DNA of 64,000 bases from a bacterium (lineage in GTDB: Bacteria > Patescibacteriota > Patescibacteriia > Magasanikbacterales > GWA2-37-8). Numbering within the stretch: position 1 is the stretch's first letter; the number at the start of each line of letters is the position of its first letter. Location: positions 36,974 to 100,973 of the forward strand of contig JBDROJ010000027.1 in NCBI GenBank assembly GCA_043810165.1, in the 5' to 3' direction. Of this stretch, positions 1 through 64,000 are shown in pieces. The notes beneath the pieces were generated by a model, which saw only the letters and a list, made by a program, of their open reading frames with translations, was not told the origin of the DNA and did no database searches. Made by a program: the position numbers and the translations under genes.

Positions 1-72
1 GATCCCATCCACTGTGATGACCAGTCCATCCGATGTTTTCTCCATGCTCACCCTTTTTTCTGTTTTCATGGG

Positions 73-582
73 TCACTCCTTTTCCTCGTCGTCGTTGTTG
101 TTGAAGTCAGTGCCTCTTGGACGAATGCCGGAATGTTCATTTCCAGACACCTGTTTGTGTTCCTTGGAAGGCGGATCTCCGGCCTTGATCGGCTCCATGT
201 CCTGGGTTGTGGGCAAAGGCATGGAATGCCTGGGTAGGTTGCTGTCACCACGGAACACGAAGTTTGCAGACAGTCTGACCAGCCTCATCTCCTCCAGCAG
301 ATAGAGTCCGTCCGGACCGTCCCACACATGCTCGTGCAGATCTGATGTCATGATCTCTTGGTTGATGATCTCGTACTCCTCCTGGCTAATGGAGATACTG
401 TGTCCGGTTCTGACATCATCTCGGATAGCAACCAGGAACAGGCCGGCCGTGAGCGCATAGGCCATCTCCTTGGATCCTACCTTGAAGATATACTCGCCAA
501 CGATCACGAAGGCCTCATACCTATTTTTGTTTTGTAAGAACACCCTTGGCTGGATCGATCCGTCCTCTTTCTTCTCATCCAT
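73..582 (-). CDS. hypothetical protein encoded in the GC-rich 5' islet (169 aa)
   Basis: Long ORF with an upstream AAAGGAAAAGGA SD-like stretch. Local GC is ~50% versus ~34% for the rest of the window. No recognisable catalytic motif. Confidence 0.4.
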   Translation of the reverse strand: MDEKKEDGSIQPRVFLQNKNRYEAFVIVGEYIFKVGSKEMAYALTAGLFLVAIRDDVRTGHSISISQEEYEIINQEIMTSDLHEHVWDGPDGLYLLEEMRLVRLSANFVFRGDSNLPRHSMPLPTTQDMEPIKAGDPPSKEHKQVSGNEHSGIRPRGTDFNNNDDEEKE

Positions 583-865
583 AATCCTTTTCCTTTCACC
601 TTTTTTAGGTGGTTGTCAATGATTTTGCTTATATATAAGCACATTTTTATTGTTTTGTCAAGAGCTAAAACCTCTAAAATACCTTATTTTAGACAAAAAA
701 AACACCCCAATTTGCATTAGAGTGCTTTATTTAAGATCGGCTCCTTCGTTATAAACACCAGTTTGATGTGTATAACGAGAAGTGGAGCCGATCAATACAG
801 CGAAAAAGGACCACGTTCTCTGGAAATTCGCGCGGATTTGCGCTTTGGTAGGTTGGTCGGTTGCG

Positions 866-1240
866 CTAGAGCTGCACTTCTGACTCTGCTCGGTGCTGGT
901 CCATGTAGAAGGACTCCTGCACGAGTTTGTCCGGCTGGATAACCGGAGTGGTCTGGACGGCTCGGGCTTGTGATGCCTTCCTCGGCTCTCTGGCCGTGAT
1001 GATCACGCCCGGGTCGGCGGGAAGACGTCCCGCAGACCAGCATGTCTTGAGATCTGGGAAAATGATCAGGGCATATCTGACCAGGCGATTGGCATCGTCC
1101 TGGTCAAACCTGCCCATAATTGCCTTGTTCTGGGCTTCCATTACCTCGGAGCTTGTACGTACAGCCCCGAAGGCGAAGAAGTCCCTGACACTGTCGGTTC
1201 CTTGCTCTTTCAGAGCAAACTTCAACATACCCTTTGCCAT
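866..1240 (-). CDS. hypothetical protein (124 aa from the internal Met MAKGMLKF...), GC-rich islet
   Basis: The track ORF 866..1321 was trimmed to the Met preceded by an AAAGGAGAG SD. The stop is followed by an extended imperfect hairpin at 728-790. No recognisable family. Confidence 0.4.
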   Translation of the reverse strand: MAKGMLKFALKEQGTDSVRDFFAFGAVRTSSEVMEAQNKAIMGRFDQDDANRLVRYALIIFPDLKTCWSAGRLPADPGVIITAREPRKASQARAVQTTPVIQPDKLVQESFYMDQHRAESEVQL

Positions 1241-1363
1241 TTTCAGGCTCTCCTTTCCTGTGATACAGCTAGTTGAGGTTGGAATTGAAAACAGTATACA
1301 CAAAAAACAGCATACTGTCAATATGCTGTTGTGCGAGAGTGTTATTTTTTTTTTACAAGTTCT

Positions 1364-2050
1364 CTAAATTTTTTTCATATATGCCAACCAAAAATTTCTC
1401 TTATAACTCCGACCTTTAAATCTGGTATAATTGGTCTTTTTCAATAATTTGATAATTTTAAAATACCTTGAATAAAGATCCATAAAATCTTGGCGCGCAA
1501 AAACTCTTTCAATTAAATTCATATCTTTGTTAATATAAGTGCCTGCTTCCGCGCCAGGACTTTTTTTAAGCAATGCCTTGGCATTCTTATCACCATCCTT
1601 GCACAAGCCTTTGAAGAAAAAATAGCCGTTTTTTTTCAATACTCTATGCGTTTCGGATAAGTATATACCGCACTCTTGTTTATTTAAAGAATTAGAAGAA
1701 GTTATATCCAATACCAAATCAAACATTTCATTATCAAATGGATATCCTGATCCAATATTATGAAATTTATAATCAACTTTGACATTCATTTTTTTAGCCA
1801 AAGACTTGGCTAGATTGATTGCTGTATGAGATATTTCAAGACCAATTACCTTATTACCAAGTTCTGCTAAATAATTAGCATTTCTTCCAGTGCCGGATCC
1901 TAAATCCAAGACTGTTAAATTTCCTAGTTCAATGCCTTCTTGTTTTTTTAAAAATTTTAAAAAGCGGAGCACGTCCTTTTGTGGAGCGTCTCCTTTGGCA
2001 ACTAATTGCGGATTTTGATATTCTTTTTCCCAAGCAGTATTCTGTGGCAT
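1364..2050 (-). CDS. class I SAM-dependent methyltransferase
   Basis: Motif I VLDLGSGTGRNANYL (GxGxG SAM-binding loop). Size (228 aa) is typical of small-molecule or RNA methyltransferases. Confidence 0.75.
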   Translation of the reverse strand: MPQNTAWEKEYQNPQLVAKGDAPQKDVLRFLKFLKKQEGIELGNLTVLDLGSGTGRNANYLAELGNKVIGLEISHTAINLAKSLAKKMNVKVDYKFHNIGSGYPFDNEMFDLVLDITSSNSLNKQECGIYLSETHRVLKKNGYFFFKGLCKDGDKNAKALLKKSPGAEAGTYINKDMNLIERVFARQDFMDLYSRYFKIIKLLKKTNYTRFKGRSYKRNFWLAYMKKI

Positions 2051-2150
2051 ACAATTATTTTAATTGACTTTTAACCAAAAACTAGATAAAATAGGCGAGA
2101 TATTGAACTCATACTGCATTATATCACGAATTTTTTAAATTGCACAAAAT

Positions 2151-3302
2151 ATGAATCTAATCATCCATCCAGACGAATTATTCCTCAAGGGCGCCAACCA
2201 GAAATTTTTTTACGACCAGTTAGTAGAAAATCTGCTGGACTTATTTAAGGGTATAAAAATTAAGAGAGTAGAGGGCGGATTATGGGTGGAAAACTTTGTT
2301 AAAAATGAACTAAAGCGGTTAGCTTTTATTCCAGGCATAGCTAATTTTTCCCAAGCTTGGAAATGCAAAGATGATATTGATTCCATAACTAAATTATTTG
2401 GCTTATCTCTTCGAGACAAGATTGGCAATAACAAAATTAAAACTTTTCGCATAACAGCCAATCGCAATTATAAAAAATACGCCTTAACTTCTTTGCAAAT
2501 AGCTGAAAAACTAGGAGAGCATGTGAGAAAAGAATTTAATTTAAAAGTAGATTTAAAAAATCATGAGCTTAATATTTTTGTTACAATAAATAAGGAACAA
2601 GCCATTGTTTACGCCAACCCAATCACCGGAATAGGAGGCCTTCCAACCGGCACGTCCGGCAAGGTTTTGTGCCTGGTATCCGGAGGAATTGACAGCCCTG
2701 TATCAGCTTATAAAATGATGGGCAGGGGAGCGCAAGTCGGCATTATTCATTTTTTAAACAAAACCGGGGTAAGCCAAGCCATTAGTGAAAAAATAATAGA
2801 TTTATGCAAAACCCTTTCTCAATACCAGCCACAAGTGCAATTATTTGTTGTGGGTTTTAAAGAAATGCAAAGACAAGTGGTTATGAAAATACCGGGCGAT
2901 CACCGCATGTTAGCTACTCGGCGCCTATTTTTCAAAATATCTGAAAAAATTGCAAAAGAAAACCGATATCAAGCCTTGGCAACAGGCGACAGCCTGGGAC
3001 AAGTAGCCTCGCAAACAATTGAAAACATGAATGTAATTTACCAAGCCACAGACATGTTAAAATTTTCTCCTTTGATAGCTCTGAACAAGAGAGAGATTAT
3101 AAAAATAGCCAAGGATATAGGCACGCTAGAAATATCACAAAGGCCATATGAGGACTGTTGTAGCCTATTTGTGGCCAAACATCCGCAAACTAAAGCTAAA
3201 CTAGACCAGGTATTGAAAATGGAAGCTGAAATGGACTTATCCACACTTGACAATTTGGATATAAAATCATACGATATTAGTATGAATACTGCACTAGCCT
3301 AG
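2151..3302 (+). CDS. thiI: tRNA 4-thiouridine(8) synthase ThiI (THUMP + PP-loop ATPase)
   Basis: PP-loop motif LVSGGIDSPVSAYKMM with an N-terminal THUMP-like region. Length 383 aa. Confidence 0.85.
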   Translation: MNLIIHPDELFLKGANQKFFYDQLVENLLDLFKGIKIKRVEGGLWVENFVKNELKRLAFIPGIANFSQAWKCKDDIDSITKLFGLSLRDKIGNNKIKTFRITANRNYKKYALTSLQIAEKLGEHVRKEFNLKVDLKNHELNIFVTINKEQAIVYANPITGIGGLPTGTSGKVLCLVSGGIDSPVSAYKMMGRGAQVGIIHFLNKTGVSQAISEKIIDLCKTLSQYQPQVQLFVVGFKEMQRQVVMKIPGDHRMLATRRLFFKISEKIAKENRYQALATGDSLGQVASQTIENMNVIYQATDMLKFSPLIALNKREIIKIAKDIGTLEISQRPYEDCCSLFVAKHPQTKAKLDQVLKMEAEMDLSTLDNLDIKSYDISMNTALA

Positions 3303-3388
3303 GTTTTCTTAGTTATGCTCATTGAGAAAATAATTAATTTGTGATAAAATTGCAACCATATTATTTATAGGATTAACAATTTTATCTT

Positions 3389-3988
3389 ATGACCAATGAA
3401 ATAGTTTTTGATATCGAGACGCAAAACACTTTTGCTGAAGTGGAAAATGATTTTAAAAAATTCCGCATTTCAGTAGTTTCAATTTATGAATATGCCGACG
3501 ACAAATATACAAGTTTTGCAGAAAACGAATTAGGCGGACTCTGGCCCTTGCTGGAAAAAGCGGATAGAATTATCGGATATAACAGTGAACATTTTGATCT
3601 GCCAATCTTAAATAATTATTATCCAGGGGATTTATTAAGACTGCCTCATTTGGATATAATCAAAATAGTTTTTGACAATCTGGGCAAGCGTTTAAAATTA
3701 AAAGATATTGCTGAAGCCACATTGGATAATATCACTAAAAGCGCTGATGGATTGCAAGCCATTCATTGGTGGAAGCAGGGTGAAATAGATAAAATCAAAG
3801 AATACTGCGAGCAAGATGTCAAAGTTACCAAAGAAATTTATGACTTTGGAAAAGCCAATAAACAATTATTTTATAAATCATTAACCGGCGAGATGTTGCC
3901 GTTTGCCGTAAATTTTGAATTTCAACAAGCGTTTGATCAACAAGGCCGAAGCCATGCACCAAGCATTAATTTAACTTTACCTATCTAA
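3389..3988 (+). CDS. DEDDy-type 3'-5' exonuclease domain protein (RNase D / Pol I exo-like)
   Basis: Exo I motif FDIETQN, Exo II YNSEHFDLPIL and Exo III YCEQDVKVTKEIY (Y-x3-D) in the correct order and spacing in a ~200-aa protein. Confidence 0.6.
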   Translation: MTNEIVFDIETQNTFAEVENDFKKFRISVVSIYEYADDKYTSFAENELGGLWPLLEKADRIIGYNSEHFDLPILNNYYPGDLLRLPHLDIIKIVFDNLGKRLKLKDIAEATLDNITKSADGLQAIHWWKQGEIDKIKEYCEQDVKVTKEIYDFGKANKQLFYKSLTGEMLPFAVNFEFQQAFDQQGRSHAPSINLTLPI

Positions 3989-3989
3989 T

Positions 3990-4382
3990 ATGCTGTCTCT
4001 GCGTAAAGAAACTGACTATGCCATACAATTTATCCAATTTTTAGTGGATAATAAAGATCAATGTTCTGCGCTGAAAACATTTGCCAAACAAAGCGGTATT
4101 TCTTTTTTCTTTATGCAAAAAATAGCGCGCAAGCTGAACAGAGCCGGTATAATTGAAGCCGAACAAGGCATGTGCGGAGGTTATCGCCTAAAAATTAAAC
4201 CGGATAAATTAGATCTGCACCAAATAGTAGAAATTATGGAAGAAGGGATAAGCCTGACCAAGTGCATTAAAAATTTAAGTTGCGGATGCAACAAAGGTGT
4301 AAAAAAATGCAAGGTTAAAGATATAATGAATAAATTAAATAAAGAAATCGTCAAGGCCATGAAAAAAATAAAATTAAATTAG
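3990..4382 (+). CDS. Rrf2-family transcriptional regulator (IscR-like)
   Basis: N-terminal wHTH typical of Rrf2 (SLRKETDYAIQFIQFL...SGISFFFMQKIARKLNRAGIIEAEQGMCGGYRL). A C-terminal Cys cluster (CIKNLSCGCNKGVKKC) fits an Fe-S ligand set. The gene sits directly upstream of iscS. Confidence 0.8.
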   Translation: MLSLRKETDYAIQFIQFLVDNKDQCSALKTFAKQSGISFFFMQKIARKLNRAGIIEAEQGMCGGYRLKIKPDKLDLHQIVEIMEEGISLTKCIKNLSCGCNKGVKKCKVKDIMNKLNKEIVKAMKKIKLN

Positions 4383-4410
4383 ATTAGAACTGAGATTTGA
4401 GTTAATACCT

Positions 4411-5616
4411 ATGCTTCCAAAACCAAAAGAAAAACAAGAAATATACCTGGATCATGCGGCCACCACATATATGTTGCCAGAAGTAGTAAAAGCCATGGAG
4501 CCTTTTTATATTGAAAAATATGGCAATGCCTCATCTCTATATAGCAAAGGCAGGCAGGCCAATAATATATTATTGGATTGTCGCAAAACAATTGCTGGCT
4601 TAATTCATGCTCAGCCTTTGGATATTATTTTTACCGGAGGAGGCACTGAATCTGACAATTTAGCCATTTATGGAATAGCCAAAGCGCATGAACAGAAAGG
4701 AAAGCATATAATCTCCATGGCCATTGAACACCATGCAGTTTTGCATCCATTGGAAGATTTGGAAAAACAGGGCTGGGAAATAACCTATATTAAAACCAAC
4801 AAACATGGCTTGATAGATCCAAAAGAAGTGGCCAAGGCAATTAGAAAAGATACGATTTTGATAACCATTATGTATGCTAATAATGAAATTGGTACCATCG
4901 AACCAATCGCAGATATTGGCCGGCAAGTATTAAAATATCGCAAAGCAAATAATACCAATTACCCATATTTTCATACTGACGCCTGCCAAGCAGGTGGTTA
5001 TTTGGATGTGGATGTGGAAAAATTACACGTTGATTTAATGACCATAAATGGAAGTAAAATGTATGGTCCAAAGGGCGTTGGCATGCTTTACGTGCGCCGT
5101 GGAGTTAAAATTAAGCCAATTATTTTAGGTGGATCTCAAGAAAGAAAATTGCGAGCCGGCACTGAAAATGTGCCTGGGATCGCGGGTTTTTGCAAAGCAT
5201 TTGAACTGGCACAGAAAAACAAAGATGGAGAAACAAAAAGAATAGGGGAATTGCGCAATTATCTTTGGGATCAAATCAAAAAAAGTATTTCTGATGTTAC
5301 GCTCAATGGTCCGGAATTAATTGACGACCTGCGTTTATCAAATAATCTAAACGTCAGCTTTAAAAATATTGAAGGTGAAGCAATGTTATTATATTTGGAC
5401 GAGTACGGCATAATGTGTTCAACCGGATCGGCTTGCACGTCTGATTCATTAGATCCTTCACATGTTTTAACAGCAATTGGTTTACCGGTAGAATTAGCTC
5501 ATGGAAGCCTACGATTTAGCTTCGGACACTGTAATACTAAAAATCAGGTTGATTATATTATGGAACACTTGCCAATGATAGTAAAAAAATTAAGAGAAAT
5601 TTCCGCAATTCAGTAA
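4411..5616 (+). CDS. iscS: cysteine desulfurase (IscS/NifS, PLP-dependent class V aminotransferase)
   Basis: Conserved PLP-lysine region TINGSKMYGPKGVGMLYVRRG and active-site loop CSTGSACTS. Length 401 aa. Confidence 0.9.
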   Translation: MLPKPKEKQEIYLDHAATTYMLPEVVKAMEPFYIEKYGNASSLYSKGRQANNILLDCRKTIAGLIHAQPLDIIFTGGGTESDNLAIYGIAKAHEQKGKHIISMAIEHHAVLHPLEDLEKQGWEITYIKTNKHGLIDPKEVAKAIRKDTILITIMYANNEIGTIEPIADIGRQVLKYRKANNTNYPYFHTDACQAGGYLDVDVEKLHVDLMTINGSKMYGPKGVGMLYVRRGVKIKPIILGGSQERKLRAGTENVPGIAGFCKAFELAQKNKDGETKRIGELRNYLWDQIKKSISDVTLNGPELIDDLRLSNNLNVSFKNIEGEAMLLYLDEYGIMCSTGSACTSDSLDPSHVLTAIGLPVELAHGSLRFSFGHCNTKNQVDYIMEHLPMIVKKLREISAIQ

Positions 5617-5858
5617 ATTATCGGATTATATTAATTATTACGATCCTTGTGTTTGTCCTCTGATTTGGGACAAGCAGTGTCGCATAAATAACTAATATAA
5701 TCCTATAATAAAATACCCTGAATTTTCAGAGTATTTTACAAAATCATCTTCAGATCTCCTTAATTAACCTGTAATTTAAAGATTAGTTAAGGGGATGGAA
5801 GCTGAAGATGGGCAAAAGAACAATCTGCTTCCGTAGATTAGGCACGACGGAGAATCCG

Positions 5859-6071
5859 TCATACACCCCAGACGCGCGGGTTGGGACAGAGGACCTCGAT
5901 CCTCGTAGAACTGAAGGTTCGCAAAAGACTTAAACATTCATTTGAACCACGTTCTTGAACTGGAGGTTTTCTGAACATGGATCGAATACGGCAAATATTT
6001 GCCACGCCTTGACGACACTTCTCGCAGTTGATCGGGAGTAAATCCCGAGGCGGATCGGCGACTTGTTTCAT
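5859..6071 (-). CDS. small Cys-containing hypothetical ORF in an antisense GC-rich islet (possible gene fragment)
   Basis: 70-aa ORF in a ~50% GC segment. Overlaps the upstream small ORF by 4 nt (ATGA). Contains CEKC...C. No family recognised. Confidence 0.25.
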   Translation of the reverse strand: MKQVADPPRDLLPINCEKCRQGVANICRIRSMFRKPPVQERGSNECLSLLRTFSSTRIEVLCPNPRVWGV

Positions 6072-6235
6072 GAATTTGTCTTCTCCTTTTTCCTCTTGTT
6101 GATCCTCAAGTTCACTGGATGATGTAGATCATAACGCCTGGTGTTTGGCAGGATATAGCGCTTAAAGAACCAGACCAGCGCATTCATCATCGCCTTGGTT
6201 GAATCTACCATGAAATCTGGTAGCCTAGGTATCAT
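6068..6235 (-). CDS. small basic hypothetical ORF in an antisense GC-rich islet
   Basis: The start was placed at the Met with ideal SD spacing (AAGGAGGAATGTCCATG) rather than the track start at 6292, which would abut the iscU start codon. Basic C-terminus NLRINKRKKEK. Confidence 0.3.
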   Translation of the reverse strand: MIPRLPDFMVDSTKAMMNALVWFFKRYILPNTRRYDLHHPVNLRINKRKKEKTNS

Positions 6236-6294
6236 GGACATTCCTCCTTTTTTGACAAACACCATTTTAATATATTTTTCAGACAAAGTCAATT

Positions 6295-6768
6295 ATGACT
6301 AAAAAAACAACTAAAAAACAATCAGGAAATAGTTCAGCTGACTTACGTGATCGCCAAGGCAATAGCTGGCTTTATTCTGATATAGTTAAAGAACATTTTT
6401 TCAATCCGCGAAACTTTATGCATCATGACGAAGAAAAAGAACTTGAATACAATGGCCAGGGCCGAGCCGGATCACCGGCTTGCGGTGATGAAATGATTAT
6501 GTGGATCAAAGTTGATACTAAAACAAATAAAATCAAAGATTGCCGTTGGCGTACTTTTGGATGTGGCAGTGCAATTGCTTCTACTTCAGTTTTAAGTGAA
6601 ATGATTACTGAAAATGATGGTATGCATATAGATCAAGCTATTAAAATTAAACCGCAAGATATCCTAGAACGCCTGGGTGGATTACCTGATATCAAAGTTC
6701 ATTGTTCTGTTTTAGGCGATCAAGCTTTACAAAAAGCAATTAAAAACTATCAAAATAAGCATAAGTAA
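6295..6768 (+). CDS. iscU: Fe-S cluster assembly scaffold IscU/NifU-like
   Basis: Three conserved Cys in the context GSPACGD, FGCGSAIASTS and HCSVLG, plus the LPPVK-like region. Length 157 aa. Confidence 0.85.
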   Translation: MTKKTTKKQSGNSSADLRDRQGNSWLYSDIVKEHFFNPRNFMHHDEEKELEYNGQGRAGSPACGDEMIMWIKVDTKTNKIKDCRWRTFGCGSAIASTSVLSEMITENDGMHIDQAIKIKPQDILERLGGLPDIKVHCSVLGDQALQKAIKNYQNKHK

Positions 6769-6831
6769 ACAAGAAGAGTTATATAATTTATTAAAGCGAC
6801 ACTTTCTGTCATATATCTAAGTGCAGGAACA

Positions 6832-7062
6832 ATGGGCATTATAAATTATATAATTCTTCTGAAACAAAATTTAATTTATATGACAATAACAATTGACCAA
6901 GAAAAGTGTATAGGCTGTGGCACTTGTGAAGCTTTGGCCCCTGAAGTTTTTAAATTAACACATGACGGCAAAATACAAGTGTTAAATCAAGACTCTGAAC
7001 AAGATGATATTGTTCAGATGACAGTTGATTCTTGCCCAACTCAAGCCATTATACTTGAATAA
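6832..7062 (+). CDS. small 4Fe-4S/3Fe-4S ferredoxin
   Basis: CIGCGTCEALAP...DSCP motif. The true start may be the internal Met at ~6880 (MTITIDQEKC), since the first 15 aa are hydrophobic and not ferredoxin-like. Confidence 0.7.
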   Translation: MGIINYIILLKQNLIYMTITIDQEKCIGCGTCEALAPEVFKLTHDGKIQVLNQDSEQDDIVQMTVDSCPTQAIILE

Positions 7063-7079
7063 AAGTAATAGTATTGATA

Positions 7080-7106
7080 AAGCTCGGTTCATCCGAGTTT
7101 TTTGTT
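7080..7106 (+). terminator. rho-independent terminator after the ferredoxin gene
   Basis: Hairpin CTCGGttcatCCGAG followed by TTTTTTG. Confidence 0.6.
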
Positions 7107-7143
7107 TGCATTTTTATAGTATTCTTGTTAAAATGTTTATATT

Positions 7144-7821
7144 ATGAATACAGGAAAGTTGTATATTATAGCCACCCCAATTGGTAATTTGGGAGATATT
7201 GGCTTACGCGCTTTGGAAACTTTAAAACAGGCGGATTTAATTTTGTGCGAAGATACTCGAGTAACCAGGAACTTACTCGATCGTTATCAAATTAAAACTC
7301 CGACTTTGAGCTATCATCAGCATAGCGACAGTAAAAAAATCAAAAAAATACAAAGCCTGCTGAATGAAAATAAAAATCTTGCTTTGGTTACAGATGCTGG
7401 CACGCCAGGCATTAGCGATCCGGGAAATCAATTGGTAGCTACTATTGTGGGCGAACAAAATGATCTAGGCATTCTGGTTATTCCCATCCCCGGGCCGTCA
7501 GCAGTAATCACAGCTTTGTCAGTTTCGGGTTTTCCCACTGACAAATTCTTATTTCTAGGCTTTCCTCCTCACAAAAACAAAAGACAAAAATTTTTTAAAG
7601 AACTGGCAGACAGTAAATATACAGTAGCTTTCTATGAATCAAGCCATAGAATAAAAAAATGCCTGCAAGACTTAAATAAATTTTTAGAACCTGACCAGCA
7701 AATAGTTATCTGCAGAGAATTAACTAAAAAATTTGAAAATATCTACCGGGGAACTATTGGTCAATTAATTGGCTTGGACAATATCCCTGCCAAAGGAGAA
7801 TTTGTTATTATTATAAATTAG
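7144..7821 (+). CDS. rsmI: 16S rRNA (cytidine1402-2'-O)-methyltransferase RsmI
   Basis: N-terminus LYIIATPIGNLGDIGLRALETLKQADLILCEDTR is near-identical in pattern to the RsmI tetrapyrrole-methylase-fold family. Confidence 0.85.
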   Translation: MNTGKLYIIATPIGNLGDIGLRALETLKQADLILCEDTRVTRNLLDRYQIKTPTLSYHQHSDSKKIKKIQSLLNENKNLALVTDAGTPGISDPGNQLVATIVGEQNDLGILVIPIPGPSAVITALSVSGFPTDKFLFLGFPPHKNKRQKFFKELADSKYTVAFYESSHRIKKCLQDLNKFLEPDQQIVICRELTKKFENIYRGTIGQLIGLDNIPAKGEFVIIIN

Positions 7822-7829
7822 ACATATTT

Positions 7830-9359
7830 ATGAAAGAAAAATATTATTTAACCACAGCCATCCCTTATGCTAATGCTGATCCACACATTGGATTTGCCTT
7901 GGAATTACTTTATACAGATGTAATGGCCAGATACCAAAGGCTATTGGGCAAAGATGTGTATTTTCTTACTGGCACAGATGAACATGGACAAAAAATGTAT
8001 AAAACTGCTATAGAAAAGGGCAAGGATGTGTATGAATATGCTTCATTAAAATCAGCTGTGTTTCAAAATCTGGCTGATCGGTGGAATATCACTAATAACG
8101 ATTTTATTCGCACCACCGAGGAACGGCACATGAACAAAGCGCAAAAATTTTGGGATATAGCAAATGCTAATGGCGATATTTATCAAAAAGAGTACACCGG
8201 GCATTATTGCGTTGGCTGTGAGGCTTTTAAAACAGAAAAAGACCTGGTTGATGGCAGATGTGTCAACCATAATAAAGAACCTGAAATAATTTCAGAAAAA
8301 AATTATTTTTTTCGCTTATCAAAATACCAACTGCAGATAGAAAAATTATTCAAGGAAAATCCTGATTTTGTTTTCCCAAAATCAAAATATAACGAAATGT
8401 TGCAGGTTTTAAAAGGCGGGCTGGAAGATGTAAGCATTTCTCGTTCCAAAAAAAAAATGCCTTGGGGAGTGCCATTGCCAGGAGATGACAGCCAGGTGAT
8501 GTATGTTTGGTTTGACGCCTTGACTAATTATATTACAGCTTTGGGCTGGCAATCGGATGATGAAACATTATTTAAAAAATATTGGCCTGCTGACGCGCAT
8601 ATAATCGGCAAAGATGTCAGTCGTTTTCATTCGTTATTATGGCCGGCCATGCTTATGTCTGTTGGCTTGGAACTGCCAAAAAAAATAGCTGTGCATGATT
8701 TTATGACTTTAAACGGCCAAAAAATAAGCAAGAGTTTGGGCAATGTGATCAATCCTTTAGATTTAATAGATCAATACCCGTTGGAAGCACTGCGGTATTT
8801 TTTCATGAGAGAGATACCTTTTGATCATGATGGTGATTTTTCTGATGAAAAATTTCAAGAGCGATATAATGCGGATTTAGCCAATGGCATCGGCAATCTA
8901 TGCAATCGCGTCCTGGTAATGATTGAAAAATATTCTGACGGCACTGTGCCCGGAGTAAATCAAATTTACAATGGCATGATTGAAACTTTAAATCAAGAAA
9001 TTTGGTCAAACTATAATCAGGCCATGGAAAATTTTGCTTTTAATCACGCTTTAGAGACTTGCTGGAAATTTGTGTCCTATTGCGATCAATTAATTTCCGA
9101 TAAACAACCCTGGGTGCTTATCAAGCAAGGCAAAGCTGGAGAGGTTAATGACTTATTACATCATTTGGCGGAAGCTCTGCGCCATATAGGCGTAATGATC
9201 TGGCCGATCATGCCTGAAACAGCTGAAAAAATATTTATCCAGCTTGGGTTAAATGCTAAACAAGAACTAGCCAAACCGCTTGATGAATTAAAAAATTGGG
9301 TACAATTAACTGTTGGTAATAAAATTAATAGGGGAGAGGCATTATTCCCAAGAATTTAA
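7830..9359 (+). CDS. metG: methionyl-tRNA synthetase (short form)
   Basis: HIGH-region variant PYANADPHIGFA and the KMSKS motif KISKSLGN. Cys cluster CVGCEAFK...C for the zinc knuckle. Confidence 0.9.
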   Translation: MKEKYYLTTAIPYANADPHIGFALELLYTDVMARYQRLLGKDVYFLTGTDEHGQKMYKTAIEKGKDVYEYASLKSAVFQNLADRWNITNNDFIRTTEERHMNKAQKFWDIANANGDIYQKEYTGHYCVGCEAFKTEKDLVDGRCVNHNKEPEIISEKNYFFRLSKYQLQIEKLFKENPDFVFPKSKYNEMLQVLKGGLEDVSISRSKKKMPWGVPLPGDDSQVMYVWFDALTNYITALGWQSDDETLFKKYWPADAHIIGKDVSRFHSLLWPAMLMSVGLELPKKIAVHDFMTLNGQKISKSLGNVINPLDLIDQYPLEALRYFFMREIPFDHDGDFSDEKFQERYNADLANGIGNLCNRVLVMIEKYSDGTVPGVNQIYNGMIETLNQEIWSNYNQAMENFAFNHALETCWKFVSYCDQLISDKQPWVLIKQGKAGEVNDLLHHLAEALRHIGVMIWPIMPETAEKIFIQLGLNAKQELAKPLDELKNWVQLTVGNKINRGEALFPRI

Positions 9360-9370
9360 TTAAAGATAGT

Positions 9371-9457
9371 TCAGAGTCTTATACTAAGTTTCCGAAACAT
9401 TCCGCAACTCGACGGGAGGAGATGCGAGGACGTTGAAAAGTTAGTATAAGACTCTGA
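9371..9457 (+). other. long perfect 17-bp inverted repeat (TCAGAGTCTTATACTAA / TTAGTATAAGACTCTGA) enclosing a ~53-nt GC-rich structured loop
   Basis: Seen directly in the sequence between metG and cvpA. It is followed by an A-run, not a T-run, so it is not a canonical + strand terminator. Confidence 0.5.
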
Positions 9458-9473
9458 AAAAAAATAAAATTTT

Positions 9474-9998
9474 ATGTCATATTTTGATCTTAGCCTGGTT
9501 GCCATTGTAATCGGCTTTGGGTTATTTGGCCTCTGGTTTGGCTTGGTGCATACATTCGGTTCTTTGTTGGGAACTGCAGTGGGCTTATTTTTAGCCAGCC
9601 GATATTATGAGCCAATGGCCAACTGGCTTGCATCGGTTACGGGTTGGACAGGAAATTTTTCCAAGGTTCTGATGTTTATCATCGCCTTTGTCCTTATTAC
9701 CCGCTTGGTTGGTTTTGTATTTTGGATATTGGAAAAAACTTTGGGCATTTTTACTAAATTGCCGTTTATACGGGGCTTTAATCATTTGTTAGGTGCTTTA
9801 TTCGGCGTTTTTGAAGGAATAATTTTAATTGGCGCAAGTCTATATTTTATTGCACGCTTTCCATTGGGACAAAATTTTATGAATTCTTTAGGCAGTTCCA
9901 ACTTAGCACCTGTTCTAGTTAACCCTGTTAAGATTCTTATGCCAGTAATTCCTGATGCTATTAAATTTTTACAAAGTACAGTGCAGAGTATATTTTAA
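9474..9998 (+). CDS. cvpA: CvpA-family membrane protein
   Basis: Four TM segments. N-terminus DLSLVAIVIGFGLFGLWFGLVHTFGSLLG matches the CvpA (colicin V production) pattern. Confidence 0.65.
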   Translation: MSYFDLSLVAIVIGFGLFGLWFGLVHTFGSLLGTAVGLFLASRYYEPMANWLASVTGWTGNFSKVLMFIIAFVLITRLVGFVFWILEKTLGIFTKLPFIRGFNHLLGALFGVFEGIILIGASLYFIARFPLGQNFMNSLGSSNLAPVLVNPVKILMPVIPDAIKFLQSTVQSIF

Positions 9999-10000
9999 TT

Positions 10001-10840
10001 ATGATTGATTCACATTGCCATATACAGTTCAAAGGATATAAAGATGACTATAAACAAGTCGTAAAACGTTGTTCAGACAAAAACTGCACAATGATTACAG
10101 TGGGTACACAAAAGGATACTAGTCAAAAAGCAATTAAATTTGCTAAAAAATATCAAAATATTTATGCCACGATTGGTCTGCATCCAATACACCTGTTTCC
10201 AACACATGTTGACGAGGAAGAATCTTCTTTTTTATCGCGAGAAGAAAAATTTGATCATGACTATTATAAAAAATTGGCCGAACATCCCAAAGTAGTTGGA
10301 ATAGGCGAGTGTGGAATAGACCTGTTTCATATTCCAAAAAATATTGAACGTAAAATTGTTGTTGAAAAACAAAAACAAGTATTCTTACAACAAATTAATT
10401 TAGCTCAAGAATTAAATCTACCTGTGGCGATCCATATACGCAGTGCTCATGATGAAACCATTAAATTCTTGCAAGACCTTGAACAAAAACCCGCTGGTGT
10501 GGTACACTGTTATTCTAGCAACTGGTTAAATGCGGAAAAGTATTTAAATATGGGGTTATATGTTGGTTTTACTGGCATAATTACTTTTCCAGCAAAAAAA
10601 TCTGACCCGCAGACTCAAGCCGATCTGCTTGAAGTTGTACGAAAATGTCCTTTGGACAAAATATTAATTGAAACCGACGCTCCTTATCTTGCTCCACAAA
10701 CTTATCGCGGACAAAGATGTGAACCATGGATGGTAGAAGAAGTCGCCAAAAAAGTTGCCGAAGTCAAACACCTGCCACTTGAAGAAGTAGTAAAAATAAC
10801 CGAACAAAATACTAAAAAATTGTTTACTAAAATTAACTAA
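10001..10840 (+). CDS. tatD: TatD-family metal-dependent DNase/hydrolase
   Basis: IDSHCHI, GECGIDL, AIHIRSAHDE, HCYSS and ETDAPYL motifs are all present. Confidence 0.85.
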   Translation: MIDSHCHIQFKGYKDDYKQVVKRCSDKNCTMITVGTQKDTSQKAIKFAKKYQNIYATIGLHPIHLFPTHVDEEESSFLSREEKFDHDYYKKLAEHPKVVGIGECGIDLFHIPKNIERKIVVEKQKQVFLQQINLAQELNLPVAIHIRSAHDETIKFLQDLEQKPAGVVHCYSSNWLNAEKYLNMGLYVGFTGIITFPAKKSDPQTQADLLEVVRKCPLDKILIETDAPYLAPQTYRGQRCEPWMVEEVAKKVAEVKHLPLEEVVKITEQNTKKLFTKIN

Positions 10841-10846
10841 TTAATT

Positions 10847-11050
10847 ATGTCTGAAACAGAAAAACCAATAGATTATTTAGAAGAACATCTAAAAAGAGCA
10901 CAAAAAGAAAAAGATGGAGAAAAACTAAAATCTCTCAAACCTCTTCTTGATGAGCCAAGCAATTTAGATTCTAGCAAATTCACAAAAGATATATTATCAA
11001 GAGAAGGTGATTTGCTGGAATTTCCTGAAAAAATTAAAGAGGAAAAATAG
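10847..11050 (+). CDS. small acidic hypothetical protein
   Basis: 67-aa ORF with typical backbone composition, just upstream of the atp promoter. Confidence 0.35.
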   Translation: MSETEKPIDYLEEHLKRAQKEKDGEKLKSLKPLLDEPSNLDSSKFTKDILSREGDLLEFPEKIKEEK

Positions 11051-11086
11051 ATTATTTTCAACAATTAAATTCTCAATTAAATTCTC

Positions 11087-11115
11087 TTGACTAATAGGCC
11101 AATACAATGTATAAT
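11087..11115 (+). promoter_or_regulatory. sigma70-like promoter of the ATP synthase operon
   Basis: TTGACT, a 17-nt spacer, then TATAAT. Confidence 0.55.
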
Positions 11116-11162
11116 ATTGCCTGCCAGACTATAAAACCCTCTCGCGGGCTGGTTGTTAAATT

Positions 11163-11429
11163 ATGACTGAAAAAAAGTCCGAAAAAACTACTGTTAGAGC
11201 TTATCAATTATTCGCTTTGAGAATAATCGGAGACTTTGGTGCTGTAATTGCCTTGCCCATAATAGCATTTATATTAATAGGACAACACCTGGATAATAAA
11301 TATGACAAAAGTCCGCTATTCACCATATTGTCTTTTATCTTAGCATCTTTAATTTCAGCTAAAATAATTCACGGTAAAGCAAAAAAATACGGGAGGGAAT
11401 ATCAAAATATGGTAGATAATGATAAATAA
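11163..11429 (+). CDS. AtpZ/AtpI-like small membrane protein preceding atpB
   Basis: 88 aa with two TM helices. Position immediately upstream of the a-subunit gene. Confidence 0.55.
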   Translation: MTEKKSEKTTVRAYQLFALRIIGDFGAVIALPIIAFILIGQHLDNKYDKSPLFTILSFILASLISAKIIHGKAKKYGREYQNMVDNDK

Positions 11430-11432
11430 TGT

Positions 11433-12203
11433 ATGCATATACCAACACTAGCACCAGAAGTATTATTTAAAGTAGGAGAGTTCCCAATTACAAACACAAT
11501 GGTAAATGCTTGGCTTGCTATTGTAATTTTTTTAATCTTGGGCATTTTTATCAAACGCAATGTAAAATTAATACCCGGTAAATTTCAAAACGCTTGTGAA
11601 TTTTTCTTGGAAAAATTATTAGGCTATTTTGATCAAGTTACAGGCGATAGAAAAAAAACCATCAGCTTTTTGCCTTTGGTGGGATCAATTTTCTTTTTTA
11701 TTTTACTTTCCAATTGGCTTGGATTAATTCCAGGAACCGGAAGTTTAACCATAGGAAACAACCCATTACTGCGCCCGGCCAATACTGACATAAACTTAAC
11801 CGCTTCAATGGCCTTAATAGCAGTGATCTCATCCCACATATTTGGATTGGTAACGGTAGGAGTATTTACACATTTAAATAAATTCATCCAAATCGGAACA
11901 CTGGTATCCAGTTTTAAAAAAGGTCCGGTAGCGATTCTTACAGCTATAATTGAAATGGGTGTGGGACTGATTGAGATAGTAAGCGAGATCGCCAAGGTTT
12001 TATCATTATCATTAAGGTTGTTTGGAAATATATTTGCAGGAGAAGTCCTAATTACAGTAATAGCCAGTTTATTCAGCGTACTTATGCCAACACCATTCAT
12101 GTTGCTGGAATTATTGGTAGGCATAGTGCAGGCTGGTGTATTTGCCATGCTGGCAACGGTTTATCTGACTGTAATGACCACCAAGCCAGAGATTGAACAT
12201 TAA
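11433..12203 (+). CDS. atpB: F0F1 ATP synthase subunit a
   Basis: LSLRLFGNIFAGE motif containing the essential Arg. Multi-TM protein. Confidence 0.9.
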   Translation: MHIPTLAPEVLFKVGEFPITNTMVNAWLAIVIFLILGIFIKRNVKLIPGKFQNACEFFLEKLLGYFDQVTGDRKKTISFLPLVGSIFFFILLSNWLGLIPGTGSLTIGNNPLLRPANTDINLTASMALIAVISSHIFGLVTVGVFTHLNKFIQIGTLVSSFKKGPVAILTAIIEMGVGLIEIVSEIAKVLSLSLRLFGNIFAGEVLITVIASLFSVLMPTPFMLLELLVGIVQAGVFAMLATVYLTVMTTKPEIEH

Positions 12204-12230
12204 AATTAAATTATTTTATTAACTAATTAA

Positions 12231-12464
<234 letters not shown>

Positions 12465-12476
12465 TTTGATTAGTCT

Positions 12477-12510
12477 GATCTAAAAAGTCAGACTTATTTA
12501 AACTATTTTA
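12477..12510 (+). terminator. attenuator/terminator-like hairpin after atpE
   Basis: AGTCTGAtctaaaaaGTCAGACT followed by a T-rich tract. Confidence 0.4.
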
Positions 12511-12520
12511 TAATTTTTAT

Positions 12521-12814
12521 ATGGAGGAAGAAAAAAATATCAAACAAGATACTAAAGAAAATACTGACAAAATCAAAAAAAGCGGTAGACTAAGATTAGT
12601 TTTGATTATAATAGGAATTTTAATAGTATTAAGTTTAATTTATCGTGTAAATAATTATTGGAAATACAAAAAAATAGAGCGGGCTGTTCAAAAACAAACT
12701 GAATTGTTGGAAAAACAAGGCAAAGAAATACAAGCCAATTATCTAAAACAGATAAACGAAGTGCAACAGAATATTTTGGAACAACAACAAAAATTGGAAG
12801 AAGCCCAAAAATAA
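12521..12814 (+). CDS. small TM + coiled-coil protein (possible divergent b'-like stalk subunit or lineage-specific insert)
   Basis: One N-terminal TM (LVLIIIGILIVLSLIY) then a Q/E/K-rich coiled coil. Located between atpE and atpF. Confidence 0.4.
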   Translation: MEEEKNIKQDTKENTDKIKKSGRLRLVLIIIGILIVLSLIYRVNNYWKYKKIERAVQKQTELLEKQGKEIQANYLKQINEVQQNILEQQQKLEEAQK

Positions 12815-12840
12815 TAACTATAAATTATAATAAAATAAAT

Positions 12841-13419
12841 ATGAACTTGATAGATGTAGCCAACGCGACCCAAGAAGTAGTTGCTAAAACCGCAGTACAT
12901 ACTGCTGAACAGAGCTCTGAAGGGGTGTTTGCTTCTTTGGGTATTAACGGTAGCCTTTTTATTGCTCAATTAATAAATTTTGCAGTTGTCGCTCTTATTA
13001 TATGGTATCTGATTCTTAAACCTTTAACCAAAAAGATGACGGAAAGACAGGATAAAATTGATGCCAGCTTAAAAAATGCTGAAGAAATTGAAAAAAAACT
13101 GCAAAAAAGCGACCGGGACTACCAGGAAAAAATTGATCAAGCGAAATCTCAATCCGCCAAAATTATGGAAAAATCACAGCAAGAAGTCAAAGAAATGGGC
13201 GATAAAATGAAAAATAAAACAAAAGAAGAAATAGAATTATTAATTAATCAGGCCAAACGAAATATTCAAATCGAAAAGGACGAGATGATGGTTGAAGTTA
13301 AAACCAAAGTAAGCGAACTTGTAGTGGCGGCTTTAGAAAAAATTATTGAAGAGAAAGTTGATGATGCAAAAGACAAAGACATGATTTTGAAAAGTATAAA
13401 GGGTATAAAAAAAATATAA
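12841..13419 (+). CDS. atpF: F0F1 ATP synthase subunit b
   Basis: Single TM (FIAQLINFAVVALIIWYLILKP) followed by a long charged coiled coil ending in VVAALEKIIEEKVDD. Confidence 0.8.
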   Translation: MNLIDVANATQEVVAKTAVHTAEQSSEGVFASLGINGSLFIAQLINFAVVALIIWYLILKPLTKKMTERQDKIDASLKNAEEIEKKLQKSDRDYQEKIDQAKSQSAKIMEKSQQEVKEMGDKMKNKTKEEIELLINQAKRNIQIEKDEMMVEVKTKVSELVVAALEKIIEEKVDDAKDKDMILKSIKGIKKI

Positions 13420-13423
13420 TGTT

Positions 13424-13810
13424 ATGAAACAAAGCAATAAACAATACGCCATAGCTTTATATCAGGCAACTGAAGGTTTATCTGAACAAGATTTAAAGCA
13501 AGTTCTTAAAGACTTTGTATTGTTGCTATCCAAAAAACACAAACTAAAACAAGCTAATAACATTATTGCTGAATTTATCAAATATGCAAAAAAACAGCAG
13601 GGTATAATTGATATTGAGATTACCACTGCGCGAAAAATGGAAAGTGGACTCATAGAACAAATCAAAAAAATATTCGGCAAACAAACAGAAGCCACGGAAA
13701 AAGTGGACAAAACTCTACTAGGTGGGCTAGTGGTCAAAACCGAAGATGTAATTTTTGATGGCAGTATAAACACGCAATTAAACAAATTAAAATTATCTTT
13801 GAATTCATAA
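13424..13810 (+). CDS. atpH: F0F1 ATP synthase subunit delta (OSCP), short form
   Basis: C-terminal region LLGGLVVKTEDVIFDGSINTQLNKL resembles the conserved delta C-terminus. Genomic position fits. Confidence 0.65.
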   Translation: MKQSNKQYAIALYQATEGLSEQDLKQVLKDFVLLLSKKHKLKQANNIIAEFIKYAKKQQGIIDIEITTARKMESGLIEQIKKIFGKQTEATEKVDKTLLGGLVVKTEDVIFDGSINTQLNKLKLSLNS

Positions 13811-13812
13811 AT

Positions 13813-14331
13813 ATGTTAGAACAACAAGAAAAAGTTAAATTATCTGACCAAGAATTGACGGACTTGATTAAGGAAATCTCTTTTGATGCCGAACGATGCA
13901 TAATGGTCATCAAAAGCGATTTGGGAATACTAAAAGAAATCCTGACAGGAAAATTAGCATCGAGCCGAGAATCTAACAAAGAAAGGGATGCTGAATTTAA
14001 TGATAAAAGAAGGACAAATATCGTAGAAACAGCCAAAAAATTATTAAGTAAAGTACAAGAAAAAGTTAAATACTTAAATAAAAAAACTAACTACGCCGGA
14101 GTTGAAGAAATATTAGAAATAGAAAAAAATATATTAGAATTTTTAACCAAAGCCCTCTCTGATATAGAAATAGAAAACGTGGATATAATTGCAAAAAATT
14201 ATCGCACCGGAAAAGAACAAGATATTTGCCAAGATTTAGATCAGGTAGATGAATTGATTACAGATTTTGAAATAACCAGCCTGCATCAGAGATATTTTGA
14301 ATTACAATCTAAACAAAATAAAAATAAATAA
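13813..14331 (+). CDS. hypothetical protein inserted between atpH and atpA (172 aa)
   Basis: ORF tightly packed in the operon (3-nt gap). Charged, helical composition. No ATP synthase subunit matches. Confidence 0.45.
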   Translation: MLEQQEKVKLSDQELTDLIKEISFDAERCIMVIKSDLGILKEILTGKLASSRESNKERDAEFNDKRRTNIVETAKKLLSKVQEKVKYLNKKTNYAGVEEILEIEKNILEFLTKALSDIEIENVDIIAKNYRTGKEQDICQDLDQVDELITDFEITSLHQRYFELQSKQNKNK

Positions 14332-14341
14332 ATAAAGAACT

Positions 14342-15841
14342 ATGTCTAGCATTAATAAAATAGTTGAAGAATTGAAAAAAAATATTTCCTCTTTTGAAAA
14401 GCAAGTGGAAGTTGAAGAGCTCGGCCAAGTTGTTGAAGTAGGGGATGGTATTGCCCGCATGAGCGGTCTAAACAAATGCCAATATAATGAAATTCTGGAG
14501 TTTCCCGGCGAAACTTTCGGTGTGGCTTTGAATTTGGAAGAAGAAACCATCGGAGCTGTGATTTTAGGTGAATTTAAGCATATTAAAGAAGGCGATGCTG
14601 TTAAGCGCACAGGTCGTATTTTATCTGTGCCGGTGGGCGACCAATTTATAGGCAGGGTTATCAATCCTTTAGGACAAACCGTTGACGGCGGTAAAGAAAT
14701 TAAGACCAAAGAATTTTACCCAATTGAAAAAATTGCTCCCGGCGTTATGAGCCGTGAACCTGTAAGTCAACCTGTGCAAACAGGTATTAAGGCCATTGAT
14801 TCCATGATTCCAATCGGGCGTGGCCAGCGCGAATTGATAATCGGAGACCGCCAGACAGGCAAAACAGCCGTGGCTGTTGATACAATTATAAACCAAAAAG
14901 GACAGGACATGATCTGTATTTATGTTGCCGTGGGGCAGAAAGAATCTAAAGTTGCGCGCACCGTGGCCAAATTAAAAGAATTCGGCGCCATGGAATATAC
15001 AGTAGTAGTCAAAGCCAGCGCTTCAGAGCCGGCTCCGTTATTATACATCGCCCCTTATGCCGGCGTGGCCTTGGCTGAATATTTTATGGACAAGGGCAAA
15101 GATGTTTTGATTATTTATGATGATTTAAGCAAACAAGCTTGGGCGTACCGTGAAATGTCATTGTTGTTGCGCCGTCCGCCAGGCCGTGAAGCTTATCCAG
15201 GCGATGTATTTTACCTGCATTCACGCCTATTAGAACGCGCTTGTCGCAGAAACAAAGAACATGGCGGCGGTTCTATTACTGCTTTGCCAATTATTGAAAC
15301 TCAAGCCAGCGACGTGACAGCTTATATTCCAACCAATGTAATTTCAATTACTGATGGACAAATTTTCTTGGAAAGCGATCTATTCTATCGTGGTATTAGA
15401 CCAGCTTTGAACGTTGGCATTTCCGTATCCCGCGTAGGTGGTTCTGCTCAAATTAAAGGCATGAAAAAAGTGGCCGGCAAATTAAAATTAAATATGGCGC
15501 AGTTCAGAGAATTGGAAGCTTTTGCTCAATTTGCCAGCGACCTGGATCCGGAAACAAAAAAGCAAATTGACTTGGGCCAAAGACTAGTGGAAATTCTAAA
15601 ACAACCTCAGTACCAACCTGTGCCGGTAGCCAATCAAGTGGCCGTGATTTATGCGGTATCCAATAGCTTTGCAAGCGAAGTGGAAGTAAAAAATATGCAG
15701 GAATGGGAAATTAAATTTCATAATTATTTCAACAAGTCCAAATCTCTTTTATTGGATAAAATTGGAAGAGGAGAATGGGATGATAAAATAGAAGATGAAC
15801 TCAAAAGCGCTTGCGAAGAATTTGTTAAACAGAGTAAGTAA
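14342..15841 (+). CDS. atpA: F0F1 ATP synthase subunit alpha
   Basis: Walker [10 protein letters not shown] and other alpha-specific regions ([13 protein letters not shown]). Confidence 0.95.
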
Positions 15842-15843
15842 TT

Positions 15844-16797
15844 ATGCCCGTAAATACAAAAGCAATACAAACCAGAATCAAATCGGTCAAAAATACCCGC
15901 AAGATTACCAAAGCAATGGAAATGGTAGCGGCCGCCAAGATGAGAAAAGCCGTGCAAGTGGCTGTGGACACGCGTACCTATGCTACGCTGGCTTGGAATT
16001 TGCTGGTTAATTTGTCCAAAACCCAAGAGGTGAAAATTCCTTTATTGGATGTGCGCCCGGTTAAACGCCTGTTAGTGGTTTTGATCACATCTAATCGCGG
16101 TTTGTGTGGCAGTTTTAATTCTAATATTATCAAAAAAACAGCTGAACAATTGGCCAATCCAGTTAATATCAGCAAACAAAGAATACAAGGCCATGATGTT
16201 GCTCCAAGTCAAGAATTAGAAGTGGATGTGATTGGTGTTGGCAAAAAAGGAGCAAGTTTTGCAAAAAAAATGGGATATAACCTGATATCATCCTTTGGTG
16301 ATATGACTGATACGCCTAAGATGGAAGACGCTCTATTAATCAGCAAAATTTTAATTGAAGAATATACCAATAAAAAATATGATAAAGTAGTAGTTGCTTA
16401 TACTGATTTTCAATCCAGTATTAATCAGGTGGCCAAATTAAGACAGGTTTTACCTGTTTCTGAAGCTGACTTGGAAAAAATGCTCGGTGAGCTTGGATCT
16501 GACAAAGATCGTGGGGAGTCAGAGAATAAAACAGAACTAGATGATTATTTATTCGAACCAAACAAACTAGAAGTTTTAAAAACTATTCTGCCAAGATTGG
16601 TGGAAACGCAAATTTATCAAACATTATTGGAATCAGCCGCTTCTGAACACAGCTCTCGCATGTTGGCAATGAGAAATGCATCTGACGCGGCAGATGATAT
16701 GATTAAAGAATTAAATCTTAATTTTAATAAAGCGCGGCAGGCCGCCATAACTCAGGAAATTTCCGAGATTGTGGGCGGTGCGGCCGCTTTAGAATAA
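15844..16797 (+). CDS. atpG: F0F1 ATP synthase subunit gamma
   Basis: N-terminus IKSVKNTRKITKAMEMVAAAKMRKA and C-terminus NKARQAAITQEISEIVGGAAAL. Confidence 0.9.
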   Translation: MPVNTKAIQTRIKSVKNTRKITKAMEMVAAAKMRKAVQVAVDTRTYATLAWNLLVNLSKTQEVKIPLLDVRPVKRLLVVLITSNRGLCGSFNSNIIKKTAEQLANPVNISKQRIQGHDVAPSQELEVDVIGVGKKGASFAKKMGYNLISSFGDMTDTPKMEDALLISKILIEEYTNKKYDKVVVAYTDFQSSINQVAKLRQVLPVSEADLEKMLGELGSDKDRGESENKTELDDYLFEPNKLEVLKTILPRLVETQIYQTLLESAASEHSSRMLAMRNASDAADDMIKELNLNFNKARQAAITQEISEIVGGAAALE

Positions 16798-16802
16798 AGC
16801 AT

Positions 16803-18417
<1,615 letters not shown>

Positions 18418-18431
18418 AAATATAATTTTAG

Positions 18432-18522
18432 ACTGTCATCCCGACCGAGCGTAGCGAGTGGAGGGATCTCAGTATAACACTAAGATCCCTGAACTCGGCT
18501 TTGTCCAGCTCAGGATGACAAT
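18432..18522. repeat. GC-rich nested palindromic repeat element (family 2 variant)
   Basis: CTGTCATCCCGACCGAGCGTAGCGAG...GGATGACAAT, with an internal GGGATCT/AGATCCC palindrome. A near-identical half-copy lies at 46392-46437. Confidence 0.75.
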
Positions 18523-18525
18523 AAT

Positions 18526-18963
18526 ATGGAAAAAACCCTTAAATTTAAAATTATAACCCCGGAAAAAATCGTTTATGAAGACGATATTTTTCAGGTTACA
18601 ATTCCTACATCGGATGGTGAAATTACTGTATTGGCTAATCATATTCCTTTAGTATCGGTTTTAAAAGCAGGGGATTTGATTATAAAAGACAAAAATGATC
18701 AACATCACATTGCTATTGCCGGTGGCTTTTTAGAAGTTAAATCCAATAATCAAATCATTATTTTGGCAGATAATGCTGAACGAGCTGAAGAAATTGATTT
18801 GGAACGAGCCGAAGAAGCTAGAAAACGTGCCGAAAAACAAATGAAACAAGCTAAGTCAACTGAAGACATTGACTTTGCCAAACTTCAAGGTATAATAGAT
18901 AGAGAAATGAACAGAATTAGGGTTGGAAAAAAGTATAAAAAATTACCTAAAGCAAGATCATGA
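18526..18963 (+). CDS. atpC: F0F1 ATP synthase subunit epsilon
   Basis: N-terminal beta-sandwich pattern (ITPEKIVYEDDIFQVTIPTSDGEITVLANHIPLVSVL) and a C-terminal helical hairpin. Confidence 0.85.
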   Translation: MEKTLKFKIITPEKIVYEDDIFQVTIPTSDGEITVLANHIPLVSVLKAGDLIIKDKNDQHHIAIAGGFLEVKSNNQIIILADNAERAEEIDLERAEEARKRAEKQMKQAKSTEDIDFAKLQGIIDREMNRIRVGKKYKKLPKARS

Positions 18964-19007
18964 AGTTAGATGCAATTACAAAATATTTAAATATATTACC
19001 ACCAATG

Positions 19008-19083
19008 CAGTCTTGATTGATTGTTTTGTGTTTTTTATACCTTCTTAAAAATAATAAAACAGTCAATCAAGACTGTTTTTTTG
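19008..19083 (+). terminator. rho-independent terminator of the atp operon
   Basis: 13-bp perfect stem CAGTCTTGATTGA / TCAATCAAGACTG followed by TTTTTTTT. Confidence 0.6.
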
Positions 19084-19133
19084 TTCTTTCGCTAACCCAA
19101 CACCATGTGGTGCTGGACAAGGAGGTAGATACA

Positions 19134-19502
19134 ATGGGAACCAACAACGTGCTTATCATAGGTGGAGGAGAAAAGGGGAATGTCATAGCTAGATTGCTGG
19201 CCAGCCAAAATTGGTTGGACAATATTCACCTGGTTGAAGAAACAACTGACTTGGCTTCTAATCTTAGGGCCGAATTAGGACAAACAATCCAAATTCACTC
19301 TAACTGTATAGAAATACCAACCAATATCCGAATAGTTTATGCAATAAGCGAACCAGTGGGCATGGACGCTATTAGACAAAAGATAGCCGAAAAAATTAAC
19401 GGGAAAACATTGATTGTTTGGGTAGCTCAAACTACTAATCTAAAGCTTTTACCACTTTTCCTCAAAAGCCAACTGGCAAATCTCTACGAAAGATCTATCT
19501 AA
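19134..19502 (+). CDS. Rossmann-fold NAD(P)-binding domain protein (TrkA-N/KTN-like), 122 aa
   Basis: The start was moved to the Met preceded by AAGGAGG. GxGxxG motif VLIIGGGEKGNVIARLL. The track ORF start at 19017 lies inside the terminator hairpin. Confidence 0.5.
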   Translation: MGTNNVLIIGGGEKGNVIARLLASQNWLDNIHLVEETTDLASNLRAELGQTIQIHSNCIEIPTNIRIVYAISEPVGMDAIRQKIAEKINGKTLIVWVAQTTNLKLLPLFLKSQLANLYERSI

Positions 19503-19529
19503 ATACTTAGCACTTTGAATTTTCCCACC

Positions 19530-19565
19530 AAGACCTCCGACTAGTCTCGGAGGTCTTCTTTTTTG
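19530..19565 (+). terminator. rho-independent terminator
   Basis: AAGACCTCCGActagtcTCGGAGGTCTT followed by CTTTTTTG. Confidence 0.6.
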
Positions 19566-19694
19566 CACACACTGTAACAAAAAGCCATTTTTCACGTCTA
19601 CTAAAGCAAAGGGGAAGGGCCAAGTCTTTTAATTTCTTGAATTTTCATTAACGAAAGAAGTTGTTCGTACCCGACCCTCCCTTTTTGTTTTTGT

Positions 19695-21461
19695 ATGATT
19701 GAAAAAAATAGAGCCAAACAAACATTAAAAATTTACTGGCAACATACCTGCAAATATAAATTTGTGGGATTTTTTCTTGTTTTTTCAGTAATGGGCGCGT
19801 CTTTGACAAATGTAATCAGGCCGTTATTTTTCAAACAATTTTTTGATATATTATCAAGTCAACAAGACAAAGGTCTGCTATTTGAAGCACTATTTTCAGT
19901 TTTAATGTTGGTTTTAATAACTGAAATTATTGAATGGTGCTTTTGGAGAATGGCTACCTATACAGCAATAAAATTTCAAGCAAAAATAATGGCTGACATA
20001 GCGAATAGGTGCTTTCAATACCTGCACAAACACTCTTTTTCTTATTTTAACAACAATTTCGTAGGATCTTTGGTTAAGAGGGTAAACCGCTTTGTTTATG
20101 CTTTCATGCATATTGCTGATGTTTTTATTTGGAATTTACTTCAGTTGTCAGTTAATATAATATTCATCGGCATAATTTTAACATACAAAAATTGGATTCT
20201 CGGTCTAATTGTTATTGGCTGGATCACATTATTTTTAAGCATTAATTGGTTCTTTACCAAATACAAATTAAAATATGACATCAAAAGGAGCGAGGCCGAT
20301 ACTGCCATTAGTCAAGTATTGGCTGACACCATTACCAATCAAAGCAATGTAAAATTGTTTTGCGGATACCAGCGCGAAGTTAGTCTATTTGAAAGAACCG
20401 TAAAAAAAGCAACAAAATTACGCTGTTTTACTTGGACTTTAGACAACATATTTGAAGCCATACAAGGCGCTTTAATGATAAGCTTGGAAATTGGAATTTT
20501 ATACATGGGCATGATTTTGTGGAGAAAAGGCTTGTTCACAGTGGGTGATTTTGTTTTATTACAATCTTATGCGCTTACAATATTTATGCGAGTTTGGGAC
20601 TTCGGACGAATTATTCGCCGTATTTATGAAAATCTTGCCGATGCTGAAGAGATGTCTGAAATTTTAGATACTCCTCATGAAATCCAAGACCTTAAAAATG
20701 CCAAACAATTGCAAGTCAAAAAAGGCAAGATTCAATTTCAAAATGTGACATTTTGCTACAATAAGACCCGCTGTGTACTGCAAAAATTAAACTTGGCAAT
20801 AAAACCAAAAGAAAAACTGGCATTAATTGGACCGTCAGGCGCCGGTAAAACTACTATGGTTAAGCTACTATTAAGAATGCATGATGTGACCGGCGGTAAA
20901 ATTTTAATTGACGGACAACAAGTCAAAGCTATTACGCAAGAAAGTTTGTGGCAGCATATAAGCATGGTACCTCAAGATCCAATATTATTTCACCGCAGTT
21001 TGATGGAAAATATCCGTTATGGAAAGCCGGAAGCAACAGATGAACAAGTATTTAAAGCCTCTAAATTAGCCCATTGTCATGAATTTATTTCTGAATTTCC
21101 TGATGGCTATGAAACAAAAGTGGGGGAAAGGGGAGTTAAACTATCAGGTGGAGAACGCCAGCGTGTGGCAATTGCCAGAGCAATATTGCGTAATGCGCCA
21201 ATATTAGTTTTGGATGAAGCCACTTCCAGCCTTGATTCTGAATCAGAACATCTAATCCAATCTGCTTTGGATACTTTAATGAAAAATAAGACAGTAATTG
21301 TGATTGCTCACCGCTTATCAACTATTATGAAAGTTGATAGGATCATTGTTGTTGATCAAGGCGGAATTGTAGAGCAGGGGACGCATATTCAGCTACTAAA
21401 GAAAAAAACTGGTATGTACAACAAATTATGGAAAATCCAGGCAGGTGGGTTTGTAGAATAA
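19695..21461 (+). CDS. ABC transporter, fused permease/ATPase exporter (MsbA/type I exporter-like)
   Basis: Six-TM N-terminal domain. Walker A GPSGAGKTT, signature LSGGERQRVAIARA and Walker B LVLDEATSSLD. Confidence 0.85.
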   Translation: MIEKNRAKQTLKIYWQHTCKYKFVGFFLVFSVMGASLTNVIRPLFFKQFFDILSSQQDKGLLFEALFSVLMLVLITEIIEWCFWRMATYTAIKFQAKIMADIANRCFQYLHKHSFSYFNNNFVGSLVKRVNRFVYAFMHIADVFIWNLLQLSVNIIFIGIILTYKNWILGLIVIGWITLFLSINWFFTKYKLKYDIKRSEADTAISQVLADTITNQSNVKLFCGYQREVSLFERTVKKATKLRCFTWTLDNIFEAIQGALMISLEIGILYMGMILWRKGLFTVGDFVLLQSYALTIFMRVWDFGRIIRRIYENLADAEEMSEILDTPHEIQDLKNAKQLQVKKGKIQFQNVTFCYNKTRCVLQKLNLAIKPKEKLALIGPSGAGKTTMVKLLLRMHDVTGGKILIDGQQVKAITQESLWQHISMVPQDPILFHRSLMENIRYGKPEATDEQVFKASKLAHCHEFISEFPDGYETKVGERGVKLSGGERQRVAIARAILRNAPILVLDEATSSLDSESEHLIQSALDTLMKNKTVIVIAHRLSTIMKVDRIIVVDQGGIVEQGTHIQLLKKKTGMYNKLWKIQAGGFVE

Positions 21462-21534
21462 TAGTTTGTAAAACTTCTTACATTCGGCTATAATTAAAAC
21501 ATCTCAAGCAAGAGATGTTTTTGTTAATTTATGT

Positions 21535-22326
21535 ATGGATTTAACTGAAGCCAAACAAAATAATACAATCCAAGCAAGACACCCGTGGGAGCTGGCCCGT
21601 TTTAGAGTGATTCTATTATTGATACAAAACCTTTTAAAATTAAATACGCAAAATCTCAAAATTTTAGATCTGGGTTGCGGTGATCTTTATATATGCAAAA
21701 AACTTTTACAGATATATCCATATCTAAAAATACACGCCGTGGACAAAAATCTATCCGGAAAGCAGATAGACTGGCTAAAAAAATCAAATACATCCGACAG
21801 ATTATTTGCGTACCAATCTATAAAAGACTTTGAGGATATTAATGACAGAGCTGGTTGCGACCTAATTTTACTATTAGATATTGTGGAACACATAGATGGT
21901 GATTCTATTTTTTTACAAAAATTAAGCAATTGTAATTTTGTGAATAAAAATACTTTTTTCCTAATAACCGTTCCGTCGTTCTCATCTTTATTTTCATCAC
22001 ATGACAAATTTTTAAAACACCACAGACGTTATAACAATTACGAATTAAAAAAACTAGTGGCTAATGCCGGATTTAAAATTTATCAATCGGGTTATTTTTT
22101 TTCAAGCTTGTTAATTCCAAGAATTATACAAGCTTTACTTGAAAAAATAGTCGGATCAAAAAATAAAAAACATGGGATCGGCCATTGGAAGCACGGAAAA
22201 ATTACTACCAATTTATTTAAAAACGTTCTTATTTATGATTTTAAATTATCTCTTATACTGCAAAAAATCGGAATCAAATTACCCGGCCTCTCTAACTATG
22301 TAATATGCAAAAAATCTGTATTATAA
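21535..22326 (+). CDS. class I SAM-dependent methyltransferase-like protein
   Basis: ILDLGCGDLYICKKLL motif I and an acidic motif II (DLILLLDIVEHI). Confidence 0.55.
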   Translation: MDLTEAKQNNTIQARHPWELARFRVILLLIQNLLKLNTQNLKILDLGCGDLYICKKLLQIYPYLKIHAVDKNLSGKQIDWLKKSNTSDRLFAYQSIKDFEDINDRAGCDLILLLDIVEHIDGDSIFLQKLSNCNFVNKNTFFLITVPSFSSLFSSHDKFLKHHRRYNNYELKKLVANAGFKIYQSGYFFSSLLIPRIIQALLEKIVGSKNKKHGIGHWKHGKITTNLFKNVLIYDFKLSLILQKIGIKLPGLSNYVICKKSVL

Positions 22327-23042
22327 TTCCATGCTATAACGAGGAAAACAGACTGCCGGTAGAAGAATTTAAAAAATTTTATACTGAAATAACAGATAGT
22401 TTTTATCTGTATTTCGTAAATGACGGCAGTACTGACAAAACTAAAATAATACTTGACGAGCTATGCATGAGCAGAGGAGATAGAATAAAAATTCTAAATC
22501 ATGATTGCAATAAAGGCAAAGCTGAAGCTGTGCGCACAGGCGTATTAAATGCTCTGGATGACAATAAATTTGATATATTTGGATATCTGGATGCAGATCT
22601 TTCAACGCCTCTGTCAGAAATTTATTTATTGCTGGAATCTTTAAATAAGGATGACTGCAATGCCATGGCTTTTGGTTCAAGGATAAAAAAACTGAATAGT
22701 AATATCCGAAGAAATACCAAAAGGCATATTTTTGGCAGATTATTTGCAACGACAACTAACCTGCTTTTAAAATTGCCGACGTATGACAGCCAATGTGGCG
22801 CAAAATTAATTAGAGCCGAATATGCCAGGGGGTTATTTAAAGAAGCATTCATCTCAAAATGGCTTTTTGATATTGAATTATTTTTCCGTTTTAAACGAAT
22901 GAACAGGGGTCTGAACAATAATTACAAAACCATTGAAGTCCCTTTGAATACATGGGATGAAAAGGGTGGCTCAAAAATCACGATGCGCGATTTAACAAAG
23001 ATGCCTCTTGATTTGATCAAAATATATTTTTATTATAAATAA
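22305..23042 (+). CDS. family 2 glycosyltransferase (polyprenyl-phosphate sugar synthase, DPM1/GtrB-like)
   Basis: IIIPCYNEE...VNDGSTDKT...DAD motifs of the GT-A fold. Confidence 0.8.
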   Translation: MQKICIIIPCYNEENRLPVEEFKKFYTEITDSFYLYFVNDGSTDKTKIILDELCMSRGDRIKILNHDCNKGKAEAVRTGVLNALDDNKFDIFGYLDADLSTPLSEIYLLLESLNKDDCNAMAFGSRIKKLNSNIRRNTKRHIFGRLFATTTNLLLKLPTYDSQCGAKLIRAEYARGLFKEAFISKWLFDIELFFRFKRMNRGLNNNYKTIEVPLNTWDEKGGSKITMRDLTKMPLDLIKIYFYYK

Positions 23043-23044
23043 AT

Positions 23045-24724
23045 ATGGCTTATTGCCTCCGGTTTAAAGAAAAAATCATAAAATTATCAGTACCATTTGT
23101 AATAATCATCAGTATACTTTTATTTTTTCATGCCAGTTTTGGATTATCAAGTTTAAATCCTTTAAATACCGAATGGCTTTTAAACAATAAGGATCAAGCC
23201 ACTCATTTTTTGGGATGGCAATTTTTTAGAAACGATGATTGGACATTTCCTTTGGGAACTATTAATAGTTATAATTATCCGATTGGCACCAATATAGGCT
23301 ATACTGATTCTATTCCATTGTTGGCAATCTTTTTTAAACTATTATCGCCAATCCTGCCGTATCCTTTCCAATACACGGGAATATGGCTATTCTCTTGCTT
23401 TCTTTTGCAAGCTTTTTTTGCCTATTTACTAATCAGAAAAAAAACCTCGTTGGTATTGATAAGAATTGTAGCTGTTTTAATTTTGACCCTTACCCCGATC
23501 TTAATAGTGCGCCATATTCACCCAAGCCTGTGCGCGCAATGGTTGATATTAGCTAGTATTTGGATATATCTATCCGAACAAAATACAAGAAAAAAAATTC
23601 TCATTCAATTTTTATTATTGATTTTTAGCGCATTTACACATCCATACTTGTGTATAATGGTATCTTTATTCAGTTTTTCTTTATTTAGTAATTTGATAAT
23701 AAAGAAAAAAATTAAATTAATTAGTTTTATATTAAATACGGTTCTGTCAATTATAGCTGTACTGTTGATATGGCATATCATAGGCTACTTTAGTCTTGGT
23801 CCAAATTGGAACGATTATGGGGCAGGTGGTTACGACTATTTTTCAATAGACTTAAATACTTTTTTCAACCCTTCAACCAGCACCTCTTATTTTATACCAA
23901 CTCTGCCGACAAAATCTACTACTTACGAGTCCTATAATTATCTAGGTTCTGGCGTAATACTTTTATTAATTATAGTAATAATTTTTTCGGTTAAAAATAT
24001 AAAAATAATCATTGAAGATAGAAAAAAATATCTTAAAAAAGCAAGACTATTTATTAAAAATCACATAGTATTAATTATCAGCCTGGCCTCGCTATCATTT
24101 TTTGCATTGGGGAACAATATAAGTTTCAATGGCACGGTCATATTTAGTTACCCACTCAATGAGAATTATGAGAAATTAATCGCCCCATTGCGCGCTAGCT
24201 CAAGATTTATTTGGCCAGCTTATTACATGATGTTGATTTTTATTATATTTGCATTTATTAAAAAATTAATAAATAATCTTTGGCTAATTGGCATATTTAT
24301 AATTGCTCTAAGCCTGCAAATTGGAGGCAAAAATTTTATTTTTCCATACAATATGGAGAAAACACTTCTATTAAACAACACCGAATGGAGTGAATCCATT
24401 GCTCAAGCAGATAAAATTTTGATATTTCCGGCTTATAAAGAATTAATTGAAGATTCAAATGATGATATATCTTTTGCTTATTTAGCTGCAATTAACAAAA
24501 AAGCAATAAATCTGGGTAATCTGGCCCGAAATAATATTAAAAGAAGAGATCGGGAAAGCAAAAAATTAAGACGCGACCTGGTAGATGGACGCATACAGCC
24601 TAAAACACTATACATCACCACTCAGAAGTATGATTCAATCATTAATAAAGAAACTTTCAAGGACAAGCTTGAATGCAAGGTAATATCAGGCTACACTGCT
24701 TGTTTAAGTAAAGATACCAACTAA
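23045..24724 (+). CDS. large polytopic membrane protein, possibly a GT-C-type glycosyltransferase partner of the GT2 enzyme
   Basis: More than 12 predicted TM helices with an aromatic-rich N-terminal loop. The ATG overlaps the GT2 stop. The functional call is by gene context only. Confidence 0.4.
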   Translation: MAYCLRFKEKIIKLSVPFVIIISILLFFHASFGLSSLNPLNTEWLLNNKDQATHFLGWQFFRNDDWTFPLGTINSYNYPIGTNIGYTDSIPLLAIFFKLLSPILPYPFQYTGIWLFSCFLLQAFFAYLLIRKKTSLVLIRIVAVLILTLTPILIVRHIHPSLCAQWLILASIWIYLSEQNTRKKILIQFLLLIFSAFTHPYLCIMVSLFSFSLFSNLIIKKKIKLISFILNTVLSIIAVLLIWHIIGYFSLGPNWNDYGAGGYDYFSIDLNTFFNPSTSTSYFIPTLPTKSTTYESYNYLGSGVILLLIIVIIFSVKNIKIIIEDRKKYLKKARLFIKNHIVLIISLASLSFFALGNNISFNGTVIFSYPLNENYEKLIAPLRASSRFIWPAYYMMLIFIIFAFIKKLINNLWLIGIFIIALSLQIGGKNFIFPYNMEKTLLLNNTEWSESIAQADKILIFPAYKELIEDSNDDISFAYLAAINKKAINLGNLARNNIKRRDRESKKLRRDLVDGRIQPKTLYITTQKYDSIINKETFKDKLECKVISGYTACLSKDTN

Positions 24725-24767
24725 GACCAGTTATTTGCCAATTGAGCGGTAATCAGCTATAATTAAA

Positions 24768-24796
24768 ATATCCCGATTTAATCGGGATATTTTTAG
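24768..24796 (+). terminator. rho-independent terminator
   Basis: ATATCCCGATTtaaTCGGGATAT followed by TTTT. Confidence 0.6.
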
Positions 24797-24804
24797 CATA
24801 AACT

Positions 24805-27726
24805 ATGTACAAACTAAATCAATCTCAACAACAAGCCGTGGAATATAATCAGGGCCCGCTAATTATTGTGGCTGGCGCCGGAACCGGCAAAACCACTGTG
24901 ATAACTCAAAAAATTGTCTATCTGCTACAAAATGAACTGGCCAAGCCCGAACAAATATTAGCTTTAGTTTTTAATGATAAAGCGGCTGATGAAATTCAAG
25001 AACGAGTAGACGAAATTATTGATATAGGATATATTGACATGCAAATATCAACTTTTCATTCTTTTTGTCAGCAAATATTGGAACAATACGGACTTGATAT
25101 TGGTATCCCAAACAATTTTAAAATTTTAACTCAAACAGATGCATGGATATTGATTAAAAAAAAATTGGATAAATTTGGCCTTGATTATTATCGGCCTCTT
25201 GGAAACCCAGGCAAGCATATTCATGAACTTATTAAACATTTTTCCAAATGCAAAGATGAATTAATTGATCCGCAAGCGTATCTTGAATATGCTGAAGACG
25301 TCAAACTGGATAAAGATAATGACAATCAAGATGAACACGACAGATTAACTGAAATTGCCAATGCCTACCATGTATACAACCGGCTTTTACTGGAACATAA
25401 TTCATTGGACTTTGGTGATTTGATTTACTATGCTGTTAAATTATTAAAAAAACGACCTCAAGTCTTAAAACAACTACAGGAACGATTTAAATATATTTTG
25501 GTAGATGAATTTCAAGATGTCAATTGGGCGCAATATGAACTAGTACGAAAACTAGGTGAAAATGGTCAACTGACTGTGGTCGGTGATGATGATCAAAGTA
25601 TTTATGCGTTTCGCGGAGCTTCAGTAGCAAATATTCTACGATTCAAAGATGATTATCAAAAAGTTAAAGAAATTGTATTAACAGAAAACTATCGATCTGG
25701 ACAAAAAATTTTAGACAAAGCATATGAATCTATAAAAAACAACAACCCAGATCGTTTGGAAACAAAATTAAGAATAGATAAGAAATTAAAATCAATGGTT
25801 GATTTCAAAGCAGAGGTAGTTCATGCCCATAAATTCAGCCTGGAAGAAGAAGTAAAATTTGTAATTGATGAGATAATTAAACTTAAAACGCAAGATCAGC
25901 AAGCTAGTTTGGATGATTTTGCCATTTTAGTCAGGGCGAATAATCACGCCGAACCATTTATGGCTGGATTAGAATCACATGGCATAGCTTACGAATTCCT
26001 AGCCTCTAATGGACTATACCGCCAGCCAATTATCCTTGACTGTTTAAACTTTTTCAAATTATTGGATAATTATCACGAATCAACAGCCATTTATCGTTTA
26101 TTGCGCTTGCCCATATGGAGAATCACAGAAAACGACCTGCAAAAAATAACATATACTGCAAAACGCAAGAGCATATCGTATTATGAGGCTTTAAAACGCG
26201 CACAAGAGTTTGCATTATCAGAATCTGGCACAACCATCTGTGGAAAACTCTTAAATTTAATACACGATGGTATGAAACAGGCCAGCATTGAAAAGCCACA
26301 CCGCGTATTGTATGATTTTTTAGAAAGAAGCGGGTATTTAAAATACTTGATGCATGAAGAAGGAGCTAATAATAGGTTGGTAATTAGGCAAATACATCAG
26401 CTAATTCAATTTTTTGAATACTTAACAAGGTATGAAGAAAATATTGCTGATGCGCGCGTTAGTGATTTTATGGATCAATTCAACTACCTGCTTGAATCCG
26501 GCGAGCAGGGCAGTTTATATCAGCCGGCTGATACGCCTGATTCAGTTAATATAATCACAATTCATAAATCTAAAGGACTGGAATTCAAATATGTATTTGT
26601 AGTCAATATGGTCGAAGACCGATTCCCAACGCGCAGGCGCGGAAATGGCATTGAATTGCCCATTGAACTGGTAAAGGAACAACTGCCCGAAGGCGATCCG
26701 CACATACAAGAGGAAAGGCGATTATTTTATGTGGCTTGTACGCGCGCAAAACAAAAACTTTATCTGACCAGCGCCAGTAATTATGGCGGAGTAAGAAAGA
26801 AAAAAATCAGCCGTTTTTTACATGAACTTGACTACCAAGCTCAAGACCAAAAATTAGAGAAAAAATCAAATTTTCCTGAATATCCTAAATCCTTCATAAA
26901 CACAAAGCAAACATCAACATATAAGATACCATCATCTTTCTCTTTTTCACAAATCAAATCATACAACACATGCCCATATCAATATAAATTAGGCAATATA
27001 ATTAAATTACCGATGAAACAAAGCCATTATTTTAGTTTTGGAAATAGCATTCATAATAGCTTGCAAAAATTCTATCAACGTATAATTGATTTGAATCAAA
27101 CAAAACAAGAATCTTTATTTGGCCTGCCTGGCAAAAAAGAAGATCACGACCATGCAATCAAAGTTCCGAGCTTGGATGAACTTATGGAAATCTATAATCA
27201 AAGCTGGATTGAAGATTGGTTTCAAGATAAAAATCAACGAGAAGAATACTTTGTGGATGGCCAAAAAATGTTAAAAGAATATTACAAACAAAATCAAGAC
27301 AATTGGACGATCCCGGCTGGCTTGGAGAGTGGATTTAAAATTAGAATTGACGACTTTATTCTTATGGGCAGAATAGATAGAATTGACCAACTGGCTGACC
27401 AGAGTTTGCATATTATTGATTATAAAACAGGCCAAAGCAAAGAAAAACCTCAATCAGAAGACAAAGAACAATTAATTATTTACCAAATAGCTGTGGAAAG
27501 CCTTCCAGAATATCGAAATTTGGGCAAAGCAAGCAAGTTAACTTTGTATTTTGTGAAAGATGGCGTTCAAGCTTCATTCCTAGCAAGCGACAAAGAGATA
27601 GAAAAACTTAAAGAAAAAATAATCAACACTGTGCAAGAAATCAAAAAAATGAATTTTACGCCCAATCCAAGCCAATACATTTGCAACAACTGTCATTATA
27701 GAGATATTTGTGAATATAAAATATGA
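24805..27726 (+). CDS. UvrD/PcrA-family superfamily 1 DNA helicase fused to a C-terminal PD-(D/E)xK Cas4/RecB-like nuclease domain (AddA-like)
   Basis: Walker A AGAGTGKTTV, motif II DEFQD, motif III VVGDDDQSIY, motif VI VACTRAKQKL. A C-terminal nuclease core IIDYKTGQ carries Cys residues (C...C..C, CEYK at the C-terminus) consistent with an Fe-S-containing nuclease. Confidence 0.8.
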   Translation: MYKLNQSQQQAVEYNQGPLIIVAGAGTGKTTVITQKIVYLLQNELAKPEQILALVFNDKAADEIQERVDEIIDIGYIDMQISTFHSFCQQILEQYGLDIGIPNNFKILTQTDAWILIKKKLDKFGLDYYRPLGNPGKHIHELIKHFSKCKDELIDPQAYLEYAEDVKLDKDNDNQDEHDRLTEIANAYHVYNRLLLEHNSLDFGDLIYYAVKLLKKRPQVLKQLQERFKYILVDEFQDVNWAQYELVRKLGENGQLTVVGDDDQSIYAFRGASVANILRFKDDYQKVKEIVLTENYRSGQKILDKAYESIKNNNPDRLETKLRIDKKLKSMVDFKAEVVHAHKFSLEEEVKFVIDEIIKLKTQDQQASLDDFAILVRANNHAEPFMAGLESHGIAYEFLASNGLYRQPIILDCLNFFKLLDNYHESTAIYRLLRLPIWRITENDLQKITYTAKRKSISYYEALKRAQEFALSESGTTICGKLLNLIHDGMKQASIEKPHRVLYDFLERSGYLKYLMHEEGANNRLVIRQIHQLIQFFEYLTRYEENIADARVSDFMDQFNYLLESGEQGSLYQPADTPDSVNIITIHKSKGLEFKYVFVVNMVEDRFPTRRRGNGIELPIELVKEQLPEGDPHIQEERRLFYVACTRAKQKLYLTSASNYGGVRKKKISRFLHELDYQAQDQKLEKKSNFPEYPKSFINTKQTSTYKIPSSFSFSQIKSYNTCPYQYKLGNIIKLPMKQSHYFSFGNSIHNSLQKFYQRIIDLNQTKQESLFGLPGKKEDHDHAIKVPSLDELMEIYNQSWIEDWFQDKNQREEYFVDGQKMLKEYYKQNQDNWTIPAGLESGFKIRIDDFILMGRIDRIDQLADQSLHIIDYKTGQSKEKPQSEDKEQLIIYQIAVESLPEYRNLGKASKLTLYFVKDGVQASFLASDKEIEKLKEKIINTVQEIKKMNFTPNPSQYICNNCHYRDICEYKI

Positions 27727-28013
27727 AAAATATAGCAGAACTCCTAAAACAAAAACAAAATCTATCTCCAATGTGGAAGAGTGTCAGCGCATCATTGATT
27801 GTTGATCAAGCCAATCAAATACTAATCTATTTATTTGGAGACGAGGTACAAAAACATGTTCAAGCTGTATATTACAAAAATAACACTTTAACAATGGCCT
27901 GTTTAGGTTCAATTATGGCTCAAGAAATTAAATTTAACGAGGCTATAATAATTGAACAAATAAATGCTAAATTCGGCCAAAATACAGTAAAAAAACTGCG
28001 ATATTTAGCTTAA
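27723..28013 (+). CDS. DUF721-type small protein (DciA-like candidate)
   Basis: 96 aa whose start overlaps the helicase stop (ATGA). The pattern W..V......A...L..G.L.V.....WA.EL resembles DUF721. Assigned by resemblance only. Confidence 0.4.
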   Translation: MKNIAELLKQKQNLSPMWKSVSASLIVDQANQILIYLFGDEVQKHVQAVYYKNNTLTMACLGSIMAQEIKFNEAIIIEQINAKFGQNTVKKLRYLA

Positions 28014-28085
28014 AATTACAGCTTGCCAAATACTGAAAAACAGGATAGAATACCAGAACCAATTAAATATTAAAACCATTAAAAT

Positions 28086-28478
28086 ATGACTTTGCGCCAA
28101 TATTTAATTTTGATGTCAATTGGTACAGCCATGTGCTGGGCCATTTGGATTTTAGTTATCATAAATATAGACCCAGTAGAAACAAAGTACCTTGGTTTAG
28201 CTTTCTTCTATGCCAGTTTATTTTTAGCTTTAAGTGGTACTGTGTCTGTAATTGGATTTCTAGTTAGAAAAAAAATAAACAAAAATGATGAGATAGTATT
28301 TCATCATGTCAGGCATACCTTTAGGCAGGGTGTTCTTATATCTTCCCTAATTCTTTTAAGCCTAGCCATGTTGCAGTATAAATTGCTTAATTGGCTTACA
28401 GGCATGCTAATTGTATTATTATTTTTAATTTTAGAAAGCTTAGCTTTTACAAATAGAAGATACAAAAATTTAACCTAA
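28086..28478 (+). CDS. hypothetical membrane protein (4 TM)
   Basis: Hydrophobic 130-aa ORF preceding mreB. Confidence 0.45.
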   Translation: MTLRQYLILMSIGTAMCWAIWILVIINIDPVETKYLGLAFFYASLFLALSGTVSVIGFLVRKKINKNDEIVFHHVRHTFRQGVLISSLILLSLAMLQYKLLNWLTGMLIVLLFLILESLAFTNRRYKNLT

Positions 28479-28479
28479 C

Positions 28480-29523
28480 ATGTTTAATTCATTATTCAAT
28501 AAATTTAGAAAAGACTTAGGTATTGACTTGGGTACGGCCAATAGCCTTATTTATGTTAAAGGCAGGGGAGTAATTATTAACGAACCCAGCGTGGTATCTG
28601 TAAATACCAGAACTGAACAAATTTTGGCGGTTGGCAGTGAGGCCAAAGAAATGCTAGGCAAGACTCCTCCACACATAATAACTACCAGGCCATTAATAAA
28701 TGGGATAATTTCTGATTTTGAAGTTACGGAAAAAATGTTAGGATTTTTCTTTGATAAAATAAATGAAGGCCGAGGATCTTCATTATCACGCCCAAAAGTA
28801 GTAATTGGAGCCCCGCTAGATATTACCGAAGTAGAAAGAAAGGCTATTAGCGATGCGGCTGTAAACGCAGGCGCTAGAGAAGTTTGGATTGTGGAAGAAC
28901 CCATGGCCGCAGCCATTGGCTCACGCATGCCAATAAGGGAGCCCGTAGGTAACTTTATTGTTGAGATGGGTGGTGGTACTTGTGAAATAGCTGTAATATC
29001 ATTGGGTGGAATAGTGGTCTGGAAGTCTCTGCCGATTGCAGGAGATGAACTTAATCGTAATATTATACAATATGCCAGAGATGTATTTAATTTATTACTT
29101 GGAGAAAGACAGGCCGAAGAAATTAAAATTAAAATTGGTTCAGCAATAGAATTAAATGAATCTAGGCAATTTCCAATGCGCGGACGCGACTTAATTTCCG
29201 GACTTCCAAAAGAAATAATGATTAACGACTCTCAAGTGCGAGAGGCCATGAGCAAGTCTTTAAAGATGATTGTAGACAATATAAAAGAAACTTTAGAAAC
29301 CACTCCGCCGGAATTAGTGGCTGACATACACGAAAGAGGGATATTAATTTCAGGCGGAGGCGCTTTATTGCGAGGTATTGATAAATTAATCTACAGAGCT
29401 ACGGAAATACCAGTTCGCTTGGCCGACGACCCTCTTACATCGGTTGTCAGAGGCACGGGCATATTACTGGATGAACCCGAACTTTTAAAAGAGATCGTTG
29501 TCAAACCAGAAGACAAAAATTAG
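28480..29523 (+). CDS. mreB: rod shape-determining actin homologue MreB
   Basis: DLGTANSLIYVKGRGVIINEPSVV phosphate-1 motif. Length 347 aa. Confidence 0.9.
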   Translation: MFNSLFNKFRKDLGIDLGTANSLIYVKGRGVIINEPSVVSVNTRTEQILAVGSEAKEMLGKTPPHIITTRPLINGIISDFEVTEKMLGFFFDKINEGRGSSLSRPKVVIGAPLDITEVERKAISDAAVNAGAREVWIVEEPMAAAIGSRMPIREPVGNFIVEMGGGTCEIAVISLGGIVVWKSLPIAGDELNRNIIQYARDVFNLLLGERQAEEIKIKIGSAIELNESRQFPMRGRDLISGLPKEIMINDSQVREAMSKSLKMIVDNIKETLETTPPELVADIHERGILISGGGALLRGIDKLIYRATEIPVRLADDPLTSVVRGTGILLDEPELLKEIVVKPEDKN

Positions 29524-30337
29524 TATGCTTTATCTAAATCATAAAAAAAAGTATGTACTTTTTGGAGCAATTTTACTGCTCATTTTTTTTCATTATCTGG
29601 GCTGGCTGGGCTACATAGAAAATTCTCTGCGCTCTTTATTAATTCCAATATCATCAAGCATTTATAATGCTAAAAATAAAATCCATGATCAATATGAATT
29701 ATATAAAAAAGAGCAAGAAATTAATCAGCTATATCAGCAATGTCAAGTAGAAGTTGAGTCAAATGAATTTCTAAAAACAAAAATACAAAATTTAGAAGAA
29801 GAAAATCTTGGGTTGAAAGAAATGACCAACTTTAAAAATAATACAAATTTTAAATTAATCACTGCCAAAATAGTCGGTCAAGATACTAATAGAATTGAAA
29901 AAATGTTTATAATAGATGCCGGCAGTAAACAAGGCGTTGCCCAAGGGCAGGCAGTTATTGTCGGCCAAGGAATTTTAGTAGGAAAAATTGCCAGAGTAGA
30001 AAAAGATGTCTCAATGGTTAGAACAATAAATGATAATCAGAGCAAAATAGCGGCCACGCTTTCTAATAAAGATAGAAGTCTTGGTATAGTAGAAGGCGGT
30101 TATGGATTAAGCATACGCATGAATTTAATACCAAGAGACGAAATAGTCATGATTGGAGATAAAGTAATGAGTTCGGGATTGGATAAAACCATACCGCGCG
30201 GCCTATTAATTGGTGAAGTAACTGTTTCTGAAAATGAAGCTTACCAACCGTTTCAGCAAGCTATTATCACCCCAGCAACAAACTTGTCAAAACTAAGCTT
30301 GGTTGGAATATTGATACTTGACGAGTTAAAAAAATAA
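29498..30337 (+). CDS. mreC: rod shape-determining protein MreC
   Basis: N-terminal TM, a coiled coil, then the beta-rich domain with a GQGILVGKI...VGEV pattern. Position follows mreB. Confidence 0.75.
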   Translation: MSNQKTKISMLYLNHKKKYVLFGAILLLIFFHYLGWLGYIENSLRSLLIPISSSIYNAKNKIHDQYELYKKEQEINQLYQQCQVEVESNEFLKTKIQNLEEENLGLKEMTNFKNNTNFKLITAKIVGQDTNRIEKMFIIDAGSKQGVAQGQAVIVGQGILVGKIARVEKDVSMVRTINDNQSKIAATLSNKDRSLGIVEGGYGLSIRMNLIPRDEIVMIGDKVMSSGLDKTIPRGLLIGEVTVSENEAYQPFQQAIITPATNLSKLSLVGILILDELKK

Positions 30338-30339
30338 TT

Positions 30340-30855
30340 ATGAAATACATTAAAAAAATTATTTTGATTTTATCAATCTTGGCAGGACATCTATTCTTTA
30401 CAAATTTTTTAGTTTATCCTTTCAATAATATAAACATAGTGTTGTTATTTTTAGTCTGGATAATAATATTATCAAACGACACAGACACGAGCATGATCTG
30501 GCTTATATTATTATTAAGTTTTTCTATTGAATTGTTGAGTAATTCTCCTTTTGGTAGCAATATACTGTCCATATCTATTACCTTACTTATATTAATATGG
30601 ATTTTGCGAAACGTTCTAACGAGCAACTCTATATATATGGTATTTCTGGCAACTTTAACAGGCGTGATAGTTTATAGGATAGTTTATTTTACCATGTTGT
30701 TTACGGCTAATATATTATTGAATAAAAATTATACCAATTTGAACAAAGAAACCATAATTGATATCGGTTGGGAAACGTTATTCACTTCTATATTATCATT
30801 ATTAATCTACATAGTAATGCGCGCTACTATGAAAAAAATCGGTTCAATGGCCTAA
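30340..30855 (+). CDS. mreD: MreD-like membrane protein
   Basis: 171-aa polytopic membrane protein immediately after mreC. Confidence 0.5.
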   Translation: MKYIKKIILILSILAGHLFFTNFLVYPFNNINIVLLFLVWIIILSNDTDTSMIWLILLLSFSIELLSNSPFGSNILSISITLLILIWILRNVLTSNSIYMVFLATLTGVIVYRIVYFTMLFTANILLNKNYTNLNKETIIDIGWETLFTSILSLLIYIVMRATMKKIGSMA

Positions 30856-30859
30856 AAAC

Positions 30860-32842
30860 ATGCCTAAAAAATCATCGGACAAACAAAAAAAAATAAAATT
30901 AAAAGGCAAGTATGCCCATGTTTGGCTTGAAAATTCTTTTGAAATAAAAAATCCAAAAAATAATCCCGTAAATAAGAATGAAGAATCTAATTATCTAGGC
31001 ACAAGCATTAACAATAAAAAAATAATCTTGTTGATATTAGCTTCCTCATTAAGTGTTTTGATTATTATCATTCAAGTTTTTTTCCTACAAATAATTAAAG
31101 GGGATCATTACCGCGCGCTGGCAGAGAGTAACAGGGTGCGTATAAAACCAATAATTTCCGAACGAGGAATAATATACGATAAAAACAAAATTGAGCTGAC
31201 TCAGAATATACCTAATTTTTCTCTGATATTAGTTCCTCAAGATCTGCCTTCGTCAAAAACATTGGAAGGCAAGCTTCAAAGAAAAAAAATTATTAAAAAA
31301 ATTGTAGAAATAGCCGAACTAGATGAAAAAAAAATTGAAGAGCTTTTAGATAAATATGGAGATTATAGCCTAAACTCATTAATAATTAAAGAAGATCTTG
31401 ATTATGAGGTGGCCTTACGAACATATCTAGCCAGCGATGATATCCCAGGAATTTCAATTTTAAAAGGCAGCAAGAGAAAGTATCTGATGAATGAACAAAT
31501 CAATTCGGCCACAAGCAGTTTGAGCCTATCGCACATACTAGGATACTTAGGCAAATTAAATGAACAGGAATACAATGAATTTAAAGATCAGGGATATCTG
31601 ATGTTTGACAACACTGGAAAAACAGGTCTTGAAAAAATTTATCAATCCGAATTGCGAGGATATTATGGTAGTAAAAAAAATGAGGTGGATGCTAATGGCC
31701 GTGAAAAAAATATTATATCAGAAATTAATCCAGTGGCCGGAAAAAATTTGATTCTGACATTGGATATTCAAGCCCAAATAAAGATGGAGGAACTGCTTAA
31801 AAAAGCCTTGAAAAAATATGAGAAAAAAAAGGCAATTGGAATAGCCATGGATCCAAGAGACGGCTCTATTCTGGCAATGGTTAGCTGGCCATCTTTTAAT
31901 AATAATGACTTTTCCGGAGGAATTTCCCAAAAAGAATATGAAAAATATATTAATAATCCTGATCAACCATTGTTTAATCGGGCTATCAGTGGCACTTACC
32001 CTTCGGGTTCAATCATAAAAACCGTGATGGTTGTAGCGGCTCTGCAAGAAAGAATTATAAATTATAATACTAGCTTCTTTAGCAAAGGTGGCCTGCAGGT
32101 GGATCGGTGGTTCTTTCCTGATTGGTTGCAGGGTGGACACGGCTTGACCAACGCAACCAGAGCTATTGCATGGTCAGTAAATACTTTTTTCTATTATATT
32201 GGAGGCGGTTATGGCGACTTTGATGGATTAGGCGTAGAAAAAATTAAGTCATACATGCAATTATTTAATTTAGGAAAAATTACGGGCATAGATCTTCCGG
32301 AAGAAGAAGACGGGCTCATACCTGATAAAAATTGGAAACAAAAAACCAAGCAAGAAATGTGGTATATAGGAGATACGTATAATTTATCTATTGGACAGGG
32401 CGACCTTTTAGTGACCCCTTTGCAGGCCACTGTTTGGACTTCGGCTATTGCTAATGGAGGGTATTTAGTACAACCTCATTTTCTGCATAAAATTGAAGAT
32501 TCATCAACCCAGGAGACACAATTGGTAAAATACAATAAGGAAAAAATAGATGTTGATCCAAATTATATAAATATCGCTAAAATAGGCATGCGGGAATGTG
32601 TTACATATGGCAGTTGTCCTGCATTGCAAACGCTTAATTTTATGTCTGGCGGTAAAACCGGGACGGCACAGTGGAATAATAATAACAAACAAAATCATGC
32701 CTGGTTCACAAGCTTTGCTCCATACAACAACCCTGAAATAGTAGTAACGATTTTAATAGAAGAAGGCGAGGGTGGAGCCACCACAGCACAACCCGTGGCT
32801 CGAGATTTTCTAGAATGGTGGGGGAAACGTTACTTAAAGTAA
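30860..32842 (+). CDS. mrdA: penicillin-binding protein 2 (elongasome transpeptidase)
   Basis: SxxK (SGSIIK), SxN-like and KTGTA motifs with an N-terminal TM. Located in the mre operon. Confidence 0.85.
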   Translation: MPKKSSDKQKKIKLKGKYAHVWLENSFEIKNPKNNPVNKNEESNYLGTSINNKKIILLILASSLSVLIIIIQVFFLQIIKGDHYRALAESNRVRIKPIISERGIIYDKNKIELTQNIPNFSLILVPQDLPSSKTLEGKLQRKKIIKKIVEIAELDEKKIEELLDKYGDYSLNSLIIKEDLDYEVALRTYLASDDIPGISILKGSKRKYLMNEQINSATSSLSLSHILGYLGKLNEQEYNEFKDQGYLMFDNTGKTGLEKIYQSELRGYYGSKKNEVDANGREKNIISEINPVAGKNLILTLDIQAQIKMEELLKKALKKYEKKKAIGIAMDPRDGSILAMVSWPSFNNNDFSGGISQKEYEKYINNPDQPLFNRAISGTYPSGSIIKTVMVVAALQERIINYNTSFFSKGGLQVDRWFFPDWLQGGHGLTNATRAIAWSVNTFFYYIGGGYGDFDGLGVEKIKSYMQLFNLGKITGIDLPEEEDGLIPDKNWKQKTKQEMWYIGDTYNLSIGQGDLLVTPLQATVWTSAIANGGYLVQPHFLHKIEDSSTQETQLVKYNKEKIDVDPNYINIAKIGMRECVTYGSCPALQTLNFMSGGKTGTAQWNNNNKQNHAWFTSFAPYNNPEIVVTILIEEGEGGATTAQPVARDFLEWWGKRYLK

Positions 32843-32908
32843 ATCTAATTTGACACTAAATGAAAATGTGTTATACTTTTTATTATCCTTATACTAAATT
32901 TTTAAATT

Positions 32909-33376
32909 ATGAATGACAATATTCAATATCTTACTCAAAAAGGTTACGATGAATTAAATAAAGAAAGAGATAATTTGAAAGACTATAAAATTCCAGAAAT
33001 TGCCACTAAAATTGATGAGGCAAAACAACAAGGTGACTTATCAGAAAATGCCGAATATCACCAAGCCAAAGAAGACATGGCTTGGGCACAAGGACGCTTG
33101 CTGGAACTTAACCATATTTTAGAAAATGCGCAAATAATGCAAACCACTACTGGTAGCAGTAAAATAATAGTTGGATCAAGCGTAAAATTCAAAAATCCAC
33201 AAGGTCAAGAAAAAGAGTACACCATTGTGGGACCAACCGAGGCTGACCCAATAAGCGGTCGGATATCTAATGAATCCCCAATTGGACAAGCTTTTCTGGA
33301 TGCTGAAGCAGGAGACAAAATAAAGGTAAAAACTCCGGCAGGCGAACAAGAATATCAAATTATTGAGATAAAATAG
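32909..33376 (+). CDS. greA: transcription elongation factor GreA
   Basis: N-terminal coiled coil with acidic tip DLSENAEY and a C-terminal FKBP-like domain. Confidence 0.85.
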   Translation: MNDNIQYLTQKGYDELNKERDNLKDYKIPEIATKIDEAKQQGDLSENAEYHQAKEDMAWAQGRLLELNHILENAQIMQTTTGSSKIIVGSSVKFKNPQGQEKEYTIVGPTEADPISGRISNESPIGQAFLDAEAGDKIKVKTPAGEQEYQIIEIK

Positions 33377-33424
33377 CCTATTTTGACAAAATTAATTAAA
33401 CTTCCTTATACACAGGAGGTTTTT

Positions 33425-33453
33425 TTGACGCTAAACCAAATATAAGCTATAAT
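33425..33453 (+). promoter_or_regulatory. sigma70-like promoter upstream of lysS
   Basis: TTGACG, a 17-nt spacer, then TATAAT. Confidence 0.45.
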
Positions 33454-33506
33454 AAGAGTCATAAGCTAATCTTTTAGCGAATTTTTAAGTTATTTATAAT
33501 TTTTCT

Positions 33507-34958
33507 ATGGACATCAAACAAAGCGAAGAACAAGATAGGCTAAAAAAACTGGAGTATCTATACAAACAAGGTATTAATCCATACCCAGCTCAAAGTAATA
33601 AAAAACAAAGCTGTGAACAAGCAAAAGCATCAAAAGAAGGTGCCCAAGTATGTGTGGCCGGCCGCATAATGTCTAAACGAATAATGGGAAAGTTGTCTTT
33701 CTGTCATCTCCAAGATCAAAGCGGGCGCGTACAAGTAGCAATTAGCGACAAAGAACTTGGAAAAGATGACTATAAATTATTTATCAAATTTTTTGACATG
33801 GGCGATTTTGTAGAACTTACGGGTAACATGTTTATTACTCACAAAGGGGAAAACACAGTTCTGGTAAAAAAATACCGGTTATTGTCAAAAGCTCTGCGTC
33901 CTTTGCCTGAGAAATTTCATGGGCTACAAGATCAAGAAGAGCAATTTAGAAAAAGATATCTGGATATTTTATTAGATCCAGAATTAAAGGAATTATTTTT
34001 CAAAAAAACTCGCTTTTGGAATAGTATGCGGGAATTTTTGGTTAAACAAGGATTTTTAGAAGTGGAGACTCCTATTTTAGAAACCACAGCCGGCGGGGCT
34101 GACGCAAATCCTTTTGTGACCCATCACGATGCGCTAGATATGGATGTTTACTTGCGTATTTCAATGGGCGAACTATGGCAAAAACGATTAATGGTGGCCG
34201 GGCTGGAAAAAACCTTTGAAATTGGCAGGCAATTCCGCAATGAAGGCCTAAGCCGCGAACACCTACAAGATTACACCCAAATGGAATTTTATTGGGCTTA
34301 TGCCGACTACACCAAAGGCATGAAATTGGTGGAAGATATGTATAAGTATGTTATTAAACAAAGTTTTGGCAGTTTAAAATTTGATATTGATAAATACAAA
34401 GACATTGATCTAGAACAAAAATGGGGAAAAATATCTTATGCTGAAGAAATAAAAAAGCAAACAGGAATTAATATATTAAAAGCCAACGACCAAGAAATGT
34501 TAGATAAAATTAAAGAATTGCATATTGAAGCAAAAAATTTAAGTTCTCGCGGACGCATTATGGATACTTTATGGAAATACTGCCGCAAAAATATCAAAGG
34601 ACCTGTATTTTTAATGGATCATCCGGTTGATGTATCTCCATTGGCTAAAAGAAAGCAAGATGATCCAAAACTTACTGAACGATACCAGATTATAATTGCC
34701 GGTAGCGAACTTGGCAACGGATATTCAGAGTTAAATGATCCTGTGGATCAGGCTCAAAGATTCAATGAACAAGCCAAGATGCGTGAACAAGGAGATAGCG
34801 AAGCACAGATGCATGATAGTGATTTTGTGGAAGCTCTTGAGCATGGCATGCCACCTACAACTGGATTCGGATTGTCTGAAAGGCTGTTTTCATTTTTAGC
34901 CAATCGTCCAATACGTGAATGTGTATTGTTCCCTTTAATGAAACCAGATGAAAAATAA
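33507..34958 (+). CDS. lysS: lysyl-tRNA synthetase, class II
   Basis: Class II motifs 1, 2 and 3: FLEVETPIL, the FRNEG region and AGSELGNGYSELNDP. Confidence 0.9.
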   Translation: MDIKQSEEQDRLKKLEYLYKQGINPYPAQSNKKQSCEQAKASKEGAQVCVAGRIMSKRIMGKLSFCHLQDQSGRVQVAISDKELGKDDYKLFIKFFDMGDFVELTGNMFITHKGENTVLVKKYRLLSKALRPLPEKFHGLQDQEEQFRKRYLDILLDPELKELFFKKTRFWNSMREFLVKQGFLEVETPILETTAGGADANPFVTHHDALDMDVYLRISMGELWQKRLMVAGLEKTFEIGRQFRNEGLSREHLQDYTQMEFYWAYADYTKGMKLVEDMYKYVIKQSFGSLKFDIDKYKDIDLEQKWGKISYAEEIKKQTGINILKANDQEMLDKIKELHIEAKNLSSRGRIMDTLWKYCRKNIKGPVFLMDHPVDVSPLAKRKQDDPKLTERYQIIIAGSELGNGYSELNDPVDQAQRFNEQAKMREQGDSEAQMHDSDFVEALEHGMPPTTGFGLSERLFSFLANRPIRECVLFPLMKPDEK

Positions 34959-34994
34959 CTAACAAAGGAGGCTGGAAATGTATAAAGAGCAACC

Positions 34995-35228
34995 ATGGAA
35001 GTAAGCTGTGAAATCCTGAAGTGGGATGAACTGAACACTCAGGATAAGGAACTAATTGCGCAGGCGCTGGAGGTAAGAAAAAAAGCCTATGCCAAATACT
35101 CCTCGTTCATGGTGGGTTGTGTGATTATAGACACAACCGGAACCTCTCATATCGGTCGCAACGTGGAACGAGCATCCTACTCTGAAACCACACTTTGGCA
35201 TCAGTCACTAACAAAACCGGGAGACTGA
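34995..35228 (+). pseudogene. cdd: truncated cytidine deaminase (cdd) remnant in a GC-rich islet
   Basis: ELIAQALEVRKKAYAKYSSFMVGCVIIDTTGTSHIGRNVERASYS matches the Cdd N-terminal half. The zinc-ligand CAER motif region is replaced by divergent sequence, and the ORF stops at 77 aa where ~130 is expected. Local GC is ~48%. Confidence 0.5.
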
Positions 35229-35279
35229 TGTCTCCCGCCTTTTGCCCATAAACTATTATGGGTTAAAGACAGGAAATTT

Positions 35280-35669
35280 ATGAAAAAAGTAATAGTATTT
35301 GGCACATTTGATTTGATTCATCCCGGACATTTGCATATGTTCAAGCAGGCTAAAGAATATGGTGATTTTTTAGTGATAGTAATTTCTCGCGATAAGATAA
35401 CCTGCCAGATAAAAGGCAAACTGCCTATAAATAATGAAGAGGTGCGATTAGCCAATATCAAAAAATTAAATGTGGCTGACAGAGTAAGATTGGGATGTCT
35501 AGATGATCATTATCGTGTAATAAAAGAAGAAAAACCTGATATTGTAGCACTAGGATATGATCAGAAAGCTTTTGTTGATAGCCTGTCAGAAATTATAGAA
35601 GATCATTGCCAAATAGTAAGACTAAGTCCATACAAGCCTGAAATTTATAAAAGCTCAAAATTAAAATGA
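35280..35669 (+). CDS. cytidylyltransferase-family nucleotidyltransferase (TagD/RibL-like)
   Basis: MKKVIVFGTFDLIHPGHLHMFKQAKEYGDFLVIVIS is closely similar to the glycerol-3-phosphate cytidylyltransferase N-terminus, including the HxGH motif. Length 129 aa. Confidence 0.7.
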   Translation: MKKVIVFGTFDLIHPGHLHMFKQAKEYGDFLVIVISRDKITCQIKGKLPINNEEVRLANIKKLNVADRVRLGCLDDHYRVIKEEKPDIVALGYDQKAFVDSLSEIIEDHCQIVRLSPYKPEIYKSSKLK

Positions 35670-36685
35670 AAAAAATATTAATTGCGACAAGCAACCAAGG
35701 TAAATTTAAAGAAATCACCAGCGAGATGTCTGATATGCCTTTTGATTTTATATCATTGCAAGACTTGCCAAAAAAAATCAAAGAGCCTGTTGAGGATCAA
35801 CCTACAATTGAAGAAAACGCGATCTTGAAAGCTAAATATTATGCTAAAAAAACAGGCTTACCAAGCCTGGCTGATGATTGCGGTTTATTTATAGATGCTT
35901 TAAATGGCTGGCCAGGGGTTATTAGCGCGCGTATTGGCACCAATGATGATGAAAGACGAGCCAATGTTTTATCTAAGATGAATGGCAAAACCAACCGAAA
36001 AGCAAAATTTAAAGCAGTTTTGGCTTTATTTGATCCAAATGACCAAAATATGTATTTATCTTATGGAGAATGTCAAGGTCAATTGCTTGAAAAAGAAAAT
36101 CTACAAGGAAAAAACGGATTTGGCTATGATCCAATATTCTATGTGACTGAAAAAGGCAAGACATATTCAGAAATGCCTATAGTTGAAAAAAATCTTATCA
36201 GCCATCGAGGCAGGGCCCTGGCTAATATAAAATTCTACCTGATTAAACAATACTCTTTTAAACAATATATAGTGCCTTTAGGAATACTTGTTAAAGATAG
36301 AAAAATGCTAATGACCAAACGACGCGACCATCGCCTGGAATATAATAATAAATGGGAGTTTCCTGGCGGGGGAGTGGACAATGGCGAATCCATAAAAGAT
36401 AATTTATTAAGAGAAGTCCGAGAGGAAACCGGTTACAGTGTTGATGTGGTTGAACAACTGCCGGAAATTTTAACTGAAACTAGGAAAAAATATGACTACC
36501 AAGTATTTTTATTACCATACATTTGTAAAATAAAATCAGGCAAACTCAAGACTTCAGACAATGAAACTTACGGTCATGGATGGTTTACAATGGCAGAAGC
36601 TTTAAAAAAATCGCTTCTACCGTTGAACAAAAAATGTATTCAAGATAAAAACAACTGGGCAATGCTTAAAAAATATATTGATTAA
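35666..36685 (+). CDS. fusion protein: RdgB/HAM1 non-canonical purine NTP pyrophosphatase (N-terminal) + NUDIX hydrolase (C-terminal)
   Basis: N-terminus KILIATSNQGKFKEI...FGYDPIF...SHRGRAL is Ham1/RdgB. The C-terminus carries the Nudix box GGGVDNGESIKDNLLREVREETGY. Confidence 0.75.
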   Translation: MKKILIATSNQGKFKEITSEMSDMPFDFISLQDLPKKIKEPVEDQPTIEENAILKAKYYAKKTGLPSLADDCGLFIDALNGWPGVISARIGTNDDERRANVLSKMNGKTNRKAKFKAVLALFDPNDQNMYLSYGECQGQLLEKENLQGKNGFGYDPIFYVTEKGKTYSEMPIVEKNLISHRGRALANIKFYLIKQYSFKQYIVPLGILVKDRKMLMTKRRDHRLEYNNKWEFPGGGVDNGESIKDNLLREVREETGYSVDVVEQLPEILTETRKKYDYQVFLLPYICKIKSGKLKTSDNETYGHGWFTMAEALKKSLLPLNKKCIQDKNNWAMLKKYID

Positions 36686-36696
36686 CAAACACACAT

Positions 36697-37950
36697 ATGT
36701 TAGATATAAAATATATATTAGAGAATAAAGAATTAATCCAAGAAAACTGTAAAAATCGCGGTACTCGTGCTAATCTGGAAGAATTAATGGCTTTGGATGA
36801 AGAAAGAAAAGGGCTGTTAAAAAAAATAGAAGATCTGCGCAGTAAACGCAATCAAATTTCAAAAGAAAAACCCAGGGATGAAGATATTCTATTAATGCGA
36901 AAACTTGGACAAGAAGTTAAGCAATTAGAAAATATTTTAATCAATATTGAAGATAAATTAAAAGATGTTCTGTATCAGATACCAAACATCACGCATCCTG
37001 ATAGTCCAATTGGAGATGAGGATCAATTCAAAGTTTTATACACAAACAAAGAACCATCTAAATTTGATTTTGAACCTAAAAATCACGAGGAATTGATGCT
37101 GGATTTAGATCTAATTGATTTTGAACGCGGTGCAAAAGTTGCCGGTTCTAAATTTTATTTTTATAAGAATCAAGCAGTGCGCCTTAATCAAGCTTTAATC
37201 AATTATGGATTGGATATTACTGCCAAATACGGCTATCAGATGATGGAAACGCCTGACCTGGTTAAATCAGAAATCTTGACCGGCAGTGGTTTCAATCCAC
37301 GTGGCGAAGAAAAACAAACCTATGAAATTAAAAACACTGACTTAGACCTGGTTGGCACAGCTGAAATAACAATGCTTGGTTATCATGCAGACGAAATTTT
37401 GGACTTGAGCCAAGGACCTAAAAAATACGTGGCTTTGTCACATTGTTTTCGTGTTGAAGCCGGATCCTACGGCAGAACCAGCAAAGGACTATATCGCGTC
37501 CATCAATTCACTAAGCTGGAAATGTTCATTTTCTGCAAACCAGAAGAAAGTGAACAATATCATCAAGAATTACTCAACATAGAAAAAGAAATTGTAGACG
37601 GCTTGGAACTGCCTTATGAGGTAATTGATATAGCTACTGGCGATTTGGGAGCACCGGCTTATCGTAAATTTGATATTGAAGCTTGGATGACCATGAAAGG
37701 CGATGATAAAAAACAAGGCGGATACGGAGAAATCACCAGCACCAGCAATTGTACTGACTATCAAGCTCGCCGTTTAAATATTAGATATCAAGGCAAGCAA
37801 GAGAAAAAATTTGTACATACATTAAATGGCACAGCCGTTGTTTTAAGCCGTTTTCCAATAGCTTTGTTAGAAAATCATCAACAGGCTGATGGCAGTATAT
37901 CCATTCCTGAAGTTTTAAGAAAATATTGCGGATTTGATGAAATAAAATAA
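36697..37950 (+). CDS. serS: seryl-tRNA synthetase
   Basis: N-terminal coiled-coil arm. Class II motifs 2 and 3: FRVEAGSYGRTSKGLYRVHQF and the GTAV region. Confidence 0.9.
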   Translation: MLDIKYILENKELIQENCKNRGTRANLEELMALDEERKGLLKKIEDLRSKRNQISKEKPRDEDILLMRKLGQEVKQLENILINIEDKLKDVLYQIPNITHPDSPIGDEDQFKVLYTNKEPSKFDFEPKNHEELMLDLDLIDFERGAKVAGSKFYFYKNQAVRLNQALINYGLDITAKYGYQMMETPDLVKSEILTGSGFNPRGEEKQTYEIKNTDLDLVGTAEITMLGYHADEILDLSQGPKKYVALSHCFRVEAGSYGRTSKGLYRVHQFTKLEMFIFCKPEESEQYHQELLNIEKEIVDGLELPYEVIDIATGDLGAPAYRKFDIEAWMTMKGDDKKQGGYGEITSTSNCTDYQARRLNIRYQGKQEKKFVHTLNGTAVVLSRFPIALLENHQQADGSISIPEVLRKYCGFDEIK

Positions 37951-37957
37951 TATTCTT

Positions 37958-39067
37958 ATGCAAACCTGGATTGAGGTAAATAAAAAGGCCATAGAATATA
38001 ATTTAAAACAGATTCGCCAGAAAATCGGTCGCGATGTTTTATTGATGCCTGTTATAAAAGCTAACGCATATGGACATGGTTTCTTAGAAACCGCCAAAAT
38101 TTGCAATCAAAACAAAGAAGTAGACAGAATCTGTGTTGCCAATTCTGATGAGGCCTTAAGATTGATTGAATTAACAAAAAAACCAATTCAAATACTTAGT
38201 TTTTATGATCTGGACAAGAAAATTTTGCTAAAACTAGCTAAAAACGCAATGATTTTTCCGGTTTATGACCAAAGACAAGCTAAAATTCTAGACAAGGTAG
38301 GGGACAATGTCAGAAAAAAAATTAAAATACACCTCAAAATAGATACTGGCACTTCTCGGCTAGGTATTCTACCAAATAACCTAGTAAACTTTACTAATGA
38401 CATCAAGAACTTTAAAAATCTAAACATCGAGGGGGTATTTAGCCATTTTTCTTCTAGCGAAGAAGACAGGGAAGTAACAATTCAACAATTAGAAATTTTT
38501 AACAAAGCAACAAATTTATTAAGTCAACAAGGAATAAATCCTGCTATAAGACACATAACGTGTTCTGCGGCCACGATATTATATCCAGAATCTCATTTTG
38601 ATGCAGTCAGGATAGGAATAAGTTTGTATGGCTTGCACCCGTCCGACCAAGCAAATATAGCCATTAAATTAAAACCAGTATTATCTTGGCATACCAAAAT
38701 AATACAAGTCAAAAAGGTGCCAAGTCAAACTAAAATTAGTTATGACTGTACTTATACCACCAATAGGCCGACAAAATTAGCAATTTTGCCCATTGGTTAT
38801 TGGGATGGTTTTGATAGAGGATTGTCAAACAAGGGTCTAGTATTGATAAAGGGCATCAAGTGCCCTATTTTAGGCCGTGTATGCATGAATTTAAGCATTG
38901 TGGATATAACTAATATTCCAGAAGTTAATGCAGGGGAACAGGCCACCTTGATAGGTACTCAAGGCCACCAAACCATTACTGCCCAAGACATGGCCAAATG
39001 GGCTGGTACTATTAATTACGAAATTATAGATAGAATAAACCCATTACTGCCGAGAATCATAAAATAA
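37958..39067 (+). CDS. alr: alanine racemase
   Basis: PLP-lysine motif VIKANAYGHG and C-terminal beta domain. Confidence 0.85.
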   Translation: MQTWIEVNKKAIEYNLKQIRQKIGRDVLLMPVIKANAYGHGFLETAKICNQNKEVDRICVANSDEALRLIELTKKPIQILSFYDLDKKILLKLAKNAMIFPVYDQRQAKILDKVGDNVRKKIKIHLKIDTGTSRLGILPNNLVNFTNDIKNFKNLNIEGVFSHFSSSEEDREVTIQQLEIFNKATNLLSQQGINPAIRHITCSAATILYPESHFDAVRIGISLYGLHPSDQANIAIKLKPVLSWHTKIIQVKKVPSQTKISYDCTYTTNRPTKLAILPIGYWDGFDRGLSNKGLVLIKGIKCPILGRVCMNLSIVDITNIPEVNAGEQATLIGTQGHQTITAQDMAKWAGTINYEIIDRINPLLPRIIK

Positions 39068-39068
39068 T

Positions 39069-40097
39069 ATGATAAAACGCTTTCACTCCCAACAAGCGCA
39101 TACAAAGTACCGCCCCTACCAATCTCGCTGGAGGCGTTTTTTGAATTATCGTAAAAAAATTAAAAAACAAAAATATACAATCAAAAAACAAGAGAAGTTA
39201 AGTCAGCAAAATCCGTATAAAGCCAGAAGAATGGAAAAAAGAAAGCTTCCTTTGACAAAAATTAAAATACTTTTACTATTACTATTTATAATTGCATGGA
39301 TTATTTTGTTGCTATATTTACCATTCTTCCAAATTAACCAGATAACTTATAATGGGCTGGAAAATATAAAAGAGGCTGAAATACAAGATACTATAAATAA
39401 TAAATTCCTAAAAGATAGTAATAAAATACCTTACAAAAACTTTTTTATAATAAAACCGACAAAAATATCCGAAGAGCTTGAAAAAAACTTCCCCATTCAA
39501 AGTATTGAAATCAAAAAAATATTTCCTAATAAACTAGAGATAAACATAAAAGAAAAATACACTTCTTTAATATATGATAATGGATCTGATTATTTTTTGA
39601 TGGACAATACAGGCAAGCTAATAAAATACCTAGCCAAAATAGGTGATAATGAATTTTTGACCAAGATTATTACAAGCACCAGCACTTCTAGCACATATCC
39701 AGGAGAAATTATAACCACTACTACTAGCACTACTAAGCTACATCGACCAAACTATATACAAATTCAACAACAATTTGGCAAATATCCAATTCTGTATGAT
39801 ATCAGAAATAAGCAAGTAAGTGTAGGCGATCCGAATTTATTGCCAGACAATTTTATATCAGCCATTATTGAAATCAATAACAAGCTCTCCGGGCTTGGAA
39901 TAGGGGATATTAATTATTACGTACTGGAAAATGTCAATTCTGGTGTAGAAATTAAAACTTCTAATATTTGGAGTATCTTTATGCAACCAACTCAGAATAT
40001 TGATACCCAGCTAAATAATTTAAAAATTATATTAGCTGAGAATCAACCCGCTCTGTACATAGATTTACGGCAACAGAGCAGGGTATACTGGAAATAA
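39069..40097 (+). CDS. FtsQ/DivIB-like cell division protein (basic N-terminal tail, TM, POTRA)
   Basis: Lys/Arg-rich cytoplasmic tail, one TM, then a POTRA-like segment FQINQITYNGLENIKEAEIQDTI. Confidence 0.45.
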   Translation: MIKRFHSQQAHTKYRPYQSRWRRFLNYRKKIKKQKYTIKKQEKLSQQNPYKARRMEKRKLPLTKIKILLLLLFIIAWIILLLYLPFFQINQITYNGLENIKEAEIQDTINNKFLKDSNKIPYKNFFIIKPTKISEELEKNFPIQSIEIKKIFPNKLEINIKEKYTSLIYDNGSDYFLMDNTGKLIKYLAKIGDNEFLTKIITSTSTSSTYPGEIITTTTSTTKLHRPNYIQIQQQFGKYPILYDIRNKQVSVGDPNLLPDNFISAIIEINNKLSGLGIGDINYYVLENVNSGVEIKTSNIWSIFMQPTQNIDTQLNNLKIILAENQPALYIDLRQQSRVYWK

Positions 40098-40098
40098 T

Positions 40099-40127
40099 TT
40101 GACATATTTTTTGTTTATTTGTATAAT
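40099..40127 (+). promoter_or_regulatory. sigma70-like promoter upstream of the xer gene
   Basis: TTGACA, a 17-nt spacer, then TATAAT. Followed by direct repeats CGTCGTATAATA / CGTCGTAATAAG. Confidence 0.5.
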
Positions 40128-40179
40128 ATATTCAACGTCGTATAATATAGATTAACCGTCGTAATAAGCTTATAATTGT

Positions 40180-41166
40180 ATGGAGAAATCAAATATACCA
40201 TTAATTAACCATATTCCTGACTTTCTGGAATATTGCGAGGTGGAAAAAGGGTTGTCGCCTATAACCACCCGTAATTATCATAATTTTTTAAAAACATTTG
40301 TTTCATGGTTAAAAATTTCCAAAAAAAAGGATACTAGACCCCACCAAATTACAGAAAAAGACATATGGAATTACAGGCTGTTTTTATCTAGAAAAAAGGA
40401 TGCTACTGGTCAGATATATATAAAAAAAACCACACAGAACTATTATTTGATTGCTCTTAGAAATCTTTTTAATTATCTTGCCATACGAAATATCAGCGCT
40501 ATTAATTCTGAAAAAATAAATTTACCAAAATTAACCGAAAAAGATAAAAAAATAAAATTTTTAAAATTTGAACAAATTGAAAAATTATTATCAATGCCCG
40601 ACATTGAAAAACATGATGGATTGCGAGATAGAGCTATTTTGGAAGTACTATACTCCACTGGTATGAGAGTATCAGAACTAACGTCGCTTAATATAGAACA
40701 GTTTGACACCCAAAATATTATCAAAGAGAAAACCAAAGATATGGAATTAAGCATTGCTGGCAAGGGTGGCTCAGTACGGGCAGTATATTTTTCCTCTCGT
40801 GCATTAAAATGGTTGGGAAGATACATGAATACTCGCAAAGACATGCTCTCTCCCCTATTTACAAATTACAAACAATCTTCTAATCCTGATGACGAACACC
40901 GTTTAAGCCCGCGTTCGGTTGAACGTATAGTGCGTAAATATACCATTATGGCCGGCCTACCAGTAAGTGCTACTCCACATACTCTAAGACATAGCTTTGC
41001 TACCGACTTGTTAGAGCAAGGCGCTGATTTACGCTCTGTGCAAGAACTTTTGGGACATAAAAATATTGTGACTACTCAAATTTATACCCATGTGACTAAT
41101 AAACAACTTCGTTCGGTACATAACAAATTTCATAGTGGAGGAAATAAAAAAACATTAAAAAAATGA
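40180..41166 (+). CDS. tyrosine site-specific recombinase XerC/XerD-like
   Basis: C-terminal catalytic region HTLRHSFATDLLEQGADLRSVQELLGHKNIVTTQIYTHV with the R..H..R..Y residues. Confidence 0.85.
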   Translation: MEKSNIPLINHIPDFLEYCEVEKGLSPITTRNYHNFLKTFVSWLKISKKKDTRPHQITEKDIWNYRLFLSRKKDATGQIYIKKTTQNYYLIALRNLFNYLAIRNISAINSEKINLPKLTEKDKKIKFLKFEQIEKLLSMPDIEKHDGLRDRAILEVLYSTGMRVSELTSLNIEQFDTQNIIKEKTKDMELSIAGKGGSVRAVYFSSRALKWLGRYMNTRKDMLSPLFTNYKQSSNPDDEHRLSPRSVERIVRKYTIMAGLPVSATPHTLRHSFATDLLEQGADLRSVQELLGHKNIVTTQIYTHVTNKQLRSVHNKFHSGGNKKTLKK

Positions 41167-41201
41167 TTTTAAATCTCTAAATAGTACTAAAATATTTATT
41201 T

Positions 41202-42230
41202 TTATGAATCAATAATTAAATCTAGCATATCAGAAAAACCAATACCCATCTGGCTAGCCGATTCCGGCAATAGGCTGGTTGGCGTCATGCCAGGAATAGT
41301 GTTGGTTTCAATTACATAAATTCTTTCATCTTTGGCAACAAATACATCCGTGCGCGACATGCCTTTACAATCTAAAATTTTATGAGCTTTCAGAGCTATT
41401 TCTTGGATTCTTTTATTAATCTCTTTAGAAAAATCAGCCGGACAAATATGAGTTGAACCGCCATCGTCATATTTAGAAGCTAAGTCGTAAAAATCACCCT
41501 TATTGGCAATGATATGAGTAGTTGGTGTGGCAAATGGCTTGCCGTCTCTTTCTAAAATTCCACAAGTTCCCTCTTGTCCTTCAATATATTGTTGAGCCAT
41601 TATCCAATCTGAAGTTAAAAACGAACTAATTATCGTGTCTTCTAATTTTTGTTCTTGTTTTACCAGAAACGTACCCACACTACTGCCTTGATCCACTGGT
41701 TTAATTACAACTGGAAATCCCAGTTGTTTTTTAATTTCTTCTACTAGCTCTCCCCTGTTTTGCTCCCAGTTTTGTTTTTTGAAATCAATATGATCAGGCA
41801 CTAATAAACCGTTTTGTCTGTAAATTTCAGCGGTCTTTGCCTTGTTCATGGCTAATGCACTGGCTAGTACGCCTGATCCGGTATATTTAATCCCCAAAGT
41901 CTCTAGCATACCCTGAACACACCCATCTTCACCATATGTACCATGCATAGCTATAAAAATCTTGTCTATCTGGCTATTAACTTTATTCAAAACGTGGTCT
42001 AATTTGATTAATTCTTTTGTATATGATCTGGTCTTATTAGAACTAGATCCATTTAATTGAAAATAATACTGGCCATCTAAAAAAAGCTGGCCTTGTTTAG
42101 ACATTTCAATTGGCAAAACTTCGTATTTTTCTTTATTCAAATTATCACAAATCGCTTTTCCAGTAACCAAAGAAATCTCTCGTTCTGCTGAAGGCCCTCC
42201 CATTAAAACGCCAATACATTTTTTAGGCAT
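41202..42230 (-). CDS. ddl: D-alanine--D-alanine ligase
   Basis: N-terminus IGVLMGGPSAEREISL and the ATP-grasp region. Length 342 aa. Confidence 0.9.
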   Translation of the reverse strand: MPKKCIGVLMGGPSAEREISLVTGKAICDNLNKEKYEVLPIEMSKQGQLFLDGQYYFQLNGSSSNKTRSYTKELIKLDHVLNKVNSQIDKIFIAMHGTYGEDGCVQGMLETLGIKYTGSGVLASALAMNKAKTAEIYRQNGLLVPDHIDFKKQNWEQNRGELVEEIKKQLGFPVVIKPVDQGSSVGTFLVKQEQKLEDTIISSFLTSDWIMAQQYIEGQEGTCGILERDGKPFATPTTHIIANKGDFYDLASKYDDGGSTHICPADFSKEINKRIQEIALKAHKILDCKGMSRTDVFVAKDERIYVIETNTIPGMTPTSLLPESASQMGIGFSDMLDLIIDS

Positions 42231-42232
42231 AT

Positions 42233-43474
42233 TTATTTAAGATAATTAAGAGGATTTACAGGAATTCCATTTGAGCGAACTTCAAAATGAAGATGCGGAC
42301 CAGTAACGAATGGGCCTGCACCAACTGTGCCAGGAGTTCCTCCAGAATAGCCAATAAGATCACCTTTATTTACAAACTGATCTGGTACAACGGTGATTTT
42401 GCTCATATGTCCGTATAGAGTTGAAAGACTACCTGTATGGACCAACAATACATAGCTATAACATGAAGCACTATAGCAAAGTCTTGCATGGGCCACATAT
42501 CCTGATGAAGCTGCATACAACGGCGTCCCCTGTCCTATCCCAATATCAATACCACTATGTTCAAATACATGTCGGTACGGATAATCAGGATCGTGAAAAT
42601 ATGAGGTAATATATCTACTATTTGTCGGCCAATTAAACGAGGTATCTCCCCCGCCTTGAGAAATTTTATTTTGAGCCGCTAATTTCTTCTGAATTTCTCT
42701 TTCATAAGAACTAACTTCATCCTCAATGGCTTGATATTCTGTCTTCAAATTAGCCAACAAAGTCTGGTACTGTGACTCTGACCACTGTGTTTTAGCCAAT
42801 AAGCCATTTTTATAATTAGACTGATCCTGTTGATCTTGGCGCTGTAAAACAAGTTTTTTCTTTAATTCTTCTTGATCACTCTGATATTTTTCCGACTCTT
42901 TTTTCTTGGCATCTAATTCTTCTTTGCTTAAACGCAAGCTCTTTACGGTCCTTCCAAGATCTTGATAAACTGTTTCTAAATTTTGAATTTGATCATAAAA
43001 TTCAGAGAAGCTGTTGTTAGTTAACAAAATTTCCAAATAAGACTTATTCTGCTCGCGATTTATGTTGCGCAACATATTGCCTATTATACTCTTTTGCTTG
43101 GTAATCAACTTTTCTTTACCATCTATACTTATTTTCAAAGCGTCTATTTCCAATTGCGCCTTTTGAATTTTTTCATCAGTAAGATCGATGTCAGCTTGTA
43201 TTCTGGCAACATGATTCTCTATTATACTCAATTGATTTTTAAGTGAAACTGCTTCAAGCTGTTTTTCCTTGACATTTTCTTTGTACACGGCAATACTGTC
43301 TTCTAATTGTTTAATTTTCTCTTTTCTTTCGCTAATCTTTTTATTCAATTCACCGATCTCTTGTTCTGCAGTTTGAGCAAAAGAATTTTGTACTACAAAA
43401 ACTGGTTGTGCCAACAAGCTAAAAATTAAAATTGAAATTAATATTAATATTATGCGTTTCATGTTTATTGGCAA
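42233..43474 (-). CDS. M23/LytM-family peptidase with N-terminal signal/TM and long coiled coil (EnvC-like)
   Basis: C-terminal HxxxD...HxH motif region (GIDIGIG...HLHFEVR) preceded by ~250 aa of coiled coil. Confidence 0.8.
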   Translation of the reverse strand: MPINMKRIILILISILIFSLLAQPVFVVQNSFAQTAEQEIGELNKKISERKEKIKQLEDSIAVYKENVKEKQLEAVSLKNQLSIIENHVARIQADIDLTDEKIQKAQLEIDALKISIDGKEKLITKQKSIIGNMLRNINREQNKSYLEILLTNNSFSEFYDQIQNLETVYQDLGRTVKSLRLSKEELDAKKKESEKYQSDQEELKKKLVLQRQDQQDQSNYKNGLLAKTQWSESQYQTLLANLKTEYQAIEDEVSSYEREIQKKLAAQNKISQGGGDTSFNWPTNSRYITSYFHDPDYPYRHVFEHSGIDIGIGQGTPLYAASSGYVAHARLCYSASCYSYVLLVHTGSLSTLYGHMSKITVVPDQFVNKGDLIGYSGGTPGTVGAGPFVTGPHLHFEVRSNGIPVNPLNYLK

Positions 43475-43492
43475 TATTAAGTTAGTATTATT

Positions 43493-43650
43493 CTGCCGTT
43501 GCGAGGAGTCAGGGTGTTATTGTCATTGCAAGCCTAAGCGACCCGCCTGCCAACGCCTGAAGTCAGAGGGCAATGACGGGCAGGAGCAATCTCATACTTA
43601 CTGTAGCAACGAGACTGCTCCGTCGCTACGCTCCTCGCAATGACGATGCT
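43493..43650. repeat. compound GC-rich palindromic repeat element (family 1, nested inverted repeats)
   Basis: Outer arms CGTTGCGAGGAG / CTCCTCGCAATGACG, with inner arms GTCATTGCAAGCC / GGGCAATGAC. Contains the 63-codon ORF 43452..43643, typical of repeat-derived pseudo-ORFs. Confidence 0.75.
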
Positions 43651-43679
43651 AATTTAAAAAGATTGGTATGATTTCAATA

Positions 43680-45152
43680 CTATACTACAATTCTTATGGC
43701 TTCCTCAATTCTTTGTAAAACTTTTTCTTTACCCAAAACACCAGCGATCTCAAATGGCCCTGGGGAATTCTTGCGCCCTGACAAAGCCACACGCATGGGC
43801 CAAAGCACTTCGCCATTAGTCAATTCATTTGTTTTGACCCATTCTACTATCCCCTGCTCTAGTTTTTCTTTGTCCCAGTCTTGAACACTAAATGTACTCA
43901 AATAATCTTTCAGGATTTCCAGATTTTTTTTGGTGGTTTGCTTATCGGATTTCTTCCAAATCAATAGTTCACTATCATACTCAAGCTTGCCAGCAAATAT
44001 AAAACCAACCGCTTCGGGCAAATCACTCAACTTATTCATACGCTCTTTTTCCAAAGCTACTACTTGTTCTAAATCTATATCTGTATGTCCAATATCTAGA
44101 CCTGCATTAACCAAAAATGGTTTACAGGCCTCTACCAAATCATCCAAATCCATACTGCGAATATACTGCTGGTTATACCAATCTAATTTATCTAAATTAA
44201 ATACGGCCGGAGCTTTAGAAACCTTATTAAAATCAAATTCTTTAATTAATTGCTCAAGACTAAATATTTCCCGTTCATCACCAGGATTCCAGCCCAAAAA
44301 AGCGATGAAATTAACCATGGCTTCAGGCAGATACCCGGCATCAATATAATCACGCACGCTTACATGCCCATGTCGCTTACTTAATTTTTGTTTCTTTTCA
44401 TTAACTAACAAAGATAAATGAGCATATTGAGGTAAATCCCAGCCAAACATTTTATAAAGCTGAATATGCTTTGGGGTTGATGGCAACCACTCTTCTCCTC
44501 TAATTATATGAGTAACTTCCATCAAATGGTCGTCAATTATGACTGCCAAATGATAAGTGGGAAAACCATCTGCCTTTAACAGCACCTGGTCATCAACTAA
44601 TTGATTTTTAAATTCTATTTCTCCCCTAACAATGTCCTTAATCACAGTCACCCCATCTTTTGGCATTTTCATGCGCACAATATACTCTTCTCCGGCCTCT
44701 ACTCTTTTTTTAGCCTCTTCTAGAGGTATCTCGCGACAATGGCCATCATAACCAGGAGCCATCTTGTTGACTTGTTGATATTCACGTAATTCATCCAGAC
44801 GTTCTTTGGTGCAAAAACAATGATAAGCATGGCCTTGATCTAACAATTGATCCAGATATTTTTTATAAATATCCAGGCGTTCTGATTGGATATATGGGCC
44901 ATTTTCGCCAGTTTGTGCAATATTATAGTCTTCTAATATAACTCCTTCATCAGGTTCTATACCTGCCCAAGCCAAAGAATATAACATATTTTCTACTCCG
45001 CCTTCAACATATCGTTCACGATCAGTATCTTCTACACGTAATAAAAATTTGCCATTTTGATTTTTAGCAAATAAATATTCAAACAAAGCAGTTCTCAAAC
45101 TGCCTACATGCAAAAATCCGGTTGGAGAGGGTGCAAATCGTGTTTTAATCAT
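43680..45152 (-). CDS. gltX: glutamyl-tRNA synthetase
   Basis: HIGH-region variant RFAPSPTGFLHVGSLRTAL and the KLSKR motif. Confidence 0.9.
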   Translation of the reverse strand: MIKTRFAPSPTGFLHVGSLRTALFEYLFAKNQNGKFLLRVEDTDRERYVEGGVENMLYSLAWAGIEPDEGVILEDYNIAQTGENGPYIQSERLDIYKKYLDQLLDQGHAYHCFCTKERLDELREYQQVNKMAPGYDGHCREIPLEEAKKRVEAGEEYIVRMKMPKDGVTVIKDIVRGEIEFKNQLVDDQVLLKADGFPTYHLAVIIDDHLMEVTHIIRGEEWLPSTPKHIQLYKMFGWDLPQYAHLSLLVNEKKQKLSKRHGHVSVRDYIDAGYLPEAMVNFIAFLGWNPGDEREIFSLEQLIKEFDFNKVSKAPAVFNLDKLDWYNQQYIRSMDLDDLVEACKPFLVNAGLDIGHTDIDLEQVVALEKERMNKLSDLPEAVGFIFAGKLEYDSELLIWKKSDKQTTKKNLEILKDYLSTFSVQDWDKEKLEQGIVEWVKTNELTNGEVLWPMRVALSGRKNSPGPFEIAGVLGKEKVLQRIEEAIRIVV

Positions 45153-45903
45153 GTAATTTAGATAACAAAATTCCGGCAGTTATGGCCACATTTAAAGATT
45201 CGGCTGAACCGCTTCCTTTTATAGTATACCGCTTATCCAGTAGTTTTTCAACTTGTGGATTAATTCCATGCGATTCTGAACCTAAAATATAAGCGGTCTT
45301 GATTTTTTTGTTTATTTTTAGCTCTTTTCCATTCATGGTCAAACCGGATATCTGATAACCTTTTTTCTTTAAACTAGCTAGGGTTTTGGCCAAGTCTTTA
45401 CTCTGAAATACTTTAACGCGAAAAATTGAACCCATGGTGGCGCGTACTGTCTTGGGATTGTATAAATCTACACAATCTTCAGACAAAACCACGCTATTAA
45501 CTCCAAACCAATCAGCTGTGCGAATAATAGCGCCGAGATTGCCCGGATCTTTAATACAATCTAAACAAATAATTGAATTACCGCCAATCTCATCTAACTC
45601 ATATCCAATCTGTTTTACTATAGCTAATACTCCCGGAAAAGTATCGGTATCTTTTATCTTGCCCACATCATTATCATTGCAAAAGTCTACTACTATGTGT
45701 TTTTTGTGAGCTAGATCTATTATTTTTATAAATTCTGGCTCTTGTTTCTTATTATTCTGCACAATCACTCGTTGTACCTGTGCACTCGATTCTATTGCCT
45801 CCACCATTCCTTTTACTCCCTCAACCACAAATTCACTATGCTCGCGTCGGTATTTTTTTTGTTGTAGTTTATTTATGTGCTTTAAAATTTTTGTTTGAAG
45901 CAT
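45145..45903 (-). CDS. SpoU/TrmH-family RNA 2'-O-methyltransferase (RlmB-like)
   Basis: SPOUT motifs: GNLGAIIRTADWFGV, LGSESHG and LNVAITAGILLSKL. Confidence 0.8.
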   Translation of the reverse strand: MLQTKILKHINKLQQKKYRREHSEFVVEGVKGMVEAIESSAQVQRVIVQNNKKQEPEFIKIIDLAHKKHIVVDFCNDNDVGKIKDTDTFPGVLAIVKQIGYELDEIGGNSIICLDCIKDPGNLGAIIRTADWFGVNSVVLSEDCVDLYNPKTVRATMGSIFRVKVFQSKDLAKTLASLKKKGYQISGLTMNGKELKINKKIKTAYILGSESHGINPQVEKLLDKRYTIKGSGSAESLNVAITAGILLSKLHD

Positions 45904-46655
45904 AATACTAGGTATAAAAATAAAAAAGTAGCTTTGAAAATTCTTTTTATACGTTTGGGTTGTTTAATTAAGCGATATAGCCACTCTAGACCTACTTTTT
46001 GCATCCACCTGGGAGCGCGTTTGGTTTTGCCAGAAATATAATCAAAAGCCCCGCCCACGCCCATGGCTAATTTAATACTTGATAATTTAGACAAGTTCTC
46101 ATATATCCATTTTTCTTGCTTACCATGACCAAAGGCAACAAATATAATATCCGGTTTGGTTGTGTTTATTCTTTTAATTAAGTCTTGATTTTGCTCTGAA
46201 GTTACATTCTTCAAATCCGGTCCTTTGTCATAACCAGCAATTTTTAAATTAGAGTATTTTCCATTCAATTTTTGGGTAGTTTTTTCTATCACCCGATCGT
46301 CACCAGAACCTAATAGATACACGCTTCTCCCCTGCTCTGAAGCTATTTGGCAAATATCTTGCATAAAATCTACTCCGGGAACACGTTCAAGAGATCCCTC
46401 CAATCGCTTCGCTCGGTCGGTCTGCAGGGATGACAATTTATATTTCAACCACAATCCAAACCCATCGCAAATATTCAAATCACCACTATTTAATACTTTT
46501 TTAAAATACTCGTCTTTTTGCGCATCAACCAGCATTTCCGGATTGGGCGTAAAAACCTTATGTTGTTTATCAGAATTCAAAAAACCTTCCGCCTTTTCCA
46601 AGGCTTGTTTTTTATTTACACGATCTATTCTTATTCCCATTACTTGTAGATGCAT
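45882..46655 (-). CDS. WecB/TagA/CpsF-family (GT26) glycosyltransferase carrying an in-frame half-copy of the palindromic repeat
   Basis: GT26 pattern (ICDGFGLWL...RVPGVDFM...IFVAFGHGKQEKWI). The start was trimmed to MHLQVMGIR. Residues LSSLQTDRAKRLEG are encoded by the repeat copy at 46392-46437. Confidence 0.7.
   Translation of the reverse strand: MHLQVMGIRIDRVNKKQALEKAEGFLNSDKQHKVFTPNPEMLVDAQKDEYFKKVLNSGDLNICDGFGLWLKYKLSSLQTDRAKRLEGSLERVPGVDFMQDICQIASEQGRSVYLLGSGDDRVIEKTTQKLNGKYSNLKIAGYDKGPDLKNVTSEQNQDLIKRINTTKPDIIFVAFGHGKQEKWIYENLSKLSSIKLAMGVGGAFDYISGKTKRAPRWMQKVGLEWLYRLIKQPKRIKRIFKATFLFLYLVLCFKQKF
46392..46437 (-). repeat. partial (single-arm) copy of the family-2 palindromic element inside the TagA-like CDS
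   Basis: The reverse complement TGTCATCCCTGCAGACCGACCGAGCGAAGCGATTGGAGGGATCTC aligns over ~45 nt with the 18432-18522 element. Confidence 0.7.
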
Positions 46656-46790
46656 ACTTATGATACATAATAACACAACTTGACAGGTTTTGACAATATA
46701 TGCTATTATCACTCTATAAGCAAGAGTGATAATAATCTCTTAATGATTAATACAATAATATAAATTATATTCTAAATATTTTATAAAAAT

Positions 46791-49427
46791 ATGATTCCAC
46801 AAAATTTCACTAATAAATCTCAAGAAATGTTGCAGAATGCCGCTTTAATAGCCGGCAGAAACGGCCAGCCACAGGTAGAACCCCCTCATCTGTTCTTTGC
46901 CTTGCTTGAAGACGAAGAAAGCATAGTTAATTCAACTCTGGCCAAGCTTAATATCAATACCATTGCATTAAAAGCTGAAATACAGGCCATGATTGATCAA
47001 CTTCAAAAACAAACTGGCCCGCTCACCCAGCAAGGCCCGATCAGCCAAATTATGCTTGGCCAATCAATGATATACATATTGCAAAACGCGGCTGAACAAT
47101 CTAAAAAAATGGGAGATGAATATGTGAGTGTAGAACATTTATTTTTATCTTTTTTAACAGGTAAAAATCCGGTCAGCCAAAGCTTGGAAAAGCAGGGGGT
47201 AAACCATGAGACAGTATTAAAAACTTTGGCTGAAATTCGCGGAACGCAAAAAGTGGACAACCTTGAACCGGAAACCAAATACAATGTACTAGAAAAATAC
47301 GGGCAAGATTTAACAGCCATGGCCGGTAAAGAAGAACTTGATCCAATCATCGGCAGAGATAGCGAAATCAGGCGCGTAATGCAAATTTTATCCCGCAGGA
47401 CAAAAAATAATCCTGTTTTGATCGGCGAGCCAGGCACTGGTAAAACCGCCATAGCCGAAGGATTGGCTCAAAGGATTGTGAATGGGGATGTGCCTGAATC
47501 ACTAAAAGACAAAAAAATAATTGCTCTTGACCTTGGCGCGCTTTTAGCCGGCACTAAATTCCGCGGTGAATTTGAAGACCGCCTTAAAGCAGTGCTCAAA
47601 GAAATAGAAAAATCTGCCGGTAAAATCATTCTTTTTATAGATGAACTTCATGCTATTGTCGGCGCAGGCTCTTCAGAAGGATCTGTTGATGCTTCCAATA
47701 TGCTTAAACCGGCTCTTGCCAGAGGCAAATTAAGAACCATAGGCGCAACTACCATTAAAGAGTATCAAAAACATGTGGAAAAAGATGCGGCCTTGGAGCG
47801 CCGATTCCAACCCGTGATGGTTAACGAGCCATCTAATGAAGATACTGTGGCCATTTTGCGCGGTATAAAGGAAAAATATGAAGTGCATCATGGCGTGCGC
47901 ATTACTGATTCAGCAATTATGTCAGCGGTTGAACTTTCCCAAAGATATATATCAGACCGCTTTCTGCCGGATAAAGCCATTGACTTGATTGATGAAGCAA
48001 CTTCTGCTTTGCGTATGCAGATTGATTCAATGCCGGATGAATTAGATAGTATGAAGCGCCGAATGATCAAACTGGAAATTGAAAAACGCGCTCTGCAAAA
48101 AGAAAAAGACCAAGATTCAAAAGACCGGCTAAAAAAATTAGAAAAAGAACTGGCTGAATTAAAAGAAAAAAGTTCAGAGCTGGAAGCGCGCTGGAAAAAT
48201 GAAAAAGAAGTGATAAGCCGGATTCATAGCCATAAAAAAGAAATTGACAGACTGCGCCAAGAAGCTGAGATTCAAGAACGCAAAGGCGACCTTCAAAAAG
48301 TTGCGGAAATCCGTTATGGTAAAATTCCAAATTTAACCGGAAGCATTAAAAAAGACGAGGAAAAACTGGTCAAACTGCAGAAAGATAAGGGAATTTTAAA
48401 AGAAGAAGTATCCGAAGAAGATATTGCAGGCGTGGTTTCACGATGGACAGGCATTCCCGTGGCTAAAATGTTACGGGATGAAGCCAGTAAATTGGCCAAT
48501 ATGGAAGCCGAACTTGAAAAAAGAGTGATTGGCCAGCAAGAAGCTGTCAAAGCCATCTCAAACGCCATAAGACGCTCACGCGCCGGAATATCCGAACCAA
48601 ATAGGCCTATTGGCTCATTCATGTTCTTAGGCCCAACCGGCGTGGGAAAAACAGAACTGGCCAAATCTTTGGCTGAATTTATGTTTGATACTGAAGAGTC
48701 GCTGGTGCGCGTGGATATGAGTGAATATATGGAAAAACATTCTGTCTCTAAAATAGTTGGCTCTCCCCCAGGATATATTGGGTTTGAAGAAGGCGGACAG
48801 CTAACTGAAATAATACGCCGTAAGCCATATTCAGTTATATTATTTGATGAAATTGAAAAAGCTCATCCGGATGTGTTTAATATTCTTTTGCAAATTCTTG
48901 ATGAAGGACATGTTACTGATTCAAAAGGACGGATTATAAACTTCAAAAATACAATTATAATAATGACCAGCAATCTTGGCAGTGACTTAATACTTGATTT
49001 TCACAAAAAAGGCGGGTTTGGCTTTGAAGACGGAAAGAAAAAATTCAAACACAATGAAAAAGAAATTGAAAAAACAATAATGGACAAGCTTCAAGAACAT
49101 TTCAAACCGGAATTCTTAAATCGCATTGATGAGATAACTATTTTCCATTCTTTAAATCAGCAACAAATCGCCAAAATTGTTGACTTGCAGATAGAACGCG
49201 TACAAACCAGATTAGAAGAAAAGAAAATATATTTAGAATTAGATGATACAGCAAAAAAATACCTGGCCAAAAAAGGGTATGATCCAGATTATGGCGCAAG
49301 GCCGTTGAAACGAGTAATCCAAAATGAATTAATGGATGAATTGGCTATGATGATAATTGAAAATAAAATTAAACCCGGAGAAAAAATAAAAGTAAGCGCT
49401 AAAAAAGACAAACTTGAAATCAGGTAA
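46791..49427 (+). CDS. clpB: ClpB disaggregase chaperone (two AAA+ modules plus middle coiled-coil domain)
   Basis: Two Walker A motifs (GEPGTGKT and GPTGVGKT), a middle coiled coil, and C-terminal sensor-2 region GARPLKR. Confidence 0.9.
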
Positions 49428-49437
49428 ATAATCACAA

Positions 49438-49466
49438 TTAAAAACCCCGGTTCATGGACCGGGGTT
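49438..49466. terminator. bidirectional rho-independent terminator (clpB and the convergent minus-strand gene)
   Basis: AAAACCCCGGTtcatggACCGGGGTTTT. Confidence 0.65.
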
Positions 49467-49470
49467 TTGA

Positions 49471-51807
49471 TTATATTTTTTCTTTTTGCAGATCATCTAT
49501 TATATCCTTGGATTCTTCCGGGGTTAGCTTCCAACCAGGCGGGCTATCTTGATCTAGAATCTGCCTAAGTAATCTTCCTCCGTTTTTTTGATCAAGTGGC
49601 TTGGGCGCTAATCCATAACCGCTTAGCATTTTTTTTACTTCATCGCCTGTTCTCTGCCTTCTTTTTTTGACAGTTCCTTTCTTTTTAATTTTACCAGAGT
49701 GCGCAACTACTTCAGGCGCAAATACGAGTTTTGATTTTTGATCTGGCCTAACATCAGTCTTTGTTTTTGCCTTTAAATCAACCATATCCTTGCCCGCTGT
49801 TTTTGCCTTGGATAATATTTTTTTATATACCTCTTTTTTTCTAGCTTGTTCAGCCTTAAAATCAATTCTCTTAATAGCTTTAGCCTTTTCCTCTTCTGGC
49901 TGTTCCACATCATTTTGAAAAGCTTCATAAGCAAGCCCGCCTGCGACTGCGCCAATACCGGCAACTGCGATTGCTTTTTTCCAATGTTTTTTTGCAAAAT
50001 TTGGTTCTTCATTATACCTTCTAACTCTTGGTTCAGCAACTTGAGTAAATAATTCCGCACCTCTTACCGGATCATACATTCCTTCAGGTTTTATTTTAGC
50101 TTTACCAGCTGTGAGAGACTTAATTGCATCCAAAGTCACACGCATTAAAGCCATACCTCCCACGAACTGACCTTTTTTAATGGTTTTCAGCCATGCTATA
50201 TCAACATTTTTACCGTATAACAATTTATCAAAGAAACCAACTTTTGTCTTATATGACCGCTCCAATACTCCATTAAACAACGCTAACGTCATATCTCTGG
50301 CTATTTTGTCAGCTTCTCTCTCCAAATCCGCATGCACATCCGTGGAAAAATTTTCATAGACTTGTTCTAGAGTGGGCTTTATGATATTTACAGCCAATAT
50401 TCTTTGTATTTCTGATTTATCTTTTCTGATCAAGGCGCTTTTAATTTCTTCCCATCTTATTGTAAATCTGGCTTTTAAATTTTCTTCCAAAGTAGCAAAT
50501 TCTTGGGCATCAATCATAGCAGGGTCCAGGTTTTCTATTGACTCATTATCAACAAACGGCGATTCGGCCGGTTTTTCAAAATCATCCTCTGTTTCTTTTT
50601 CTTGTACAATTTCATGGCCCTGTTTTTTTATAAACTCATTCAAAGGAACCCTAATCATTTTTCCCTGACTTTTTATTTCTTCCCATTCTTCGTCAGTAGC
50701 TAAGACAGCCTCTTTTTCGTTAGATACAAATGGTGATTCGGCCGGTTTTTCATAAACAGTCTTAGAATCTAAATAATTCTCCCTGGTCATTTTCACTTGT
50801 TTTTCAAAATTTTTAGCTACCTGGACTGGTAAATTTTCTATATCTTCTTCATAATGAGAAATTATCTCTCCTATGGTGGAAATATACATTTCTTCTCCGC
50901 CTTGCTCAATATCTTCAGGTTCAACATCTTGCAACATCTTTGCATATTGTGATATTTCAGATTTCAAAGATTGTGCTTCTTTAGTAATTAACAAACTTGT
51001 GGGCAATTCTTTGATTTTTTTCAGCAAGATTGTAAGCCTGTCTCTCAATCGCTTAAGACCAAATTTCAAATTGGGTGGTTCTCCTTCTCCGCCACCACCG
51101 CCTGCTTTGGCTGAATTCTCTTCAACTTGAGTGGATTGCGAAAACGAACCGGGCTGGCTATTATCACCGGATACATTGTCCACGGACGCGGTTCCAACCA
51201 CGGTTTCTGACTTGTGAAGGCTCTCAAGAATTTGAGTGAATTTTTTAATCTCTTCCAAACTATAATTTTTGGCCTTTTTTACCAATTTCCACATCTTTTC
51301 GGCAGTTGCTTGATCCTTTATTTTTCCTATCATTTGAGCTGCTAAAACATATTCAACTGCCCTTTCAGTTTTTTCTAAATCATGGTGGCTCAAATGTTCC
51401 GGATCTACGGAAGCAAAAACTTTGGCGTATTTATCCCTTAAATCAGAATTCTGTATTTGCTCGGCCCTTTGTTCAATTTCTGTCAACTTATTTTCTATAA
51501 ATTCACGTTCTTGCTTTTTCAATTGCGCTACCCGATCTTTTAATCTGGCCAAATCTTGATTGACCGTATCATCTTCAAAGCCACCTTCTCTAATCATCAT
51601 GTCAGTAATATTTAAATCTGATTCAAGATCTTGATAATCTGATTTTTTTTGTATTTTAATATCAGCCAAATCTTTTCTTAAAGATTCAACCAATTTCAAA
51701 CGAGATTCTTTTAACTTTGGAGTAAACTGAAGAACTTCGGCGCCTTGTCTTTGTGTTTCTCTATTGTCTTCGCCAAACGAATGAGTATTTTTAGCAAAGT
51801 CAATCAT
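49471..51807 (-). CDS. large coiled-coil hypothetical protein (778 aa) with an internal direct repeat
   Basis: Long charged helical protein. Repeated peptide (Y/F)EKPAESPFV(S/D)NE is encoded by a ~30-nt direct DNA repeat at ~50553 and ~50725. Glycine-rich patch AGGGGGEGEPP and one hydrophobic segment near the C-terminus. Confidence 0.5.
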   Translation of the reverse strand: MIDFAKNTHSFGEDNRETQRQGAEVLQFTPKLKESRLKLVESLRKDLADIKIQKKSDYQDLESDLNITDMMIREGGFEDDTVNQDLARLKDRVAQLKKQEREFIENKLTEIEQRAEQIQNSDLRDKYAKVFASVDPEHLSHHDLEKTERAVEYVLAAQMIGKIKDQATAEKMWKLVKKAKNYSLEEIKKFTQILESLHKSETVVGTASVDNVSGDNSQPGSFSQSTQVEENSAKAGGGGGEGEPPNLKFGLKRLRDRLTILLKKIKELPTSLLITKEAQSLKSEISQYAKMLQDVEPEDIEQGGEEMYISTIGEIISHYEEDIENLPVQVAKNFEKQVKMTRENYLDSKTVYEKPAESPFVSNEKEAVLATDEEWEEIKSQGKMIRVPLNEFIKKQGHEIVQEKETEDDFEKPAESPFVDNESIENLDPAMIDAQEFATLEENLKARFTIRWEEIKSALIRKDKSEIQRILAVNIIKPTLEQVYENFSTDVHADLEREADKIARDMTLALFNGVLERSYKTKVGFFDKLLYGKNVDIAWLKTIKKGQFVGGMALMRVTLDAIKSLTAGKAKIKPEGMYDPVRGAELFTQVAEPRVRRYNEEPNFAKKHWKKAIAVAGIGAVAGGLAYEAFQNDVEQPEEEKAKAIKRIDFKAEQARKKEVYKKILSKAKTAGKDMVDLKAKTKTDVRPDQKSKLVFAPEVVAHSGKIKKKGTVKKRRQRTGDEVKKMLSGYGLAPKPLDQKNGGRLLRQILDQDSPPGWKLTPEESKDIIDDLQKEKI

Positions 51808-51816
51808 AAAATTTAA

Positions 51817-52476
51817 TTAGGTAAACAAGTAGCGTTTTTTATATTTAACCACCCATGATCCGGAAAGCAATACGCCTAATACAAAGCCCGCTAATATATT
51901 TAAGACAAAACTAGGACGGGCAGGAAAACTCGGGTATATTGGGGCGCTTACCACTTTTATAATCACATTTCCACCAACATATTCCCAACCCTGGCTTGAT
52001 AAAGTTTTTGCAACAGCATTAGCCAAATTAACCGCATCACCCTTGCTGTAACTGTAGGCTTTAATATTCATAATTCCGGCGCCATAAACCATGCTAGACT
52101 GAATATCTTTAGCCCATTTTTTTCTTTTCTTTTTTTCAGTTAAATTATCCCACTGATTTCTATCAAACTTCTGCAGGCTATTGTCCATAACGCGCTTGTA
52201 AAAATCACTGGTTTTCATTATTTGCCCCAAATTTTCACCGATTTTTTCAGCTGATCTGGACTGCGTATATGGATCAACTCCGCTATTGTCGCGGGAAATA
52301 ATCAATATTTGAGATTCAGCGCTGTATTGTCTTGGCAAAAGTACAGAGATAAGAGTTGAACAAAAAATAAAAAACAAACCCCAAGCTAAAACTAGTTGGT
52401 AATTTTTTAATAGAACTTTAAGCATATTCTTTAAATTAATTCTAAAGGGATAAGCCCTTAAAGAAAATTCCCCCAA
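51817..52476 (-). CDS. Wzz/CapA-like polysaccharide co-polymerase (chain-length determinant)-like bitopic membrane protein
   Basis: N-terminal TM followed by PRQYSAESQILI (compare PKYQA..QILV of CapA/Wzz) and a C-terminal TM after a P-rich segment (PARPSFVLNILAGFVLGVLL). Confidence 0.5.
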   Translation of the reverse strand: MGEFSLRAYPFRINLKNMLKVLLKNYQLVLAWGLFFIFCSTLISVLLPRQYSAESQILIISRDNSGVDPYTQSRSAEKIGENLGQIMKTSDFYKRVMDNSLQKFDRNQWDNLTEKKKRKKWAKDIQSSMVYGAGIMNIKAYSYSKGDAVNLANAVAKTLSSQGWEYVGGNVIIKVVSAPIYPSFPARPSFVLNILAGFVLGVLLSGSWVVKYKKRYLFT

Positions 52477-52515
52477 AGAGCAAGCATTAAACTGGCAAGC
52501 TCTGAAAGAATAATT

Positions 52516-53631
52516 TTAATTATCAATGGTTTTTTTAACCACCGGCAATTCAAGCTCTAAGAGTTTGCCATTGCGCAATAATTTTATTTTAACTTTTTGA
52601 TTATTACTAAGAGTATACCATAGATTTGCCTCGTCAACAAGCAATCCGTTAATTTCTGTTATAAAATCGCCAACGCGCAACAGACTTTTTTCCTGCCAAA
52701 CGCCATCTATAACAAATCCATCTTCTCTTAAGCCATTAATAATTACAGGCTGTCCCTGACTGAACCAACCATTCACACCCAATGAAGGATATTCCAAACT
52801 TTTTTTATTTAAAAATTCAGACAGCATCCTGGTGATATAAGTATTGGGAAGCATTTTACCCTGGCCCATGCTAATCCCCACTACTCTGCCCTGCCCATTC
52901 ACAACTATCTTTCCCTGGCCGAAAGAACCACTTAAAAAATAACTGGAAGCCGGCGCCGTATCCAAGCGCAATTTTTGTTTGGTCAAATACGACCTCTGAC
53001 CGATTAAACTGTAATTCCAATCGCCTCCATCATAAACAAAAACTTCATCGCCATTTTTAATTGTCTCGCTAAAATTAACCACTTTAAATTGTCCTGATTT
53101 TATTTTTAAATAAACCAATCCTGAATTTTTGTCATTAACTTGCTTTTCTATTTCATAAACTCGATCATCTTGGCTCAAAGCCATCATTTTATTGTTCTTG
53201 CCAGGTAGCACAAAATCAGGCTTATACATAACTACCCAACCGTCTGAACTAACTAAAATGGCCTCGCCTAATTTTAATTGGTCATCCAGATAAATTGATT
53301 TGGAAGGTTCGGATAAATTAGAAGCCGATTGATAAACATATATGATTCGACTGGCTATCTCGCTATGAACCCTGTCTTCCAGCTGATTACGCGATATGGC
53401 CGGACGCTGATAAGAGGTTATCCAAATATCACCGGCTCCAACACTTGGCCATATCCAGCCCAAGACCATGGCCGCGCCAGACATACTTACAGCCAAACTA
53501 AAAAAAGCAACAAACAACAAAAATTTAAGTCTTTGCCAAAGACGATGGTTATACAAATTACATGAAGGCACGGGTAAATGCGGTGATATTTTTTTCATAA
53601 TTGTTATGTTCAGTTTAGATGTTATTTCCAA
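52516..53631 (-). CDS. membrane-anchored trypsin-like (HtrA-like, probably catalytically degenerate) domain + PDZ protein
   Basis: N-terminal TM. SGSFGQGKIVVNGQGRVVGI resembles the GNSGGPL...G.V.GI segment, but the His/Asp positions are not conserved. C-terminal PDZ-like GDFITEINGLLVDEANLWYTLSNNQKVKIKLLRNGK. Confidence 0.4.
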   Translation of the reverse strand: MEITSKLNITIMKKISPHLPVPSCNLYNHRLWQRLKFLLFVAFFSLAVSMSGAAMVLGWIWPSVGAGDIWITSYQRPAISRNQLEDRVHSEIASRIIYVYQSASNLSEPSKSIYLDDQLKLGEAILVSSDGWVVMYKPDFVLPGKNNKMMALSQDDRVYEIEKQVNDKNSGLVYLKIKSGQFKVVNFSETIKNGDEVFVYDGGDWNYSLIGQRSYLTKQKLRLDTAPASSYFLSGSFGQGKIVVNGQGRVVGISMGQGKMLPNTYITRMLSEFLNKKSLEYPSLGVNGWFSQGQPVIINGLREDGFVIDGVWQEKSLLRVGDFITEINGLLVDEANLWYTLSNNQKVKIKLLRNGKLLELELPVVKKTIDN

Positions 53632-54434
53632 CGAACCGCGAAAATTAAAAATAATAAAAATAAAATAAAATTTGCTCCTAAAAATTTAATTTGTCTTGCC
53701 CATTTGATTCCTTCAACAGTCAGGTTAAAACGCATTAACAGCCATAGAATATACCAAATCCAAATTAATATCAAACTGCCAACCATATGCCCAAAAGGCA
53801 GTTTTGATACTACCCAAATCAATTGCAATATTAAAATAAAAAACAATACTAAAGAAATTAAAAACTGCTTGCCGTATTTTAAACCATATTCCCACCACCA
53901 CCACCCGGCTAAAACCGTGCTGATTATGGCGGACATTATATACCAGACCCAATTATTAATTTGATATGCTATTTGAAATGAAATTAAGGCCTGTACGCCT
54001 GCGAAAATTCCGCTTAAGCCAACGGCCGTCATAATAAAACGCCATCTCATATGAGGCTTCATGGAAACAATCAAACTTATTTTAGAAGTCGGTAAAAACC
54101 AAAAGCTTAAAAAAGTCATTAGCAAAAATACAAGAGATAAAAGATACCAGCTTAAATTAGCTAAATGATCAACCGAATCTCTGTCTGTAAAGAGCAGTAG
54201 TAATACCAGCCCCAAACTCAATATTAACAAAGCCAAATAATGACGCCATCGTATTGCTTCCAATGGGTAATACATAAATCTGATAAAAATTAACCAGAGA
54301 GATTGCCTGCAGATCAAAATTATAACCAAAAACCACCAAGTCGGGGTTATTGTTAAAGAATATAAAAATAACGCACTCAAAAACAGATCAAAAATGGCTA
54401 CTAAACGAGGATGTAAAGAAATGGATTTTAGCAT
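53622..54434 (-). CDS. polytopic membrane protein, Trp-rich, hypothetical
   Basis: 7-8 predicted TM helices. Overlaps the downstream gene by 10 nt. Confidence 0.45.
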   Translation of the reverse strand: MLKSISLHPRLVAIFDLFLSALFLYSLTITPTWWFLVIILICRQSLWLIFIRFMYYPLEAIRWRHYLALLILSLGLVLLLLFTDRDSVDHLANLSWYLLSLVFLLMTFLSFWFLPTSKISLIVSMKPHMRWRFIMTAVGLSGIFAGVQALISFQIAYQINNWVWYIMSAIISTVLAGWWWWEYGLKYGKQFLISLVLFFILILQLIWVVSKLPFGHMVGSLILIWIWYILWLLMRFNLTVEGIKWARQIKFLGANFILFLLFLIFAVRWK

Positions 54435-54551
54435 AAATTTATCTTATTATACACTAAAATTGCTAAAAAGTCAAGTTTTGGCCATTGCTATCCAAATTAA
54501 ATTGTGCTATTCTAATATCTATTAAAGCCATACCAAGTTTTTTAAATTAAT

Positions 54552-54679
54552 CCTGTCATTGCGAGCGTAAGTGTTACTGTCATTGCGAGCGTAGCGAAGC
54601 AATCTCGTCGGTTCTAGTAATAACGAGATTGCTTCGCTACGCTCGCAATGACAAAAAAAACACGGCTCGCAATGACAGA
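54552..54679. repeat. GC-rich nested palindromic repeat element (family 1, full compound copy)
   Basis: Inner perfect 31-bp inverted repeat TGTCATTGCGAGCGTAGCGAAGCAATCTCGT / ACGAGATTGCTTCGCTACGCTCGCAATGACA, flanked by outer arms CTGTCATTGCGAGCG / GGCTCGCAATGACAG. Confidence 0.8.
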
Positions 54680-54714
54680 ATTAATACACCAAATCATCTG
54701 GTATAGAAAAAAAT

Positions 54715-55170
54715 ATGACTGGCAAATTACTTGCGAAAAACAAAAAAGCCTATTTTGATTATGAAATTCTGGAAACTCTAGAGGCTGGTTTAAAATTGCT
54801 TGGACATGAGGTAAAGTCAGCTAAAAATAGCAGTCTTAATCTAAAAGGCAGTTATATCACTTTCCATAAAGACAAGCCTGGCGTCAGTAATATGCATATT
54901 TCCAAATACAAGCCAGCCGGAGCCTTGCCAGACCACGATCCTGAACGCTGGAGAGATGTTTTATTGAAAAAAAAACAAATAGCTTATATAAAAGAAAAAT
55001 CAACTGAAAAGGGCTTGACAATCATACCACTTAAGGTGTATACTAGCGGACGTCTAATTAAATTAGAAATAGGCATTTGCAAAGGCAAAAAAACCTATGA
55101 TAAACGTGAAATAATCAAGAAACGTGACTTGGATAGAGAAATTAAACGTGATTTAAAAGGACAATATTAA
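54715..55170 (+). CDS. smpB: SsrA-binding protein SmpB
   Basis: N-terminus IAKNKKAYFDYEILETLEAGLKLLGHEVKS. Length 151 aa. Confidence 0.9.
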   Translation: MTGKLLAKNKKAYFDYEILETLEAGLKLLGHEVKSAKNSSLNLKGSYITFHKDKPGVSNMHISKYKPAGALPDHDPERWRDVLLKKKQIAYIKEKSTEKGLTIIPLKVYTSGRLIKLEIGICKGKKTYDKREIIKKRDLDREIKRDLKGQY

Positions 55171-55354
55171 GGCTATACCGCTAAATACGCTTTCGTAGCG
55201 AAATTGATAAATTATGAGACAAAATTATTGAACAAATTTTGAGGCCTAGCTTTAGCTAAGCCAAAAAATTTTGAAATGATTTTGACCATAATTTATCAAT
55301 TGCAGTAGAAATGGTATTTGGCGACAGGGCCTATAACCACAATCCCCCAAAATA

Positions 55355-55749
55355 GGGGGTGTCGGGCTTCGACAGGAATATTTGTTATCACCGGCATATT
55401 GAGCTGGCTCCATGCTCATAAATCTCTGGGGCGCAAACACAAATGCAAATTTGTACACAAAAGCAAAAACAGCTGTTGCACAAATGTTCAATAGCTACAA
55501 CTTTGCTCCGGCAATGGCTTAATTGCCTATGCCCATCGCGCTGGCCATACCTAGTAACCAGTTGCGGTGCCACTTACCAGGCGTAGGTTAAAAATCGTTC
55601 TGATAGATTTTTAACTGAAAGCAAATATTAGATAGCTATTTAAGTTTTGGTTCTCTTCCTACTTAATTAGCAAATTAAACAAGAGAACTAAATATGTAGA
55701 AGGTATTAACAAAATTATCTGCACGCGGGTTCAACTCCCGCCACCTCCA
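55355..55749 (+). ncRNA. ssrA: tmRNA (ssrA)
   Basis: The 5' end GGGGGUGUCGGGCUUCGACAGG matches the tmRNA 5' consensus (GGGGCUGAUUCUGGAUUCGACGGG). The 3' end GCGGGUUCAACUCCCGCC-ACCUCCA-C forms the T-arm and acceptor stem. The 7-bp acceptor pairing (5' GGGGGUG with 3' CACCUCC) includes one G-U pair, as in E. coli. An internal reading frame ends ...NFAPAMA-UAA. Located immediately downstream of smpB. Confidence 0.75.
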
Positions 55750-55768
55750 CTAAAGGTATAAACATTAT

Positions 55769-56314
55769 ATGCGCATTTCACGCAAAAAGAAAAAGGCTGT
55801 AATAAAAAGAGTATATTATTACAATGAGAGAATAACTGCACCTGAAGTTATTATTTTAGATTCGGAAGGCAATAATATAGGGGTAATGAATACGGCCGAG
55901 GCAATTCGCAAAGCCAAAGAAGAAGAAATGGATTTGATTTTAATCAATCCTAAATCCGATCCTCCCGTGGCTAAAATAGCGGACTATGGACAATTCCGAT
56001 ACCAGAAAGAAAAAGAGGAAAGAAAGAAAATAGCCAGACAGCATGTAACTGATATTAAGGGTATTAGGTTGTCTTTACGCATCGGACCTCATGATTTGGA
56101 GATAAGACGCAAGAGGTCATTAAAATTTTTAAATCAAGGCGACAAAGTTAAAATTGAAATAATTTTAAGAGGCCGTGAAAACAAACAAAAAGCAATCGGC
56201 TTTGAAATTATGGACAAATTTATCAAATCGATTGATGAAGCCGAGCCAGTGCGCAGAGAACAAGATATAGAATCACAATTTAATAAAATTACCAGCATAA
56301 TCGCTAAAAAATAA
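55769..56314 (+). CDS. infC: translation initiation factor IF-3
   Basis: INERITAPEVIILDSEGNNIGVM...DLILINPKSDPPVAKIADYGQFRYQ and the C-domain IKGIRLSLRIGPHDL. Confidence 0.85.
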   Translation: MRISRKKKKAVIKRVYYYNERITAPEVIILDSEGNNIGVMNTAEAIRKAKEEEMDLILINPKSDPPVAKIADYGQFRYQKEKEERKKIARQHVTDIKGIRLSLRIGPHDLEIRRKRSLKFLNQGDKVKIEIILRGRENKQKAIGFEIMDKFIKSIDEAEPVRREQDIESQFNKITSIIAKK

Positions 56315-56323
56315 TATACTAAT

Positions 56324-56521
56324 ATGAAGTTAAAAACAAATAAGGCAATTTCCGGAAGATTTAAAAAAACCGGTTCTGGCAAGCTTAAAAAAATAACTTG
56401 CGGGCAAGGCCATTTCAACACTCGTGAAACAGGCAAAGTTGGCCGTAATAAAAAGTCTGATAAGGTTGATAGTTGTGGAAAAAAAGTGATTAAAACAATT
56501 AATACCTATTTAGCCAAATAA
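56324..56521 (+). CDS. rpmI: 50S ribosomal protein L35
   Basis: MKLKTNKAISGRFKKTGSGKLKK pattern. Position between infC and rplT. Confidence 0.75.
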   Translation: MKLKTNKAISGRFKKTGSGKLKKITCGQGHFNTRETGKVGRNKKSDKVDSCGKKVIKTINTYLAK

Positions 56522-56556
56522 TTATAATACTAAATCAATAATAAACAAATTTCAAT

Positions 56557-56901
56557 ATGCCTAGAGTTAAAGGTGGAAAAGTGCATGCCAAGCGCAGGCG
56601 CGGTATCCTGAAACGCACAAAGGGGTTTAAATGGGGGCGAAAAAACAAAATAAAATTAGCTAAAATTGCTGATAAAAAAGCCGGCCAGCATGCTTACCGC
56701 GATCGCAAGGTCAAAAAAAGGACTAATCGTGGCTTGTGGCTGATCAGAATTAATGCAGCCGTGCGTGTATTTGGTTTAAGTTATAGCAAATTTATGGATG
56801 CCTTGAAAAAGAAAGAAATCGGATTAAATCGCAAAGTTTTATCGGAAATTGCCCATCAACAGCCTGAAATTTTCGCTAAAATAGTGGAGTCTGTTAAATA
56901 A
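56557..56901 (+). CDS. rplT: 50S ribosomal protein L20
   Basis: MPRVKGGKVHAKRRRGILKRTKGF...NRGLWLIRINAAVR. Confidence 0.9.
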   Translation: MPRVKGGKVHAKRRRGILKRTKGFKWGRKNKIKLAKIADKKAGQHAYRDRKVKKRTNRGLWLIRINAAVRVFGLSYSKFMDALKKKEIGLNRKVLSEIAHQQPEIFAKIVESVK

Positions 56902-56960
56902 TTGATTATCCACAACCGCTAAGACTTGACAAAAAGGTCAAAATGTGCTAGGATAAATTT

Positions 56961-57062
56961 ACTATATTAAAACAAGACCCTGAAGCTGTTTGGTATTAGG
57001 AGAAGCGTCCCCTCCTTCGCTTCCTACCTATTACCAAACACCGTCAGGGTCTTTTTTGTTTT
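56961..57062. terminator. very long near-perfect hairpin (~35 bp stem) followed by a T-tract; bidirectional terminator between rplT and the convergent guaB
   Basis: AAGACCCTGAAGCTGTTTGGTATTAGGAGAAGCG / CGCTTCCTACCTATTACCAAACACCGTCAGGGTCTT followed by TTTTTTGTTTTTTT. Confidence 0.55.
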
Positions 57063-57063
57063 T

Positions 57064-58542
57064 TTATTCGTATTTACTATAATTAGGCGCCGAATCAACT
57101 TGTTGCAGGTCATGGGGATGGTTTTCTTTAAGACTGGCCGAAGTGGTTCTAACAAACACGGCTTTATCTTGCAGTTCTTGAATAGTTTTAGCACCACAAT
57201 AACCCATTCCACTGCGTAAACCGCCAGCTAATTGATATAATATTCGTTCTACCGGGCCTTTGTATAAAACCTTGCCACTGACACCTTCAGGAACAAATTT
57301 CTTTTTTTCTTGAATATGTCCTTGGCCATAACGATCTTTACTCCCCTGCTCCATGGCTTCAATACTGCCCATACCACGATAAACCTTAAACATCTTACCG
57401 CCTACATATTCTACCCTGCCTGGTGTCTCGTCTGTTCCAGCTAGCATATTACCCACCATAATGGCTTGAGCACCAATGGCCAGAGCTTTTACCACATCAC
57501 CTGAACTTTTGATACCACCATCAGCAATCACTGATATTTTTTTGCCTGGCATTGATTTAACCGCATCCACCACTTCTTTTAAAGCAGATAATTGTGGCAC
57601 GCCAACACCTGAAATAACTCTTGTGGTACAAATTGATCCTGGGCCGATACCTACTTTCACTGCATCAGCTCCGGCTTCCACCAAATCCCTGGCCGCTTCG
57701 GCCGTGGCAATATTACCGGCAATAATGGGCAAGCCAATATAATTTTGTTTAATTTGTCTAAGAGTATCAATTACCCCGGATGAATGTCCATGGGCAGTAT
57801 CAATTACTATCACATCCACTCCTGCCTTGACCAAAGCCTGCACCCGATCCACGGCCGGCTGGCCAACGCTTACAGCTGCACCAACGCGCAACTGTTTGGA
57901 TCCGTTTTTGCAAGCATAAGGATATATTTCATTTTTTTCCAAATCACGCCTGGTTACCAAATTAGTTAACTTGCCCTGTCCATCAACCACGCATAAAGTT
58001 TTTACTCTTTTTTCATGAATCATTTTATTGGCATCATCCAGACTAATCCCCTGCCTGGCCACAACCATTTCTGACAATGGAAGCATGCGATCCTTTACCA
58101 GTAAACTATCATCTTGAGGATGAAAATAATCAATATCTCTAATAATTCCAACCAATACGCCTTGATTATCAACAACCGGCACTTTTTTAAAACCAAATCT
58201 ATTTTTAATCTCTGCCACTTTGCTGATTTGGTCATCCGGAAGAATAGTGATCGGATCTTCTATAAAACCATTTTCAAAACGCTTGACCAGGCTTACTTCA
58301 TCGGCCTGTTCTTGCACGCTTAGATTTTTATGGATAATGCCGATACCGCCAGTTAAGGCCATGGCAATGGCCATCTTGTGTTCAGTGACTGTATCCATGG
58401 ACGCGCTTAAAAATGGCGTGTTTAATTTTATGTCAGCAGTCAAATAAGTTTTTAATTCTGCATCTTTTGGCAAAATAAAAGACTTCTGCGGGACAAGCAA
58501 AACATCGTCAAAAGTTAGGGTTTGTTGGAAATTTTGAAACAT
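57064..58542 (-). CDS. guaB: IMP dehydrogenase (with CBS pair)
   Basis: Catalytic loop GIGPGSICTTR and NAD/IMP motifs (GGIKSSGDVVKALAIGA). CBS domains are inserted. Confidence 0.9.
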   Translation of the reverse strand: MFQNFQQTLTFDDVLLVPQKSFILPKDAELKTYLTADIKLNTPFLSASMDTVTEHKMAIAMALTGGIGIIHKNLSVQEQADEVSLVKRFENGFIEDPITILPDDQISKVAEIKNRFGFKKVPVVDNQGVLVGIIRDIDYFHPQDDSLLVKDRMLPLSEMVVARQGISLDDANKMIHEKRVKTLCVVDGQGKLTNLVTRRDLEKNEIYPYACKNGSKQLRVGAAVSVGQPAVDRVQALVKAGVDVIVIDTAHGHSSGVIDTLRQIKQNYIGLPIIAGNIATAEAARDLVEAGADAVKVGIGPGSICTTRVISGVGVPQLSALKEVVDAVKSMPGKKISVIADGGIKSSGDVVKALAIGAQAIMVGNMLAGTDETPGRVEYVGGKMFKVYRGMGSIEAMEQGSKDRYGQGHIQEKKKFVPEGVSGKVLYKGPVERILYQLAGGLRSGMGYCGAKTIQELQDKAVFVRTTSASLKENHPHDLQQVDSAPNYSKYE

Positions 58543-58588
58543 ATGTCTAATATGATATATTATATAGAATCCTTAGCAAAAAGCAAGC

Positions 58589-60469
58589 ATGAATAACGAA
58601 CATGAAATAGTTATATTGGATTTTGGCTCCCAATATACACATCTTATTGCCCGTCGTATTCGCGAATTGGGCTTGGTTTCGCATATTTATGATAATGATA
58701 CGCCTGTAAGCCAATTAGATAATGCAGTTGGCATAATACTATCCGGAGGACCTAAAAGCGTGCTGAACCAACAGCGACTTGATTATGATCCAAGACTTTT
58801 TGATTTAAATCTGCCAATTTTGGGAATGTGCTATGGACATCAATTAATTACTCAACATTTTGGCGGACAAGTTGTGTCCGGAAAAAGCAGAGAATACGGC
58901 CTGGCCAAAATAAAAACAAAGCCCTGCTCCCTGTTTGAACAAGTGGACTCGCAAACTCAAGTATGGATGAGCCATGGAGATCATGTAGCCGAACTGCCTC
59001 CGGGATTTGAATCTATTGCTATTACTAATAACGATGCCAACACGGCCATGGCCAATACGGATAAAAATATCTACAGCCTGCAATTTCATCCGGAAGTAAC
59101 TCATACAACTCAAGGCAAACAGATGCTGTCCAATTTCATATTTAACATCTGTAAAGCTGAAAGAAATTGGACTACAAATAAAATGTTGGAACAAATTCAA
59201 TCTGAAATTAAACAACAAGCTGGATATAAAAATATTTTTCTCTTAATTAGCGGTGGAGTTGATTCCACGGTTTGTTTTGCTTTATTAGAAAAAACCTTGG
59301 GCAAAAAACGAGTCTATGGCCTGCATATTGATCATGGTTTGATGCGTTTAAATGAATCGGCACAAGTTAATCAAGCTTTGAAAAATATCGGATTAGATGA
59401 CCTTCATATTTACAATGCTGAAAAGCAATATTTGCATGCTCTTGACGGCGTGGCCGATCCTGAACAAAAGCGAAAAATTATTGGAGATTTGTTTTTAGAC
59501 ATAGCTGGCCAGGTTATGGTTAAAAATGGCATGGATGACGGGCAATGGCTATTGGGCCAAGGCACAATTTATCCGGACACCGTTGAATCTGGCGGTACCA
59601 AACAAGCTGATTTAATCAAAACTCATCATAATCGTGTTCCTCGAGTGCAAGAAATGATTGCTCAAGGAAAAATCATTGAACCAATCAGAGAATTGTACAA
59701 AGACGAAGTGCGTCAAATCGGCCTTAAACTAGGATTGCCAAAAAATCTGCTTTATCGCCATCCTTTTCCTGGCCCTGGTTTGGGGATTAGATGTTTGTGT
59801 TCAGATGGCTTATCATTGTCAGCCCGAAGGGCGATGCAATCCCGTCTTATCCCTGTCATTGCGAGCGTAAGCGAAGCAAGCCCGTTATTACAGAACCAAC
59901 AGGATTGCTTCGCTTACGCTCGCAATGACAAAGAAAAACAGACTCTCAATAACAAATTTTACAAACTACCTATTAAATCAGTGGGTGTGCAAGGTGATGA
60001 GCGTTCTTATGCTTATCCGGCGTTAATAAATAAACTTGATTGGGAAGAACTGCGCGTTATTGCACCGCAAATTACCAATCAGCATCAAGACATTAATCGC
60101 GTTTTAGTTTTGGTTTCAGGTAATCCAGATAAAATTGCACAATCAGATTTAAAGCCTGCATATATAACAAAACAAAGGCTTGAACTTTTGCGCCAAATTG
60201 ATCACATAGTGAATAAGAATATTCTTAACAATCCCGATTGTTCTCACATATGGCAATTGCCCGTAGTAATGATTCCTTTTGGTTATAATAAGAAAGAAAC
60301 CGTCGTCTTAAGACCGGTTGAATCAGAAGAAGCCATGACTGTATCTTGGGCGCAAATTTCCGATGGTATTTTAAATGAAATTATACAGGAGATTAACCGG
60401 CTTGAAGCAGTTGATTTTATCATGTATGATATTACCAATAAACCACCAGGTACAATTGAGTGGGAATGA
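58589..60469 (+). CDS. guaA: GMP synthase (glutamine-hydrolysing) carrying an in-frame palindromic-element insertion
   Basis: GATase domain (GMCYGHQL). PP-loop SGGVDSTV. C-terminal dimerisation region (KSVGVQGDERSY). At 626 aa it is ~100 aa longer than typical, and includes the repeat-encoded segment PVIASVSEASPLLQNQQDCFAYARNDKEKQ. Confidence 0.9.
   Translation: MNNEHEIVILDFGSQYTHLIARRIRELGLVSHIYDNDTPVSQLDNAVGIILSGGPKSVLNQQRLDYDPRLFDLNLPILGMCYGHQLITQHFGGQVVSGKSREYGLAKIKTKPCSLFEQVDSQTQVWMSHGDHVAELPPGFESIAITNNDANTAMANTDKNIYSLQFHPEVTHTTQGKQMLSNFIFNICKAERNWTTNKMLEQIQSEIKQQAGYKNIFLLISGGVDSTVCFALLEKTLGKKRVYGLHIDHGLMRLNESAQVNQALKNIGLDDLHIYNAEKQYLHALDGVADPEQKRKIIGDLFLDIAGQVMVKNGMDDGQWLLGQGTIYPDTVESGGTKQADLIKTHHNRVPRVQEMIAQGKIIEPIRELYKDEVRQIGLKLGLPKNLLYRHPFPGPGLGIRCLCSDGLSLSARRAMQSRLIPVIASVSEASPLLQNQQDCFAYARNDKEKQTLNNKFYKLPIKSVGVQGDERSYAYPALINKLDWEELRVIAPQITNQHQDINRVLVLVSGNPDKIAQSDLKPAYITKQRLELLRQIDHIVNKNILNNPDCSHIWQLPVVMIPFGYNKKETVVLRPVESEEAMTVSWAQISDGILNEIIQEINRLEAVDFIMYDITNKPPGTIEWE
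59852..59931. repeat. palindromic repeat element (family 1) inserted in frame within guaA
   Basis: CTGTCATTGCGAGCGTAAGCGAAGCAA ... TTGCTTCGCTTACGCTCGCAATGACAA with a 25-nt loop. The guaA ORF reads through without a stop. Confidence 0.8.
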
Positions 60470-60545
60470 TTTATGCTATATGCAAAATCTAGAAGAAACA
60501 AAAAAAGAATAATTAAACCTTTACAGAAACTTAGAGTTTGTAATT

Positions 60546-60577
60546 AAAACATCCCGATTGATTCGGGATGTTTTTTT
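60546..60577. terminator. bidirectional rho-independent terminator
   Basis: AAAACATCCCGATTgATTCGGGATGTTTTTTT. Confidence 0.65.
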
Positions 60578-60587
60578 AATTTTTCTC

Positions 60588-61235
60588 TTACTTCTTCTTT
60601 TTGGCTGAAGCTTTTTTAGGTGCGACTTTTTTAGAAGCAACTTTTTTCGCGACTTTTTTTGGCTCTGCCTTTTTTACAGTTTTTGCCTTTTTCTCTTTTA
60701 CAAGTTTTCCAATCTTTGCTTGCTTGTTAATTCCCGGCTTCTCTATGTTATTTACAGCGTCATTTGGGCTTAATATTTTTATAAGCTTATCCATTTTAGC
60801 GTTTAACATCTTAATTTGATCCATAACCTCTCCAGAATCCTTACTGCCGGTTCCGCCCTTTTCAAAACAATTATTGCAATAAATAGGCTTGCTGGTCATT
60901 GGTCTAAAAGGTATTTGGCAGTCATTTCCGCACTTAGCGCAAACTGCATTATACATTTGCTTGTCTTCAAAACGAGGCCTCTGGCGTCTTTCTTGGCTGA
61001 AACTATTGGATCTACCACTGCCACCGCCTTGTTTTTCAAAACAATCACTGCAAAATACTGGCCTGCTTCCGGTTGGCTTGAAAGGGATTTCACAACTATT
61101 GCCACAGTCGCTACAAGTAGCTCTGTGCATGGCAGGTCTGCCACCACTGTCTCTTCCACCATACCTATTTCCGCCACTAGATCCACGGCTAAAGCCATTA
61201 CTTGATCTTTTATTATCTCGATTAAAACTTCCCAT
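60588..61235 (-). CDS. putative nucleic-acid-binding protein: N-terminal RGG/Gly-Arg-rich region, two tandem CxxC...CxxC zinc ribbons, C-terminal lysine-rich histone H1-like tail
   Basis: Two repeats of C..CG..C.IPF.P....P.(F/Y)C..CFEK. N-terminus SNGFSRGSSGGNRYGGRDSGGR. C-terminus KKAKTVKKAEPKKVAKKVASKKVAPKKASAKKKK. Confidence 0.55.
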   Translation of the reverse strand: MGSFNRDNKRSSNGFSRGSSGGNRYGGRDSGGRPAMHRATCSDCGNSCEIPFKPTGSRPVFCSDCFEKQGGGSGRSNSFSQERRQRPRFEDKQMYNAVCAKCGNDCQIPFRPMTSKPIYCNNCFEKGGTGSKDSGEVMDQIKMLNAKMDKLIKILSPNDAVNNIEKPGINKQAKIGKLVKEKKAKTVKKAEPKKVAKKVASKKVAPKKASAKKKK

Positions 61236-61318
61236 ACATTAATATTTAAATTACTTAAAATGTAATTTGACTAATTTTAGCACAATTTTAAATAAAAAGC
61301 AATAGCAAAGTCGGATTA

Positions 61319-62323
61319 TTAATTTTTACCGGCTAATTGTCCGCAAGCCGCATTTATATCTATGCCAAAGCCATGGCGCTGAGTTACCTTAATTCCCTTA
61401 TTTAATAAGGTATTTTTAAAAACATTCATGGCATACGCAGATGACGGCTTGTATTTCCCAGTTGGATTATAACGAATTAGATTAACCATATAGAGCGGAT
61501 GGCTCATAAGTTCGCCCAATTCCACGGCATGGCACTCGCTATCATTTATATCATCTATCATCAAGTACTCAAACATAACTTGCCTTGATCTATTGTTTAC
61601 ATAATTCTCTATAGCGGACATCAATTTTTTTAATGGATACTGATTATTTACGGGCATAAGCTCTGAACGAAGCTTGTCGTTTGGAGCATGCAATGAAATG
61701 GCCAAATTAATCTGCATTTTCTCCTTGGCAAATTTATTTATTTCATTAATCAAACCACATGTAGAAATTGAGATACGACGCGCGCCAATATTAAAGCCGT
61801 CATTGTCATTAATTAATTTGGCTGATTCCATCACATTGTCATAATTCAAAAACGGCTCCCCCATTCCCATATATACCACATTTGTAACTCTGCTCGGGCC
61901 ATTTTTGTCATCATGCAGGTATCGTTGCCAAAATAAAACCTGCTCCGCGATTTCACTGGCTTGTAAATTTCTTTTATAGCCCATTTTGCCGGTAGCGCAA
62001 AAATCACATCCCATTGGACAGCCCACTTGAGATGAGATGCAGACAGTGGCTCTGCCATCTTCATGCTTCATTAAAACTGTTTCAACTTTTAGTCCATCTT
62101 GGAAGGTTATCAAAGCTTTTACAGTTTCACTATTTTTTGAACCGATTATCTCTGACTTTATTTCCAGCGGACATTCAAGATTCAAAACCTCGCGCAAAGA
62201 CAATGACAAAGTTGTATTATCATTCCAATCAGAAATAAGGTCCACAAAAATCGCTTTAAAAACTTGTTTAAAACGAAACTTTGGCTGATCTGCCAATATA
62301 TTTTTTATGTCTTTTAAATTCAT
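61319..62323 (-). CDS. rlmN: radical SAM 23S rRNA/tRNA adenine C2-methyltransferase RlmN/Cfr family
   Basis: CxxxCxxC motif GCPMGCDFCATG, the GMGEP SAM motif, and the C-terminal Cys (NAACGQL). Confidence 0.85.
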   Translation of the reverse strand: MNLKDIKNILADQPKFRFKQVFKAIFVDLISDWNDNTTLSLSLREVLNLECPLEIKSEIIGSKNSETVKALITFQDGLKVETVLMKHEDGRATVCISSQVGCPMGCDFCATGKMGYKRNLQASEIAEQVLFWQRYLHDDKNGPSRVTNVVYMGMGEPFLNYDNVMESAKLINDNDGFNIGARRISISTCGLINEINKFAKEKMQINLAISLHAPNDKLRSELMPVNNQYPLKKLMSAIENYVNNRSRQVMFEYLMIDDINDSECHAVELGELMSHPLYMVNLIRYNPTGKYKPSSAYAMNVFKNTLLNKGIKVTQRHGFGIDINAACGQLAGKN

Positions 62324-62393
62324 AATTATTATTTTAAAAATGGCTGTTAGAGAACTAGTTTAGCACAGGATCAAACAGATATCAAACATATTA

Positions 62394-62432
62394 AAAACAC
62401 CCCGATATACATCGCGGTGTTCTTAATATTGT
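62394..62432 (-). terminator. rho-independent terminator of cspA (minus strand)
   Basis: On the minus strand: ACACCGCGATgtaTATCGGGGTGT followed by TTTTT. Confidence 0.6.
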
Positions 62433-62442
62433 GTGATAACAA

Positions 62443-62646
62443 TTAGGCGATTCTCTTAACTTTCACTGCGCTAAGCCCTTTTGGACCTTCTTCAACTTCA
62501 AATTCTACTTTGTCGCCTTCTCGAAGATCATTGTATGTTACGTCTACAAGCTCGTTTGAGTGAAAGAAAAGATCTTTTTCTTCACCTTCGCGAGTGATGA
62601 AACCAAACCCCTTATCGGTAAGTCTGGCAATTACACCTTGTTGCAT
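62443..62646 (-). CDS. cspA: cold-shock protein (CspA family)
   Basis: MQQGVIARLTDKGFGFI RNP1 motif. 67 aa. Confidence 0.9.
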   Translation of the reverse strand: MQQGVIARLTDKGFGFITREGEEKDLFFHSNELVDVTYNDLREGDKVEFEVEEGPKGLSAVKVKRIA

Positions 62647-62851
62647 ATTTTGTAAAACAAATGAATAACTTGTCCGCTTGTGGCGGAGCTATCAAATCCA
62701 GTATGGTTCCAAACTCGACTTTGCTTGTTCTACAAAACTGATTTTGACATTAATATTATAGCATATTTAAGCTGATTTGTCAAGTATAAACCCATTTTGG
62801 GTACTAAAAAGCCGAGTTATAAACAAAAACAGGCAATTTAACTAGTATAAT

Positions 62852-63121
62852 TTACTTATCCCAGAACTCTTCTGCCTCTTTCTCTAATTTCTCTAATCTA
62901 TCATAATAGTCTGGAAATTCATTCAAATGCGCCAGAGCTATCTTGCCGGTCATAAGCGGTTCGTCTCCGGTAACATCTGTTTTTGGATCCCTGGTGCCAT
63001 GCTCTAACTCAACATTTACCCCCATCCAAAATTGGTTGAGATCAAATTTTTCATTATTAAAATCCATTTCCAATTTCTTGGATATTTCTTCTGCTTCTTG
63101 CAAACTAAACTTTTCCTTCAT
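62852..63121 (-). CDS. small acidic hypothetical protein
   Basis: 89-aa ORF (FWMGVNVELEHG...). No family recognised. Confidence 0.4.
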   Translation of the reverse strand: MKEKFSLQEAEEISKKLEMDFNNEKFDLNQFWMGVNVELEHGTRDPKTDVTGDEPLMTGKIALAHLNEFPDYYDRLEKLEKEAEEFWDK

Positions 63122-63244
63122 ATATATTGTATTAAATTAAATATTAAAATATTGCTTAGATCCTTTAATCATTATACACCTCTTAAACAAATAAAAGAAA
63201 TAAAGAAGCCGTATAACCCAAAAATAAATCAGGTTATACGGCAA

Positions 63245-63535
63245 TGTGGGCTTTAATCTGAGTTCGCGATGCGTCGCTGGGCTACTTTTCACCATGTGAT
63301 AAATGCAACTAGGACCGAAGTCCTTGGTTGCAAGTAAAGACTCGCACGGATCTAACGCATTGGCTAGCGCAGACTCTGCCCGGCTCAGCGGACCTAAAGG
63401 CCAGTTGGCCACCACCCCACAGGTGACTTACTGAGTACTGGGCTCCACGTATGGAGCCTAGTCAGGATTGTACCCGAGCCCACGAGTACTTTTCTCTTGA
63501 CTCCAAGAGTCAAAGAGATTCCAGAGGGGTCAATA
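63245..63535 (+). other. GC-rich (~55%) non-coding segment densely packed with hairpins; candidate structured ncRNA or clustered palindromic repeats
   Basis: No ORF of 60 aa or longer on the + strand. The single 92-aa ORF on the - strand has low-complexity composition. Consecutive stems: GGACCGAAGUCC, GGCCAGUUGGCC, GGCUCCACGUAUGGAGCC, the long-range UACUGGGCUC...GAGCCCA pair, and a preceding 11-bp hairpin GCCGTATAACC/GGTTATACGGC at 63209-63243. Confidence 0.45.
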
Positions 63536-63669
63536 TATATAATGGCACTTATTAGCAATATTTGTCAATTATTATAATTATATTTTAATAATTTTATCCT
63601 GAAAAATAAGCCTAGATCTTGACTTTATCATAGTTCTGTGATTAACTTAAGACTCAAAGGAGGAACAGG

Positions 63670-63879
63670 ATGTTTGATAATCAATCACTGAATCAGGCCG
63701 TGATCTTCGGGATCATGGGCGAGCACTTTGTCAGCCGTAAGATAGTGCTGGCAGTCAATCTCTTTGAGCGTGTGATCTTCTGCATACCCAACTGGTTGAG
63801 AGAAGATCTCCGCAGGAGGGAAATTCTCACCAATATGGTGGCTGAAAAAATGAAGAAGCCAATCGAGTTCAAACACTGA
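63670..63879 (+). CDS. small hypothetical ORF with strong SD (AAAGGAGGAACAGGATG)
   Basis: 69-aa ORF in a moderately GC-rich segment. Followed by two hairpins at ~63905-63935 and ~63948-63975. Confidence 0.3.
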   Translation: MFDNQSLNQAVIFGIMGEHFVSRKIVLAVNLFERVIFCIPNWLREDLRRREILTNMVAEKMKKPIEFKH

Positions 63880-64000
63880 GGTCGTGAAAAGCGACTGACC
63901 ATACCTGCCCCGGTAATCATCGGGGCAGGTGTATCTATACTAAATTCTAAAACCCCCCGATATAAATCGAGGGGTTAATATTTTTAATTATTTTTTCTTT

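What the first reader, a model, noticed from the sequence alone, without database searches (positions are those of the whole stretch)
46392..46437. Second in-frame repeat insertion: half-copy of a related palindromic element inside a TagA/WecG-like glycosyltransferase gene
The reverse complement of 46392-46437 (TGTCATCCCTGCAGACCGACCGAGCGAAGCGATTGGAGGGATCTC) aligns over ~45 nt with one arm of the intergenic element at 18432-18522 between atpD and atpC. It encodes LSSLQTDRAKRLEG in frame within the GT26 protein, just upstream of the conserved LERVPGxDF motif. The second arm is absent, implying an old insertion that has partly decayed or been domesticated. Two independent conserved genes carrying copies argues for a mobile element with a preference, or tolerance, for in-frame coding insertions.
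Basis: seen in the sequence. Interest (0 to 1): 0.75.

Follow-up and report, generated by a model that had tools for sequence, protein, structure and literature searches.

The report
Ssn-type hairpin repeat inside tagA
A 45-base copy of a widespread hairpin-forming DNA repeat sits in frame inside a cell-wall glycosyltransferase gene of a candidate-phyla bacterium, adding 15 amino acids to a flexible surface loop; many related bacteria carry such repeats at the same spot, and at least one of those inserts is much younger than its host gene.

Summary
Window 46392-46436 (-) matches one arm of the atpD-atpC palindrome (alignment score 53; null 14±2.2, max 26). It is a 15-codon in-frame insertion (L74-S88) in a GT26 TagA/WecG gene.

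It is not a private repeat. The same unit occurs letter for letter in metagenomic contigs of GC 0.37-0.72. It belongs to the published TGTC/CGTC-tagged hairpin repeats (Di Nocera 2013; includes Rickettsia RPE-4/6), which flank small GIY-YIG "Ssn" ssDNA nucleases (Chenal 2025). I recovered that link independently.

The "decayed half-palindrome" reading is not supported:
- Lone units are as common as pairs (38 vs 40).
- The copy matches consensus at 34/35 bases.
- Removing 45 nt restores exactly the empty-loop length.

New here:
- 41 of the 120 closest Patescibacteria orthologues have an enlarged loop here; most carry recognisable repeats.
- They are not a clade.
- One insert is 96.6% identical between host genes only 71% identical.
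- Close filled/empty pairs differ by a short replaced patch that includes a coupled Trp.
- guaA shows the same recurrent-loop behaviour.

Verdict: a long-loop variant of a known kind. How it arrives is unresolved.

The parts
46392..46436 (-). The 45-nt in-frame insert (codons L74-S88, LSSLQTDRAKRLEGS). It is one complete TGTC-tagged hairpin repeat unit.
   Evidence: Sequence; unique matches; alignment score 53 vs null maximum 26; 15 extra residues relative to empty-loop orthologues; GC 0.60 peak.
46432..46435 (-). Unpaired 5' TGTC tag. It includes the GTC directly before the stem, which is the cleavage determinant in published Ssn assays.
   Evidence: [quoted passage not shown]
46426..46431 (-). 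5' half of the stem, ATCCCT.
   Evidence: Anchored-stem test gives a 6-bp stem, 1% of shuffles as good. The minimum-energy ssDNA fold uses this stem.
46419..46426 (-). Extra 8 nt (TGCAGACC) absent from all other copies seen. It brings the unit from 37 to 45 nt, i.e. to a multiple of three. Its first T also serves as the sixth base of the 5' stem half.
   Evidence: Comparison with 18434-18470 and with 99 metagenomic copies, none of which has it. The frame-restoring role is an inference.
46406..46412 (-). GCGAAGC core within the loop. The atpD-atpC copy has GCGTAGC.
   Evidence: Sequence. Its identity as a stable GNA-triloop DNA mini-hairpin is from my own knowledge and was not tested.
46393..46399 (-). 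3' half of the stem (AGGGAT, 46394-46399) followed by the C at 46393 immediately after the palindrome, which is the binding determinant in published Ssn assays.
   Evidence: base after stem is C in 27/31 units, including this one; PMC11893778.
45882..46655 (-). Host gene: GT26 WecG/TagA-family glycosyltransferase, 257 aa plus stop. The ORF is intact.
   Evidence: Pfam PF03808 7e-54; NCBIfam TarA/WecG; PDB 7mpk 3.7e-46; AF2 pLDDT 93.6. Catalytic D64, R228, R235 and R238 are invariant in alignment A1.
18434..18520 (+). Reference two-arm (head-to-head) element of the same sub-family, between atpD and atpC. Arms are 18434-18470 and 18484-18520.
   Evidence: Sequence; inverted repeat I2; ssDNA fold z = -3.5; gene identities.
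59810..59930 (+). Companion case: repeat-derived in-frame stretch in guaA (residues about 408-447). It is a degenerate lone unit followed by a two-arm TGTCATTGCGAGCG element (59847-59937 as arms).
   Evidence: The orthologue loop is 37-43 aa against 76 here.
54546..54685 (+). Intergenic two-arm element of the TGTCATTGC sub-family, with extra partial units, upstream of smpB.
43506..43650 (+). Intergenic composite of TGTCATTGC-type units between the M23 peptidase gene and gltX.

Best explanation
Shown:
- The 45-nt segment is one whole unit of the TGTC/CGTC-tagged hairpin repeats. This is the class called CGTC REPs by Di Nocera 2013 and NTS or Ssn-related motifs by Chenal 2025.
- Its layout is an unpaired TGTC tag, a stem that starts A-T, a long loop containing GCGAAGC, the complementary stem, then a C.
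- It lies in frame in the H4-H5 surface loop of TagA, 10 residues after catalytic D64. If the gene is expressed it is translated as 15 extra residues.
- The rest of the enzyme is intact: the fold is predicted with confidence and all four catalytic residues are conserved.
- It is a solo unit, not a worn-down palindrome.
- At least one related insert at this site is young relative to its host genes.
- This loop is a recurrently occupied, exchangeable site. 41 of the 120 nearest Patescibacteria orthologues have an enlarged loop here, and most of those carry recognisable repeats. In all six filled alleles examined as DNA the left junction is at the same codon boundary. The unit bodies belong to different sub-families and, where flanking DNA was informative (the window and L082), match the host genome's own repeats.

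Inferred:
- The unit's loop tolerates length changes, so copies whose total length is a multiple of three survive in genes. Here an extra 8 nt makes 37 nt into 45 nt.
- The copy arrived, or was renewed, by DNA exchange and not by descent. The most likely route is a short recombination or gene-conversion patch carrying the repeat plus about 15-25 nt of flank, including the coupled Trp. The unit body would then be homogenised against resident copies.
- The family as a whole is generated and spread by small GIY-YIG Ssn-type ssDNA nucleases, whose genes the units flank.
- Whether this genome encodes such a nuclease is unknown.
For: Identity of the unit:
-.
- The exact 22-mer core is found in 92 metagenomic stretches with GC 0.37-0.72, nearly all with the TGTCATCCCGACC head.

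Architecture:
- The stem anchored right after GTC averages 6.0 bp, against 2.4 bp in shuffles. A C follows the stem in 27/31 units. The TagA unit has a 6-bp stem, p≈0.01.

Class and nuclease link:
- Literature.
- Inverted units directly flank Ssn-like GIY-YIG ORFs in L121, L178, L188 and L195 and in 11 of 12 further loci.
- The protein family is UPF0213-like.

Insertion and position:
-.
- The H4-H5 loop is mobile and D65 is catalytic.
- AF2 gives pLDDT 93.6 overall, dipping to 85 and 76 only across residues 71-90.

Solo unit, not decayed:
- 38 lone vs 40 paired copies.
- A lone intergenic unit occurs in L082.
- Excision restores the empty-loop length.

Recurrent site:
- 41/120 orthologues have enlarged loops.
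- They are not a clade: identity is 0.609 within, 0.604 between and 0.607 among empties.
- Trp is present in 36/41 filled alleles against 5/79 empty ones.

Young bodies and patch exchange:
- Own-genome matches.
- Close filled/empty pairs have replaced flanks.
- The insert is 96.6% identical against 71.4% for the host genes.

Same behaviour in guaA.
Against: - The strict published SRM search pattern does not match any unit in the window, because the loops are too long.
- The single-unit ssDNA fold is not better than shuffles (z = -0.24). The hairpin therefore rests on anchored complementarity and on the literature.
- No GIY-YIG motif occurs in the 64-kb window. The rest of the contig could not be fetched, so a cognate nuclease in this genome is unproven.
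- For the window's own gene no close relative exists (next best 59-60% identity). Its age and route of arrival are therefore extrapolated from other lineages.
- In the L216/L081 comparison the flanks are no more similar than the gene average. This fits body-only conversion or re-insertion better than a recent shared patch.
- Some orthologues carry units in other frames and offsets, and from an unrelated GC-rich repeat family. At least some events are therefore independent insertions.
- The orthologue set is nearly star-like (about 60% identity all round), so the non-clade result has limited power.
Confidence: 0.7

Rival explanations
1. An old insertion of a full two-arm palindrome, inherited vertically, has lost its second arm by decay or been domesticated.
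For: - Two-arm forms do occur at this site in other orthologues, e.g. P0069, P0072, P0080 ending in ...GMT.
- Some orthologues have loops of 34-41 residues with no recognisable repeat, which look like decayed inserts.
- The left junction is shared by all six DNA-level alleles, as common descent would predict.
Against: - No residue of a second arm remains. The insert is exactly 45 nt over the empty-loop length.
- The unit is 34/35 identical to the cross-phylum consensus, while orthologous genes are only 55-60% identical as proteins.
- Lone units are half of all copies.
- Filled alleles are not a clade.
- The insert is 96.6% identical against 71% for the genes in one pair. A filled allele is nested among empty sisters at 89% identity.
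Confidence: 0.1
2. Independent de novo insertions. An Ssn-type nuclease, or another enzyme, inserts units site-specifically into this position of tagA, and into the guaA loop, again and again in different lineages. The Trp and flank changes evolve afterwards as compensation.
For: - The same junction is seen in six of six alleles.
- Unit bodies match each genome's own repeats where this could be checked.
- The insert is far younger than the gene, and the flanks are not co-transferred.
- Different frames, offsets and even an unrelated repeat family occur at the same loop.
- The nuclease-flanked architecture resembles an IS.
Against: - In close filled/empty pairs, five to seven flanking residues on each side differ completely, while the rest of the protein is 84-89% identical. 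That is hard to reach by point mutation in so little time.
- No target-site duplication or conserved target motif is visible at intergenic copies.
- No transposition activity has been shown for Ssn; the paper reports only ssDNA cleavage.
Confidence: 0.2
3. No mobile DNA is involved. The similarity is chance, or reflects convergent selection for a useful peptide in the TagA loop.
For: The peptide sits in a functionally interesting loop next to the catalytic Asp.
Against: - Nucleotide-level identity to an intergenic copy is far beyond chance.
- The unit is letter-identical to copies in unrelated organisms.
- There is a local GC spike.
- Orthologues use all three reading frames of the repeat, so the DNA is what is shared, not the peptide.
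Confidence: 0.01
4. Assembly artefact. A repeat shared among genomes was spliced into the gene by the metagenome assembler.
For: The unit is shared between many organisms in the same kinds of samples, a situation in which assemblers can mis-join.
Against: - The insert is in frame with an exact multiple-of-three length and carries a unique 8-nt internal addition.
- Both flanks belong to the same gene.
- Equivalent inserts occur in dozens of independently assembled orthologues from different projects.
Confidence: 0.02

Closest known systems
Ssn-related motifs (NTS/SRM) and SsnA GIY-YIG ssDNA nucleases (Chenal et al. 2025, PMC11893778)
   Same: - A GTC(A/T) tag directly 5' of a hairpin whose stem begins AT, with a C directly 3' of it.
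- Units occur singly and as inverted pairs.
- Inverted units bracket small (~93 aa) single-domain GIY-YIG genes, which I confirmed in Patescibacteria, Chloroflexota-type and GC-rich loci.
- Invariant Y17 and E64 in my alignment carry the same numbers as the residues mutated in the paper.
   Different: - The window's units have 5-6-bp stems and 12-28-nt loops, and fail the published degenerate SRM pattern.
- The paper does not mention intragenic or in-frame copies, or Patescibacteria.
- No nuclease gene is visible in this window.
CGTC-tagged REP superfamily (Di Nocera et al. 2013, PMC3733652)
   Same: - A terminal CGTC tag often changed to TGTC.
- Stems with complementary A-T at the first two positions.
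- Predominantly head-to-head dimers.
- Found inside ORFs of known proteins.
- Includes Neisseria dRS3 and Rickettsia RPE-4/RPE-6.
   Different: - Described stems are 8-9 bp with 4-5-nt loops and a CCA tail. Here the stem is 6 bp, the loop 26 nt and the tail CTC.
- The described phyla did not include Patescibacteria.
- No enzyme was known at the time.
Rickettsia palindromic elements (RPE; Ogata et al. 2000, 2002, as cited in PMC10969869)
   Same: - Repeats inserted in frame in unrelated housekeeping genes.
- They are translated.
- They sit at positions judged compatible with the protein fold.
   Different: - RPEs are about 100-150 bp with a family-specific conserved peptide. This is a 45-nt single hairpin unit.
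- I have not seen recurrent occupation of one loop across many divergent lineages, with inserts younger than the genes, described for RPEs.
REP/REPIN elements with RAYT transposases (GTAG-tagged)
   Same: Short hairpin repeats, singlets and inverted doublets, tied to one dedicated small enzyme gene that the repeats flank. They act as ssDNA hairpins.
   Different: The tag is TGTC, not GTAG. The associated enzyme is a GIY-YIG nuclease, not a Y1/HUH transposase.
Homing-endonuclease mobility with co-conversion of flanking markers
   Same: An insert occupies one defined site in a conserved gene. It appears in non-sister lineages and comes with a short replaced flank.
   Different: - No endonuclease is encoded in the insert.
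- In one comparison the flanks were not co-converted with the body.
- This is a resemblance only, and was not tested.

Membership tests
CGTC/TGTC-tagged REP superfamily (Di Nocera 2013) | [quoted passage not shown] | tested here: met
   TGTC at 46435-46432 directly before the stem. The same tag is present in 72/78 metagenomic copies. Definition.
CGTC/TGTC-tagged REP superfamily (Di Nocera 2013) | Stem whose first two positions are complementary A-T pairs | tested here: met
   ATCCCT...AGGGAT.
CGTC/TGTC-tagged REP superfamily (Di Nocera 2013) | Stem of 8-9 bp, loop of 4-5 nt, CCA tail | tested here: not met
   6-bp stem, 26-nt loop, tail CTC. GC-rich relatives such as L208-L215 do meet it.
CGTC/TGTC-tagged REP superfamily (Di Nocera 2013) | Mostly head-to-head dimers, many copies per genome | tested here: inconclusive
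   The window holds three head-to-head elements (18.4, 54.5, 59.9 kb), one intergenic composite (43.5 kb) and this monomer. Only 64 kb of the genome is available.
Ssn-related motif, SRM (Chenal 2025) | Match to HGTCWYN(0-2)YYVSBRHN(0-5)WNVSBRGN(0-2)RNCYNB | tested here: not met
   0 hits in the window. The TagA unit and all other window units fail, while NTS and L210 pass. The loop length is the cause.
Ssn-related motif, SRM (Chenal 2025) | Three nucleotides 5' of the palindrome (cleavage) and the C immediately 3' of it (binding) are conserved | tested here: met
   GTC at 46434-46432 and C at 46393.
Ssn-related motif, SRM (Chenal 2025) | Inverted units flank a small single-domain GIY-YIG (cd10448/UPF0213-type) gene | tested here: met
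   Met for the long-loop class in relatives: L121, L178, L188, L195. Also met in 11/12 more distant loci. Protein family. For this genome it is not testable: there is no GIY-YIG motif in the window and the contig is not retrievable.
Ssn-related motif, SRM (Chenal 2025) | Cleaved as ssDNA, not dsDNA or RNA, by the cognate nuclease | not testable with these tools
   Requires biochemistry.
Rickettsia palindromic elements (RPE) | In-frame insertion in conserved protein-coding genes at fold-compatible positions | tested here: met
   guaA also meets it.
Rickettsia palindromic elements (RPE) | About 100-150-bp element encoding a family-specific conserved peptide | tested here: not met
   The insert is 45 nt. 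Orthologues read the repeat in all three frames.
MITE (classical) | Terminal inverted repeats plus target-site duplication | tested here: not met
   No duplication is visible at the junctions of 18434-18520, 54546-54685, 59847-59937 or the TagA copy.
GTAG REP / RAYT | GTAG tag and association with a Y1 transposase | tested here: not met
   The tag is TGTC. The associated gene is GIY-YIG.
Rfam RNA families | Match to any curated covariance model | tested here: not met
   No hit at E ≤ 1 on 46300-46520 or 18380-18570. At gathering threshold only tmRNA is found in the window.

The most novel reading that the evidence does not exclude
Ssn-type hairpin units do more than tolerate coding DNA. Together with a short co-adapted flank (W-L-x-x-x ... 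x-E-R), they form an exchangeable cassette at fixed "landing" loops of housekeeping enzymes (TagA H4-H5, a second TagA loop, a guaA loop) in Patescibacteria. The cassette would be renewed and passed between lineages by a nuclease-driven, homing-like or transformation-linked recombination process. That would give a mechanism for the 25-year-old puzzle of in-frame "selfish" palindromes first seen in Rickettsia, and a way for ultra-small bacteria to vary surface loops of essential proteins.
Probability: 0.15. Interest if true: 0.8.

Novelty: new variant of a known kind. Interest (0 to 1): 0.55.

Why it matters
- In-frame palindromic repeats in essential genes have been known from Rickettsia since 2000, without a mechanism.
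- The repeat class was linked to a dedicated nuclease only in 2025. That work did not look at coding copies or at the candidate phyla radiation.
- This locus ties the three threads together. A long-loop variant of the same repeat class sits in housekeeping genes of Patescibacteria.
- The orthologue data show the same protein loops being occupied again and again. At least one insert is far younger than its host genes, and short flanking patches are replaced.
- The mode of spread therefore becomes a testable question: site-specific insertion against recombinational exchange.
- TagA and guaA are convenient natural reporters for that test.
- Practical warning: the published SRM search pattern misses this long-loop class. 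Gene callers and protein aligners will meet these inserts in many CPR proteins.

Tried and rejected
- A plain structural scan (GTCAT + 3 nt ... complementary 3 nt + AT) was too noisy in AT-rich DNA: 206 hits against 163 in a shuffle. I abandoned it.
- An nhmmer profile of verified units over 84 TagA loci found few copies outside a handful of loci. It was too sparse for a coding-versus-intergenic census.
- ssDNA folding energies of single units are not better than shuffles, so I did not use energy as evidence for the hairpin.
- Rfam gave nothing, either at gathering or at permissive threshold.
- I treated the GIY-YIG association as a possible discovery until the literature showed it was published in 2025. 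It is now cited as prior knowledge that I reproduced.
- Full-text searches for the core sequence and its encoded peptides found no paper.
- I tried to extend beyond the window to look for a nuclease gene, using three window proteins. All three were reported as not on record.
- A clade test for filled alleles showed no separation. The set is nearly star-like, so the power is limited.
- Species-representative genomes gave few repeat-type loops, only L016 and L023. The metagenomic protein set was more informative.
- I considered that the Trp upstream of the insert marked a clade. I rejected this because no other column co-varies and because close filled/empty pairs differ in it.
Full report
THE OBSERVATION

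On the minus strand, window 46391-46436 reads TTGTCATCCC-TGCAGACC-GACCGAGCGAAGCGATTGGAGGGATCTC. The left arm of the palindrome between ATP synthase beta and epsilon reads TGTCATCCC-GACCGAGCGTAGCGAGTGGAGGGATCTC at 18434-18470.
- A 28-mer allowing the two variable positions occurs only at these two places, with none in 100 shuffles. TGTCATCCC also occurs only there.
- A gapped local alignment scores 53. The null is 13.95 ± 2.2 with a maximum of 26, from 3,926 random windows of the same sequence.
- The segment is the GC peak of an AT-rich gene, 0.60.
The similarity is therefore real and far beyond chance.

THE HOST GENE AND THE INDEL

The ORF 45882-46655 (-) is a 257-aa GT26 WecG/TagA/CpsF glycosyltransferase.
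- Pfam PF03808 scores 7e-54, with 181 residues covering 166 profile positions. NCBIfam gives TarA/WecG-type models.
- Against solved T. italicus TagA (7mpk, 3.7e-46) the only sizeable gap is at LSSLQTDRAKRLEGS.
- In an alignment of the 120 closest proteins (Patescibacteria, mostly Magasanikbacteria, 45-60% identity), the stretch from LNxCDG to VDFM is 26-28 residues in the empty state and 41 here.
- The insert is thus exactly 15 codons, L74-S88, at 46392-46436.
- Synteny (clpB divergent, then tagA-spoU-gltX-M23 peptidase) is conserved in fetched relatives, so these are orthologues.
- The insert lies in the H4-H5 loop. In T. italicus (residues 74-82) this loop is mobile, follows catalytic D65 and packs against the C-terminal tail on substrate binding (PMC8784642).
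- An AlphaFold2 model is confident (mean pLDDT 93.6, pTM 0.91). The only internal dip is in residues 71-90, with block means 85 and 76. The insert is modelled as an extension of H4 plus a short helix.
- D64, R228, R235 and R238 are equivalent to the catalytic D65, R214, R221 and R224. All four are invariant in the orthologue alignment.
The gene looks functional.

WHAT THE REPEAT IS

The window has four more loci of related units:
- the atpD-atpC element of the same TCATCCC sub-family;
- three loci of a TGTCATTGCGAGCG sub-family: intergenic at 43.5 and 54.5 kb, and inside guaA at 59.8-59.9 kb.

A scan of public metagenomes with the 22-nt core returned 92 stretches. In them the whole unit, TGTCATCCCGACC-GAGCG(A/T)AGCGAGTGGAGGGATC, is letter-identical in contigs with GC from 0.37 to 0.72. 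It is therefore not private to this organism. The TagA copy differs from that consensus at 1 of 35 positions, plus the extra 8 nt.

While reading these copies I noticed two that lie 46 nt from the only two GIY-YIG motifs in 589 kb.
- In L121 a 94-aa GIY-YIG ORF (Pfam PF01541) sits between two inward-facing units.
- The family has thousands of ~93-aa members, mainly in Patescibacteria and Chloroflexota.
- Three further independent loci (L178, L188, L195) show the same bracketing, as do 11 of 12 more distant loci from GC-rich hosts.

The literature shows this is already known.
- Di Nocera et al. 2013 defined CGTC-tagged REPs. The tag is often TGTC, stems start with A-T pairs, and head-to-head dimers predominate. 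They occur inside ORFs, include Rickettsia RPE-4/RPE-6 and Neisseria dRS3, and had no known enzyme.
- Chenal et al. 2025 showed that small single-domain GIY-YIG proteins (Ssn) are flanked by such hairpins (NTS/SRM). The proteins cut them as ssDNA only. The three bases 5' of the palindrome matter for cleavage, and the C just 3' of it matters for binding. They note that NTS-ssnA-NTS looks like an insertion sequence.
- That paper does not mention intragenic copies or Patescibacteria.

MEMBERSHIP

- The TagA unit has the TGTC tag, an A-T-initiated stem (ATCCCT/AGGGAT) and the 3' C.
- I ran an anchored-stem test on units chosen without reference to pairing. The mean stem is 6.0 bp against 2.4 bp in shuffles (n = 31). 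A C follows the stem in 27 of 31. The TagA unit has a 6-bp stem, matched by 1% of shuffles.
- The strict published SRM pattern matches nothing in the window, because the loops here are 12-28 nt and not 0-5 nt. It also misses the unit flanking the nuclease gene in L195.
- Single-unit folding energy is unremarkable (z = -0.24). Only the two-arm element stands out (z = -3.5).
- Rfam has no matching family.
I therefore file it as a long-loop variant of the CGTC/SRM class. It works like that class, but it fails the narrow published definitions on stem and loop size.

HALF-COPY OR WHOLE UNIT?

- Among non-redundant metagenomic copies of this very unit, 38 are lone and 40 have an inverted partner.
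- Lone intergenic units occur in relatives (L082 2782-2827).
- Deleting the 45 nt leaves the seven loop residues of the empty state (WLKYK|LE), with nothing left over from a second arm.
- The unit is near-consensus, not eroded.
- The canonical unit between the same junctions is 37 nt. The TagA copy carries an extra TGCAGACC seen in none of the 99 other copies, giving 45 nt. I infer that this addition is what keeps the frame.
The "decayed palindrome" reading is not supported.

THE SITE IS RECURRENTLY OCCUPIED

- 41 of the 120 closest orthologues have enlarged loops (33-73 residues) at this position.
- Most of them encode recognisable repeat peptides, as single units (LSSRAKRSGAEGSL..., LSLRG..DEAIQS) or as two-arm forms ending in ...GMT.
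- A few use other frames and offsets (CHSERSEESL, VIPSEPRGDEGSL) or belong to an unrelated GC-rich repeat family.
- Filled alleles are not a clade. Mean identity is 0.609 within them, 0.604 to empties and 0.607 among empties. No other column separates them.
- A Trp five codons upstream is tightly coupled to occupancy: 36/41 filled against 5/79 empty.
- At DNA level all six filled alleles examined share the same left junction, a codon boundary followed by YTGTCAT or, in L084, a decayed version of it.
- Their bodies belong to different sub-families. The inserts of the window and of L082 match repeats elsewhere in their own genomes, not each other.

CLOSE PAIRS

- P0072 (filled) is 89% identical to P0050 and P0075 (empty). 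P0019 is 88% identical to P0031, and P0027 is 84% identical to P0066.
- In each pair the native loop residues are replaced, not just interrupted: QIFAKFKT-RVPGI becomes WLATR-[repeat]-IE-RISGV. The Trp therefore travels with the repeat.
- At DNA level L216 (filled) and L217 (empty) are about 85% identical across uppS-tagA-gltX. Identity falls to 0.62-0.66 only in a patch of about 15 nt to the left and about 24 nt to the right of the insert.
- The insert of L216 is 96.6% identical over 88 nt to that of L081. The two host genes are 71.4% identical over 791 nt, and the immediate flanks are at the gene average, 11/15 and 15/21.
- So at this site at least one insert body is much younger than its host genes. 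Simple vertical inheritance with decay is excluded for that pair.
- Two explanations remain: (a) allelic patch exchange plus conversion of the body by resident or incoming copies, or (b) repeated site-specific insertion. I favour (a) for the flank replacement, but cannot exclude (b) for the bodies.

THE COMPANION GENE

- guaA (58589-60469, GMP synthase) carries a repeat-derived stretch at 59810-59930.
- In 120 orthologues the stretch between GPGLGIRCLC and LPIKSVGVQGD is mostly 37-43 residues in the nearest relatives, against 76 here.
- At least 15 orthologues carry repeat peptides at the same place, mostly in the VIxS/P frame.
Recurrent occupation of particular loops appears to be general.

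LIMITS

- No close relative of this particular tagA exists in the databases (next best 59-60%), so the age and route of this copy are extrapolated.
- The rest of the contig could not be fetched. The window has no GIY-YIG motif, so a cognate nuclease in this genome is unproven.
- No insertion activity has been demonstrated for Ssn proteins.
- The orthologue set is nearly star-like, which weakens the phylogenetic argument.

VERDICT

The object is a solo, near-consensus unit of a known repeat class, in a long-loop form not captured by the published motif. It sits in frame in a permissive, recurrently exchanged loop of TagA. The kind is known. The variant, the host phylum and the site dynamics are new.

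Noticed in passing
window 59810-59930 (guaA, 58589-60469 +): guaA carries a degenerate lone unit plus a two-arm TGTCATTGC element in frame. The same loop is occupied by repeat peptides in at least 15 of 120 orthologues, mostly in the 'VIxS/P' frame.
   Followed up: yes
TagA orthologues P0072 and P0066 (the loop after GYNKGP; window equivalent about 46150-46215): TagA has a second insertion-prone loop. P0072 has 26 extra residues there. P0066 has about 60 extra, clearly repeat-derived (CHCEE...PRNDA). The window's gene is not enlarged at this second loop.
   Followed up: no
TagA residue W69 (window 46449-46451, - strand): A Trp five codons upstream of the junction is present in 36/41 filled alleles and 5/79 empty ones. 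In close filled/empty pairs it changes together with the insert. It could be a compensatory anchor for the lengthened helix H4, or part of an exchanged patch.
   Followed up: partly
TagA orthologues P0035, P0090, P0093, P0104: An unrelated GC-rich repeat family (peptides LSPSxxEGVGGV ... PPLGKRR) occupies the same TagA loop at the same offset in alleles that lack the Trp.
   Followed up: no
L085-L177 (metagenome and viral contigs): The 35-nt unit is letter-identical in contigs whose GC ranges from 0.37 to 0.72. That implies either very recent spread across distant taxa or very strong constraint on the DNA itself. One copy is on a contig classed as viral (L085).
   Followed up: partly
L195 about 1875-1960 (Ca. 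Aquicultor, downstream of the GIY-YIG gene): The outer end of the terminal unit is repeated four times in tandem (TCAGAATGACAAACAGT-like). This looks like stuttered end copies.
   Followed up: no
window 43506-43650 and L082 2782-2827: The gltX / M23-peptidase intergenic spacer holds units both in the window and in a distant relative. Some intergenic spots may therefore also be recurrently occupied.
   Followed up: no
L143 (Ga0210057_1000162, contig 120,660 nt, GC 0.37): This contig is almost the same length as the one holding the window's proteins (120,616 nt) and has similar GC. It carries a unit not present in the window, so it may be the same or a sister organism. Only 1,158 nt were available.
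   Followed up: no
L044, L049, L051, L055, L059, L068, L073 (Peregrinibacteria/Gracilibacteria TagA): These lineages have a conserved, hydrophobic 48-56-residue H4-H5 loop with no repeat signature. It is a different, apparently fixed elaboration of the same loop.
   Followed up: no
window TagA residue Q219 (46001-45999, - strand): The window's protein has Gln where at least 90% of aligned orthologues have Arg (equivalent to T. italicus R205). It is not one of the four residues shown to be catalytic.
   Followed up: no
window 55355-55752 (+) and 54715-55170 (+): tmRNA (Rfam RF00023, 134 bits) lies directly after smpB. The 54.5-kb palindrome lies just upstream of smpB.
   Followed up: no

Follow-up and report, generated by a model that had tools for sequence, protein, structure and literature searches.

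An in-frame, REP- and RPE-like hairpin dimer in the GMP synthase gene of a Patescibacteria genome, and its possible GIY-YIG partner

Rickettsia palindromic elements (RPEs) were reportedly described by Ogata and colleagues in 2000, and REPtrons reportedly date from work by Nunvar in 2010. The REPIN architecture, which Bertels and Rainey are said to have set out in 2011, is that of a pair of inverted hairpin units separated by a spacer, reportedly without a target-site duplication. Di Nocera, De Gregorio and Rocco (2013; PMC3733652) placed RPE-4 and RPE-6 among the REPs tagged with CGTC, as CGTC-4 and CGTC-1, respectively. They also showed that intragenic dimers of CGTC and GTAG REPs encode 20-30 amino acids in several phyla, including within essential replication, repair and tRNA-related genes; in no species did they find CGTC units flanking a RAYT. 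An earlier note on the DNA analysed here had likened a palindrome within guaA to the RPEs, and the comparison is apt, as the repeat unit described below resembles the CGTC-tagged REPs to which RPE-4 and RPE-6 belong. The novelty that it claimed for in-frame palindromes in essential genes was overstated, since REP and RPE dimers of 20-30 residues are already documented in several phyla. Possible novelty lies in the phylum of the host, in this specific family of units and in the connection of the family with a GIY-YIG gene.

The window (the whole 64-kb stretch of Patescibacteria, or CPR, DNA that was analysed) contains an intact guaA gene on the plus strand (58589-60469), identified by its open reading frame, Pfam domains and alignments as encoding a glutamine-hydrolysing GMP synthase of 626 amino acids. 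Inside this gene lies an inverted repeat (59847-59937). The earlier note had described a repeat of about 80 bp with perfect arms; it is present where it was placed, but its arms are perfect over 26 nt (TGTCATTGCGAGCGTAAGCGAAGCAA) rather than 27, the outermost base being mismatched (C versus T). A repeat finder reports 40-nt arms (59847-59886 and 59898-59937) that are 88% complementary and separated by 11 nt. Each strand carries the exact 25-mer GTCATTGCGAGCGTAAGCGAAGCAA once (59855-59879, plus; 59905-59929, minus), and 100 shuffles gave no match to it. As single-stranded DNA, the palindrome folds at -36.7 kcal/mol (z = -13.1), and none of 200 shuffled sequences folded as well.

The palindrome resolves into a head-to-head dimer (59852-59931) of two inverted units and a short spacer. 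The left unit, U2 (59852-59883, plus strand), reads CTGTC ATTGC GA GCGTAAGC GAA GCAA GCCCG; it contains the exact 25-mer and matches the covariance model of the unit at 59854-59883 (31.7 bits, E = 1e-4). The right unit, U3 (59901-59931, minus strand), is recognized by the 25-mer on the minus strand and by a model match at 59901-59930 (38.5 bits, E = 4e-6), and the DNA and RNA folds place the loop between the two units at 59884-59900. Just 5' of the dimer is an older, degenerate single hairpin unit, U1 (TATCATTGTCAGCCCGAAGGGCGATGCAATCCCG; 59811-59846, plus strand), read from the sequence and translated as LSLSARRAMQSR(LI). U1 forms a small hairpin of its own in the RNA fold (AUUGU..GCCC-GAA-GGGC..GCAAU) and can be aligned with the 5' linker units of the guaA orthologues L121 and L122. 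Its match to the covariance model is weak (59811-59843, E = 8.9), and U1 is therefore less certain than the dimer.

As the earlier note had stated, the reading frame of guaA is unbroken through the element, and the ORF retains its GATase, NAD_synthase (ATP-PPase) and GMP_synt_C domains in Pfam. The insert is free of stop codons in one of six frames, namely guaA's own, and has a GC content of 50% against 38% for the remaining gene. The peptide encoded by the palindrome (PVIASVSEASPLLQNQQDCFAYARND, residues 422-447) is the one given earlier. The 27-30 added residues counted at that time need revision: U1 and the dimer together add about 35-40 residues (roughly 408-448), and KEKQ lies outside the element. 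An intein, an intron and translational bypass were ruled out, as the element is far too small, Pfam finds no such domains and the frame is open. An intrinsic terminator or promoter within guaA was also ruled out, as no terminator-like or promoter-like sites were found in 59600-60200. At gathering thresholds, Rfam found only tmRNA in the whole window, and at permissive thresholds the only matches of the guaA element were generic hairpin ones to miRNA models, well under the cut-offs; there is no RNA family described for the element. A protein search with the 44-amino-acid insert peptide gave no candidate.

The GuaA protein matches an NCBI MAG protein at 100%, is 62-68% identical to Magasanikbacteria-like orthologues, aligns over its full length with human GMPS (2vxo) and has invariant catalytic motifs in the orthologue alignment. 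Could a repeat-induced chimera or a MAG mis-join have put the palindrome into guaA? Although the source contig is metagenome-assembled, such an artefact is extremely unlikely: the frame is kept over about 120 nt by an insert that is open in only one frame, both flanks of the insert are colinear guaA sequence, and unit-bearing guaA linkers occur at the same place in independent assemblies from other samples.

The orthologue alignment agrees with the earlier note that the element sits between the ATP-pyrophosphatase and dimerisation domains, and places it in the variable linker that leads to the first dimerisation subdomain. Measured from C404 to L460, this linker is 55 amino acids long here, the maximum among 118 orthologues (median 29), and in the closest relatives (62-68% identity) it is 17-24 amino acids long and the segment is absent. 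On this comparison of sequences, an insert specific to this lineage is supported. The exact boundaries and the age of the insertion are inferred from these orthologues, of at most 68% identity, rather than observed. The AlphaFold2 model of GuaA has a mean pLDDT of 86, and residues 423-451 fall below 50, without secondary structure, between well-modelled domains; the surface loop suspected in the earlier note is thus predicted as an unstructured linker segment. Given the open frame, the invariant motifs and the predicted disorder, it is likely that the enzyme tolerates the insert.

From these observations, the element is probably a non-coding, hairpin-forming repeat of the REP/RPE type that landed in guaA, and not a native part of the enzyme. 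As the gene would be needed by its host, only in-frame, stop-free copies could persist. A repeat that is open only in the guaA frame and lies in an unstructured, variable linker would then be carried as a passenger, in the form of a disordered loop of about 35-40 amino acids. The same filter of frame and stop codons would also explain a single in-frame unit in a second gene of the window.

This second gene emerged from the covariance model, which found five loci in the 64 kb, two of them in frame within genes (guaA and a tagA-like gene). The intergenic copies at 43.5 and 54.6 kb recorded in the earlier note are real, and two further loci that it had not listed, one of them within a gene, lie at 18434-18520 and 46391-46435. 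The copy at 54546-54685, between ORFs 53622-54434 (minus) and 54715-55170 (plus), is by its arms, fold and covariance-model matches an outer dimer that is interrupted by a complete dimer lying between its two heads. Its 63-nt arms are 86% complementary, it folds at -59.5 kcal/mol (z = -17), and its two model matches (54578-54606, plus; 54625-54653, minus) score 43.2 bits each. The copy at 43495-43648, between an ORF ending at 43474 and one starting at 43680, is nested and degenerate, as read from its sequence and from model matches at 43611-43645 (minus, 35.9 bits) and 43521-43593 (plus, 17.7 bits). In the atpD-atpC spacer, the intergenic dimer at 18433-18520 belongs by sequence and covariance model to a sister family with an ATCCC/GGGAT stem (18434-18470, plus, 28.7 bits; 18482-18520, minus, 14.2 bits). 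The ORFs beside it (17023-18417 and 18526-18963) we take, from their translations judged by eye, to be ATP synthase beta and epsilon-like. Finally, the tagA/wecG-like gene (45882-46712, minus; Pfam Glyco_tran_WecG) contains the single in-frame unit TGTCATCCCTGCAGACCGACCGAGCGAAGCGATTGGAGGGATCTC (46391-46435, minus), translated as SSLQTDRAKRLEGS and matched by the model at 15.5 bits (E = 0.27). When its protein is compared with the solved TagA 7mpk, the solved chain has gaps of 6 and 3 residues exactly at the unit.

Units are also found in the same linker of at least seven other CPR GuaA orthologues. They are seen there in L121, L122, L124, L205, L206 and L207; L123 and L124 have units at a different guaA site. 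These units differ in frame and in stem type. Eight orthologues have their first unit head within about 3-30 nt of the conserved CLCS(D/E)G codons. The 5' units in the window and in L121 and L122 have the same uncommon inner start, GAGCCC, a hint of a single old insertion that later turned over, and not of fully independent insertions. One ancient insertion in the ancestor of this GuaA clade, refreshed at its site through nesting or through gene conversion from other copies and lost elsewhere, would account for both observations, and nested copies are indeed common. We nevertheless consider it somewhat unlikely, because short linkers that lack a recognizable unit are found in many of the intervening orthologues, and frames and distances from CLCS differ among the carriers. 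Furthermore, the arms of U2 and U3 are complementary at 26 of 26 positions, which points to a recent event.

The recurrence of units in the same linker of many orthologues might also be taken to mean that the host has co-opted the hairpin or its peptide, for instance for mRNA stability, translation pausing or an enzyme loop, and that selection keeps it. As mRNA, the hairpin is highly stable (-64 kcal/mol, z = -8, for the RNA fold of 59805-59945), and REPs have been reported to affect mRNA stability (background in PMC3733652). Such a role is very improbable here, as the closest relatives do without the insert, AlphaFold2 predicts disorder for the segment, the units are also present in intergenic DNA and in an unrelated gene, and no terminator or promoter features were found. 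Nor is there a conserved peptide, since unit types, frames and peptides differ among the orthologues. We therefore retain the landed repeat as the better account of the guaA element.

The unit itself is 29-45 nt long. In order, it is made up of the tag (C/T)GTC, a stem of 5 bp (ATTGC/GCAAT in guaA), GA(G), an inner mini-hairpin (GCGNAGC or longer), GAA, the complementary strand of the stem and a CYN tail. GCGNAGC is a very stable mini-hairpin of single-stranded DNA. In an alignment of units, the GA/GAA internal loop can be seen and the inner hairpin varies in length. The outer stem covaries: of 300 heads of non-ATTGC type, 61 have the exact complement downstream, compared with 10 of 300 when the 5-mer is shuffled. 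The inner helix covaries too. A lone unit folds only into its 5-bp stem with a small inner helix, and shuffled sequences fold equally well (z about 0). The tag is TGTC in the clearest units of the window, and the stem ATTGC...GCAAT is followed by CCA, CTC or CCC, with GCCCG and CCT as the tails of the guaA copy. A scan of GTDB genomes found at least 143 copies in at least 120 loci of many phyla; most have a CGTC or TGTC tag and most, like the window copies, are head-to-head dimers. From Bradyrhizobium to CPR bacteria, the 25-nt sequence hardly differs. No target-site duplication was seen at the window copies, whose flanks read TTATCC...AAGAAA, AATCC...GAATT and TAGAC...ATAAT. A literature search on CPR together with REPs, MITEs or in-frame palindromes found nothing specific, and one for the literal unit sequence or peptide found chance primer matches only.

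What could move such a unit? At three genome loci in other bacteria, a unit is followed by a GIY-YIG ORF and then by an inverted unit. The bracketed protein is a nuclease of 95 amino acids with the Pfam domain PF01541 (GIY-YIG). Among 80 metagenome loci that were fetched by protein pattern alone, a unit head was found upstream in 67 of 80, downstream in 69 of 77 and on both sides in 59 of 75, whereas the corresponding figures for control windows were 30 and 33 of 608 (about 5%). In 38 of 77 loci, the downstream unit begins 0-2 nt past the GIY-YIG stop codon. By analogy, the layout of these loci is REPtron-like, with no RAYT. The GIY-YIG ORF is absent from the 64-kb window and from seven related CPR GuaA loci, and no CPR name appears among its 120 best homologues. 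The association could equally reflect a GIY-YIG gene that prefers existing dimers as its insertion target, or units that serve as expression signals of that gene.

The inverted-unit architecture and the missing target-site duplication are REPIN-like, and the GCGNAGC mini-hairpin would suit a single-strand transposase. The dimer could thus have been moved, as single-stranded hairpins, by a RAYT (Y1/HUH, IS200-like), with the GIY-YIG link being incidental. This is improbable on several counts. The tag is (C/T)GTC and not GTAG, and PMC3733652 knows of no CGTC-flanked RAYT in any species. With three tyrosine-transposase (TIRYT) sequences from the RAYT/TIRYT alignment of that paper (Additional file 5) as queries, phmmer found no RAYT-like ORF in the window and one marginal match (L091, E = 0.004) in 205 sequences. 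Finally, the units bracket the GIY-YIG gene in about 80% of 75 loci. We therefore put forward, as a tentative possibility, that the (C/T)GTC units are non-autonomous partners of a hitherto unrecognized, pan-bacterial class of mobile elements built on the 95-amino-acid GIY-YIG gene, which would supply the mobilizing enzyme of CGTC-type REPs and of RPE-like palindromes. In other bacteria, the free-standing gene lies exactly between two inverted units, as a RAYT sits between REPs. As a structure-specific nuclease, it might act on hairpins or a cruciform, followed by repair-mediated copying, and this would explain the absent target-site duplications, the nested copies and the near-identity across phyla.

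This analysis bears on how CPR proteins are read. Part of their length variation and of their odd extra peptides is repeat debris, which affects annotation through spurious VIAS.../...ARND peptides, and also affects protein-family alignments and structure prediction. In-frame palindromes were already a known curiosity of Rickettsia and a few other bacteria; here, a 64-kb stretch of a CPR genome has them in two genes, and they recur in the GuaA linker across a clade. If the proposed reading is true, decayed unit copies would regularly give rise to differences in loop length among the housekeeping enzymes of CPR bacteria, and the partnership with GIY-YIG would explain the near-identity of the 25-nt sequence over such distances. 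In many phyla, the small GIY-YIG gene is tightly bracketed by these same units. If the GIY-YIG gene does mobilize the units, the question open since 2013, of what moves CGTC-type REPs, would be answered, and a new transposon-like system would rest on another nuclease family. To our knowledge, no known bacterial insertion sequence uses the GIY-YIG family.

How, then, does the element compare with known systems? Like the MITEs derived from insertion sequences (Correia/NEMIS, ERIC), it is short, non-coding, has inverted repeats and can lie within ORFs. However, the window copies have neither the terminal inverted repeats nor the target-site duplication of MITEs, and their arms are internally covarying hairpin units rather than transposase-binding ends. 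With the REPIN-RAYT systems and REPtrons, the unit system shares an apparently mobile module of two inverted hairpin units and a spacer, which in guaA form one long hairpin, and a protein gene between inverted units. It differs in that the candidate partner is, by analogy, a GIY-YIG protein and not a Y1/HUH transposase; the units carry no GTAG tag, and no RAYT was found in the window. The CGTC-tagged REPs, including Neisseria dRS3, are closer. They share with the unit the (C/T)GTC tag (TGTC and CCTC variants being allowed), a stem beginning A-T, T-A, the CCA/CYN tail, a predominance of head-to-head dimers, a distribution over several phyla, occasional in-frame dimers of 20-30 amino acids and the lack of a RAYT. 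They differ in having an uninterrupted 8-9-bp stem with a 4-5-nt loop, in place of the 5-bp stem, GA/GAA loop and inner hairpin of the unit, and this stem geometry rules out full membership in the four published CGTC families. Moreover, a candidate nuclease gene lies between units here whereas PMC3733652 gives none, and the peptide signatures of the unit are absent from its list of intragenic REPs for species other than Rickettsia conorii. The Wolbachia peptides given there, VIPVLDTGI (CGTC-4) and VIPAKAGI (CGTC-1), are unlike VIASVSEAS and CFAYARND. The RPEs differ in host phylum, the host here belonging to Patescibacteria/CPR, and apparently in core sequence, to judge by these CGTC-family peptides. 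In addition, the unit family is common to many free-living phyla. Otherwise the likeness is close: both are palindromic interspersed repeats of a small, AT-rich genome, present here in five copies within 64 kb, lying in frame in housekeeping genes (here guaA, and also the tagA-like gene) and adding some tens of residues where the protein surface permits it, in guaA a loop predicted by AlphaFold2, while leaving the gene intact. The shared tag and tail suggest, from sequence likeness, that the unit is related to the RPEs at the superfamily level only.

Positions 59847-59937 form an inverted repeat whose 40-nt arms are 88% complementary and lie 11 nt apart, inside the 626-aa guaA ORF (58589..60469, +), just as the earlier note had proposed. 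The arms are perfect, as was claimed, over the inner 26 nt of each (TGTCATTGCGAGCGTAAGCGAAGCAA), a figure that replaces the arm length first given. A 25-mer core occurs once per strand and in none of 100 dinucleotide-preserving shuffles. The predicted folding energy of the palindrome as ssDNA is -36.7 kcal/mol (shuffles: -8.7 ± 2.1; z = -13), and RNA from 59805-59945 folds at -64 kcal/mol (z = -8). The palindrome is a head-to-head dimer of two units, U2 and U3 (59852-59931). Directly 5' of it, at ~59811-59846, lies TATCATTGTCAGCCCGAAGGGCGATGCAATCCCG, a degenerate unit (U1) with the layout of one palindrome arm: a head, a 5-bp stem (ATTGT/GCAAT) and an inner hairpin (GCCC-GAA-GGGC). Fold computation gives U1 a small hairpin of its own; its covariance-model support is weak (E = 8.9).

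By sequence comparison, the guaA segment is an insertion. In alignments of 27 and then 118 GuaA orthologues, the segment separating the invariant C404 (RCLC) from L460 (LPIKSVGVQGDER) is variable in length, with a median of 29 aa; the 55 aa found here is the maximum of the 118, equalled by one other protein. The closest relatives have linkers of 17-24 aa and none carries the segment. The earlier figure of ~27-30 added residues was thus right about the insertion and too low about its size: with the decayed U1 counted, the insert spans ~59811-59931 (residues ~408-448), in agreement with 35-40 extra residues. The G+C content of the insert is 50%, against 38% for the remainder of guaA. One of its six frames is stop-free, and this is the frame that guaA uses, so that the frame does stay open through the palindrome; this is the pattern expected where selection on a needed gene acts as a filter, and it does not in itself prove that the protein is made. 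No terminator-like or promoter-like sites were found in 59600-60200.

The host gene itself looks functional. Its product has the Pfam domains GATase, ATP-pyrophosphatase (NAD_synthase/QueC-type) and GMP_synt_C, and aligns over its full length with human GMP synthase 2vxo, which is of the long type that has two dimerisation subdomains. Its motifs are all in place: the amidotransferase triad (C81, H167, E169), the SGGVDS P-loop (221-226), the IKTHHN lid (343-348) and the C-terminal KPPGTIEWE fall at alignment positions that do not vary, or hardly vary, among the 118 sequences. The exact protein is recorded at NCBI as a MAG protein on a 120.6-kb contig, and its nearest orthologues are 62-68% identical; those that are named are labelled Magasanikbacteria or Patescibacteria which, with a window G+C of ~36%, agrees with the description of an AT-rich CPR-like genome. 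An AlphaFold2 model built from the 118-orthologue alignment (mean pLDDT 86.3, pTM 0.86) predicts that the insert is a disordered loop flanked by well-modelled domains: residues 423-451 have pLDDT < 50, the block 411-420 averages 62, and residues 421-453 have zero secondary structure. The interpretation of an in-frame selfish palindrome, similar to the Rickettsia RPEs, in a linker that tolerates it and leaves guaA intact was therefore correct. Around guaA, an inverted repeat outside the unit family (56970-57057; 31-nt arms, 87% complementary) is probably a terminator and lies just downstream of an IMPDH-like ORF (57064-58542, -), which reads as guaB in translation. Directly downstream of guaA is a 215-aa ORF (60588-61235, -) whose product is Gly/Arg-rich at the N-terminus, contains two CxxC-x(n)-CxxC modules and ends in a Lys/Ala-rich tail.

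Rfam holds no family matching the guaA hairpin element. We scanned one genome per GTDB species with the pattern GTCATTGCGAGCG-N(1-3)-GCGAAGCAA and found at least 143 copies in at least 120 loci. Hosts among the matches listed include Bradyrhizobium, sphingomonads and other Alphaproteobacteria, Delta- and Gammaproteobacteria (including Legionellales and Coxiellaceae), Chloroflexi, Planctomycetota, Bacteroidales, Hymenobacter, Fibrobacter, Melainabacteria and one Parcubacteria MAG. The commonest form among the listed copies is the head-to-head dimer, (C/T)GTC ATTGC GA GCGNAGC GAA GCAAT CCAG - spacer - CTGG ATTGC ... GCAAT GAC(G/A), in which the variable N is the centre of a GNA triloop; longer variants carry a longer self-complementary hairpin in place of GCGNAGC. 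The 5-bp outer stem covaries. Its pairs include ATTGC/GCAAT, ATCGC/GCGAT, ATCCT/AGGAT, ATTCT/AGAAT, ATTCC/GGAAT, ATCCC/GGGAT and ACCGC/GCGGT, and an exact stem complement lies 3-40 nt downstream of 61/300 non-ATTGC heads, compared with 10/300 for a shuffled 5-mer. Furthermore, in an alignment of 60 units chosen by outer stem only, where the outer helix is paired by construction and the inner helix is unselected, the inner helix has compensatory changes (CG, GC, AU and UA at one pair), and the whole structure scores better than 500 of 500 shuffles and every slid register. A lone unit is not a strong hairpin by nearest-neighbour energy rules (z ~0); such rules are known to underestimate the stability of GCGNAGC mini-hairpins and of tandem G·A pairs.

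A covariance model (R1) built from these 60 units and run unfiltered on the window recovered the guaA dimer (59852-59931, +/-; 31.7 and 38.5 bits) and matched both intergenic sites that had been assigned to the same family. At 54.6 kb, a nested copy (54546-54685) scores 43.2 bits twice, and at 43.5 kb a degenerate nested copy (43495-43648) scores 35.9 and 17.7 bits. In each, an older dimer is interrupted by a complete dimer lodged between its two heads, and new copies therefore tend to land within or beside old ones. The 54.6-kb repeat is followed, ~670 nt downstream, by a tmRNA gene (55355-55752, +; Rfam RF00023, 134 bits). A sister-family dimer with an ATCCC/GGGAT stem (18433-18520; 28.7 and 14.2 bits) fills the atpD-atpC spacer, between ORFs resembling those for ATP synthase beta and epsilon, and would be co-transcribed with the atp operon. 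Finally, a single unit (46391-46435, -; 15.5 bits, E = 0.27) lies within a WecG/TagA-family glycosyltransferase gene (Pfam; ORF 45882-46712, -) and is translated in frame as SSLQTDRAKRLEGS; in alignment, the solved TagA 7mpk has gaps of 6 and 3 residues exactly there. Thus, two of the five window loci, guaA and the tagA/wecG-like gene, are intragenic and in frame.

Related genes carry similar insertions. DNA was obtained for seven GuaA orthologues chosen for long linkers or other inserts, and R1-positive units lie inside guaA in all seven, within the linker (L121, L122, L124, L205, L206, L207) or at other permissive sites (L123, L124). They differ in stem type (ATTGC, ATTGT, ATCCT, ATCCC) and in reading frame (VIAS..., RHCERSEAIP..., CHPERSEGS..., VILS...). 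In a MAFFT alignment of 120 GuaA sequences, 20 are longer by 8 residues or more at the linker site, and there are five recurrent internal insertion sites besides. The linker copies could be independent insertions at a site that is permissive or preferred; recent arrival in the window lineage is favoured by the perfectly matched U2/U3 arms and by the missing insert in the closest relatives. Alternatively, one old insertion could have been renewed by nesting; the first head is similarly placed in orthologues, and the window, L121 and L122 have an uncommon GAGCCC inner start in common, both of which point to some common ancestry of the upstream unit. Repeat-derived peptides also occur after residues ~110, 212, 309, 450 and 480 (window numbering) in orthologues P0031, P0032, P0037, P0068 and P0007 (L123, L124, L207), with three separate inserts in P0037. 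In the 792-aa orthologue P0011, an N-terminal extension of 154 aa carries endonuclease-type domains (precomputed PF04480, PF18741) and ends in the repeat-like peptide SLPFVREGPGVGY; it resembles a further small selfish nuclease gene that was fused, or wrongly joined, to the upstream side of guaA.

Some genomic copies consist of one unit with non-palindromic sequence after it. This sequence is a 95-96-aa ORF in L023 (Planctomycetota) and L074 (Bacillota), and L081 is a third case, flanked by units of sister stem types. In all three the ORF, which encodes a GIY-YIG protein (PF01541, E = 1e-15 to 1e-18), is framed exactly by two units in inverted orientation: one ends 10-25 nt ahead of the ATG, and the other begins 0-11 nt past the stop. 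For 80 metagenomic loci (L125-L204) fetched by protein pattern alone, blind to the DNA repeat, GTCATTGCGAG (<=2 mismatches) lay within 150 nt upstream in 67/80, compared with 30/608 control windows from the same loci, and CTCGCAATGAC within 150 nt downstream in 69/77, compared with 33/608. Both heads were present in 59/75 (~80%). Of the 77 loci whose downstream sequence is long enough, 38 have GATTGC starting 0-2 nt past the stop codon. As the seeds were found beside units, the association holds for that GIY-YIG subfamily; the family is very large (at least 8000 sequences at E = 1e-10 or better, in many phyla), with most members from short contigs. Head-to-head dimers, such as that in guaA, would then be the ORF-less form of unit-GIY-YIG-unit. 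Association is not mobilisation: dimers already in place might be what the GIY-YIG gene targets, or the units might serve as signals for its expression, and no GIY-YIG ORF was found within the 64-kb window or related CPR GuaA loci. In L023, the element (4960-5560) lies at the 5' end of a pheT-like ORF of 668 aa, with a truncated copy of the first ~37 codons (~110-125 nt) upstream and the intact gene downstream, a layout suggestive of an insertion that rebuilt the start of the gene. The nuclease is a candidate partner of the units, on evidence from non-CPR loci.

The closest published relatives are the CGTC-tagged REPs (Di Nocera, De Gregorio and Rocco, 2013; PMC3733652), which have a CGTC (often TGTC) tag, stems opening with A-T and T-A, and a CCA tail, occur mainly as head-to-head dimers in five phyla, include Neisseria dRS3 and Rickettsia RPE-4 and RPE-6, and are explicitly stated to lack an associated or dedicated transposase. 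That study also tabulates REPs located within ORFs; the phenomenon is thus of a known kind, and the earlier claim of novelty was overstated. A limited literature search found no report of in-frame palindromic repeats in CPR bacteria, which is not proof of novelty, and no paper connecting GIY-YIG with REP, REPIN, RAYT, MITE or palindromic repeats. The guaA-type unit shares the tag, first stem bases, tail and dimer habit of CGTC REPs, but does not have their defining 8-9-bp uninterrupted stem and 4-5-nt loop, and its peptide signatures (VIAS..., HCE..., ...ARND) are absent from the available part of the supplement (PMC3733652). We therefore file it as a sister family within the CGTC REP superfamily; membership in the four published families was rejected on stem geometry and peptide signatures. 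What sets the finding apart is the unit family, non-canonical CGTC-type and present in many phyla, together with its tight bracketing of a GIY-YIG gene, an arrangement like that of REPtrons, in which a gene also sits between inverted REPs, but with a different nuclease (GIY-YIG here, RAYT there).

Follow-up and report, generated by a model that had tools for sequence, protein, structure and literature searches.

A two-finger CxxC-x17-CxxC protein conserved in Patescibacteria: a candidate RNA chaperone or helicase/ribosome cofactor

Introduction

The CxxC-x17-CxxC finger, a single domain that is denoted PF23477 (zf_Tbcl_2) in Pfam and TIGR04272 in NCBIfam, is found in archaea, in many bacterial phyla and on viral contigs, and its profile retrieves 6505 clusters at 50% identity. 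The archaeal proteins that consist of this domain, such as A00184 and A01980 of Methanosarcina mazei, contain a single finger within about 45-60 aa and a short basic end, and the M. mazei-type proteins start with an M(G/A)FN(D)R-type N-terminus. Two M. mazei family proteins bind zinc, as determined by ICP-MS, and the M. mazei members rank with the small proteins that are detected most confidently in that organism (PMC12704099). This is the one relevant paper retrieved by a literature search on PF23477, TIGR04272, IPR026363, PF13451 and the topic in general, in which no functional study was found. For the role of this common domain, the gene neighborhoods and domain fusions described below provide a concrete and cheaply testable hypothesis.

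A second group includes small bacterial proteins of about 90-130 aa that combine PF13451 (zf_Tbcl) with a C-terminal PF23477 finger. These proteins come from other phyla and also from contigs classed as viral; the finger is often preceded by a Gly/Ser/Arg/Tyr-rich linker, and some of the genes are located directly beside DEAD-box genes.

Several better characterized systems resemble parts of the protein analyzed here. In eukaryotes, CNBP/ZNF9, the plant cold-shock-domain/glycine-rich CCHC proteins and the FUS-type RGG-ZnF-RGG proteins place zinc modules between disordered Gly/Arg segments. The DEAD-box helicases DeaD/CsdA, CshA and RhlE carry C-terminal extensions that are disordered, basic and RNA-tethering, and Lys/Ala-rich tails are found in histone H1, chlamydial Hc1 and actinobacterial HU (HupB). 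DksA, the namesake of a C4 zinc finger family, possesses a long coiled-coil hairpin and binds in the secondary channel of RNA polymerase.

Results and Discussion

The finger gene and its surroundings

Within the 64-kb window, i.e., the whole stretch of DNA that was analyzed, the finger gene and the adjacent genes and signals are arranged as follows.

60546..60574, no strand assigned: G+C-rich hairpin between guaA and the finger gene (terminator scan, + strand)
60588..61235, minus strand: finger gene, 215 aa
61274..61302, minus strand: inferred promoter-like site, TTGCTT, 17 nt, TAAAAT, with TGTGC before the latter (extended -10)
61319..62323, minus strand: rlmN, radical-SAM rRNA/tRNA methyltransferase, directly upstream of the finger gene (TIGR00048, 340 bits; cut-off 290)
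62443..62646, minus strand: csp, cold-shock-domain protein gene (Pfam CSD, E 1.4e-19), 1.2 kb upstream of the finger gene

The open reading frame at 60588..61235 is a real, intact and conserved gene of uncultured, ultra-small Patescibacteria. As described in an earlier note on this DNA, it encodes a protein of 215 aa; the frame is complete and starts with ATG on the minus strand. The product (pI 10.0) is identical to GenBank MFH1292137.1 (exact database match), an entry already annotated as a member of the CxxC-x17-CxxC (TIGR04272) family. Read along the minus strand, the order is csp, rlmN and the finger gene, all co-directional, and the finger gene is convergent only with guaA. The earlier description of it as convergent with rlmN and cspA stemmed from a misread strand, and the functional argument drawn from convergence is not supported.

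The csp gene is preceded by a perfect TTGACA-17-TATAAT promoter at 62783-62755 (promoter scan). The promoter-like site of the finger gene is located in the 83-bp spacer downstream of rlmN; it was not detected by the consensus promoter scanner because its -35 hexamer matches in only three of six bases, and a similar TGnTAnnnT element is present approximately 40-50 nt before the ATG in most of 14 other loci. The leader past this site is AT-rich, contains TTTTAAGTAAT and has no Shine-Dalgarno sequence. The latter feature was considered as a possible peculiarity of the finger gene and dismissed, being a genome-wide trait (a Shine-Dalgarno sequence precedes only 5 of 56 genes). The hairpin at 60546..60574 is located 14 nt past the TAA stop of the finger gene; when its stem is read on the minus strand, TTTTAATT comes next, and it is likely to be a bidirectional terminator.

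The notion that this is not an independent gene at all, being either a frameshifted fragment of a larger gene or a chance low-complexity frame, retains virtually no probability and is already refuted; nothing was found in its favor. Upstream, rlmN is complete and ends with its own stop, followed by the 83-bp spacer; the MGxFNRD start is conserved in homologs of the same length; the family includes 452 clusters at E <= 1e-30; and all ten Cys codons, the expected ligands among them, are intact. Because of the conserved start, the rlmN stop and the promoter-like site in the spacer, the gene is not the C-terminal fragment of a helicase split by a frameshift, a fate that the earlier note had envisaged; a DEAD-box origin of such a fragment was likewise rejected given that a DEAD-box core was joined to the finger in none of the 122 proteins sampled.

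Domain architecture

The zinc-binding repeats, which had been left without a named family, are detected by profile search as two stretches of PF23477 (E 3.3e-32; 110.3 bits, curated cut-off 27), with an equivalent match to TIGR04272 (E 1.4e-32; 111.1 bits, curated cut-off 36). These matches, together with the common layout of the homologs, are far beyond chance. The Gly/Arg/Ser arm, the two fingers and the Lys tail are all present, as previously described (composition and motif counts), within the following arrangement (all on the minus strand).

61131..61235, residues 1-35: N-terminal arm, MGSFNRD start followed by a Gly/Ser/Arg/Asn-rich segment, predicted disordered
61026..61130, residues 36-70: finger 1, MHRATCSDCGNSCEIPFKPTGSRPVFCSDCFEKQG, PF23477 stretch 36-69, predicted zinc ligands C41, C44, C62 and C65
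60957..61025, residues 71-93: inter-finger linker, Gly/Ser/Arg-rich, low pLDDT
60852..60956, residues 94-128: finger 2, MYNAVCAKCGNDCQIPFRPMTSKPIYCNNCFEKGG, second PF23477 stretch, predicted zinc ligands C99, C102, C120 and C123
60765..60836, residues 134-157: amphipathic helix, family consensus QIKxLNxKxDKLxxxL
60591..60719, residues 173-215: Lys-rich tail ending in AKKKK, predicted disordered

The amphipathic helix is a fourth conserved module, which is absent from the earlier note.

The N-terminal arm consists of G, S, R and N to 74% and has a net charge of +5; in the AF2 model, its pLDDT is 42-47 over residues 1-30 and below 50 at residues 1-3 and 10-31. The N-terminal motif MGxFNRD is kept across 38 aligned homologs. 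The arm, previously described as RGG-like, is Gly/Arg/Ser-rich; the protein contains no literal RGG tripeptide and only four RG/GR dipeptides, and homologs are richer in GGR/RGG, with several such repeats in many of them. The RGG box has no profile definition.

The two fingers are identical in 19 of 35 positions (54%), not nearly identical as previously reported, and the spacing within the core is IPF-x-P-x4-P (P54 to P59) rather than P-x5-P. The CxxC-x17-CxxC spacing is exact in 117 of 117 two-finger homologs, and the P, F and P of the (V/I)PFxP core are invariant throughout the family. A fifth Cys in each finger (CxxCGxxC; C48 and C106) is conserved in the subfamily but not in the family as a whole. 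The fingers are modeled confidently (AF2, pLDDT about 90 and 86.5; about 90 for finger 1 and finger 2 alike), and finger 1 is predicted to form a beta-hairpin followed by a helix, with the first CxxC in the turn of the hairpin (strands 37-41 and 47-50) and the second at the N-terminus of the helix (63-68; 31-37 in the finger-only model). The modeled fold thus appears to be treble-clef-like, without the two beta-hairpin knuckles of the classical zinc ribbon to which the repeats had been assigned: in the prediction, a hairpin turn holds only the first Cys pair, whereas the second caps a helix. Given the four conserved Cys residues per finger and the confidently modeled fold, each finger is predicted to bind one zinc.

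The linker between the fingers is variable (25-48 residues among homologs) and ends, just ahead of finger 2, in the conserved sequence RPRFxDKQM. In the helix, which spans residues 134-155 in the AF2 model, the hydrophobic residues are spaced 4-3-4-3-4 in a heptad a/d pattern; six alignment columns are 100% hydrophobic, five of these spaced 3-4-3-4, and there is no variation at K147, D149 and L155 and hardly any at N145. This heptad spacing makes the helix a candidate element for dimerization or partner docking. The tail contains 20 lysines in 43 residues (net charge +18; pLDDT about 50) and is retained, with the terminal KKKK, in nearly all of the best 120 homologs. Outside the fingers and the helix, the protein is disordered in the AF2 model.

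Compared with the archaeal proteins, in which the finger domain is the same, with common x17 spacing, the (V/I)PFxP...P(V/I)(Y/F)C core of the M. mazei A00184/A01980 family and a similar N-terminus, the 215-aa protein possesses two fingers instead of one, a long Gly/Arg/Ser arm, the heptad helix, the 43-residue Lys tail and the extra conserved Cys. The PF13451-containing proteins differ in that they have an N-terminal finger of the form CxDCGxEFxFTxxEQxFF...RCxxCR and one PF23477 copy, and lack both the helix and the Lys tail. The eukaryotic Gly/Arg zinc-finger chaperones follow the same design logic, likewise have a strongly positive charge and are likewise linked to cold-shock-domain proteins; this is an analogy only, as their zinc modules have unrelated folds (CCHC knuckles or RanBP2 fingers as opposed to a treble-clef-like CxxC-x17-CxxC) and there is no sequence similarity. 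The Cys spacing is identical to that of the DksA/TraR C4 zinc finger, and PF01258 is absent from the Pfam matches at E <= 1.

The same architecture raises the alternative of a nucleoid-associated, DNA-compacting protein of the histone H1/Hc1 type, in which the tail and the arm would neutralize and bridge DNA, the fingers would add contacts and the helix would dimerize; we consider this unlikely. Residues 173-215, with their AKK/KKV repeats, do resemble the tails of H1, Hc1 and HupB in composition and in charge density, the pI of the whole protein is 10, and bacterial proteins that compact DNA typically have Lys/Ala-rich tails too, so that the earlier comparison with H1 and Hc1 stands with regard to composition. 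It does not extend to homology: no linker-histone H1, Hc1 or HU profile matches the protein at E <= 1 (Pfam), the winged-helix and HU folds are missing, and the tail is joined to fingers and a coiled-coil-like helix. Moreover, Gly/Arg arms are typical of RNA binders.

Distribution of the family

The full architecture is represented by 452 clusters at 50% identity (E <= 1e-30), and the whole layout (MGxFNRD, Gly/Arg/Ser arm, two fingers, heptad helix and Lys tail ending in KKKK) is common to all of the best 120 homologs (120/120). The named homologs are from Patescibacteria. Four frameshifted copies were found in nanopore MAGs (L007-L010). Searches of PHROGs and PADLOC, which cover phage and anti-phage families, yielded no matches for the 215-aa protein, and a PDB sequence search and fold searches gave no significant match, solved RNA-binding domains included. 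A Foldseek lead, a ribosome of Methanosarcina that carries SriA and SriB, was discarded, the Sri proteins being, according to the paper on them, CBS-domain factors unrelated to the finger family.

Domain fusions

The fusion survey covered 122 metagenomic occurrences of finger proteins. One of these (L163) combines the finger with an RRM and an RGG tract, a combination that points to RNA and as such argues against the DNA-compacting alternative. Other fusions are consistent with the latter: the finger is joined to TrwB/TraD-like DNA-translocase ATPases in three proteins (L110, L117 and L169), and in another (L114) it forms the C-terminal end of an SF1 helicase that also contains a restriction-endonuclease-like domain. 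The fusion with the SF1 helicase, like that with the RRM, also counts in favor of the RNA-binding role proposed below. The earlier note had asked whether homologs occur as C-terminal domains of helicases; the finger is so placed in L114, and no fusion with a DEAD-box helicase was found among the 122 proteins.

In a further protein (L182), the finger is fused to GrpE. Because the fusions extend to TrwB/TraD-like ATPases and to GrpE, the finger domain itself may be a general nucleic-acid or even protein adaptor. The GrpE fusion also speaks for another possibility, namely that the fingers bind protein and the charged arms merely anchor the 215-aa protein to rRNA, its role being that of an adaptor associated with ribosomes or chaperones or of a ribosomal protein specific to the lineage. 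The invariant polar residues of the helix, suggestive of a specific partner, and the confident detection of the small M. mazei relatives (PMC12704099) are in line with this interpretation, which nevertheless seems quite improbable. No ribosomal-protein family matches the protein in Pfam or NCBIfam, the zinc-binding types (bL31, bL32, bL33, bL36, uS14 and bS18) included, and only a single hybrid of the finger with uS3 (P0256) was encountered. This hybrid was rejected as a Rosetta-stone link to the ribosome because only one protein, encoded on one contig of 1016 bp, shows it, and a misassembly is the probable cause.

Gene neighborhoods

Neighborhoods were compared for 18 divergent loci of the Patescibacteria type (proteins 44-66% identical), so that the statistics involve small numbers and phylogenetically related loci. 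A csp gene is present within 2 kb of the finger gene in 5 of the 18 loci, in at least three different arrangements. All five csp copies in the 255 kb of fetched sequence fall within the nearest 70 kb (P = 0.0016 under uniform placement, for few and related loci), and the roughly 1.3 Mb around finger loci that are not of the Patescibacteria type contained only one further csp. A gene for an ABC-F ATPase is immediately adjacent in four loci (L138, L190, L207 and L210) and one for TypA/BipA in another (L136); rlmN is adjacent in the 64-kb window and 4.9 kb away in L206. The neighborhood signal comes from a minority of the loci, and 9 of the 18 have none of csp, DEAD-box, ABC-F, TypA/BipA or RlmN genes nearby. 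A separate DksA/TraR gene, encoding a distinct protein, is located near the finger gene in L209.

These patterns bear on the alternatives introduced above. The ribosome-binding factors ABC-F and TypA as neighbors fit an adaptor or ribosomal protein, but the finger gene is never part of a ribosomal-protein operon in the 18 loci. Genes such as dnaG-rpoD, dnaX, a SWIB-domain gene or greA near some loci could be accommodated by a DNA-compacting protein; the recurrent neighbors, however, are csp, DEAD-box, ABC-F, TypA and RlmN genes, and not genes of replication or segregation.

DEAD-box helicase genes are found within 3.3 kb in 3 of the 18 loci (L203, L190 and L208). In L203/L139, the finger gene follows, on the same strand and after 73 bp, a DEAD-box gene for a 429-aa helicase with a tail of only about 45 residues. 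Small finger proteins of another architecture directly adjoin DEAD-box genes as well: in L123, the gene of a small finger protein comes 187 bp after a 401-aa DEAD-box gene, and in L144 a finger gene precedes a DEAD-box gene. Such arrangements suggest that the protein could act in trans as the "C-terminal extension" of a minimal DEAD-box helicase, docking on the core via the helix or the fingers and supplying the basic RNA tether that is built into the helicase in other bacteria. This would be a narrower version of the RNA chaperone or cofactor role discussed below. It gains further support from the more distant helicases of L190 and L208, which are about 500 aa long and have Ser/Arg/Gly tails of their own, and the arms of the finger protein are, like the helicase extensions, disordered and basic. 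In contrast to these extensions, the finger protein is a polypeptide on its own, lacks helicase motifs and is encoded by a gene with a separate promoter-like site. The low frequency of nearby helicases in the Patescibacteria-type loci, the absence of any DEAD-box helicase gene from the 64-kb window and of DEAD-box fusions from the 122 sampled proteins, and the much more frequent adjacency of the family to csp or ABC-F leave this interpretation with a rather slim chance.

Proposed function

Taken together, the basic composition with disordered charged arms, the domain fusions and the gene neighborhoods are consistent with a nucleic-acid-binding factor, more likely for RNA. The earlier outline of an RNA- or nucleoid-associated factor is thereby retained, although on grounds other than gene convergence. 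The best explanation, which we regard as evenly poised between right and wrong, is that the finger protein is a dimeric, non-sequence-specific RNA-binding chaperone or a helicase/ribosome cofactor. It probably is an abundant housekeeping protein, the most likely partners of which are cold-shock proteins, DEAD-box helicases and ribosome-associated factors.

In such a mechanism, the four CxxC cysteines of each finger would hold one zinc, each finger would display conserved basic residues (K53/R111, R58/K116 and K68/K126) and the helix would pair two chains, with the implication that the dimer has four fingers and four flexible cationic arms. The dimer could grip RNA backbones electrostatically, bringing strands together or holding them unfolded, and may, in addition, link RNA to partner enzymes, for instance to the ribosome or to a DEAD-box helicase that consists of the core only. 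The need for this activity would be greatest where RNA misfolds, for example, at low temperature.

More broadly, PF23477 fingers could mark a widespread, unrecognized class of RNA chaperones, or of cofactors of helicases and ribosomes, in prokaryotes, with the two-finger protein of Patescibacteria as the most elaborate form, a dimeric FUS/CNBP-like RGG-zinc finger-polylysine protein that works with Csp, DEAD-box, ABC-F and BipA proteins in rRNA and mRNA folding. This generalization is speculative and has a low likelihood. Under it, the two-finger protein might provide minimal helicases, in trans, with the RNA tether missing from them, or might nucleate RNA-protein condensates.

Genes that are retained in very small genomes are usually important, and the Patescibacteria form is conserved despite the very small genomes of these bacteria. 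The hypothesis that it is a zinc-dependent RNA chaperone or cofactor in a network of cold-shock proteins, helicases and translation factors, if true, would add a new RNA-binding module to the prokaryotic repertoire, explain a group of abundant small archaeal proteins and show how RNA folding is managed in reduced genomes. If the protein instead binds DNA, it would represent a new type of nucleoid protein of uncultured bacteria.

Domain organization and family assignment

The open reading frame at 60588-61235 on the minus strand begins with ATG and encodes a 215-residue protein (hereafter, the finger protein) with a pI of 10.0 and the following layout:

Residues 1-35: N-terminal arm, 74% G/S/R/N, net charge +5
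Residues 36-70: finger 1, CxxC-x17-CxxC
Residues 71-93: Gly/Ser/Arg-rich linker
Residues 94-128: finger 2, CxxC-x17-CxxC
Residues ~134-157: conserved helix with heptad spacing
Residues 173-215: Lys tail, 20 of 43 residues K, net charge +18, AKKKK end

The ORF bears out the composite of Gly/Arg/Ser arm, two CxxC fingers and Lys tail described in the earlier note. The arm, there called RGG-like, is indeed rich in these residues but the finger protein contains no literal RGG tripeptide; the two fingers, described as nearly identical, share 19 of 35 residues, and the spacing given as P-x5-P is actually IPFxP-x4-P. The motif had been left without a named family; profile search assigns both fingers to Pfam PF23477 (zf_Tbcl_2, “probable treble clef zinc finger”; two matches, E 3.3e-32) and NCBIfam TIGR04272 (“CxxC-x17-CxxC domain-containing protein”; E 1.4e-32). 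Both domains of the finger protein belong to an established zinc-finger family, two M. mazei members of which have been shown to bind zinc (PMC12704099). Both the domain family and the exact protein are already present in databases, the latter as GenBank MFH1292137.1 (“MAG: CxxC-x17-CxxC domain-containing protein [bacterium]”), encoded on a 120.6-kb contig. In our literature search, the sole relevant work concerned zinc binding by archaeal single-finger relatives, and no paper found describes the composite Patescibacteria architecture, the conserved helix or the association with csp, DEAD-box and ABC-F genes. No PHROG or PADLOC family matches the finger protein.

The tail likened to H1 or Hc1 is Lys-rich, but the histone and Hc1 families, as well as DksA/TraR and ribosomal families, yielded no matches to the finger protein in Pfam or NCBIfam; we consider it unlikely that this is a DNA-compacting nucleoid protein.

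Conservation and predicted structure

The finger gene is intact and widely conserved; its interpretation as a helicase fragment is excluded. Searched exhaustively with a profile, 1.84 billion cluster representatives yielded 452 hits at E <= 1e-30, 3915 at E <= 1e-10 and 6505 at E <= 1e-3. The best 120 homologues (164-344 aa) all possess the Gly/Arg/Ser N-terminal arm and the Lys tail, mostly KKKK-ended, and contain two fingers except for three cases with three; the x17 spacing is exact in all 117 two-finger homologues among them. Named homologues come from the Patescibacteria lineages Uhrbacteria, Magasanikbacteria, Komeilibacteria, Buchananbacteria and Parcubacteria. In an alignment of 38 sequences, M1, A39, the Cys, Pro and Phe residues of both fingers, K147, D149 and K212 are invariant, the start motif MGxFNRD is strongly conserved, and L155 is nearly invariant, and fully so when 27 sequences of the helix region are aligned. 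A fifth Cys of the Patescibacteria subfamily is not kept family-wide.

AlphaFold2, run with the family alignment, predicts the fingers with pLDDT ~90 and the helix (134-155) with pLDDT 62-82; the remainder falls below ~50, which suggests disorder, so that the finger protein is predicted to combine disordered cationic arms with a conserved helix. In the finger-only model (mean pLDDT 86.5), the first CxxC lies in a beta-hairpin and a helix begins at the second CxxC, and the predicted arrangement is therefore a treble clef instead of a classical zinc ribbon, the fingers having originally been described as zinc ribbons. Columns 12, 15, 19, 22 and 26 of the conserved helix alignment are hydrophobic in 100% of the sequences (spacing 3-4-3-4), with invariant or nearly invariant N, K and D in between; judging from this pattern, the helix may be a short coiled coil or a partner-docking helix.

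Genomic neighborhood and possible function

The relevant features of the window are as follows:

54715-55170: smpB, first of the smpB, tmRNA, infC row (54715-56314)
55355-55750: tmRNA, tag ANLYTKAKTAVAQMFNSYNFAPAMA, between smpB and infC
55769-56314: infC, last of the row
58589-60469, plus: guaA, convergent neighbor of the finger gene
60546-60574: hairpin between guaA and the finger gene
61302-61274, minus: promoter-like site of the finger gene (TTGCTT, 17 nt, TGTGCTAAAAT)
61319-62323, minus: rlmN, adjoining the finger gene
62443-62646, minus: csp, cold-shock-domain gene
62755-62783, minus: sigma-70 consensus promoter upstream of csp (perfect TTGACA, 17 nt, TATAAT; upstream TG)
62852-63121, minus: gene for an 89-aa DUF5661 protein, immediately upstream of csp

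The finger gene, taken earlier as convergent with rlmN and cspA, is co-directional with both, since all three lie on the minus strand; guaA alone is convergent. Transcription from the csp promoter could also continue into rlmN and the finger gene. Across loci, the finger gene is mostly solitary, with a TGnTAnnnT extended -10-like element ~40-50 nt upstream of the ATG; a motif resembling TTTTAAGTAAT recurs ~20 nt before the ATG in leaders taken from several different loci. The GC content of the window (36%) and the scarcity of Shine-Dalgarno-like motifs (upstream of 5 of 56 long ORFs, the leaders being AT-rich instead) are consistent with a Patescibacteria genome.

Strict synteny around the finger gene is absent in the compared loci. 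Several neighbors recur.

Recurrent neighbors of the finger gene (L numbers denote loci fetched for comparison)
csp within 2 kb: window, 1.2 kb; L004, 2.0 kb; L138, 139 bp, convergent; L190, 135 bp, upstream, same strand; L203, 214 bp, convergent
DEAD-box helicase: L203, 73 bp upstream; L190 and L208, within 3.3 kb
ABC-F ATPase, directly adjacent: L138, L190, L207, L210
TypA/BipA, adjacent: L136
RlmN: next to the finger gene in the window; at a distance of 4.9 kb in L206

In this small sample of 18 distinct but related loci (proteins 44-66% identical), all five csp copies in 255 kb of fetched sequence fall inside the 70 kb closest to the finger gene (P = 0.0016 under uniform placement; 0.006 without the long flank of the window). 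Among 192 listed finger loci of all types (1.35 Mb), examined as a control, csp occurs four times, three of these adjoining the Patescibacteria type (one or two fingers, conserved helix and Lys tail). The finger gene is non-randomly located near genes for RNA-remodelling and ribosome-associated factors.

The best explanation, to which we assign about an even chance, is that RNA would be bound non-specifically by the arms together with conserved basic positions in the fingers, the helix would mediate dimerization, and the protein would act as an RNA chaperone or tether alongside Csp, DEAD-box helicases and translation factors. A narrower form of this RNA-chaperone scenario, a dedicated trans-acting helicase extension, appears quite improbable. 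The two helicases encoded immediately before a finger gene (401 and 429 aa) are nearly core-only, those farther away carry their own Ser/Arg/Gly tails, and in other organisms (L123, L144) small PF13451+PF23477 proteins directly adjoin DEAD-box genes. Equally doubtful is a role as a protein or ribosome adaptor, for which the ABC-F and TypA/BipA neighbors are to be weighed along with the lack of ribosomal family matches.

A separate observation concerns positions 63200-63520, an island of 48-55% GC (36% in the window) without a convincing ORF. Compared with shuffled controls, its predicted folding is far more stable on either strand (z -4.7 and -3.9), and its minus-strand end is a strong hairpin with a U-rich run behind it; Rfam (gathering threshold or E <= 1) gave no matches and the fetched loci nothing similar. 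We regard the island as a candidate for a structured non-coding RNA of ~300 nt.

The finger domain in other contexts

A degenerate DNA pattern for the finger matched 72 viral-collection contigs and at least 120 metagenome contigs. The finger proteins among the matches listed fall into four architecture groups, the second being the commonest among them:

Group 1: stand-alone finger, 35-60 aa; named members from DPANN, Asgard and methanogen archaea
Group 2: N-terminal PF13451-type finger, Gly/Ser/Arg/Tyr linker and one PF23477 finger, ~90-130 aa
Group 3: Patescibacteria type, one or two fingers, helix and tail
Group 4: fusions, to TrwB/TraD-like coupling ATPases (L110, L117, L169); SF1 helicase, restriction-endonuclease-like domain and C-terminal finger (L114); S1/Csl4-like N-terminal region (by eye), finger, RRM and RGG tract (L163:2223-3584); N-terminal finger, PVVEPK repeats and full GrpE domain (L182:8622-9416)

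The occurrence of the finger as a C-terminal helicase domain, envisaged earlier, holds for the SF1 helicase but not for DEAD-box proteins, with no DEAD-box-finger fusion among the 122 finger proteins listed.

Four contigs (L007-L010) of GTDB MAGs with MFD isolate names contain finger genes with a 1-nt frameshift inside the finger, retrieved with a degenerate pattern holding one surplus base that matched only such frameshifted genes; the frameshifts probably reflect assembly indel errors. These MAGs are labeled Gammaproteobacteria, Eremiobacterota and Armatimonadota, and the finger domain therefore occurs in these groups. In the NCBI protein P0256 (246 aa), residues 1-165 represent a two-finger member and the remainder resembles, by eye, the uS3 C-terminal domain. 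This is one sequence only, and its contig is very short (1016 bp), so a misassembly is probable; a genuine fusion would tie the finger family to the ribosome. The 72 IMG/VR contigs classed as viral (L011-L082) encode PF23477 finger proteins without matches to PHROGs, mostly the ~100-aa PF13451+finger protein; in a distinct type of 79-126 aa, a single finger accompanies an N-terminal helix (ISNIDLIDELHRR...), and the 222-aa protein of L064 combines an uncharacterized N-terminal domain with a finger and a K/R tail.

Follow-up and report, generated by a model that had tools for sequence, protein, structure and literature searches.

A candidate minus-strand gene for an orphan structured RNA in a GC-rich intergenic segment of a Patescibacteria genome

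The DNA considered here, referred to below as the window, is a stretch of 64,000 nt from the genome of a member of the Patescibacteria (CPR); beyond the identical protein, the best relatives of its RlmN are 72–79% identical and come from organisms named Parcubacteria, Magasanikbacteria or Patescibacteria. Close to the right end of the window, a GC-rich segment (63238–63533) lies between a divergent 69-aa ORFan on the plus strand (ABIH87_03000, 63670–63879; hereafter ORF69) and three genes of the minus strand, namely a DUF5661 gene (63121–62852), cspA, which has a perfect promoter of its own (62783–62755), and rlmN. The GC content of the segment is 53.0%, as compared with 36.2% for the 64-kb window and with 25.5% and 30.5% for the flanks (63000–63199 and 63500–63699, respectively), which bears out the initial annotation, where an islet of about 55% GC amid intergenic DNA of 25–30% GC had been described. 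ORF69 is itself 46% GC, with a GC3 of 0.63 and coding periodicity, and two hairpins are found on its 3′ side (63903–63930 and 63951–63976).

The same annotation saw no plausible ORF in the segment, and this is confirmed by stops in all six frames, by the GC content of the codon positions and by the lack of a period-3 signal. Codon-position GC is flat (0.53/0.56/0.56), as it is in the tmRNA of the window (0.42 at all three positions), while the ORFs used for comparison are mostly uneven in this respect, ORF69 giving for example 0.47/0.27/0.63. The mean local period-3 power of the segment is 0.58, against 0.63 for the tmRNA, 0.79 ± 0.23 for shuffled sequences and 1.2–1.9 for ORFs, and no residual codon periodicity appears even in local windows of 96 nt. 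The ORFs that can be drawn across the segment match no Pfam or PHROG family, and searches of these ORFs and/or the neighbouring genes against Pfam, PHROGs, PADLOC and NCBIfam gave no meaningful match. With the longest of them (92 aa) as a query against 1.84 billion proteins, phmmer returned two matches, both of them due to chance, with scores raised by tandem repeats of the target protein. Three ORFs across the segment were looked up and none of them is deposited as a protein; the adjoining ORF69 is. A degraded protein-coding gene, an alternative that the initial annotation had proposed to check by translated search, is thus not supported: there is neither codon periodicity nor, chance phmmer matches apart, any protein homology. 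Both the non-coding nature of the segment and its strong structure, to which we now turn, are supported by the data.

The chain of hairpins listed in the initial annotation is present in full, including the stem at 63208–63242, whose perfect 11-nt arms lie at 63208–63218 and 63232–63242, the GCAAC/GTTGC stem (63305–63331), within which the hairpin GGACCGAAGTCC is located (63312–63323), and a long-range TGGGCTC/GAGCCCA pair (63439–63445 with 63476–63482). Adoption of the latter costs about 7 kcal/mol more than the best fold. Further hairpins are formed by GGCCAGTTGGCC (63399–63410) and GGCTCCACGTATGGAGCC (63441–63458), and inverted repeats join 63437–63447 to 63452–63462 and, as repeat I7, 63497–63503 to 63507–63513. 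An additional long-range pair of 7 bp, absent from the first list, connects 63246–63252 with 63477–63483.

Read on the minus strand, these elements fall between a promoter-like site and a terminator. The putative sigma-70-like promoter (63568–63539) comprises a −35 TTGACA (63568–63563), an 18-nt spacer, a TG and a −10 CATTAT (63544–63539); it matches the consensus at 10 of 12 positions and predicts a start near 63532. Such a site is weak evidence when taken alone, since promoter-like sites are no commoner in this AT-rich stretch (four found) than in shuffled sequences (4.1 expected). The intrinsic terminator (63242–63195) consists of a 14-bp stem (GCCGUAUAACCUGA/UUGGGUUAUACGGC) with a 7-nt loop, followed by UUCUUUAUUUCUU, and its hairpin (63242–63208) has a free energy of −20.9 kcal/mol and a pair probability of 0.99. 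It is on the minus strand that two G–U pairs and one A–U pair extend the stem from 11 to 14 bp, and both the G–U pairs and the U-tract are available on that strand only. No minus-strand ORF lies between the promoter-like site and the terminator. The arrangement by which a stand-alone sRNA or ncRNA gene is recognized, a promoter and a Rho-independent terminator with no ORF between them, is thus found here, the promoter being a match to the consensus only. Transcription of the minus strand would start from this promoter and stop at the strong terminator, yielding a predicted non-coding transcript of about 335 nt (63198–63532).

More generally, no minus-strand ORF is found upstream of the terminator, and the hairpin at 63951–63976, which looks like a bidirectional terminator (as judged by eye, no tool having scored it), could shield the unit against transcription from the right. 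Any transcript ending at the terminator should therefore start within roughly 63243–63950. Fold energy gives no strand preference (−126.5 versus −125.3 kcal/mol for the minus and plus strands). However, the two most probable hairpins (0.98–1.00) carry C(UUCG)G and UACG loops on the minus strand, as against CGAA and CGUA on the plus strand, and the agreement of these UNCG loops with the terminator, its G–U pairs and U-tract, and with the promoter-like site makes the minus strand the likely one.

The predicted RNA would comprise a 5′ hairpin, a 7-bp helix P1, a core of about 235 nt rich in hairpins, two of them UNCG-capped, and the terminator hairpin, the order of elements being H0, P1, H2, H3, H4, the H5 domain, H6 and the terminator. 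H0 (63493–63518; UCUCUUUGACUC UUG GAGUCAAGAGA, with one bulged U and pair probabilities of 0.94–0.99) comes directly after the predicted start. The 5′ strand of P1, GUGGGCU (63477–63483), is 100% complementary to its 3′ strand, AGCCCAC (63246–63252), over 7 bp with a mean probability of 0.90, and their pairing closes the core. H2 (63476–63463) can form on the minus strand only, owing to G–U pairs. H3 (63437–63462; ACU-A-GGCUCCA [UACG] UGGAGCC-C-AGU, pair probability 1.00) corresponds to inverted repeat I3 and carries its UNCG-type tetraloop at 63451–63448. The arm H4 (63384–63435), found in both the MFE and the MEA structures, is formed by CUCAG (63435–63431) and CUGAG (63388–63384) and encloses internal loops and a GGCC-AACU-GGCC hairpin (63410–63399). 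Further along, H5 (63305–63331; GCAAC-CA-AGGAC [UUCG] GUCCU-A-GUUGC, pair probability 0.98) has a C(UUCG)G tetraloop at 63319–63316, and H6 (63266–63277; GCGA [CGCA] UCGC) has a pair probability of about 0.75. The interior of this fold is ambiguous, since pairing CUGAG (63388–63384) with a second CUCAG (63262–63258) gives a nearly isoenergetic topology (−125.9 versus −126.4 kcal/mol, a difference of 0.5), and, with no homologue found in the collections scanned, all these helices are predictions from a single sequence.

On the minus strand, the stretch of about 350 nt has an MFE of −126.5 kcal/mol (z = −4.3) and, on the plus strand, of −125.3 kcal/mol (z = −6.0), no shuffled sequence being as good in either case. 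When the 5′ hairpin and the terminator are removed, the core still reaches z = −3.0, a value that none of 200 shuffles equalled. The tmRNA, which serves as an in-genome positive control for fold and GC content, has z = −4.0, so that in degree of structure the segment equals a genuine RNA gene of its own genome. It does not stand alone in the window, however: among 189 tiles of equal length it ranks ninth by z (top 5%; background −0.74 ± 1.8), and of the eight tiles with equal or better values, those inspected hold REP-like palindromes or long hairpins. The stability of the fold thus moderately exceeds chance. By the base composition of paired as compared with unpaired positions, the segment is not distinguished from mRNA controls.

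Together, these observations make a well-delimited orphan ncRNA gene plausible. We consider it about as likely as not that the segment is a stand-alone minus-strand gene whose product, some 335 nt long, is a stable and highly structured ncRNA of no catalogued family, probably trans-acting and perhaps acquired with the ORFan. Once folded, such an RNA would most likely function in trans, for instance by providing a scaffold for proteins to bind, and not as a leader. Of the identities offered in the initial annotation, an unclassified structured RNA is still the best reading, the segment being non-coding, strongly structured and without a family in Rfam 15. By contrast, a cis-regulatory leader for the ORF at 63670 is contradicted by strand, since the ORF is on the plus strand and divergent, while the minus strand is indicated by the UNCG loops as well as by the terminator and the promoter-like site. 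What speaks for a ribozyme or an OLE-like RNA is size and structure, and nothing further.

The surroundings of the segment bear on its origin. The segment RNA and ORF69 form a GC-rich block of about 770 bp bracketed by terminator hairpins. ORF69 retrieves only itself among 5.8 billion proteins, matches no family and yields nothing in tblastn searches of phages and plasmids; the AlphaFold model, a single long helix with a pTM of 0.33, is uninformative. Islands of 46–57% GC in this 36% GC genome are found in the window at 67–526, 773–1244, 5789–6250 and 63658–63960. They hold ORFs of 169, 125, 70, 74 and 69 aa, with clear coding periodicity in those of 169, 125 and 69 aa (GC3 0.63–0.67), and no significant Pfam, PHROG, PADLOC or NCBIfam match was obtained for the island ORFs. 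GC-rich islands with unassigned small ORFs are also carried by relatives, at 14273–18115 of locus L001 and at 12368–12815 and 15908–19163 of locus L002. Such islands look like the result of recurrent foreign gene uptake in this lineage, and the block made up of the RNA and the ORFan likewise looks horizontally acquired; the RNA may have arrived together with ORF69. At 53% GC, the segment lies above the tmRNA of the genome (42%) and level with the ORFan islands, so that its GC excess may, at least in part, be due to a foreign origin and not to selection on structure. At the left end of the window, a long hairpin with arms GATCGGCTCC...GGAGCCGATC (731–791) separates two of the GC-rich ORFan genes; read on the minus strand it resembles a terminator, and it partly explains a tile z of −6.6.

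Homologues of the segment were sought first of all in relatives. The loci compared, totalling about 180 kb, were L001–L004 and L120–L127 for RlmN (72–79% identity) and L005/L006 and L144 for DUF5661; gene order around the two genes is not conserved among them, and nhmmer, also when run with --max, found no match to the segment. In JGI metagenomes, the pattern GAGCCCAGTACTCAG N{30,60} CTGAGCC had no matches and TAAGTCRYYYGTGGGGTGGT two chance matches only. Likewise, GTGAAAAGTAG N{10,40} CAGATTAAAG gave seven chance matches only in GTDB species genomes, seven patterns gave chance matches only in IMG/VR viral contigs, and blastn of the segment against phage and plasmid collections gave none. The missing matches are weak evidence of absence, because the scans of metagenomes, genomes and viral contigs rely on exact k-mers or gapped patterns, to which relatives lacking the exact words are invisible, and because the closest RlmN and DUF5661 proteins are only about 79% and 84% identical, respectively. 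In one of the relatives, a member of the Magasanikbacteria (L121), a gene-free stretch of 1.77 kb was noted upstream of rlmN (8023–9792); it contains an apparent uncalled ORF of about 440 codons starting at 8318 (8318–9640), with the P-loop motif GKAGTGKST, and is not an RNA gene.

A foreign origin would also be compatible with the segment being non-functional, that is, the relic of a GC-rich cassette, such as a dead promoter–ORF–terminator unit, in which the hairpins are incidental and unselected. This is a minor but real possibility. It would account for a GC content of about 53% that matches the ORFan islands at 67–1244, for the adjoining GC-rich ORFan, for the islands of small unassigned ORFs in relatives and for the lack of segment homologues in the scans, and it is in keeping with a z-score that is not unique in the window. 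It does not, however, sit well with a fold significantly more stable than dinucleotide shuffles, with UNCG loops on precisely the two best hairpins and with boundaries set by a promoter-like site on one side and a terminator on the other. Nor is there any residue of a dead ORF, in the form of codon periodicity within 96-nt windows or of protein similarity.

At the other extreme, it is tempting to speculate that the segment is the first member of a new class of structured ncRNAs of about 300 nt, carried with an ORFan on a mobile GC-rich cassette in Patescibacteria and working as an RNP scaffold or a ribozyme. We regard this as unlikely at present; if true, the segment would be the founder of that class of large RNAs.

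It is also quite unlikely that the segment instead serves the DUF5661 gene (63121–62852) in cis as a 5′ leader, be it a riboswitch, an attenuator or a thermosensor, with the hairpin at 63242–63208 as its expression platform. The orientation is shared and the terminator ends up about 87 nt upstream of the DUF5661 ATG. In the interval, only a lone TATAAT (63176–63171) without a good −35 is found, one that went uncalled in the promoter scan, and read-through could therefore be the main source of DUF5661 transcription. In terminating riboswitch and attenuator leaders, too, a P1-closed multi-helix domain with an intrinsic terminator on its 3′ side precedes a gene of the same orientation, and a cold-shock gene follows DUF5661. 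In contrast to such leaders, however, the segment has no alternative antiterminator: the best upstream duplexes with either arm of the terminator reach only −11 to −14 kcal/mol and are interrupted, as compared with −20.9 kcal/mol for the terminator, and no antiterminator or anti-sequestor pairing rivals it. Unlike them, too, it is not conserved upstream of homologous genes, since the DUF5661 genes of L005/L006 (84% identical protein), L120 and L144, which represent three independent contexts, are preceded by no comparable element. An aptamer of 290 nt would be unusually large, far above typical size, and no Rfam riboswitch or leader matches the segment. The gap between the terminator and DUF5661 (63137–63186) contains, besides the TATAAT, which is perfect, a possible uORF of 11 codons (MIKGSKQYFNI, 63172–63137) after AAGAGGTG; the two may be due to chance in AT-rich DNA, or represent a leader peptide or promoter of DUF5661.

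A third type of function to be considered is that of an RNA belonging to a mobile or defence element (a guide or omega-type RNA, a retron-like or RT-associated RNA, or an antisense antitoxin), whose partner would be ORF69 or a gene to the right of position 64000. A compact block of foreign composition, in which an RNA and an ORFan diverge between bracketing terminators, is suggestive of such an element, as are the other GC-rich ORFan islands of the lineage. Nevertheless, this assignment is very unlikely, given that the neighbours match no transposase, RT, Cas or defence family, that the locus shows no repeats or terminal inverted repeats and that nothing was retrieved from phage, plasmid or viral collections. 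Pairing with a partner mRNA fares no better: antisense complementarity of the segment RNA to the ORF69 or DUF5661 mRNAs does not exceed that to shuffled sequences. A type I toxin–antitoxin antisense RNA was rejected for this reason, its duplex energy with the ORF69 mRNA being no better than with shuffled targets.

Known RNA families were assessed with Rfam 15, whose coverage includes RNase P, SRP and 6S RNAs, riboswitches, group I and II introns and large ornate RNAs. The whole window was compared at gathering thresholds and matched the tmRNA alone; 63050–63700 (651 nt) was compared on both strands at E ≤ 10 with permissive filters and returned noise, the best score being 20 bits versus a gathering score of 43. 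The tmRNA (55355–55752; 134 bits, 42% GC, with a long predicted tag peptide, ANLYTKAKTAVAQMFNSYNFAPAMA) is the sole gene identified in the window by Rfam or ARAGORN, neither of which finds a tRNA or tmRNA at the segment; the window has no tRNAs. The failure of RNase P RNA and SRP RNA to fit, which the initial annotation had reported, is corroborated by the lack of a covariance-model match for either. For RNase P RNA, the P4 strands GAGGAAAGUCC and ACAGAAnnnGGCUUA are absent from both strands, and the segment contains neither CR-I/CR-V sequences nor P4-type complementarity; the stretches after H3 and before the 3′ strand of P1 are both CUCAG, identical and not complementary, and therefore form no P4-type pairing. 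For SRP RNA, the domain IV GGAA/AGCA loop motif (GGAAGCAGC-type) is absent. As to 6S RNA, it has no covariance-model match either, and the fold predicted here branches from a junction into several arms, in place of the rod with a large central bubble expected of that family. A very divergent member of one of these three families, missed by the covariance models, would be in keeping with a GC-enriched segment of this size whose core is closed by P1, and no rnpB, ffs or ssrS is found in the window; yet the blank at E ≤ 10 even with permissive filters, the missing family motifs and the non-syntenic, ORFan-flanked location make this highly improbable.

The weakest alternative, also raised in the initial annotation, is a cluster of REP- or MITE-like palindromes akin to those of the other GC islets; it is scarcely credible and, within the window, effectively refuted by sequence comparison. 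A high density of hairpins and a high GC content are common to the segment and the islets at 43477–43660 and 54540–54680, but the islets have words of 11–22 nt in common and consist of long perfect palindromes, whereas the hairpins of the segment all differ from each other and the segment has only chance 10–12-mers in common with the rest of the window. Consistently, nhmmer and blastn-short of the segment against the 64-kb window retrieve the segment itself plus chance words, with no related copies. The palindromes are of some interest in their own right. The family (..GTCATTGCGAGCGTAGCGAAGCAATCTCG.. and its reverse complement) is also represented at 59855–59931, and its copy at 54550–54655 is a long near-perfect palindrome with a tile z of −10. 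The guaA ORF (58589–60469, 626 aa) harbours one copy, which reads in frame as ..SLSARRAMQSRLIPVIASVSEASPLLQNQQDCFAYARNDK.., suggesting that a housekeeping gene has received an insertion without loss of its reading frame. A different structured spot is found at 9364–9455, between the ORFs 7830–9359 and 9474–9998: a 15-bp stem (AGAGTCTTATACTAA ... TTAGTATAAGACTCT) with a GC-richer loop of about 60 nt, a tile z of −6.8 and no Rfam match. Here, too, a small structured RNA may be encoded, or the stem may serve as a regulatory hairpin.

A literature search for ncRNAs, structured RNAs or RNase P RNA of Patescibacteria/CPR retrieved no relevant paper. Given this, and the tiny genomes of these bacteria, a large structured RNA without a family is a useful lead, and so is its link with GC-rich ORFan islands, which have seemingly accumulated in the lineage. 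As it stands, the segment is of a familiar kind, the GC-rich intergenic ncRNA candidate, and neither opens nor closes a question as yet. Its value is that of a well-delimited target, with strand, ends and helices specified, and it is a single-sequence candidate, not yet a discovery.

The stand-alone ncRNA gene proposed here can be set beside two kinds of known systems. The stable housekeeping RNAs, RNase P RNA, tmRNA, 6S RNA and long SRP RNA, are like it 300–400 nt long, with 5′ and 3′ parts that close a multi-helix core, and the segment further resembles them in having its own promoter-like site and terminator, UNCG-capped hairpins and a z-score similar to that of tmRNA. It differs from them in that it has no covariance-model match and no family-specific motifs, occupies a variable, ORFan-flanked spot and was not detected in the approximately 180 kb from relatives that surround their RlmN and DUF5661 genes. 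The other kind comprises the RNAs recovered from GC-rich regions of AT-rich genomes, the route by which the HgcC–G RNAs of AT-rich archaea were discovered. In AT-rich bacterial genomes, GC-rich intergenic regions (GC-IGRs) are used systematically to find structured ncRNA candidates, as set out in three reports (PMC6429828, PMC8632094, PMC11109978). The published motifs comprise multiple homologues with covariation, whereas the segment is a single sequence, and the GC excess is weaker evidence in the present case than for those motifs because it equals the GC content of the adjacent foreign ORFan genes. In other respects the segment is like the GC-IGR candidates, sharing with them a GC content far above that of its surroundings, the absence of an ORF, a dense and stable structure and no assigned function.
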